Made by a program: the position numbers and the translations under genes
From: the human T2T-CHM13v2.0 reference genome, Homo sapiens
Reading direction: 5' to 3' (one strand)
DNA length: 64,000 bases
Assembly (NCBI RefSeq): GCF_009914755.1
Contig: NC_060939.1
Part shown: positions 1-64,000 of the stretch, piece by piece
Position numbering within the stretch: position 1 is the stretch's first letter
How the letters are laid out: each line of letters starts with the position of its first letter
The notes under the pieces: model-generated
Told to the model about the DNA's origin: nothing
What the model saw: the letters and a program-made list of their open reading frames with translations, nothing else
The model's database searches: none

Positions 1-195
1 AAGTACTGGTTATCTGTATGTCCCCTTAACCAGTTTGTGAGCGCGGGGACTGGGGCTTTTTGCTACTATTTTCCATCACTTAGCACAATGCTGGATCAGG
101 GTGGACACTAACAAATTATTTTTGAATGAGTGGATGAGACCTGTTTTTATGATACTCACTACTGTATCAGAAAATAATACTACATCCATGGTATC

Positions 196-238
196 TGTAT
201 TAGGGTTTCCTAGAGGAACAGAATAGGATGGATGGATG

Positions 239-274
<36 letters not shown>

Positions 275-736
275 CATAGATACATAGATACATAGATACA
301 TAGACAGATAGATAGATACATAGATATATTTAGATAGATAGATAGATAGATAGATAGATACATAGATACATAGATACATAGATAGATAGGAGTTTACTAA
401 GTTTACACTTATATGATGACAGGGTCCCACAATAGGCTGTCCGCAAGCTTAAGGAGCAAGGACAGCCAGTCCGAGTCCCAAGGGAGTCCAATATTTGAGG
501 GCAGGAAGCGTCCAGCAGGGGAGAAAGATGTAGGCTGGGAGGCTAGGCCAGTCCCCACTTTTCACGTTTTTCTGCCTGCTTTATGTTGGCTGGCAGCTGA
601 TTAAATTATGCCCACCAGATGAAGGGTGGGTCTGCCCTCCCCAGCCCACTGACTCAACACCCTCACAGACACACCAAGGATCAATACTCTGCATCCTTCA
701 ATCCAATCAAATTGACACTCAGTATTAACCATCACA
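196..736 (-). mobile_element. MLT2A-type solo LTR (HERV-L)
   Basis: Minus strand begins TGTGATGGTTAATACTGAGTGTCAATTTGATTGGATTGAAGG (MLT2A start); TG...CA ends; 5-bp TSD GTATC at 191-195 and 737-741. Confidence 0.9.
227..388. repeat. Compound (GATG)n/(GATA)n/(GATACATA)n microsatellite inside the LTR
   Basis: Directly visible tetranucleotide arrays; source of spurious ORFs 76-363 and 200-430. Confidence 0.97.
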
Positions 737-2008
737 GTATCCCAACTAGACAGTTTTGTCAGGGTTAAGAGAAATGTATAATTAATATGGTTTCGTTTAA
801 AAAAAATCACTATGAGCATTTACTAAAATAAATTATATGTAAAAATTATAATAGATGAGATGCCAGTTATAGCAACATTTGTCTTTTAAAAGAACATCAC
901 TGAGCACTTGGAGGTGCATTTCACCTCCCACTACTTCATAGATGAACAGTTCCAACCTAACTCCATCCACGACTCTTGTTCCTCCTCATTGTCCTCACTC
1001 ACAGAGCCCAGGAGCCTCTCCATGTTTTTAGGAGACCTGGGCCATCTTGCTGCAACCACTGGGCCAGAGGCATCAGGGATGAGTAAAAAAGTGGCTCCTT
1101 CAGGATTCAATCCCTCTGTTTTTTTGTTTTTGTTTTTTTTTAGCTGCAACACACAGCACCACACTTCTTTATATCCCAGTTGTTTTCTTTGACATACTAA
1201 CCAGCAAAATCATACTTTCCTAATGTGATTTACTTGAACTGAGGCTAATGCTTAAATAAAGAGCGTCCACATGACCACCTCTTTTTATGTCCAAAAAGGA
1301 AAATCCACCATTCACCACAGTACCTCTCGATGCTTTTCGCCTAACTAGGAGCAGTCAGAAAAGTTACTTTAAAATCAATGGGTGATTACTAATTTATCTT
1401 TCCACTACCTCATCAAAATCTCTGGATATTCACAGTTTCCCTCTTCAACTTGTCTGTATTAAGCACTGAAAATAGAAACATTGTGCAGACAACATGGAAT
1501 TATAATCGTATAAACCTGAGTTTGAGCTTTAAAATTTACTCAACCTCTCTGAGATTCAGTTTACTTTGCTGGAAAAAAAATATCAACTTCATGAAGTTGA
1601 TACAGAGGATTATCACATATATAAAGCACCTAGCACTCAATAAATATTGGTACCATACTTCTTCCCCCACATACACTGGGGATTCAGTAAGGTCAGTCCC
1701 AAAGAAAGGCACCCAAACTCAAGTGCAAATAAACAGGAGACACCTCCTGATTCTAAAGGCTCAAAGCCATGCTTAAAATCTTTATAAAAGACCATGAGAA
1801 AATCCCTTTTCATGAAAATTAGATGGTTGAGCAGAGGAACCAGAGTGAGCGGACAGTCTGTGTGTCCATAACATCAAATGGTGGAAGGGCCTCAGATGAG
1901 CTCAGAATTTCAGGTGGACATAAACCAACAGCTGAAGTTCAGAAGACAGAGTCATGACAGTCCCATTTCAATCTACAGGACGCAAACCAGCTTATGTTGA
2001 TCCACAAA

Positions 2009-2121
2009 TAGGGTAACCAATTCACCCTAGTTCACTGGAACTCTCCTGGTTTTTGTACTAAAAATCCCATGTCCCAGAAAACTCCTTAGTCCTGGGAAAA
2101 CTAGGATGATTGGTGACCCCA
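2009..2121. mobile_element. MER81-like hAT MITE
   Basis: TAGGGTAACCAA...TTGGTGACCCCA terminal inverted repeats, ~113 bp, interior resembles MER81. Confidence 0.7.
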
Positions 2122-2189
2122 CGCAAGACAGTGAAGCACCTGGTTGGTGAACATCTATGGGCAGTTTCTGTCTGATGAGAAACCAATGG

Positions 2190-3000
2190 TGAGGATATGG
2201 AGAAAAACAGAACCTTTGAACACTGCTGGTGGGAATGTAAATTAGTGCAACCATTAGGGAAAACTGTATGAAGTTTCTCCAAAAAATTAAAAATAACACT
2301 ACCATATAATCCAGCAATCCCATTTCTGGGCATATACCCAAAGGATATAGTATGTCAAAGAGATGTCTGCAGTCCCCTGTTTATTGAAGCACTATCACAG
2401 TAGCCAAGATAGAATCAACCTAAGAGGTCACCACCAGAGGAATGGATAAAGAAATGTGGTATATACACAAGATAAAATACTTTTCAGCCTTTAGGAAGAA
2501 GAAAATCCGGTCATTTGTGATAACATGGATGAACCTGGAGGACCTTATGTTAAGTGAAATAAGCCAGACACAGAAAGACAGATACTACATAATCTCACTC
2601 ATATGTGGAATCTAAAAACGCTGATCTCATAGAGGCAGAGATTAGAATGGTGGTTACCACAGGCTGGCAGTTGGGGAGATATGGAGAAACAGGAGATGAT
2701 GGTCAAAGGGTACAAAGTTTCAGTTAGACAGGGGGAATAAATTCAAGAGCTCCATTTACAATATGCTGACCCGATTCTGTTAATCACAAGGTATTGTATT
2801 CTTGAAAATCGCCAAGGGAGTAAATTTAAGTGTTCTCACCACAAATAAATGACAAGCATGTGAAGTGATGTATATGTTAATAGCTTGATTTAGCCATTCC
2901 ACAATGTACACTTATTTCAAAACATCATATTGCACACAATAAATATATATAATTTTTAATCTGTCAACTTTTTAAATTAATCAAAATTTTTTAAAAAGAA
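2190..3000 (+). mobile_element. L1MA-type LINE-1 3' fragment
   Basis: ORF2 C-terminal and 3'UTR motifs, A-rich end; probable TSD AGAAA(C/A)CAATGG at about 2178 and 3000. Confidence 0.85.
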
Positions 3001-3077
3001 GAAAACAATGGCTACTGGTTGATCATCCCCTCTAATACCTAGAAGAGCTAATACCCTTCTAACTGAGTCTTATAATT

Positions 3078-3227
3078 CAATGGTTTACATCCATGGCTGT
3101 ACATTGGAATCCCCTAGGAAACTATCTCCAGAGATTCTGACTTAATTTTTCTCAGGTGGGACCTGGGTAGTTATTTTTAAAACATCTCTAGGTGATTTTA
3201 ATGTGTAGCCAGGGTTGAGAACCACTG
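3078..3227. mobile_element. MER5-type DNA transposon
   Basis: CCAGAGATTCTGA...GGTGATTTTAATGTG.AGCCAGGGTTGAGAACCACTG typical of MER5A/B. Confidence 0.75.
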
Positions 3228-4854
3228 TGCACATTTTTCTCAATAGTATTGTCTCCATATTCACCCTTCAGAAACTTTTAAATGACTTTTGAATATTAAA
3301 AGGGAGATTTAAGAATATAAAACACCCTCTTTTCACATGTGTAAGCAAAAATAGAATGCTTAGGAATGGAAAATGCTAACATTCATAATAAAACTGCCCA
3401 ACAAGTAAATTAAGAATGAATATACAAAAATGAGTTTTTGAGGAAAGCTGTCATAAACAAAGATCCTAGGAGTTATAAATTTGAATTATTATGTCCTTTA
3501 AAAGTTGTTATTTCATGAAGATAAGCTGTAAACCTATTTTAATGATGCTGTCATTGTAAAAAATTAAATTTATTAGAGAGAAATTGCCCCTTGTATCTGA
3601 GACAGATTCATTAAAATGTATCGAGTGTTCGAAAAGTTTTATCTTTGGTTGAGGATTTAACCTCCAGAATCAATAACATACCACTTTAAAGCATGTCAGG
3701 TGAGTTGGTAGTTAACCAAGTGGGTGCTCTCATTGTGGGATTAGGCCCAGTGTCTCCAAGGGGGTCCTGCTAAATACCATAGCCCCTCAGGAAGCGGCAT
3801 TCTGCCTGGCATGAGGCACAAACTAGTGCTTGAATTTAAATCAAGTATTAACATCATAGCAGATTACCGTACACGGTCTTGAAGGTCATCACCAAAGAAG
3901 AGATGAGGAACGGTTGGAGCAATGACGGCCTCACTGGAGTAACGGCACACCTTCCTAGACGGGCAGTGTTTGTGCAATATGTTTGTTACAAAGGTCATTT
4001 CAGTTTTTTTCTAAAGATGTTTGAATCAAAAGGGAGTGACTTATAGCAAAGGTATGATGGCACTACAAGAAGATGATGGTGAAGTCTTTGGAGTCTTCAC
4101 GGGGAAGCATCCATTACAGTGAACTGCCAAAATGTAGGTCTGACTTGTGGCTATGCAGGCTCAAAACCACAATTGCCAGCATGCTGAGAATGGGTCTGAG
4201 TCTCAAGGCTGGACTCCCATTAGCCAAGATTATGAGAATGATATACAACACTGGAATGCCAAGTAGTTACATTACAAAGAGAAGCATAACCATGGTAGGG
4301 CCCAGAGGCCTCTGGTAGTTAGGACCAGCACACTTTCTCCCAGAAAGCAAACCTAGGTGGGAAATTGAATCACCATCAGAAGACAGCTTGCTAAGCAGGA
4401 ACTCAAGATCAGGTGGATGAGTTAAGGCCTCAGTGGCACTCAGTTGGGATAGCCTAAAGACTTCTCACCATAGAGAGAGCCCTTCAGTGGGAATGCAACA
4501 AAGTCCAAAAGCCAGGATTCTCCCTTCTCCCCTGTTTTGGGGTGGAAATGGCCTCTCTGCCTGTCTTTTAATTTGTATTTCCATGACTGACCAGCCTTTT
4601 TTCTAACTGACATATTCTTTCTTTATCTATGTTAATACATTCGATCATATTATACAGAGTCTTTAAAGCCTTAAATCCAGTCGTTCTTTTTCAAATGATT
4701 TTGCACTGCTTTGTTCTGGACCATTATGAATTGACCTTATTGTTTAAGTTTTACTTCCCTGTTTTTCAAGTTTATGAAGTTCTGGAGATGTACCTAGCCC
4801 ATTATGTTCTGACAACACTTTAGTATTCCATGTAATAAAAAATTCTGAAGGAAA

Positions 4855-5040
4855 ATTTATTCATTCATTTATTCAACAAATATTAATTGTGCCAGGTACT
4901 TTTCTTAATGCTCTCAATTTCAGTGGTAAACAAAACAGATAAGGTCCCAAACTTCATGTGGTTTGCATTCTAGCTGAAAGACAGAAAACAAATGAGGGAA
5001 TAAATAGTTACATAAAATAATTTCGTATAGTAATAAAGAG
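4855..5040 (-). mobile_element. L2 3' fragment
   Basis: ATTCATTCATTTATTCAACAAATATT...GTGCCAGG...AACAAAACAGATAAGGTCCC antisense L2 tail. Confidence 0.65.
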
Positions 5041-6140
5041 AAAAGAAAATGAGTAAAATTAGGAAAACTCCTATTAAAATGTTCATTTGTAAATAAGAGA
5101 AGATCGTCACCTCTGGGAGACTTTAAAGTATATCTTACATGGCCCCAAAATGACTCAAAATATCATTGTCAAAATAGAAAAATGAAAGGGAAGGTCCCCC
5201 TCAAAAGAATACAGAGTAATATGAGATCAGGGTCTTTGGAAATTCATGTACTCATGATGATGAGAAAAAGACCTGTGTGGTTCTGCAGTCCCAAAAATCT
5301 ATGCCAGTGAATTTCTGCCAGTGCTGCTTGTATTTCTGACAGTTTCCTCAGGATCTATGGCCTTAAATGTTGCATGGAGAAGGAGGAAAATGGAATTACT
5401 TCTTTCTGCCATACCTGCATTTAATATCTAGCAGCAATGTCCCAGATTTTTACTTTGGGTTTTGCAAAAGTAATATCTCACTGTAAGGGGTGAACAAGAA
5501 TGAAGGCAAGAACTACCTGAGTGCCTGAAAATAGACCTACCATATTTAGCCTAAAACATTGGAAAGTAGCAGCCAGAAGTAATTATAATCATTATAGCAT
5601 GTATCATTTATTGAATATCCACTATATCTTACATACTGAAGAGGCATTTTGCATATTTTACCCAAATAAATTCTAAGGTTCAGTAGGACCTGATCTCCAG
5701 ACAAAGTCACATTCAAAGAAATAAAATCCAGTAGTCAAAAGAAATTAAAAAATAGTTCTTTACTTTCATTTTGAAATAAGCCTCTTTAAAATTCTCTTTT
5801 TTCACCTCTTTATTCTCATATATCTTCTGCAGATCTAGAGCCTCTCACCCATGCTTCGCCCTCCGTTTCTACCCAGAATGCACTGAAAACCTACCACCAC
5901 CACTGGGATAGACTGTTTTCTTACCCCCTTCTTCCTTTTTTTTTCTGGTCCTCTCTAATCATTCTCCTAATTCTAAATCACAAACATCCATAGAGTCAGA
6001 TGAGCAAATCCAGCAGTCATCTTATAAGACGGGGAATGGGTGAAATTGGAAAGACAAAGACAATATTATCTTTACTTGGTTGGGATGAGAGAAAGTAGCA
6101 GGAAGGAGAAAGGCTGAGAACATCCACATGTTAACGGACA

Positions 6141-6600
6141 TGATAGATGACTACAGTAATAGCCCAAATAAACGCCTTCCCTGTTTCCAGCCTCATTGCA
6201 ATAGGACATGCCTGTCTTTGCATCTGGGCTGGGCTTGTGATTTCTCTGGATCACAGAAATAATATTGTGGCAGAAATAATGTGCAAATTCTGAAACCTTG
6301 CCCCAAGCAGCTTCTGTTTTTGCTTCTTGGGAAACTGGGACCATCGTGTTGTGAAGATATATAATCTAGTCTGTTGGCGGATGAGAGACCATGTGGAGGA
6401 GAACGAAGGCATCCCAACCATCAGCCAGCACCTGTGACCCAATATGAGGGTGGGGTCATCTTGGACTCTCCAGCCTCTGTTGAGCCATCAGAAGATGCAG
6501 TCACATGAAGGATGCCAGGCAAGACCTGAAGAAAAAATTGACTAGATTGCCAAACCCCAAAATTGAAATTATTGTTTTGGGTGGTTTATAATGAAGCAAA
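6141..6600 (+). mobile_element. MLT1 (MaLR) LTR, F/G/H-like
   Basis: GGATGAGAGACCATGTGGAGGAGAAC...CATCTTGGAC..CCAGCC motifs. Confidence 0.65.
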
Positions 6601-6909
6601 TATCTTTCATATATAAATCATCAGCTCATATAATTCTTACAACACAAAGTAGGTTATCCTTACTTTATAAATGAGAAACTAAAGTTCTAGAAAATTAAGT
6701 ATTTTGTTCAAGGCCAAAGAATTTCCAAGTAGTAAAACCAGCACTGCTGTCCTGGTCTGATTTAAAATCTCATTTTTACTTGGTCCTTTGGCTCCATCTC
6801 TGTGAAATTCATGAGTAATATCTATGGAGAATCATTTTTTCTGTTAACCTCATAGGAACTGTTCATTCAAAACAGTATCTTCCCCTACATCTTGCACTTC
6901 CCAGTGTCT

Positions 6910-9900
6910 TTTTAAATTTACTATTATTTATTATTACTTTATTTATATTTTTTCTTTTTTATTGATACATAATAGTTGTACATATTTATAGGGTACATGT
7001 GATTATTTTGATACATGCAGACAACGTGTAATGATGTAATCAGGGTAATTAGGATTTCTGTCATTCAAACATTGATTATTTCTTTATCTTGGGAACATTT
7101 CAAATCTTCTCTTCTAGCTACTTTAAAATAAACAATAAATCATTGTTAACTACAGTCACCCTACTGTGCTATCAAATACTAGAACTTATTTCTTCTATTC
7201 AACTGTATATTTGTACCTATTAACCAACATCTCTTCATCTCCCTGCTTCCCAGCCTCTGATAACTATCATTCTACTCCCTGCCTCCATGAGATCAACTTT
7301 TTTAGCTCCCACATACGAGCAAGAACATGTGGTATTTGTCTTTCTGTGCCTGGCTTGTTTCACTTAACATAAGGACCCCCAGTTCTACCCATGTTCCTGC
7401 AAGTGACAGAATTTCATTCCTTTTATTGAATGAATAATATTCCATTGTGAATATATACCACATTTTCTTTGTCTATTATATATTGATAGACACTTGATTT
7501 TATATCTTGCCTATTGTGAATAGTGCTACAATAAATATGGGGGTGCCAAATATTCCTTCAATATACTAATTTCCTTTCCTTTTGATAAATACCCAGTAGT
7601 GGGGCTGCTGGATCATATGGTAGTTCTATTTGCAGTTTTCTGAGAAACCCCTTTACTAGTATTCACAGTGGCTGTACTAATTTACATTCCCATCAACGGT
7701 GTATAAGAGTTTCCTTTTCTCTGCATCCTTGCCATCTTTTGTTATTTTTTTATCTTTGGATAGTAGCCATTGTAACTGAGGTGAGATGATATCTCATTGC
7801 GGTTTCAATTTGCATTTCCCTAGTGATTTGTGATGTCAAGCATTTGTTCATATACTTGTTGGCCATTTGTATATCTTCTTTTGAGAAATGTGTATTCAGA
7901 TCCTTTGCTCACTTTTTAATGAAATTATTTGTTGGGTTTTTATTTATTTATTCACTTTTTGCTGTTGAGTTGTTTGAATTCCTTATGTAGTCTGGACATT
8001 AGTACTGTGTTGAATGAATAGTTTGCAAATTTTTTTTCCATCTTACAGGTTGTCTCTTCACTTTTTAATTGTTTTCTTTGCTGTGCAGAAGCTTTTCAGC
8101 TTGATGTAATCTCATTTGTCTATTTTTGCTCTGGTTGCCTATGCTTTTGCAGTCCTACAGAAAAAAATCTCGACCCAGACCAATGTCCTGGAGTATTTAC
8201 CCAATGTTTTCTTTAGTATTTTTATTATCAGATCTTAAATTTCAGCTTTCAATCCATTTTGATTTGATTTTTGGTGTGGTCTAGTTTTATTCTTCTGCAG
8301 GTGGGTATCAAGTTTTCCCAGCACCATTTATGGAAGAGCATGTCCTTTCCCCAGTGTATGTTCTAGGTGCCTTTGTCAAATGTCAGTTTTCTATAAATAC
8401 ATGGATTTATTTCTGAGTTCTCTATTCAGTGTATGTTGTAGGCACCCTTGTCAAATATCAGTTTCCTGTAAATACATGGATTTATTTCTGAGTTCTCTAT
8501 TCTGTTCTATTGGTCTATGCATCTTTTTATACTGTTTTGGTTACTATAGCTTTGTAATATATTTTGAAGTCAAATAACGTGATGCTCCTAACTTTGTTCT
8601 TTTTGCTCAGTATTGCTTTGGCTATTCAGGGACTTTTGTGGTTCCAGACAAATTTCAGGACAGTTTTTTTCTGTTTCTTTGAAGAATGTCTTTGCTATTT
8701 TGATAGAGATTGCACTGAATTTGTAGATTGCTTTGGGGAATATGGTCATTTGAACAATTTTAATTCTTCTGATCCATAAGCATCTAGTCTTTCCATTTGT
8801 TTGTATCCTCTTCCATTTCTTCAATCAGTGTTCTGTAGTTTTCCTTGTAGAGGTCTTTCACCTCCTTGCTTATATTTATTTCTAGGTATTTTACTTTTGC
8901 AGTTATTATAAATTGGACTTTTTTCTTGATTTCTTTTTCAGCTGGTTCATTATTGGTATACGGAAATCCTATTGCTTTTTGAATGTTGATTTTGTATACT
9001 GTAACTTTGCTAAATTTGTTTACCATTTCTAAGAGTTTTGGTGGAGTCTTTAGGTTTTCTATATTTAAGATAGTGTCATCTGCAAAGAGAGACAATTTGA
9101 CTTTCTCTTTTCTAATTTGGATGCCTTATATTTCTTTCTCTTGTCTGATTGCTCTGGTTAGGACTTCCGGTACTATGTTGAGCAGGAGTAGTAAAAGTGG
9201 GCATTCTCATCTTAAAAAAAAAAAAAAAAGACAAGCTCTTAGACAAAGCTCTTAGAAAAAAAGACTTTCAGCTTTGCCTCATTCAGTATGATTCTAGCTG
9301 TGGATTTTTCATACATGGTTTTCATAATGTTGAGGCATGCTCCTTCTATGCCTAATTTGTTGAGATTTTTTTAATCACAAAAAGATGTTGAATTTTATCA
9401 TATGATTTTTCTGCATCTATTGAGATGATCATATGGTTTTTGTCCCTCATTCTGTTGATGTGATGTATCACATTTATGGATTTGCATATGTTGAACCATC
9501 CTTGCATCCCTGGGATGAATTCCACTTGATCATAGTGTAATTATCTTTTTGATGGGTGTTGGATTCAGTTTGCTAGCATTTTGTTGAGGATTTTTGCATC
9601 AGGGATATTGGCCTGTAGTTTTCTTTTTTGTTGTCTTTTTGTCTGGTTTTAGTATTACAGTAGTACTGGCCTTGTAGAATGAGTGAGGAAGAACTCCCAC
9701 CTCTTCAATTTTTTGGAATAGTTTGAGAAGAATTGATATTAGTTCTTTGTAAGTTTGATAGAATTCAGCAGTAAAGCCATCTAGTCATGAGATTGGGAGA
9801 CTTTTATTACTAATTCAATCTTGTTACTGGTTCTTGGTCTGTTCAGGTTTTCTATTTCTTCCTGGCTCACTCTTTGGAGGTTGTATATGTTCAGCAATTT

Positions 9901-10660
9901 ATCTATTTCCTCTAAGTTTTTCAATTTGTTACCATATAGTTGCTCATAATAGTCTCTAAAGACCCTTTGAGTTTCTGTGCTATCAGTTGTAATGTCACCT
10001 TTTTCATTTCTGACTTTATTTATTTGAGCCTTCTCTCTTTTTTTCTTGGTTAGTCTAGCTGGTGGTTTAAATTTTTTTCCCAAAAAGCCAACTTTTCATT
10101 TCAGTGATTTTTTTTTTTACCGCTTTTTATCTCTATGTCTTTTATTTCTTCTCTGATCTTTATTATTTGTTTCCTCCTACCAGTTTTGGGTTTGATATAC
10201 ATTTTTAGGTGGTTTATTTGAAATCTTTCTACAGTTTTGATGTAGGCATTATTGCTACAAACTTCCCTCTTAGAACTGTGTTTTCTGTATCCCATAGGTT
10301 TTGGTTTGTTGTGTTTTCATTTTTGCTTCAATAAATATTTTTTTTCTTAATTTCTTTATTGACCCAGTGGTCATTCAGGAGCCTGTTATTTAATTTCCAA
10401 GTATTTGTTCAGTTTCCAAAGTTTCTCTTATTAGTGATTTCAAGTTTTATTCCATGTGGTCTGAGAAGATACTTGATATAATTTTTATTTTTGAAAGTTT
10501 GTTGAAATTTGTTTTGTGGCCTAACATGTAGTCAATCCTGGAGAAAGTTTCACATACTGATGAGAAGAATGTGTTTTCTGCAGCTGTTGGATAAAATGTT
10601 CTATAATTGTCTGTTAGGTCCATTTGGTCTAAAGTTCAATTTAAATCCACTTTTTGTTGA
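6910..10660 (-). mobile_element. L1MA (about L1MA2-4) 5'-truncated LINE-1, decayed ORF2
   Basis: T-rich tail at ~6910-6960; minus-strand ORF fragments SLFADDTIL..., [31 protein letters not shown]. Confidence 0.93.
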
Positions 10661-11019
10661 TTTGTTGGTAAACAGCTTCAGCACAATCCAGAAAATTGAA
10701 CTCACATTCAGATGTTCCAGGGATGTTTCTGCTTTCTTGTGATGCCCTATTTATTGGCCATTGTTATGGCAGACCATGTTCCAGGAAGCACCATTCACAT
10801 CACCTCATCCAGAGCTAGAAGGAATCCCAAAAGGCCTCTACTCCAACTTCCTTCTCTAAATAAGCCTCTCTCTCCTGACGGCCCATGGAGGGTGACCCGG
10901 ATAGAGTGCTGGCATCATGGCTCTGGTGTTGCAAAGCAGCTCAAATTAAGAATGGATTTCTACCTGGGTCAGCTCAGGGCAGGGCCCCCCAGGGGAGGGC
11001 AAGCCAAATCGGGAAGGAG

Positions 11020-11300
11020 AACAAGTATGGCCCAAAGGCCAAAAGCATGGGTTCCAGCATCAAGTACGCTGGGTGTGATTCCCAGCCCTACCCAGCACAA
11101 GTCATACCACCTTGGATAATCTTCATAATCTTCCTGTGCCTCACTTTCCTCATCTACGTTTCCTCATCTAGGTAATCTTTCCATGCCAGTTTTCTCATCT
11201 AAATATAATGTGTCCTCGAAGAGTTGTAAGAAACACATATGTTAATGTAGATAAAACTCTTAGCACAGTGCCCAGCACATTAAAATGTTCAACGAAGAGA
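11020..11300 (+). mobile_element. MIR SINE fragments
   Basis: CTGTGCCTCACTTTCCTCATCT and AAAACTCTTAGCACAGTGCCCAGCACAT core motifs. Confidence 0.6.
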
Positions 11301-11399
11301 AGCTTTGGCTTAGCTTAGCATAATTACCTACTACTCTCTAGGAAATGCCAAAGTTCAGATACCAAGAAGATGAAATATAAATGCTGAATCTGGATGACA

Positions 11400-11820
11400 A
11401 GGGGAGAATGGATGTCAGGATAGTGAAATCTCCAAGAGGGGATTTTCAGCAAAAAACCCGATCTCAGTTTTGTGTTTTAAATAAAACACTCAGCAAGCTA
11501 TAAGAGTAGATTAGATGAGAGAAAAGGAGACCGAGTGCATCCAATTGAGTGACAGGGAAGGCTTGAAGCAGAAATAGAGATGAAAGGAGAGTTTAGAGAG
11601 TGGAGTAAGGGATGGATTGGCCTGGTGATGATGACAGGCAGGTTAGGGAAAAGGAGGAACTTCCATTTCTGGTGTGGGCAGCTAGACAGTGAGGCTGTGG
11701 GAGGCACAGGAAAGTTGAAGGTGGGTATGATGAGGAAAGTTCAGGACATGGTAGGAGAGGATGCATGGTAGGTGGTTGGGGAGGTGAGTCTGGAGCGCTG
11801 GAGGCAGAATCAGGAGTCAC
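11400..11820 (-). mobile_element. L2 fragment
   Basis: Purine-rich antisense L2-like sequence, degenerate. Confidence 0.45.
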
Positions 11821-13211
11821 CATGCCCCCAAATTTTTTGGCACCAGGGACTGGATTCATGGAAAACATGCCCTTGTGCTACCTGGCACATCCAGGGGCAC
11901 ATCCCTCTGACAACCAGCCATCATGCTTCCTCCTTCAGAAGCGAAAGCTTTCACCAGCCAATCTCAATCACAATAGAGCGCTGAGTTCTGAAAAACTGGC
12001 AAAAGGTAAAAGAGGTTTTTTGGAGTAAATGAGGAGGTGACAAACAGCAGCTGCTGGAAAGATAATAGCTTTCTGTGGCACTGAATGGAATCTCATAGAA
12101 ATTAAAAGTAGGCAAGTATTTCAGAACCACAGCAGGGCCTCTCAAGATAGCAGTAAATATGATAGACAGTCAAAAAAATTACAAAAGCAAGACTCCATTT
12201 TAGGATGAACTTTTTTTCCTGTAAAATAAATTAGTTTCCATTATTGTGTATATGAGAAGATTTATTAAATGACCAAAAAATGAGAAGACAGAGAGAACTG
12301 TAAAACACAGTTTCATACAAACACTAAAATTATTAACATTTTAGGTTTTTCTATGCCAAATTGTAAAGACCATCGATGCTAGGAAGAAACTGCATAAACT
12401 AATGAGCAAAATAACAAGCTAACATCATAATGACAGGATCAAATTCACACATAACAATATTAACCATAAAGTAAATGGGCTAAATGCTCCAATTAAAAGA
12501 CACAGACTGGCAAAATGGATAAAGAGTCAAGACCCATCAGTGTGCTGTATTCAGGAGACCCATCTCACATGCAGAGACACACATAGGCTCAAAATAAAGG
12601 GATGGAGGAAGATCTACCAAGCAAATGGAAAACAAAAAAAGGCAGGGGTTGCAATCCTAGTCTCTGATAAAACAGACTTTAAACCAACAAAGATCAAAAG
12701 AGACAAAGAAGGCCATTACATAATGGTAAAGGGATCAATTCAACAAGAAGAGCTAACTATCCTAAATGTATATACACCCAATACAGGAGCACCCAGATTC
12801 ATAAAGCAAGTCCTTAGAGACCTACAAAGAGACTTAGACTCCCACACATTAATAATGGGAGACTTTAACACCCCACTGTCAACATTAAACAGATCAACGA
12901 GAGAGAAAGTTAACAAGGATATCCAGGAATTGAACTCAGCTCTGCACCAAGCAGACCTAATAGACATCCACAGAACTCTCCACCCCAAATCAACAGAATA
13001 TACATTCTTCTCAGCACCACATCACACTTATTCCAAAATTGACCACATAGTTGGAAGTAAAGCACTCTTCAACAAATGTAAAAGAACAGAAATTATAACA
13101 AACTGTCTCTCAGACCACAGTGCAATCAAACTAGAACTCAGGATTAAGAAACTCACTCAAAACCGCTCAACTACCTGGAAACTGAACAACCTGCTCCTGA
13201 ATGACTACTAG

Positions 13212-15006
<1,795 letters not shown>

Positions 15007-15232
15007 TAAGCCAAAAGAACAAAGCTGGAGGCATCACGCTACCTGACTTCAAACTATACTACAAGGCTACAGTAACCAAAACAGCATGGTACTGGTACCA
15101 AAACAGAGATATAGATCAATGGAACAGAACAGAGCCCTCAGAAATAATGCCGCATATCTACAACTATCTGATCTTTGACAAACCTGACAAAAACAAGAAA
15201 TGGGGAAAGGATTCCCTATTTAACAAATGGTG

Positions 15233-17042
<1,810 letters not shown>

Positions 17043-17823
17043 TCAAAAGAAGACATTTATGCAGCCAAAAGACACATGAAAAAATGCTCATCATCACTGG
17101 CCATCAGAGAAATGCAAATCAAAACCACAATGAGATGCCATCTCACACTAGTTAGAATGGTGATCATTAAAAAGTCAGGAAACAACAGGTGCTGGAGAGG
17201 ATGTGGAGAAATAGGAACACTTCTACACTGTTGGTGGGACTGTAAACTAGTTCAACCATTGTGGAAGACAGTGTGGCGATTCCTCAGGGATCTAGAACTA
17301 GAAATAGCATTTGACCCAGCCATCCCATTACTGGGTATATACCCAAAGGATTATAAATCATGCTGCTATAAAGACACATGCACACGTATCTTTATTGCAG
17401 CACTATTCACAATAGCAAAGACTTGGAACCAACCCAAATGTCCATCAATGATAGACTGGATTAAGAAAATGTGGCACATATACACCATGGAATACTATGC
17501 AGCCATAAAAAACGATGAGTTCATGTCCTTTGTAGGGACATGGATGAAGCTGGAAACCATCATTCTCAGCAAACTATCGCCAGGACAAAAAACCAAACAC
17601 CACATGTTCTCACTCATAGGTGGGAATTGAACAATGAGAACACTTGGACACAGGAAGGGGAACATCACACACCAGGGCCTGTTGTGGGGTGGAGGGAGGG
17701 GTAAGGGATAGCATTAGGAGATATACCTAATGTAAATGACGAGTTAATGGGTGCAGCACACCAACATGGCACATGTATACATATGTAACAAACCTGCACA
17801 TTGTGCACATGTGCCCTAGAACT

Positions 17824-17905
17824 TAAAGTATAATATATATATTATACTTTATATATATATATATAAAGTATATATATATATATAAAGTATAATATATATA
17901 TATAA

Positions 17906-17938
<33 letters not shown>

Positions 17939-18040
17939 GTAAAACATTTTAGGTTTTTCTTCCAGGCTATTTTTACTGTGTATATATATGTGTGTATATA
18001 TATACATACACACACATAAATATATACACACATATATATA
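17824..18040. repeat. AT-rich (TA)n/(TG)n microsatellites, partly derived from the L1 tail
   Basis: Directly visible; includes perfect palindromes. Confidence 0.9.
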
Positions 18041-18152
18041 GAAACTTTGTATTTGATTTTTTCTCTTAACATTATAACAAAAGCATTTTTTGCAAGAATA
18101 TATAAGATCATCCTTTCAACATAAAAACTAGCCTTATAATGGACCATTTAAC

Positions 18153-18275
18153 ACCAGGCATGGTAGCACGTGCCTGTAATCCCAACTACTCAGGAGACTG
18201 ATAGAGAAGCACCACTTGAGCCTAGGGGTTCAAGTCCAGCCTGGGCAACATAGTGAGACATCGCCTCTTTTTTTA
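18153..18275 (+). mobile_element. FLAM/FAM Alu monomer
   Basis: CCAGGCATGGTAGCACGTGCCTGTAATCCC...CAGCCTGGGCAACATAGTGAGAC, single arm. Confidence 0.85.
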
Positions 18276-18299
18276 AAAAGTTGGGGGCATTTCATACAG

Positions 18300-18810
18300 A
18301 ACAATTTATCAAATCGTAAGAGAAGCATTAAAAAAACACAATGGGAAAGGGGAGGTTTATCAATAAGTGGTACTGGAAAATTAGCAACTTCAAAACAAAA
18401 ACCAGACATTCATTTAAAGGTCTTTGTCTTACCCCTTGCACTAAAACAAATTCCAGATAAGTTAAAATATTTTTTTTTAAAAAAATCAAACACAAAAACT
18501 AAAGAAAATATAATTATTTACTAAACTTCTGGAAAGGACTGTTTTAAGTTAAGACTTGATAGAACTAATCAAATATAAACCACAGAAGACTGACATCTTC
18601 TCTCCTCTGAGAACTGACTCAAATCAATCAGGAAATCACTAAAACCCCTAATGATAAAATGACAAAGGACACAAACAGATCAAAAGAGAAATACAACTAG
18701 TCAACAAACAGAAAACTGTGTGACTCCAGTAATAAAGAAGTAAAAACTAAAAATAATGTTATTCTTTTTTAAAAAAACCCATTTAATTAGCAAGTTTTAA
18801 ACATTGTACT
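18300..18810 (+). mobile_element. Old L1ME/L1M ORF2 fragment
   Basis: AATGGGAAAGG...TCAATAAGTGGTACTGGAAAA and AAATGACAAAGGACACAAACAG resemble L1 ORF2 3' part. Confidence 0.6.
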
Positions 18811-18879
18811 CAGTAAAGCAGTCAGGAATGGCTGTAATAACAAATAAGCACAAAGAGTCGATGGCTGGAAAGAAGGAGT

Positions 18880-19080
18880 GATAAGTTTTTCTGTTAAGGG
18901 ACAAATAGTAAATATTTTAGGCTTTGTGGGTTTTCTGTTACAACTACTTAACTCTACCACTGTGGCAAAGGCAACGATAGATTATTTGTAAATGAATAGG
19001 CGTGACTGTGTTCTAATAAAACTTAAAAAGACAAGAGGTGGGCCAGCCTGGCCTGCAGGTCATAGCATACCAACCCCTGG
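18880..19080 (+). mobile_element. MER58A hAT MITE
   Basis: AAGGGACAAATAGTAAATATTTTAGGCTTTGTGGG...CAACCCCTG. Confidence 0.8.
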
Positions 19081-19459
19081 CTTAAAATAAGTTTTATTTC
19101 TCCTTCATGCTTCATGTCCATTGCAGGTCAGCAGGAATGTTCTGTTCATTATCGACACTCAGGGATTCAGGCTGCTGGAGGCTCCAAATTGACTTTGGCT
19201 TCTACAATGACCTCATCAAAGGAATTCTAGAAACTCTCACCCAAGCAATTAAATGTTTCAACCACTCTCTTCTATTCACGTATTATTAATCAGTCACATG
19301 GTCTTGCCAAAATGCAAGGGGCCAGAAAGTTCAGTTTCCCCTCTACCCAGAGCTGGATATCAGTGAAAAGCATGAATGTGATAACCACACATAGTGCTAG
19401 TGAGGATGAGGAGAAACACATTCTTATGCTTGGCTGACTTTTGACATTCATGCAAGGAC

Positions 19460-19550
19460 GGTAGGTTGCCAAATATAAAAATACAGGATGCCAGTAAAAT
19501 ATGAATTTCAAATAAACCACAAATAACTTTTTAGTATAAGTGTGTCCCAT
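19460..19550. mobile_element. MER53 half element
   Basis: AGGTTGCCAAATATAAAAATACAGGATGCCAGT...TTTTAGTATAAGTGTGTCCCA. Confidence 0.7.
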
Positions 19551-20199
19551 TCACACCTTCCTGCCAGCCTGCATGGCGTGCACTTGTCAGACCTGTGGTG
19601 ACCGTGAGGGGACCAGCCATCATGGTAAGGATTTCAGAGTCCAGGTCTTTAAAGCTGTTTATACTGAGTGCTGACTATATACTCGACACATGCATGTATA
19701 TGAGATAAGTTATTTTCATATTATAGGAAACAGGCTAAAAGAGTTTTAAGTACAAATGTATAATATCACAAATGTGGTTAATGGTGGAGCAAGGACAAGA
19801 CTGTTCATCTCCATGCTGTATTGGTCCTATCATGCCATAAAAGAGGTCTGGGAGGTGCAGAGTTCTCCTCCCTCAGTTTCCCATCAGTAGAATGATGGAG
19901 TTGGACCCAGAGGTCTCTAAGGATCCCTGGTTCTGAGAGCCTTTGAGTCAGGGATGCTTTGAAATCAACCATTCCAACAAATGTGTATTGTGGGCCCAGG
20001 GACATGCATTTTGAGAACAATTCCAGTTTAATGAATATCAGTGCCAGTTTTGATTGTTTCAAATAAAATTATGAACTGTGACAAATTCAGTGATTCACTC
20101 ACTTCAAAGAAAGTGCCTGATGGGTGGAGGAGGTTAGGAACTTCAACCTTAGAGGCCTGAAGAAAGAGCCTGTGTTTGTCGTAACTGCGCTGGTCTAAC

Positions 20200-20400
20200 C
20201 TGGGTGCCAGAACACTCGGGACAGAAATGAGTTCAACCTTTTACTAACCATGAGCACTTTAGGCAAGTTACTTCTCCCTTCTGTGCCTCAATTTTCTTAT
20301 CAGCAAAATGGACAGCAATAATAGACAAAGTTTTTGTAAGCAATAAAATGCACTTGAAACATTGCCTGGCACATAAATAATAAACAAACAAAAACACATA
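20200..20400 (+). mobile_element. MIR
   Basis: TTAGGCAAGTTACTT...CTGTGCCTCAATTTTCTTATC..AAAATGG...GCCTGGCACATA. Confidence 0.75.
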
Positions 20401-20579
20401 AATGCTATGTTTTATTATTATTACCCTTCCCCAGAGTCCAGTCCCTTTGGTTATTCCTTTCAGGCTTTGACTCCAGAATGACCCAACAAATGTAAATATC
20501 ATACTTGCCTTGCAAAGATTTTGTTATCTACCATACTTAGCTTGATCCTGTAAATAAAGATTCCCATCCTTCCAAAAAT

Positions 20580-20820
20580 TATTTTCATTCATTTATTCAT
20601 TCACTCATTTACTACATATTTACCGAAAGCTTCCCTTGAGGCAGGCAAAGATTCACAGATTCACAGAGTGGAGGTTACAGCAGTGAAAACAAGGGGCAAA
20701 CCTCCTGCCCTCAGAGAGTGAGCAGGCCAGTGCAGAAGACAGATAATAAACAGATCAACAGACAGACACATGCCAGGTGGATGAGTACAGATGAGTATAC
20801 TGTTTTAGACAATGTGGTCA
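20580..20820 (-). mobile_element. L2 3' fragment
   Basis: (ATTC)n-like tail followed by CCTGCCCTCAGAGAG...GAAGACAGATAATAAACA. Confidence 0.6.
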
Positions 20821-22599
20821 GAGTTGACAGAAAGAGTTCATTTTGTTCTGCAAAGTAGAGCGAAGAACCAGCCTTTGGTTGCTACTTTGAAGAAGACAGC
20901 AGTGTGTACCTCACTTGGGGGACATTCCACATTATGGAAAGTCTTTCTAGGAAGACTGGGGGCCTTTCAGCCTTTCCAGTGGGGATACCTGGCCCAGGGA
21001 GGTTACAACTCTCCTAAGTATCAGAGTTTGGATTCTAATGAAAGTCCAGCTGCTGCTAAAGCTGCAGAGGTTTCCATGGGATCTGTCACCTCTTGTGCTT
21101 CCTGGGTTCACTGATATGTGACTCAGTGGCCACATCATAGGAGAGAGTGGGAGACTCTTGGCTTAAGAAGTGATCTCAGGGCACTGAGGCCAGCTCCCAA
21201 TGCAACCTGGGTATCATCTCCATAGAGTCCTGGGAATATCTGAGCAACCCCCTCTTGATTCTCCCAAGGACTTCTGCAAGGAGTCCCCGTGAACCTAAAC
21301 CACAGTGAGGGAGTCACCTTTCTACTTCTCTTCTTCACAGTTTTTCACCTTCCCCACATACACACTCAGAGCACTCAGAAAGAAGATATCTGTTCTCTGA
21401 GAATCTCAGGTTAGAGGATGATTTCCGATGATCCACTGGGAGCGCTTCATCTCCCCCAGAGAAATTACCAGTCATCACCTGTGGTCTCAGCCTGTTGACC
21501 CCCATCCACCAATGCTGGAAGATGCTGCCTGCTCCTGGAGAAGAAACCTAGGGAAGGTCCTCTGTGGGGGATCCTTCTCCACAAAGCCCAAAAAGGTCCA
21601 TCTTAACTGCCCCCATGGCCTTTCTCTGAACCACACAGACCCATGTCCCTCAAAAAGACAAACCGTATAGGAAAACATCTTAGCATATCTCATCTTATTC
21701 TAAGCAGAGCATCTTCGTCTTGAACTGGCAAACCAAATAGATTTGTGAGGGAAGTCAGGCACAGCTGGGCACACCTAAAATGCCCAAGGGCTTACAGGTA
21801 TGGGTTTAGTGATGGCTTCAGAACAAAATATAAACAGTTGCACACTCAAATAAAAATGCATTTCATTCATAACCAAATTGAAAGGCTTCAGGCTCTGTGA
21901 GTAATCTTGGGCTGGTCTTTTTATATTCTCAGTCTCCTAATTTAACCATCTGGAATTCTTTCTAAAGTACCATCCTATTCAGCATTTAGAAATGAAAGAC
22001 TTGATTTTAAATGGAAAATCTACATTTCATTGTAAAGAGAGAACTTGACATCTGTGGCCCATTCTGCACAAATCACAAATATGTATGCTTAGCAGATGAT
22101 GAAGGTAACTCCAGAAATGTATTTCACACATGGCAGGAGATACGCAAATGGATGAATGCACTGAAGAACCTGTCAGTGCACCCCTGTCCAGCGTCCTAGT
22201 GTCCTACAGTATCTTTTCTGAGCTTCTGGAATGTTAGCGTAACACATGTTGACATCATATCCAGATGGAGAGTAACCTGTAGACTGCAGCGTGATCCTCG
22301 GCTAAACAACACACCACGGTCCTGCCACACAGTTCAAAATCAGTCTCAGTTGCTTGATCTCTAAAATGGAACTGAAAACCAAACCTCACAGTATTTTTAT
22401 GAGGCTCAAAAGTTAAAATAAAAAAAATATGTGTATGTTCTTGGGAAAAGTTAAGCACTATTTAAAAGTTACTTTCCAAATAAGAATAATTCAGGATGGG
22501 GGCGGGGAGTAGGGTCTAAGAGTTGCAGATCCCAAAGAACCCTGGGAGTGGGATGGGGGGCTTGAGGTCCTCACCATTGTCATGGCTATCATTGGGCAA

Positions 22600-23320
22600 G
22601 AGAAAACCCTAAAGAGCCCAGTGTGCCCTCATAAACAGCATGGGCTTTATCCGGTCAGGGTGAGGAGCTTCCAGAGGTTTTCTCACAGGGAAATGACATG
22701 GGCAGATCTGAGTTTTTTTTCTGCTGCTTCATCTCCAGTTTAGGCTACTCTGACATTCCCACTTCCTGCATATTACAACAGCCTCCTAATGTGTTATCCT
22801 TTTCTCAATGGTTGTGCAAGAAGAAATTAGGAGGAGGATAACAAATTAGGAGGCTGTTGTAATATGCAGGAAGTGGAAATGTCAGAGAAGCCTAAACTGG
22901 AGCAGAAGCAGAAGAAAGAAAAGGAGGAGAGATGCTCATAAGTATTTAGAAAGAGTTGGCAGAGGTGGGGTGGGATGCAGGAAAGAAAGAAATCTGGAAT
23001 GACTCCTAGGTGCCTGCTTGGGAAAACTAAGTGGAAGGTATTGATTGAAGTCATAAATCCAAGCAGAAGAGCAGGATTTTCCCAATTTCTTCTGGCACCA
23101 CCCCTTGCAAGGTTTTTGCACCACTATTGGTGATCACTAATATGTTGAGCCTTGGAAATGTTGTGTCTGAAGATGTCCAGTTGGGGATAGATCTCCAGCA
23201 GGCAATTGGATATCCTGGTCCTGAATTCAAGATGGATGTCAAGGCAAAGGAATTCAGTTTGGAAATTGTTGGCACTCTATTGCTAATAGTTGAAGTGATA
23301 AATCCAGGTGAGATCACCTA
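22600..23320 (-). mobile_element. L2 fragment containing a secondary inverted duplication
   Basis: Antisense L2 motifs TTAGGAGGCTGTTGTAATA, GAATGACTCCTAGG, CAGCAGGCAATTGGATAT, GGTGAGATCACCTA. Confidence 0.7.
22713..22922. repeat. Inverted repeat with ~88-bp arms and 34-nt spacer
   Basis: 22733-22800 is the reverse complement of 22835-22902 with 3 mismatches; looser pairing extends outward. Confidence 0.95.
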
Positions 23321-23399
23321 TATGGAAGACATACTGCTTTACTTGATGTGGAAGTATCAAACGCGATTGCTGGGGATGTCAGTCATAAAGCTGCCACAA

Positions 23400-23900
23400 C
23401 CCCAGGCGAAACATGGCCAATCATAGCAACCAAGGCCCTTGCATTACACCATGGATGGGCACTTAAGCCAAGAAAGACCAATGCAGAATCTTCTCTGAGG
23501 TAGATACATGGAACTGAGGAAGCCTAACTGCAGACTCAAGCCCTCACACCGAGGAAGACAGAACAAGAGATGGAAAGAAAGACAAAATCCAGACAACAAC
23601 CCTTGCATCCTAATTTAGCTAAGCCTGAAGCTGGATTCTCCCCTGGACTTGCCAATTGTGAGCCAACGAATTACCTTTTATTATTATTGTTGTTGTGTTA
23701 ATTTGAGTTTCTTGCAAACCAAATAGTCTTCAGCAACACACAAATTGGTACCAGAAGTGAGGTGCTGCCAAAAATAAAAAATAAAAAAAATAAACAGCCT
23801 AAAGAACAGAATTGGCTGAGTCAAGGCAAAAGTGGAAAGTTATGGAAATCCCTCTGCTTTCTGAGAAGCTGGTGTTGCATATTGTATAGCAATAAAGTAA
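23400..23900 (+). mobile_element. Old MLT1 LTR (J/K/L-like) plus start of MLT1 internal sequence
   Basis: CCTGAAGCTGG...CCCTGGACTT..GTGAGCCAA, then ATTGGTACCAGAAGTGAGGTGCTGC typical of MaLR internal start. Confidence 0.55.
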
Positions 23901-24109
23901 GTAGCTGAATCCTCATCTATCTCAGGACTCAGATCATCTGTCCATTAAGCCTGGAATCTTAGGGAACTTAGTTGGAAAATATGCGTCTAGGGGAGAGGGG
24001 TAATAGAACTTGGCTGGTGCAGCTACGTGAAACAGGTCCAGAACTGAGAGATGGGTTACATAAAAGAGATTGAGTATATAAGGAAACATATTGCAGGTAA
24101 TTGGAGCCA

Positions 24110-24845
24110 GATTTCTCACTGTCACCAAAGAGAGGTAGCATATGAAGAGCGGAAAAGTGTGAACAAATCCTGGGGTGGTGGACTGGAACTGGAAATATCA
24201 ATGTGGATCTATGGTTTTTAATAAACAAAGGGAGATACATACAGAAATAGATAGAGAGACATGTGAATGTGTGTATGTACTTAAATGTATTTAGATACAC
24301 ATATTTCCTGACTCTTTCCACTAAGAGGGCTGAGAAGCTATGACCTCCCAGAAACACACAAGATCTTTTGAATTTTGGCTCTTAGATCTTATTCTTCATT
24401 AAAAGGAGCAGGACTCCATGAAGAAATGCCTGAGTGTAGGGAAAATGCAAGATGAACCTGGAATACCTTGATATGCCAAAAAGAAAGAGAACACTCAAAC
24501 ATGAATAGAAACATGGACACAGGACACAGGAGCCAGCTTGGAAGGTCTCCCACTAGCCAAATGTGGAAAGCTTTGGGCATCAGAATAAATAATGATAATC
24601 ATGGATTGTAATCCATTTAATAAAATAAGAATCCATGAATCTGTATGGATTTAACTAAATAAATGGATAAATACACAAAGGAGTTCTACCTCATAGTAGA
24701 ATACCAACTAATAAATGTAGAAGAAAGAATGGAATTAGAAAAATCACCATATGGCCAACACTACAGTCATAATTGACTAAGGCACGAATTATTAGTAGAT
24801 GCAAAAATTAGTAAGTGAAAGTTTGATGAGAAAGAGAATGCTTCA
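24110..24845 (+). mobile_element. L1MC (about L1MC3/4) 3'UTR fragment
   Basis: GGAAAATGCAAGATGAACCTGGAATA...GGAGCCAGCTTGG...CCAACTAATAAATGTAGAAG motifs. Confidence 0.7.
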
Positions 24846-24950
24846 TAGAAAACTACAAAGCAGGAAACATGGTTGAGAATAAGACTAAGACCCAGGTGGA
24901 GCTCCTCTCAAACTGCTCCTGCTGGCAGATACAGGAGCCAGCAGGAGAAC

Positions 24951-25422
24951 CTGATGCAGGGTAGGCACACCTCAAAACCCGGACTTAGCCTGGGAGGGTT
25001 CTTGGCTTCACCTGGGAAGGAATTCAAGGGCAAGCCAGTGGTGTTAAACAGCAACTCTGATTGAAGCAGCAGTGTACAGCAGCAGCAGAGGTGCTGCCCC
25101 TTGCAGAGCAAGGCTACCCCATAGGCAGTGTGCTCAGGGTAGCAGGTCAGAGCCAGTTCTGCGGTCATGTTTATACCCATTTTTAATCATATGAAAATTA
25201 AGGGGCAAACTGCAGAAATTTCTAGAAAAACGGTGGTAACTTCTAGGTTATCAGTCATTGACATGGAAAAGGGTGGTAACTTCTGGGTATTGCCATGGCA
25301 ATGGTAACCTGACATGGCACATTTGTGGGCATGTCTTATGGAAAGATACGTCCACCCTGTCCTTGTTTTAGCTTGTCCTCAATTTGGTCCAGTGTCTGAG
25401 TGCTGCCTCTGGAGTCAAACCT
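24951..25422 (-). mobile_element. ERV1 solo LTR, MER66-like
   Basis: Minus strand GACTCCAGAGGC...GACACTGGACCAAATTGAGGAC..GCTAAAACAAGG; plus strand GGGTTCTTGGCTTCAC..GGAAGGAATTCAAGGGCAAGCCAGTGGTG. Confidence 0.7.
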
Positions 25423-26464
25423 ATCCACGGTGATGCTACCTGGGCAAGGGCCTTACCTCCCAGTTCTGTTGTTTCATGTTGCCACAAAGCCATGTCTGAA
25501 GAAAACTACAAAGCAAAACATCTAGGCCTGTAGCTAACACAGATATATTAAAAAGCTGAAGCCTAGATTCAAAGAGCACTTAAAATTTTTCTGTGCAACA
25601 AGAAAGCTAGAAGTAGGTGGTTACTGACATCGATCCAGTAGATTTAGGGCTAACATCTCTGAGATTTTCTTGGCTTTTCCCTCATATTCCTCCCCCAAAC
25701 TGCTGCAACTCCAGCCACCATATCTGCATTCCAAGCAAAAAGGAAAAGGCATATCAGCTGAATCTGTTCCTCAATGGACAAGAGAAATTTTCTTAAAGAG
25801 CAAAATGAAGGGTAGCCAAATTGACTGATGATGAGTCACCCCACTGCCAGAGAAGGGAATTGTTCCTTTTCCACTACAGCAGAACATGTGACCACAGCAT
25901 GTTATTTCTCCTCTCTTTTTCTATAAGGGGAGACTTTATTGTGGTTATACAGTATAGGAGTTATCTGTTTCCTTCAAGTAGCAATGCAAAGCAGAGACTT
26001 AAGCAATGAAGACATTTAATTACCTCACATTGAGGGATGTCTGGAGGAAATGAGTTCCAGTTTTCGAAAGTAGTTCAAGGATATGATCAAGAGCAAAGCC
26101 CTTCCTACCTGTCTGCTCTGGCATTCTCAGTAGATTCGCTTTTTGTCTTTAGTTGTATAGGATTGATATGTAGTCTTAGGAGAGATATTCTCTCTCTGCT
26201 GGGGTTTCCATGCTGGCAAGATGTGAATCTGAGGCCTTTGGAGAAAACTTTCTTACCACATGGAAGACAGTTTCTGCAGGGCCAGGTCAGCAGTCAGGAA
26301 AAAGTCAAGACTCAAAAAGAGGAACTGTACCATGACAGCACCATCTGAGCTCCTACGTCCAAGCGGCCCAGAGTCCACCTCCACATGTCCCAGTTACTGT
26401 GCCCACAGCTCTCCCTTTTTATTCTTTCTTCTCCCATTTCTCTTTTTATGGGTGTGTGGGGGAG

Positions 26465-27022
26465 TTTAGAAATAGAGTGGTCCAGCAACGCCACTTTTGG
26501 ATATATATCCAAAAGAATTGAAAGCAGGGTCTTGAAGAGACATTTGCACACCCATGTTCATAGCAGTACTATTCAAAATAGGCAAAAGAAAGAAGTAACC
26601 CAAGTGTCCATTGACAGATAAATGAATAAACAAAATGAGGTGTATACATATGATGGAATATTTTTCAGCCTTAAAAAGGAAGAACATTCTGATATGCGCT
26701 ACAACATGGATGAATTTGAAGACATTATGCTAAGTGAAAGAAGCCATTTACAAAAGGACAAATATTGTAGGATTCCACCTACATGAGGTACCCAGAGTGG
26801 TCAAGTTTACAGAGGCAGAAAGAAGAATGGTGGTTGCCAGGGCTGGGATGAGGGGGAATGGGGAGCTGTTTAATGGGTACAGAGGTTCTGTTTTACAAGA
26901 TGAAAACATACTGGAGAGGAGTTGCACAACAATGTGAAGGCACTCAACACCACTGAACTGCACACTTAAACCTGATTACGATGGTACATTTTATGTTACA
27001 TGTATTTTGCCACAATTAAAAA
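26465..27022 (+). mobile_element. L1MB 3' fragment
   Basis: CCAAAAGAATTGAAAGCAGGGTCTTGAAGAGA...CACTGAACTGCACACTTAAA...CCACAATTAAAAA. Confidence 0.88.
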
Positions 27023-27099
27023 TTTTGAGACAAGAATTGAGTGGAGTTTTCGTCACATTCAACTAAAAGTGTCCTGACTTGAAGAAGAAGAGAAGGCGA

Positions 27100-27520
27100 A
27101 AAAGAATGAAGCATATTGTGGAGAAAGAAGAAAAAAAGATAATGAACTGAGCACCAGAGAACCCCAACTTTTAAGGAAAATCTGGGCAAAAAGTAACCAT
27201 GTAGATGGCTGGGATGAAGCTTCCTAGAAGTGAAGGTGGATGGTGATGCCCCTTCATTTATGAGACCAGGAAAGGGTCGCAAGGAAGCGAGGGCTGAAGA
27301 GTTTCGGGTTGGAGGGATTAGTCAACAAATTCAAGTGACTTTCAAGAGGCCAAATAATATAAATAGTGAAAAGTGTCTATTGGATTGGACAGTTAGAAAG
27401 TTTTTCCAGGGGGTGGATTCAATAGAACCAATAGAGAATACTTTGATGTAGTGGGTTCAAGAGCAGATGAAAAGGGAAGAGACAGAAAGCATGCATAGCT
27501 TTTCTATCACTTAAAATTAA
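27100..27520 (-). mobile_element. L2 fragment
   Basis: Degenerate antisense L2 motifs (AAAAGTGTCTATTGGATTGG). Confidence 0.45.
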
Positions 27521-27904
27521 TTACACGAGTATAGTTTCCAGGTGATTAATAGTGAGGCCAAAGTTAAGAAGTAGCTCCCATTATCCACCTTGGTGGGAAA
27601 GAGCAGAAAGGCTTGTCCTTGGCACAGTCCAGGCGCCCCGTCTAGTAGACTTCCTGCCAACAGCCTGCTTTGGAGACTCAGGCTGGCCTGCTCCCTGCCT
27701 CGGTCTCTTTTCTCTCTCAGATTCTTTGCAAAATGAGGGGTAGCCATGTTTAATATTTTACTACATGTGTCTTATCACTCTCTCTCTCTCAATCTCTCTC
27801 CTCCATATATGTGTGTATGTAAGTATATTTGTGTGTGCACATGTATGTGTATATATGTAGATAGCTTTCTCTGAACTACTTGTATTTCATGGCCATAACA
27901 ATGT

Positions 27905-29247
27905 TTTAATTTGAAGTTTTATTTTAGACTCAGGGGATTCGTGTGCAGTTTTGTGACATGGGTATATTGTGTGATGCTGAGGTTTGGGGTAAGGATGATC
28001 CCGTCACTCAGGCAGTGAGTGCAATACCTAATAGTTTTTCAGCCCTTGCACACCTCCCTCCCTCCCTTTGGAGTCCCCAGTGTCTATCATTCCTGTCTTT
28101 GTGTCCATGTGTACCCCAACGTTTAGCTCCCACTTACAAGTGAGAACATGCGGTATTTGGTTTTCTGTTCTTGTGTTAATTCACTTAGGATAATGGCCTC
28201 CAACTCCATCCATGTTGCTGCAAAGGACATGATTTCATTCTTCTTTATGACTGCACAGTATTCCATGGTGTATATTTACCACATTTTCTTTATCCAGTCC
28301 ACCATGGATGGGTACCTAGGTTGATTCTATTGCCAACAGTGCTGTGATGAACATACACAGTGAGTGCGAGTGCATTTTCATAGAAAAAATTATTTTCCTT
28401 TGTATATGTACTCAGTAATAACATTACTCGGTCAAAAGGTAGTCCTGTTTTAAGTTCGAGAAATCTCCAAACTACTTTCCACAATGGCTGAACTAATTTA
28501 CATTCCCACCAGAAGTATATACATATTCCCTTTTCCCTGCAGCCTCGCCAGCGTTTGTTATTTTTTGACTTTTTAGTAATAGCCATTCTAACCGGTGTGA
28601 GATGGTATCTCATGTGGTTTCAGTTGGCATTTTTCTGATGACTAGTGATGCTGAGCATTTTTTCATATATTTGTTGGCTGTGTATATGTCTTCTTTTGAG
28701 AAGTGTCTGTTGATGTCCTTTGCCCACTTTTCAATAGCATCATTTATTTTTTTGTTTGTTAAATTGTTTAAGTTCCTTATAGATCCTGGATGTTAGATCT
28801 TTTTTGGATGCATAGCTTGTGACCATTTTCTCCCATTCCATAGAGTGCCTGTTTACTCTGTTGATATTTTCTTTTGCTGTGCAGAAGCTCTTTAATTTAA
28901 TTAGGTCCCACTTGTCGATTTCTGATTTTGTTGCGATTGCCTTTGAGATCTCAGCCATAAATTCTTTGCCAAGGCCAATGTCCAGAATAGTATTTCCTAG
29001 ATTTTCTTCTAGGATTCTTATAGTTTTAAGTCTTACATTTAAATCTTTGATCCATCTTGAGTTAATTTTTGTTTATGGTGAAAGGCAGTGGTTGTTTCAT
29101 TCTTCTGCATATGACTAGCCAGTTATCCGAGCACCATTTATTAAACAGGGAATCCTTTCCTCATTGCTTATTTTTGTTGACTTTGTCAAAGATCAGATGG
29201 TTGTAGGTGTGCAGTTTTATTCCCAGGCTCTCTGTTCTGTTCCATTG
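27905..29247 (-). mobile_element. L1PA15/16-like 3' fragment
   Basis: Minus-strand ORF fragments [17 protein letters not shown] and [12 protein letters not shown]; imperfect TSD CATG(G/A)CCATAA(C/T)A at 27888 and 29248. Confidence 0.9.
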
Positions 29248-29799
29248 CATGACCATAATATTTTAGAGGAGTTTAACCCAGTTCCATTGTAGGATATCAC
29301 ATTTTGGTTTGCTTCAGGTTTCCATATGGTTACATTTGTGTTATGTGCTTTTTTTTTTTTTTTTTGCAAAAATAACAGATATAATCCTGTTTTGTCTCAG
29401 TGCTTCATATCAGGAGGCACACAATGTCAATTTGTCACATAGCTTGCAATATTTAATATTTACAACAATCCGATAAAGTTTGCACCAATATGTAAACTCT
29501 CCCCCAGAGAGCCTAGCTAAATTGATCAAGGTCAAATAGCCAGTAAAAAGCTGACCCAGACATCAAACTGAAAGCCATCTGGCTTCAATATCTATGTTCT
29601 TTCCACACCACATCAGCTCCCCCAATAGCATCCCATGCAGGCATAGCACACTGTGGCTCTCCATCTGAATGTCACCTGCTCCTTGCACCTGTTACTAATT
29701 TTCACTACCTATACAAATATTCCCATCACACTTTTACTCTCTGACAACAATTTTTTGCCTTGATATCCTCATACCTGCTGCCACCCTCTGAATATCGTA

Positions 29800-29960
29800 T
29801 TTCCTAGCTACTCAAAGTGTGGTCCACAGACCAGCATCAGACATCACCTAAGAACTTAGAAATGCATAATTTTGTGGCCCATTCTCAACCTACTGGATCA
29901 AAATCCATATTTTAACAAGCTCCCCATGTGTATTCACAATGAGGTTGAGAAGGGCTGCTG
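29800..29960. mobile_element. MER5A
   Basis: CTACTCAAAGTGTGGTCCACAGACCAGCATCAG...TTTTAACAAGCTCCCCA. Confidence 0.75.
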
Positions 29961-31504
29961 TGTTTCACTTGCTCACTGGACTTCCTCCATGACCAGTCCT
30001 CCACCCTCCCTTTCCCACCACTTAATGGAGGCAGGTCTTCTTCCAGGCTCAACTGCTTCCAAGTGGCCCTGTCCCCTGCAGGGTAGCCATAGCAGAAAAG
30101 AGCCAGAATTATCACAGTTTCCAACCGTGACTCCTACAAATGAGATAACATGCTAAGACCTTTAGGAAGAATCTCTCTCCATAAACTGGATTTGTGTGCT
30201 TCTTTTCTTGGGCTCTTTAGCAGGAGTGTGAGTTTTTGCATCTGGAAGGGATTTTCATTTTTAGTCTTCTATAAATAAGCCAAACACACGCCATCCTTCG
30301 TCACACTCTTCCTGGCCCCTGCCCCTTCACTCTCATTAGCACCCACAGCTGGAGCAGCCTGAACCCCCACCCTCCCCAGCTCACAGGACCCATGCAAACT
30401 GTGGAAACTCGAGCCCTCACCTGAGGCCTCAGTGTCCTCAATAGTCCTGTGTGCCTGACTTGGATGAAAAGCCAGACCTCACAGGTAGCTTCTGCTTAGA
30501 TTCTCAGACCCAGTCTACTTGCTTTAGCTTGTACTTCTGGCTTGAGGCCCCATCTCTGAGTTTTAGTTCTGTTACCCAAACCCCCTTCTGGAACCTGATC
30601 TTCCTTGACAGACAGCTTTCATTATCATGCCTGGGTCTGCCAGACACTTAACCATCCACCTTTAGCCTCCTGCTAGGACACATACTGATTCATCTTGTCA
30701 GTTGTTTGCAAGTATCAACCAGAATCTGCCATAACCTTGGAAACCCTGCAATGACTTTCAGTCTCAGACTGACTGATGCTAGAAGAGAGGACACTCTTGG
30801 CAGGAGATTCAAAAGGAACTACAACTGGACCTGGCTAGTTAATTTTTTTTTAGATGAACAGAATGGATTTTATGTCATCTTACTTTTCTCATGAATTCTT
30901 TACAGTCTACAAACTGTCCTGCTTAATATCACTTTCTTTGCAGGGCTGTCTGGGTGACCTGGGTGACCTGGAGAGAAGGCTGTCCAGGTTTCTGGCTAGG
31001 GATAGAATCCTCAGGAACTGGATGGCGCCAGAACAGGTAGGGGCTCACATTCAACTCTGGAGCATGGTGTAAATTTGAGTCAAAAGAGTATCAGGGTCAA
31101 GGTAGCTCTGAAGTCCCAGCCCAAAAATGTTAAAGGGAAAAGGGAAGCAGGTTAAGAAGAAAAAGTCAGGTTTAAAGCAAAGGATCTGCCACTCAAGTCA
31201 ACCAGACAGACAGGAATAGAAGGCAGAGCCTGGAAAAACAGAATGTCCTGGGGATGCAGGGATTGAGAGAATGGAAGGGGACTTTTTATAGGGAGCCCAT
31301 AAACTAGCCACAGGTCAGGAGAGAAATGGAAGGGCTAAACTGGTTCAGATAAAAACAAAGTAGGAACGGGATGCTAACTAGTGCTACAGTGTGTAGATAT
31401 TGTACTAACTAGAAGCCTCACTGGAAAAAAATTGGATAAAAGTCATTCTACCAAGTTGACACACCAGAGCAAACCCCGGAGCACAGCACCCAAGGATACT
31501 CCAC

Positions 31505-32540
<1,036 letters not shown>

Positions 32541-32852
32541 AATAGCAAAGCAAAATGAAACAAACAAAAATTCCACATACAATTTATCACATTCCCTTCC
32601 TTCTTCCTGCCATGGAGACCAGTAACAGAGAGTGAGGTCCCTGTCAGCCTCCATATCTGCATGAGACGTGAAAAAGATTCCCCTGCCAAAGCGGGGATGA
32701 AATTGCAGCAAAAGAAAAAATAACTCTTTACTGATTTAAACAGGTGAGATTTAGGTGTTATTTATGATTACAGCATAGTGCTAATCTGTCTGACTCACAC
32801 AACCCCCAAACTCAGTATGTTGTCCCAAAGTCTCATTGAAAAAACAAGTTAA

Positions 32853-32965
32853 GCCAGGTACAGTGGCTCCTGTCTGTAATCCCAGCACTTTGGGAGGCCA
32901 AGGCAGGAGGACTGCTTGAGGCCAGAGCTTAGACCAGCCTAGGCAACAATGCGAGACTCCATCTC
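32853..32965 (+). mobile_element. FLAM_C monomer
   Basis: Left-arm-only Alu sequence. Confidence 0.85.
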
Positions 32966-33136
32966 AAAGAGAGAAGAGAAGAGAAGAGAAGAGAAAAAGG
33001 AAAGGAAAGAAGGGAAGAAGGAAGGAAGAAAGGAAAGGAAAGGAATGAAGGAGGAAAGGAAGGAAGGGAAGGAAGGAAGGAAGGGAAGGAGGGAAGGAAG
33101 GAAGGAAAGAAGGAAGGAAGGAAGGGAGAAGGGAAA
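32966..33136. repeat. Polypurine (GAGAA)n/(GGAA)n low-complexity tract from the FLAM tail
   Basis: About 170 nt of almost pure A/G. Confidence 0.95.
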
Positions 33137-34182
33137 TTAATTTTAGAAAAAGAAAAAGAACAAATTAACAGTCCAACACACAGTAGATCATGAAACACTT
33201 CAGTACATAAAATCTGCCCCCATAGAGTTTGAGAAACATAAATCAGACTTCTATTTGTTCAAGTGACAGAGTGATTTCAAGATACAAATTCTTGAAGTGA
33301 TCCATCATACCAACCACACAGTATGTGGTGATGATGAGGGTTAGGACCTCATAAAAGAGGGATGGGGATGTTGGACATGCCCAAGTCACCCCATCTGACA
33401 CCACGATATTGTTCAGAGCCAAATGAAGAACACAGAACACCCTATGATGAAAGAAAAAGTCAGTACTCTTAAGATGGTTACTTGTAGTGAGATAAACTGA
33501 AACATCCCTCTGCTCTTCAGACGAAATTTGAAGTTACACAGAAACTATCTGAAGACAGCACCGTCCATCCCAGATAGTTTAGACAAGGTTTTCTCAATTA
33601 ATACGAAGCCTCTTTGGAATGAGGGCAGACCCAGAAAGGAGATCAGGATTAATGTTTCATAAGAAGTAAGGCTGAAGTACTATTAATAAGAAACGCAAAT
33701 TCCTTATAGGAGACTATGCTAGTCTTTAGAAAAAAATTAACACTTGAGATGATGAAGTATTTCATCTTGGGCATTTCAAGAAGCAATCAGAGGCCATCAT
33801 CATCCAAGAAGTGAGACCAGAGTGTAGGTCCAAACCAGGGCCCTCACAAGAGAAGCCCAAGGGACCACTAGGCACAGCCTTCTATTCCCAGAGGTCTCAA
33901 AGGTTCATGTTTTGATGTCATCTCCAGATGAAGGCAAACACAGAGTCACTGAGCTACAGTGACAGAACTGAAAGCAAATGTTTTCAGCGTGGAGCATAAA
34001 ATGTGTAGCCCATCATCAAACCCAGAGTTCAGTGTGATTTAATTCTTCACAGAAGATTTGTTATAGGATATTTTTGTTTTGGAATTGTTCATTTATAAAA
34101 CATAAACTTCAAAATATCTAGTTCCCCTCTTTATCCCATGAATAGTTCAAGGCAAAGAGTTGTCCAGAAAAACTCTATAATG

Positions 34183-34930
34183 TGGAAATGCAAATCAAAA
34201 CCACAATGACATGCCATCTCATATCAAATGACTTATTCAAAAGTCAAAAAATATTAATAGCAGATGCTGGCAAGGTTGCAGAGAAAAGGGAGCTTATATA
34301 CTGTTGGTGGGAGTGTAAATTAGTTCAACCATTGTGGAAGGCAGTATGGCAATTCCTCAAAGAGCAAAAAACCGAGCTACTATTCGATGTTACAATCCCA
34401 TTACTGGGTATATACTACTGGGTACCCAGAGGAATATAAATCATTCTACCTTAAAGACATATGCACATGAATGTTCATTGGAGCACTATTCACAGCAAAG
34501 ACATGACTCAACCTAAATGCCCATGAATGACAGATTGGATAAAGAAAATGTGGTATATACACCATGGAATACCATGCAGCCATCAAAAAGAATGAGATGA
34601 TGTCTATTGCAGGAACATGACTGAAGCTGGAGGCCGTTATCCTTAGTAAACTAACTCAGAAACAGAAAACCAAATACCACATATTCTCACTTTTAAGTGG
34701 GAGATAAATGATGAGAACACACGGACACGAAGAAGTAAACAACAGACACCAGGGCCTACTTGAGGGTGGAGGGTGGAAGGAGGGTGAGGAGCAGCAAAAA
34801 AATAATTATTGGGTACTAGGCTTAGTACCTGGGTGATGAAATAACCTGCACAACAAACCCCTGTGCCACTAGTTTACCTATATAACAAACCTGCACATGT
34901 ACGCCCAAATCTAAAACAAAAGTTAAAAAG
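34183..34930 (+). mobile_element. L1PA13-16-like 3' fragment
   Basis: EMQIKTTM...[13 protein letters not shown]; 3'UTR GGGTACTAGGCTTAGTACCTGGGTGATGAAATA. Confidence 0.88.
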
Positions 34931-34990
34931 AAACTCTCTAATGTGGTACTGCTGCAGGATGCTTATTGGAACACTCTGTAAAACAAGTCA

Positions 34991-35306
<316 letters not shown>

Positions 35307-37679
35307 TCACTTAAACACCCTCTAGAATTCAGTGGGAGTCCAATCCATGGAACAGCTAGATGAGCCCAAGAGATACCCCTTCCAATCTCTTCACAATTCA
35401 GTCTTTAAATGCCTTTGAGGCTGCACCTAAGCCGGTGTGGAAGAGCATCATAATGATGTCTTCCAAAGGAAGGAAGAGTTATGGACCTATACCAGGGATT
35501 TGCAACCCCTGCACTGTCTTATTCACACTTCCTTTCCCTAGGCCAGGACTCAGTCCTATTTTAAGACAAATTCCTAATTAGGCTTCACACTGTCTCTATT
35601 GCTAACCTACAAAATGCCTTTGGGAATTATACAAGGTGTAATTCTTAAATAATAGAGTCAAGAAAAATATATATGGAATTAAAATAGCAAGGTTATTAAA
35701 AAATTTTCCTGCAGAAGTAGGAGGTATTCCTTTAGAAACATACAATTCATGCTCACCTTCCTTCACCTAAGAGCAATAACTCTCTTTCTGCAAAAATTAA
35801 ATGGGCATGGAGGAAAAATTAACCCTAAACTAATTCCAAATCTGGTTGGGATGTAGGGGGAGTCAAAGGAGTGGTCGTATCAGAGATAGTCGATTTTCAT
35901 TTCCAGAAACCCATTATAGACCACACAGCCATTAAAAAGTATAATTATGACAATTACACAATAAACACAGAATATGCCCAGAATATGCCAATATAAATGA
36001 TGACTGTTCTGTGATTAAATTTTGTGTGCACATGAGCAAACACTTGAACAAAGCATGGATGAATATAAACAGCTTGATTTGTGTAGCAGTGGTCAGAGCA
36101 CGGGTTAATTTTTTTTTTTTTTTGCAGTTTGGTTTCTATTAATGTTGTTCATACAACAAATAATTTGTAAAAAGCCATTAAGGTGCCTCGGTGACAATTG
36201 GAAAACCAATTATAAATTCCTGCACTTCTAAAATGAGACAGAACCAATGGTGCAGAGCTGCAGCATGGAGAAGCAAAGAGCCTCTGCATTAGAATTTTTT
36301 AATTTTTTGCCTGAATAAAAGGAAGGCTTGATTTAAAGAGAAAGGTCATTTTATCTGGGTGTAATTTATCTATGTTTTATTCTAAGAAAGTGGCCTATTT
36401 GCAAAAGCTCGCACAAGTAGTCTCTGAGATTCATCCCATGTAGTCACCACCATGGGGTCTTGTTAGAGACACTGACCTACTGACACAGTGCCCCACGTTT
36501 ACCCTGTTTGGTCACTACCTTGGAACAACCCATACCTCTCTGCAAGGCCCTTTTGCATATACTTCTCTTATACTGAAGGAGTCATATTATACTAACTGTT
36601 CCATCATTAGTGCTCTAGCAAAGCTGGATCAATCACTGGACCCCAGATAGAGCCCTAAGTGCTCTGAGATGAGAGGTCAGGACTCAGAGCCAGGGAGCAG
36701 ACATTTTGGTTGGCTCCACCCCTCCCCCAATGTGTAACAGCTTAGAGGTGCATCCTGATTGGTCTAAGTCAGTCGTGGTGCTCCCATCCTCCTTACCAAT
36801 GAATAGATCGAGACCCCAGGATGATATTTTTCAACATAAGGTTTTCCTATGTCCTCAGGATTGGTCCAGCTGGAGCCAATGAGACTCCAGAAAAGGTTGC
36901 TGGGGGTTCTTTCTTTGGATATTGCTACAACCACATGTGTGGTGCAGAACATCAGCACTCATTCTGTTGCTGGCCTGCAAAGAGCAGAGCCAAGAGGACT
37001 GCAGAGCAATAGAAGGTGTGCCGCTAGATTAAGTCAACCTCCACATCTCCCTACCTCTGGATCTCTAGTCTTGAGACCCTTCATGTTTATGCCAGTTTGA
37101 ATTTCAATCTTCTTTTGCATCCCAGTTGATGTTAGACCACATCCCTGACCTCTCTCCTGAGCACAACAGAGGAATCCAGCTGACACTAAAAGTTAAGGAG
37201 ACAGGCAGACAAAAGACCATCTCTAGAATCCTCTCACCCTCTTTATGCTCACTCATTTTCACTACCATCTCCTCCCCATTCATGTGCCTGGAATTTAAAT
37301 TCCAATGACAACAGAAATGAAATGGGCTATAGAGCTCATCTTCTTTAAACTTCTCATGATAGTTCTGAGGAAATTGAGATTCTGGGGGGAAGAAAGGGTA
37401 CTTACCAAATACAATTCAGAGGCAAAACTACATCCTTTAATGCCCAATGAAAATGTCTATTTCTTAGCAAAATTTTCCCCAGTAATCACACCCCTCCTGC
37501 ACTGCCCCAAGCAGAATTGGTTATTTCTTCTTCATCACCATCAATATATTTTGTACCCACCTCTATTAGAAACAGCCCCTATGTTGTTGCATAATTATTG
37601 GCTCCCACTAGACTGTGCACTTCTTGAAGACAGGGTGCCTGGTTTTAATAGGGGCTTGACTGTTAAGTGAATGGAGCAA

Positions 37680-37758
37680 CATCTTTATCAAACCCATTAA
37701 TTCCATCTTTGTCAAACTCATTAATTCCATCTTTGCTAAGCCCATTAATTCCAACTTT
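37680..37758. repeat. 24-bp tandem repeat x3.3
   Basis: CATCTTTATCAAACCCATTAATTC / CATCTTTGTCAAACTCATTAATTC / CATCTTTGCTAAGCCCATTAATTC / CAACTTT. Confidence 0.92.
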
Positions 37759-37792
37759 ATTCACATAGAATCTGTGATATTTCTAATTGAGG

Positions 37793-38400
37793 ACAGTAGA
37801 CAGAATTTCTAAAATGACCTCCCAAAGGTGTTTCACCCTAATCCCCTGGAATCTGTGACTAGAATGAGATATCACTCTTGTGGTTATGCTATGTCATGTG
37901 GTACAATTGAACTCAAAAGGGTGAGTTAACCAGTAACTTAGTGTAATGTTACATGAGCCCTTAAAAGTAGAGAACTTTCTCTGGCTGGGTGCATAAGAGG
38001 GAGGCAGAAGGGAGAGATTTGAGGAAGATTTGATGCCCTGTTGCAAAACAGAAGACACGAGCTAGGAAATGCAGGCAGCCTCTCAAAGGTGAGAACAAGT
38101 CCTGGCAAGCAGCCAGCAAGGACATGAGGATTTCAGTCCTACAACCACACAGAACTGAATTCTGCCAACAACCTGAATGACTTGAAAACAGATTTACTCC
38201 CAGAGCCTCCCAGAGCCCCAGCTGACAGACACCTTGATTTCAGCCTTGTGAGACTCTAAGCAGAGTACCTAGCCATGCCTGCCTCCACTTCTGACCTACA
38301 ACACTATAAAATAATAAATGGAAGTTTTGGAGTGACAAAAAAGTTGTTTTAAGTTGCTAAGTTTGTGGTAATTTGCTATGAAGCTAAGAAAACTAATACA
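37793..38400 (+). mobile_element. MLT1E-type MaLR LTR
   Basis: CAGTCCTACAACCAC..GAACTGAATTCTGCCAACAACCTGAATGA...GCTAAGTTTGTGGTAATTTG...AAACTAATACA. Confidence 0.85.
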
Positions 38401-39267
38401 GAGAGTTATTTGCGGAGAGAGTAGGGAAGCTTTGCTAAGCAAATTATTAGAGTAAACCAGCTTTCGATTCTGATGTTGACCTGCTTAGAGCTAACCAGTT
38501 TCCAAGATGTTTGTAGAAGTGACTTTGGAGATCATCTGACCCTGGGTAAACAGGCTGCATTTTAAGCCAACTCGAATCAATTGGTGTGATTACCAGGCAT
38601 GGACTGTTAAGAATTGTGAGGCCAAGCCTGGGTTCAGGGTAAAATAAATCCGTAATTGATTAGCAACACCTGCCATGAGCAGAGAACCTGGCGATGACAG
38701 CATGCTTGACAAACCCTTGCTATTCCTACTCTAGTCTGGCCTACTCATTTGGGAACAGTAGTCCCAGAGAAGGGGCAAAATTACATAGTCAATCAAGACT
38801 AGAACTAGGAATCAAAGCCTCCTAGCACACAAATATAATTTTCTTTGCACAGTGCAGTTTACTAAATTCAACAGAGCTAAAATATTAATCCTGTTCTAAT
38901 TCATACCTCAAGAGTCCCCCAGGGCCTGGCAGCAGCCCATGGCTCATATCATGAGCACTGAGGTCTTCCTGGGGACCATATTTATAAGATCCACCCTGAG
39001 GAGCTTACATCCCGGCAACCCACTCTCTGCTCAGAACCGGCCAGTGAGAGGAGGCCATCTCTTCCTTCTCCTTTCCCTCTCTTCTCCCAAGAAGCTAGGA
39101 ATAAGCCACAACTCTTGGATGAAGTGAGAAGACTGGGAACTGGACTTTGACTCATCAGGACACCAAGAAGAAATCAAGACACAAGGTGGAAGTCAGTGGA
39201 GAAGCAAAGAGGAAGCAAGCAGCTCACAGACCACATAGAACTCCTCAGGCCACCATGCTTACTGTTA

Positions 39268-40565
39268 CACACACCTTGACAGGCTGGCCCCACTCATTAC
39301 TGAGGTGAGGGCAAAGCTAAGGTCCTACTGGCAATGACTCACAGAAAAAGCTATAAATAGGAACATTTATGACCATATTTATACAATCAAAGTTGGTTCA
39401 ATGATAATGTATGGAAAAATAGAATCTTTGCTGAAGAGGAATTTTAACTCCATTTGGGTATATGTTCCCAAGTGGGAAAAAAAACCTGGGCACACAGCTT
39501 TAAGAAGTGCGCTGGCCTCTGGTAATTGCTCTAATTACCTGTGAGTTAATTAGAGACCATTACGTGTTCAGAAGTGAGATTTTCATCCTTCAAAATTTGC
39601 ATTTCCAGCGAGCAGCTCATTCTCTATGCATCATAAGGCGAGTGTTCCCTGCTGATTTCTTTTCCTCATATATAACCAGGCTCACTCTGCGACTGATATA
39701 ATCAGAAGTCCATTAGACAGGGCCCAAAAAAGCCAGGAAGAGGTAGCAGGCTTCTGGGGCAGACAGATGGGTCTGGAATCTGTCTAGCCCCAGAAGGACG
39801 TATTTGAAGAGAGACTGATAATTTGGACAGTTTTTTGCAGGGACTGCTTTTGAGTTTGCTCAGTCATAATGACAGACTTTCCAGGAGAAACCAAATACCA
39901 GACACCTCCCTGAGTAAAAAATTCTCATTGCCTGGGTCCTAATAAGAGTGCAGGAGAAGGCTTTCAGTGATTTGGGTGGGGCCTGCCGCTCTGATTCACA
40001 GTCATCTATGGGTTGACCCAAGGGCCAGGGCTGGGTGAATTTGAAGACTGTTATAATTTATTTTGCACACACCTTACAGGCCCCACCTGAACAACTGAAA
40101 GCCTTCCCCTGGACTCTTATTAGGGCCTAGACTATGACCATTTCTTACCCACTGAGGTATCTGATACTTGGATTCTCCTGGAAAGTCTGTGATTCTGAGC
40201 AAATTCAAAAGCAGTCCCCACAAGGAGCTGTCCAAGTTATCAGTCACAGGTAATTAGAGCAATTACCAGGGTCCAGCACACTCTTTAAGGCTGTGTGCCC
40301 AGGTTTTCTTTCTCTTGGGAACACATACCCAAATGGAATTAAAATTTCAACAAAGATTCTATTTTTCCATACATTATCATCGAACCAACTTTGGTTGTAT
40401 AAATGTGGTCATAAACATTCCTATTTACAGCCTTTTCTGTGAGTCATTGCCAGTAGGACCTTAGCTTTGCCCTTGGGTCAGTAATGAATGGGGCAGTCTG
40501 ACCCCACAATCATCTATGGGGTGACCCAAGGGCCAGAGCTGGGTAGATTCGAAGGCTGTTGTAAT
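39268..40565. repeat. Local duplication with internal inversion (L-X-R / L'-X(inverted, with deletion)-R')
   Basis: 39280-39544 is revcomp of ~40244-40500; 39813-39985 is revcomp of 40077-40245; ~39990-40057 is a direct repeat of ~40498-40565; CACACACCTT at 39268 and 40066. Confidence 0.92.
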
Positions 40566-40674
40566 GTTCTCAAAGGCATGGGGACTATTCATACTTTTAA
40601 ACTCAGTAACCCAACAGCAGGAAGCTTTTTAAACAAAAGGAAATCAGCCCAAATAATGAAAAAACTTTATGCAC

Positions 40675-41230
40675 TGTCTTAGCCTGGGCTGCCCAGAAAA
40701 CTGGGCTGAATTTGCAAATATTTATGTGCAATTACTTTATTAAAGGGTGTAATATCAGGGAAACAGACGAGAGGAAAAAGGCAAAGGAAGCAAGAAAGGA
40801 GGAGAACCAACATGGGGTGCCTTATTGAGCTCCCCATTGCTAGGTATTAAGTGAGACTGATTGCTTGATCTCACTAGACGGCCTCTCCAAGGCCATAGCA
40901 TGACTGTGACTTAAGGTGTCCATGGAAGGGTGGGAGTGTGAGGTGAAGACTTTATTCCATAGCTTCCGTCTCCCATTGGTCAAAGTTTTGCCCTATGAGG
41001 CATTAATTCCTTCATACTTCCAGGTTACACGTGTGTGGATGTTGAGAGGGTCCCACTGTGTCTCACACCCCAGATTCAACAAGGAACCCGGGAGCAGGAG
41101 GTGAAGTGCAATAGGCTGTGCTCCCGTGAAGTTGGACAGGGTCTATCTGGAGTGGCAGTTCAGGAGTAGATGCCCAAAAGCCATAGAGATGGGGAAGCTG
41201 CAAGGTCGTAAGAGGTCTGATACACACCTC
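40675..41230 (-). mobile_element. LTR33-like ERVL LTR
   Basis: TGTCTTAGCCTGGGCTGCCCAGAAAAC... is the reverse complement of the LTR33 3' end. Confidence 0.65.
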
Positions 41231-41289
41231 AGTGTGGCTGTGGCTTTTCACTGTGTCCATCTCAGCGTGGATTCCAGTGAGGAAGCCCA

Positions 41290-41480
41290 GGCGTGGCAGT
41301 TAAATCATCTTTCCTGTGAATCCTTACTCTGCCACTCACTAGCTGTAGGACTTAGGGCAAACTAACTCCTCTGCACCTAGATATCTGTGACTGCTGAATG
41401 AGAATAATACCTACCATAAGGAAATGTTTCAAGGTTTGAATGAGATAATCTGTGTAATGTATGGCCAAGAACACAAACTT
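41290..41480 (+). mobile_element. MIR
   Basis: TCTGCCACTCACTAGCTGT...GAGAATAATACCTACC. Confidence 0.65.
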
Positions 41481-41774
41481 AACAAAACCAAATTTCCCCC
41501 CCTATATAATAATAAATTGAAACAACATAAACGTCCAATTATTGAAAAATGGTTAAATAAACCACGCTACAACCAGTTATGGACCCCTGTGTATCCTTTA
41601 AAAATAATGATACTGAATAAGTGACAAAATTGAAAATTGCTTCTGATATTGAAAAAAAATGATACAAAATTGTATAGGTACAGTATGGGAGGAGAGTGTT
41701 GTAGCCAACATGAAATACCGTGTGCAAATGCCTAGGGATATGCACATGCATGACATTTCGGGGGAAAACACTAA

Positions 41775-42294
41775 GAATTGCTCCTGAATATTATTCACTT
41801 TTCTTTCTTGTTAACAGGACTCCAGATTTGTTCGGAGTGCTATCGTGCTCATCCTCAAGTGACAAATCATGATTTGTCTCAACCAATCTGGAAATTTTTT
41901 TTCTCTAAATTTCCAACCTCCCTTGCAGTTGGAGAAGGCCATACGATCTGTTTCTGTACAAAATAATCTAATAGGAAGTCTGCTACTTCCCATTCAAGGT
42001 CTAGTAGAGCTTTGCTTTGCTTTCATGATAAAAGGGGAAGTAACATGGCAGGCACTGTCCCTTCCTCTTTCTTTCCACTTTGGATGTAGATGTGAAGTCT
42101 GGAACTCTGGCAGCCATCTTATAACTATGAGGTAACCAGCATGAGGGAAAGGTCAAGAAATTCAGCTCTGTCATTTGTGAGCCACCGAATCAACATCAAA
42201 AACTACTTTCAGTCTCTTGTTACATATTTATTTGTTTAAACATCAATGGTCAGATTTTCTGTTACTTATCACCAAATACACACCTAACTGATAT
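41775..42294 (+). mobile_element. MLT1J-type MaLR LTR
   Basis: CTGGAACTCTGGCAGCCATCTT...TTTTCTGTTACTT...CCTAACTGATATA. Confidence 0.7.
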
Positions 42295-63068: not shown

Positions 63069-64000
63069 TGTATGGGTGAACCTGCCCCGATAGTCACGTA
63101 GGTTCTTTTCTGTTTTCCCTAAGTGTCGGCCAGCTTGAGAAATAAAGGGACAGAGTACAAAAGAGAGAAATTTTAAAGCTGGGCATCTGGGGGAGACATC
63201 ACATGTCGGTAGGTTCCGTGATGCCCCACAAGCCACAAAACCAGCAAGTTTTTATTAGGGACTTTCCAAAGGGGAGGGAGTGTAGGAATAGGGTGTGGGT
63301 CACAGACATCAAATACTTCACAAGGTAATAGAATATCACAAGGCAAATGGAAGCAGGGCAAGATCACAGGACCACAGGACCGGGGCAAAATTAAAATTGC
63401 TAATGAAGTTTCGGGCACCATTGTCATTGATAACATCTTATCAGGAGACAGGGTTTTGAGAGCAACTGGTCTGACCAAAATTTATTAGGTGGGAATTTCC
63501 TCTTCCTAATAAGCCTGGGAGCGCCATGGGAGACTGGGGTCTATTTCACCTCTACAGTTTCAACCACAGAAGACGGCCACGCCCAGGGGGGCCAGTTCAG
63601 AGACCCACCCCCAGGCGTGTATTCTGTTTCCCAGGGATGTTCCTTGCTGAGAAAAAGAATTCAGCGATATTTCTCCCATTTGCTTTTGAAAGAAGAGAAA
63701 TATGGCTCTGTTCCACCCTGCTCACCGGTGGTCAGAGTTTAAGGTTATCTCTCTTGTTCCCTAAACAATTGCTGTTATCCTGTTCTTTTTTCAAGGTGCC
63801 CAGATTTCATATTGTTTAAACACACATGCTCTACAATTTGTGTAGTTAACACAATTATCACAGGGTCCTGCAGCGACATGCATCCTCCTCAGGTTACAAG
63901 ATGACAGGATTAAGAGATTAAAGACAGGCAAAGGAAGTCACAAGGGTATTGACTGGGGAAGTGATAAGTGTCCATGAAATCTTCACAATTTATGTTTATA
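63069..64000 (-). mobile_element. MER11 LTR (HERV-K11/HML-8), runs off the window end
   Basis: Minus strand ACATAAATTGTGAAGATTTCATGGACACTTATCACTTCCCC...CTTAGGGAAAACAGAAAAGAACCTACGTGACTATCGGGG. Confidence 0.9.

What the first reader, a model, noticed from the sequence alone, without database searches (positions are those of the whole stretch)
39268..40565. Tandem duplication in which a cassette with terminal inverted repeats is flipped, so both orientations sit side by side
Seen in sequence: the order is L-X-R-L'-X(inv)-R'. L = CACACACCTT(G)ACAGG (39268 and 40066). X = 39280-39985, and its inverted copy is 40077-40500. R = TCTGA..CACA.TCATCTATGGG.TGACCCAAGGGCCAG.GCTGGGT...TAAT (~39990-40057 and ~40497-40565). 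The flanks L and R are direct repeats while X is inverted. X has imperfect terminal inverted repeats: it starts CAGGCTGGCCCCACTCATTACTGA and ends TCAGTGATTTGGGTGGGGCCTG (revcomp CAGGCCCCACCCAAATCACTGA). The inverted copy lacks 39545-39814, joined at a GA microhomology. By-eye identity is ~89% for the outer arm and ~83% for the inner arm, and I do not recognise X as a known repeat. Inference: either multi-step microhomology template switching (FoSTeS/MMBIR), or duplication followed by inversion between the TIRs, or an unrecognised TIR element. The result is a ~420-bp-arm quasi-palindrome that could support recurrent inversion, arm-to-arm conversion or long dsRNA.
Basis: partly seen in the sequence, partly recalled or inferred. 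Interest (0 to 1): 0.8.

Follow-up and report, generated by a model that had tools for sequence, protein, structure and literature searches.

The report
Old tandem duplication with flipped core
A 0.8-kb stretch of unique human chr15 DNA was duplicated in tandem tens of millions of years ago and the core of one copy was flipped in place, leaving a decayed hairpin-shaped fossil of a known kind of complex rearrangement rather than a mobile element.

Summary
L (39268-39279 / 40066-40076) and R (core 39997-40057 / 40505-40565, 87%) are direct repeats. X (39280-39985) reappears inverted at 40077-40500: outer arm 88% over 265 nt, inner arm 82% over 173 nt. The inverted copy lacks 39545-39812, joined at GA.

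X, the inverted copy, the 270-bp private piece, the R-L spacer and the left flank each match only this locus in the 3.1-Gb assembly. A control repeat gave 4428 candidates. No target-site duplication, coding signal or Rfam family was found.

The terminal inverted repeats are real but short (CAGGC, GGCCCCAC, ACTGA). They moved whole with the flipped segment, so the exchange used 5 nt or less, not a crossover inside a 22-nt repeat.

The missing 270 bp is a deletion whose left edge lies beside the loop of a 43-nt quasi-palindrome. Divergence is 59 of 481 sites, roughly 30-67 My.

Best reading: a neutral fossil of tandem duplication plus in-place inversion by microhomology-mediated template switching. 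One event or several cannot be told apart here. An ancient low-copy transposon origin of X is not excluded, because no Dfam search or outgroup genome was available. Modest interest.

The parts
39261..39267 (+). ACTGTTA, a 7-mer directly before L. It recurs at 40047-40053 near the end of R, 13 nt before L'. Candidate microhomology for the tandem duplication junction.
   Evidence: 4 forward and 3 reverse occurrences in 64 kb, two of them at these places. Its role is inferred.
39268..39279 (+). L, left direct-repeat flank of copy 1 (CACACACCTTGA)
   Evidence: the 10-mer is found only here and at 40066 in the window.
39280..39985 (+). X, the 706-bp core of copy 1, unique in the genome
   Evidence: arms; 1 first-look candidate in 3.1 Gb, the locus itself.
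39280..39303 (+). Left terminal inverted repeat of X (CAGGC-TGG-CCCCAC...ACTGA)
   Evidence: 0.56% of random placements score as high; GGCCCCAC only at X ends.
39280..39544 (+). Outer arm of copy 1, partner 40244-40500
   Evidence: 87.9% over 265 nt. Gapless core has 23 mismatches in 251 sites.
39522..39563 (.). 43-nt quasi-palindrome rich in TAATT. Its loop abuts the left breakpoint of the deletion seen in copy 2.
   Evidence: self-inverted hit, 79%, E 0.008; DNA fold -7.0 kcal/mol vs -2.25 +/- 1.36, z -3.5, 0 of 200 shuffles as good.
39545..39812 (+). Segment present only in copy 1; deleted from copy 2 at a GA microhomology
   Evidence: no other copy in the genome, so it is not a recognisable inserted repeat. 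The palindrome spans the junction only in copy 1.
39813..39985 (+). Inner arm of copy 1, partner 40077-40245
   Evidence: 81.5% over 173 nt; 28 mismatches in 169 sites.
39964..39985 (-). Right terminal inverted repeat of X
39986..40057 (+). R, right direct-repeat flank of copy 1 (secure core 39997-40057)
   Evidence: 61 nt, 87% to 40505-40565; the spacer matches only itself and R' in the genome.
40058..40065 (+). 8-nt filler (TTATTTTG) at the R|L' duplication junction
   Evidence: no longer template for it within 37000-43000.
40066..40076 (+). L', left flank of copy 2, direct
40077..40501 (-). X', the inverted and internally deleted copy of X. The right-type repeat is now on the left and the left-type repeat on the right.
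40469..40480 (+). 12-mer GCCCTTGGGTCA inside X', the perfect inverted complement of 40522-40533 in R' (and of 40014-40025 in R). It differs from copy 1 by the only 4-nt mismatch block in the arms (39304-39307).
   Evidence: Read as a short template-switch mutation after the inversion (inferred).
40502..40565 (+). R', right flank of copy 2, direct (core 40505-40565)

Best explanation
This is a fixed, ancient and probably neutral fossil of a local complex rearrangement in unique intergenic DNA. A unit of about 0.8 kb (L-X-R, 39268 to about 40065) was duplicated in tandem. In one copy the 706-bp core X was inverted in place, exactly between two short inverted repeats at its ends. The exchange used only the terminal 5 nt (CAGGC/GCCTG) or less, which points to replication template switching or microhomology-mediated break-induced replication, not homologous crossover. 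The flip created a near-perfect palindrome with 706-bp arms and a 91-bp spacer. One arm then lost 268-270 bp at a GA microhomology next to a small hairpin-forming quasi-palindrome, either later or in the same event. The copies then decayed to 82-88% identity, with at least one later short template-switch mutation. Shown: the anatomy, the uniqueness in the genome, the position of the breakpoints, and the polarity of the deletion. Inferred: the mechanism, the order of events, which orientation is ancestral, and neutrality.
For: Anatomy and statistics come (E 1e-77, 8e-40 and 4e-13 within the window). The L 10-mer occurs only twice in 64 kb. Uniqueness: X+L+R, copy 2, the 270-bp piece, the left flank and the R-L spacer each found only this locus in 3.1 Gb. 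A masked control repeat gave 4428 first-look candidates, with 39 non-self matches at 80-84% among the 40 scored. The first look picked the 61-nt, 87% R' as a candidate of its own. The fully conserved 24-mer at 39521-39544 has only the 2 local copies plus one 3-mismatch hit in the genome. Breakpoints: copy 2 starts with the right-type repeat (no TGG) and ends with the left-type repeat (with CTG), so whole repeats were carried along. Deletion polarity: the quasi-palindrome 39522-39563 spans the junction in copy 1. Age: 59 mismatches in 481 gapless sites, JC 0.134. Literature: 59 of 59 human-chimp microinversions are flanked by inverted repeats of 3-75 nt, juxtaposed to the breakpoints with two exceptions, and the authors propose MMBIR (PMC8755829, passages read). 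Local duplications with inverted parts, and inversions next to or within deletions, are recurring classes in a survey of 166 rearrangements (PMC5829575, passages).
Against: No outgroup genome was available. The ancestral orientation, the order of events, and one event versus several are all untested. Divergence is uneven: outer arm 23 of 251 against inner arm 28 of 169 (Fisher p 0.03; p 0.009 with wider alignments). A single simultaneous event does not predict this without later conversion or constraint. The right junction needs a further 4-8-nt loss or gain (CCGC or CCGCTCTG). The genome search reaches old repeats poorly: the right flank returned only 3 weak hits at 72-80%. An origin of X from an ancient, low-copy repeat family is therefore not excluded, and no Dfam or RepeatMasker search could be run.
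Confidence: 0.72

Rival explanations
1. X is the relic of an ancient non-autonomous cut-and-paste (hAT-like) transposon. Its terminal inverted repeats are transposon ends. After the host duplication it was flipped either by its transposase (excision and re-ligation in place) or through those ends.
For: X is 706 bp and non-coding. It is bounded by an imperfect inverted repeat starting with CAG that is more than chance. The inverted segment coincides with the repeat ends to within about 5 nt. The genome search is weak for very old families. That hAT ends usually begin with CAG is recalled, not tested.
Against: No other copy of X or of its parts was found in 3.1 Gb. The 8-nt flanks match at 3 of 8 positions against 2 expected by chance, and there is no TA or TTAA flank (read). 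After the terminal CAGGC the repeat is no better than 14% of random placements. In-place flipping by a transposase is not a usual outcome (established knowledge).
Confidence: 0.12
2. A short L-R unit was duplicated first. The same element X then inserted independently into each copy at the same site, once in each orientation.
For: With X removed, the locus reads L-R-(8 nt)-L-R.
Against: This requires a strictly site-specific mobile element that nevertheless left no other copy in the genome. X-X divergence (9-17%) is in the same range as R-R' (13%). No target-site duplications are present.
Confidence: 0.02
3. The mirrored pair is kept by selection, either as a hairpin RNA source (ADAR or Dicer substrate) or as a duplicated regulatory module. 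This would explain the lower divergence of the outer arm. It concerns why the structure was retained, not how it arose, so it can hold alongside the best explanation.
For: As RNA, the inner 433 nt folds at -252.9 kcal/mol against -125.1 +/- 6.5 for shuffles (z -19.7, 0 of 100 shuffles as good). The outer arm is less diverged than the inner arm. It holds a 41-nt and a 26-nt perfectly shared tract, the latter a TAATT-rich palindrome.
Against: No gene or RefSeq functional element is annotated here (hub table). No Rfam family matches: the only hit is MIR5048 at 23.9 bits against a gathering score of 160. Any inverted repeat folds well. The divergence difference is modest, and gene conversion stopped by the 270-bp heterology would also explain it. 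Transcription, editing and conservation could not be tested.
Confidence: 0.08
4. Assembly artefact or chance similarity.
For: None found.
Against: E-values fall to 1e-77 within the window. The copies differ at 12% of sites and by a 270-bp indel, which an assembly collapse or mis-join does not produce.
Confidence: 0.01

Closest known systems
In-place inversions flanked by short inverted repeats (microinversions between human and chimpanzee; PMC8755829, passages read)
   Same: A segment is reversed between retained flanks. Short, partly imperfect inverted repeats sit at the breakpoints. The favoured mechanism is template switching or MMBIR rather than crossover.
   Different: 706 bp here against 17-33 nt there. 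The inversion lies inside one copy of a tandem duplication. It is tens of millions of years old and is accompanied by a 270-bp deletion.
FoSTeS/MMBIR complex rearrangements with an inverted segment inside a copy-number gain (DUP-TRP/INV-DUP, PMC4352052, abstract start only; ODIRA inverted triplication, PMC10766186, abstract only)
   Same: Copy gain combined with an inverted segment. Junctions lie at short inverted repeats and microhomologies, and one junction carries a small insertion.
   Different: X has two copies, not three. The flanks L and R are direct. The scale is under 1 kb rather than tens of kb to Mb, and the structure is fixed and old rather than a disease allele.
Local rearrangement classes seen in long reads (PMC5829575, passages read): tandem multiplication, inverted tandem duplication, inversion next to or within a deletion, 'unique' patterns
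   Same: Small, local combinations of duplication, inversion and deletion.
   Different: None of the categories listed in the passages I read is exactly 'tandem duplication with only the core flipped'. The nearest are 'unique' or compound cases.
Non-autonomous hAT-type DNA transposons (MITE-like MER elements)
   Same: Size, non-coding content, and an imperfect terminal inverted repeat of about 22 nt beginning with CAG.
   Different: No target-site duplication and no other genomic copy was found. Match to a curated consensus could not be tested.
Short template-switch mutations / quasi-palindrome correction (PMC7954356, listing only; Loytynoja and Goldman 2017, cited in PMC8755829, not read)
   Same: The 4-nt mismatch block at 39304-39307 / 40473-40476 turns an 8-of-12 match into a perfect 12-nt inverted repeat with R', 41 nt away.
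   Different: This concerns only one secondary mutation inside the structure, not its origin.

Membership tests
Tandem duplication | Two adjacent copies of one unit, with the unit's ends in the same order and orientation | tested here: met
   L and R are direct in both units, and the units are 8 nt apart.
In-place inversion between short inverted repeats | Core reversed while both flanks keep their orientation | tested here: met
   X is inverted and L/R are direct.
In-place inversion between short inverted repeats | Inverted repeats juxtaposed to the breakpoints | tested here: met
   CAGGC/GCCTG lies at the breakpoints and GGCCCCAC lies 2-6 nt inside. 0.56% of random placements score as high.
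In-place inversion between short inverted repeats | Ancestral uninverted state shown by an outgroup | not testable with these tools
   No other eukaryotic genome is held. Copy 1 serves only as an internal reference.
Homologous (NAHR) inversion between inverted repeats | Crossover inside the repeats, leaving their outer parts in place | tested here: not met
   The repeat-specific differences (TGG indel and downstream sites) moved with the segment.
DUP-TRP/INV-DUP or ODIRA inverted triplication | Three copies, with the middle one inverted | tested here: not met
   X has only two copies in the window and in the genome.
Fold-back inverted duplication | The whole duplicated block, flanks included, is inverted | tested here: not met
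   L' and R' are direct.
Class II TIR transposon (hAT-like MITE) | Terminal inverted repeats | tested here: inconclusive
   They are present but short and imperfect. p is 0.006 overall and 0.14 once the terminal 5 nt are dropped.
Class II TIR transposon (hAT-like MITE) | Target-site duplication (8 bp for hAT, TA for Tc1/mariner) | tested here: not met
   The 8-nt flanks CACCTTGA and CCGCTCTG match at 3 of 8 positions, and there is no TA (read). Decay with age weakens this test.
Class II TIR transposon (hAT-like MITE) | Several dispersed copies in the genome | tested here: not met
   Each gave 1 candidate, the locus itself. The control repeat gave 4428 candidates. Reach below about 72% identity is poor.
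Class II TIR transposon (hAT-like MITE) | Match to a curated repeat consensus (Dfam/Repbase) | not testable with these tools
   No repeat library is on hand. The hub's list of the longest masked stretches does not include this region, but shorter masked stretches are not listed.
Known structured RNA or miRNA family (Rfam) | Score at or above the family's gathering threshold | tested here: not met
   The only match is MIR5048 at 23.9 bits against 160.

The most novel reading that the evidence does not exclude
The mirrored pair is not a passive fossil. The flip placed two copies of a TAATT-rich regulatory or RNA module head to head. The outer arm has been kept more similar by selection or by arm-to-arm conversion. 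If transcribed, the locus would yield a primate-lineage, non-Alu long hairpin RNA of about 430 paired nt, a substrate for ADAR or Dicer. Alternatively, X is the last surviving copy of an otherwise extinct TIR element that was flipped by its own transposase.
Probability: 0.07. Interest if true: 0.6.

Novelty: new member of a known kind. Interest (0 to 1): 0.3.

Why it matters
On its own it matters little. It is a clean, base-resolved fossil showing that kilobase-scale 'duplicate and flip the core' rearrangements occur at 5-nt inverted microhomologies in the human lineage. It suggests that the resulting long palindrome lost symmetry through a deletion next to a small hairpin. It also shows a later short template switch that mutated one arm further. 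Such loci could calibrate detectors of template-switch events above the scale of tens of nucleotides. If primate outgroups hold an intermediate state, they could separate one-step from multi-step origins. It would gain interest only if the hairpin proves to be transcribed or the outer arm proves to be constrained.

Tried and rejected
(1) Multi-copy repeat or internally palindromic TE consensus. Rejected as far as it could be tested: own-genome DNA searches with X+L+R, the 270-bp piece, copy 2, the left flank and the R-L spacer found only this locus. The positive control gave 4428 candidates. The conserved 24-mer with up to 3 mismatches gave the 2 local copies and one chance-level hit.

(2) A profile search of the genome was not possible. 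Model R1 was not accepted by the genome search, so no profile-level search for old relatives was made.

(3) A third partial copy or further homology in the flanks: none. Sensitive blastn (word 7, E up to 1) found only the known pairs, the local palindrome and three chance-level hits. Sequence upstream of L does not align with R.

(4) Coding potential: 18 stop-to-stop frames of 50 aa or more overlap 39100-40700, the longest 75 aa. Of these, 6 of the 18, chosen by eye among those overlapping the two units, were scanned against Pfam. None reached a cut-off; the best two had E 0.19.

(5) Rfam: nothing at gathering score.

(6) A templated source for the 8-nt junction filler: none nearby.

(7) Staggered-break inversion, fold-back duplication and inverted triplication: their predicted orientation of flanks or copy number does not fit (see the membership tests).

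Paper PMC1750909 is not held.

(9) No paper search by locus was made, so I make no claim that this locus is absent from print.

Full report
**1. Is it there?**

Yes. Reading 39100-40800, the repeat finder and two blastn runs against the whole 64-kb window give the same picture.

- Unit 1 is L (39268-39279), X (39280-39985) and R (39986 to about 40057).
- An 8-nt filler follows (40058-40065).
- Unit 2 is L' (40066-40076), X inverted (40077 to about 40501) and R' (to 40565).

The pairs found:

| Pair | Identity | Length | E-value | Orientation |
|---|---|---|---|---|
| 39280-39544 vs 40500-40244 (outer arm) | 87.9% | 265 nt | 1e-77 | inverted |
| 39813-39985 vs 40245-40077 (inner arm) | 81.5% | 173 nt | 8e-40 | inverted |
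| 39997-40057 vs 40505-40565 (R core) | 86.9% | 61 nt | 4e-13 | direct |

- The two arms abut in copy 2 with a 2-nt GA overlap, so 39545-39812 is missing there.
- The L 10-mer CACACACCTT occurs twice in the window and never on the other strand, at the two predicted places.
- No other part of the window resembles the unit.

**2. The terminal inverted repeats**

- The first and last 30 nt of X align as CAGGC, GGCCCCAC and ACTGA with a 3-4-nt offset.
- 0.56% of 20000 random placements at the same spacing score as well. With the terminal 5 nt removed, 14% do.
- GGCCCCAC occurs only three times in the window on both strands, all at X ends.
- So a short inverted repeat is really there, but it is not a strong 22-nt TIR.

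**3. Where the exchange happened**

- Copy 2 begins with the right-type repeat (CAGGC directly followed by CCCAC, no TGG).
- Copy 2 ends with the reverse complement of the left-type repeat, which keeps the extra CTG.
- The repeats therefore swapped places as wholes, and the exchange points lie in the outer 5 nt or outside.
- This excludes a crossover within the repeats. It fits joins made at microhomology.
- The right junction is untidy. Depending on the alignment, 4 nt (CCGC) or 8 nt (CCGCTCTG) of unit 1 have no partner in unit 2, with a CTG microhomology.

**4. Is X a repeat family?**

The whole 3.1-Gb assembly could be searched.

| Query | First-look candidates |
|---|---|
| Unit 1, L+X+R (39268-40065) | 1 (the locus itself) |
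| 270-bp private piece | 1 (the locus itself) |
| Copy 2 | 1 (the locus itself) |
| Left flank | 1 (the locus itself) |
| R-L spacer | 2 (itself and R') |
| Control: masked repeat 8010-8232 | 4428 |

- In the control, the 40 scored matches included 39 non-self matches at 80-84% identity.
- One search also shows that a 61-nt, 87% match is picked up as a candidate of its own.
- The 24-mer at 39521-39544, identical in both copies, has only those two copies plus one 3-mismatch hit on another chromosome. The reversed control pattern gave 0 hits.
- The limit of this test is reach. The right flank (40566-41300) returned only three weak hits at 72-80%, so very old families are detected poorly.
- The 8-nt flanks of X match at 3 of 8 positions (read).
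- No frame exceeds 75 aa. 6 of the 18 frames were scanned against Pfam and none reached a cut-off.
- Rfam gave only a sub-threshold hairpin match, 23.9 bits against 160.

**5. The 270 bp is a deletion in copy 2**

- 39522-39563 is a 43-nt quasi-palindrome.
- As DNA it folds at -7.0 kcal/mol against -2.25 +/- 1.36 for shuffles, and 0 of 200 shuffles do as well.
- Its loop lies next to the left breakpoint, 39544/39545.
- Copy 1 holds both arms of this small palindrome. Copy 2 holds only the left arm.
- An insertion would not be expected to complete a palindrome across its own junction.
- The piece has no other copy in the genome.
- It is established that long, nearly perfect palindromes are unstable and lose symmetry by deletion (recalled, not looked up). 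Right after the flip the arms would have been 706 bp with a 91-bp spacer, so a deletion in one arm is an expected sequel.

**6. Age and unevenness**

- Over gapless cores, mismatches are 23 of 251 (outer arm), 28 of 169 (inner arm) and 8 of 61 (R). The total is 59 of 481, or 12.3%, giving JC 0.134.
- With recalled neutral rates of 2.2e-9 and 1e-9 per site per year, this is about 30 and 67 My. It is a rough bracket only.
- The outer and inner arms differ at p 0.03, or p 0.009 with the wider alignments.
- CpG sites do not explain the difference: 2 and 0 mismatches fall at CpG.
- Possible causes are arm-to-arm conversion that went on longer in the longer arm and stopped at the 270-bp heterology, constraint on the outer arm, or chance. 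None could be tested.

**7. A later template switch**

- The only 4-nt mismatch block in the arms is 39304-39307 (GGTG) against CCCA in the reverse complement of copy 2.
- It turns an 8-of-12 match into a perfect 12-nt inverted repeat between 40469-40480 and 40522-40533 in R', 41 nt away.
- Only 176 of 63600 window positions have a perfect 12-nt inverted partner within 100 nt.
- No 7-9-mer template for the copy 1 state exists within 38800-40900.
- I read this as a short template-switch mutation in copy 2 after the flip. That reading is an inference and needs an outgroup.

**8. Mechanism**

Two histories fit.

- *Single event.* One replicative event with four switches could produce the structure:
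  1. End of R back to L, leaving an 8-nt filler.
  2. After L, onto the opposite strand at CAGGC.
  3. A skip at GA beside the small palindrome.
  4. Back to the first strand at CTG/GCCTG.
- *Stepwise.* The alternative is tandem duplication, then an in-place inversion at the short inverted repeats, then a deletion provoked by the palindrome.
- Published work supports the inversion step in both histories. All 59 human-chimp microinversions were flanked by inverted repeats of 3-75 nt juxtaposed to the breakpoints, and the authors argue for MMBIR (PMC8755829, passages).
- Small compound duplication, inversion and deletion patterns recur in long-read data (PMC5829575, passages).
- Inverted-triplication models (PMC10766186, abstract; PMC4352052, listing) do not fit, because X has two copies and the flanks are direct.

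**9. Consequences**

- If transcribed, the inner 433 nt would fold at -252.9 kcal/mol, z -19.7.
- There is no annotation of a transcript, and I could not test expression or editing.
- The longest exact tract shared by the arms is 41 nt. Present-day recombination between them is therefore unlikely. This rests on the recalled need for much longer identity in mammalian homologous recombination.

**10. Verdict**

It is a duplication with a flipped core made at microhomology. It is not a crossover inside the TIRs, and there is no evidence for a mobile element.
- It is a new example of a known kind, of modest interest, and would gain value only through comparative or transcript data.

Noticed in passing
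window 40469-40480 and 40522-40533 (also 40014-40025); copy 1 counterpart 39301-39312: A perfect 12-nt inverted repeat joins the outer end of the flipped copy to R'. It is created by the only 4-nt mismatch block between the arms. This is the signature of a short template-switch (quasi-palindrome correction) mutation after the inversion.
   Followed up: partly
window 39519-39563 and 40244-40269: A TAATT-rich quasi-palindrome. Its left half (26 nt, CTGGTAATTGCTCTAATTACCTGTGA) is identical in both copies, and its loop abuts the left breakpoint of the 270-bp deletion. The motifs look like homeodomain-type sites; that is recalled, not tested.
   Followed up: partly
window 39261-39267 and 40047-40053: The 7-mer ACTGTTA sits directly before L and again near the end of R, 13 nt before L'. 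It may be the microhomology of the tandem duplication. There are 7 occurrences in the window on both strands.
   Followed up: partly
window 39308-39348 / 40433-40473: A 41-nt tract is perfectly identical between arms that otherwise differ at about 9% of sites. This is either borderline chance or a trace of conversion or constraint.
   Followed up: no
window 40722-40872 and 40951-41033: The right flank has weak matches (72-80% identity, 69-151 nt) to three other chromosomes. These are probably fragments of old interspersed repeats; the family was not identified.
   Followed up: partly
window 39751-39760 and 39787-39796: A 10-nt perfect inverted repeat (CTTCTGGGGC / GCCCCAGAAG) with a 26-nt spacer lies inside the 270-bp piece found only in copy 1.
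   Followed up: no
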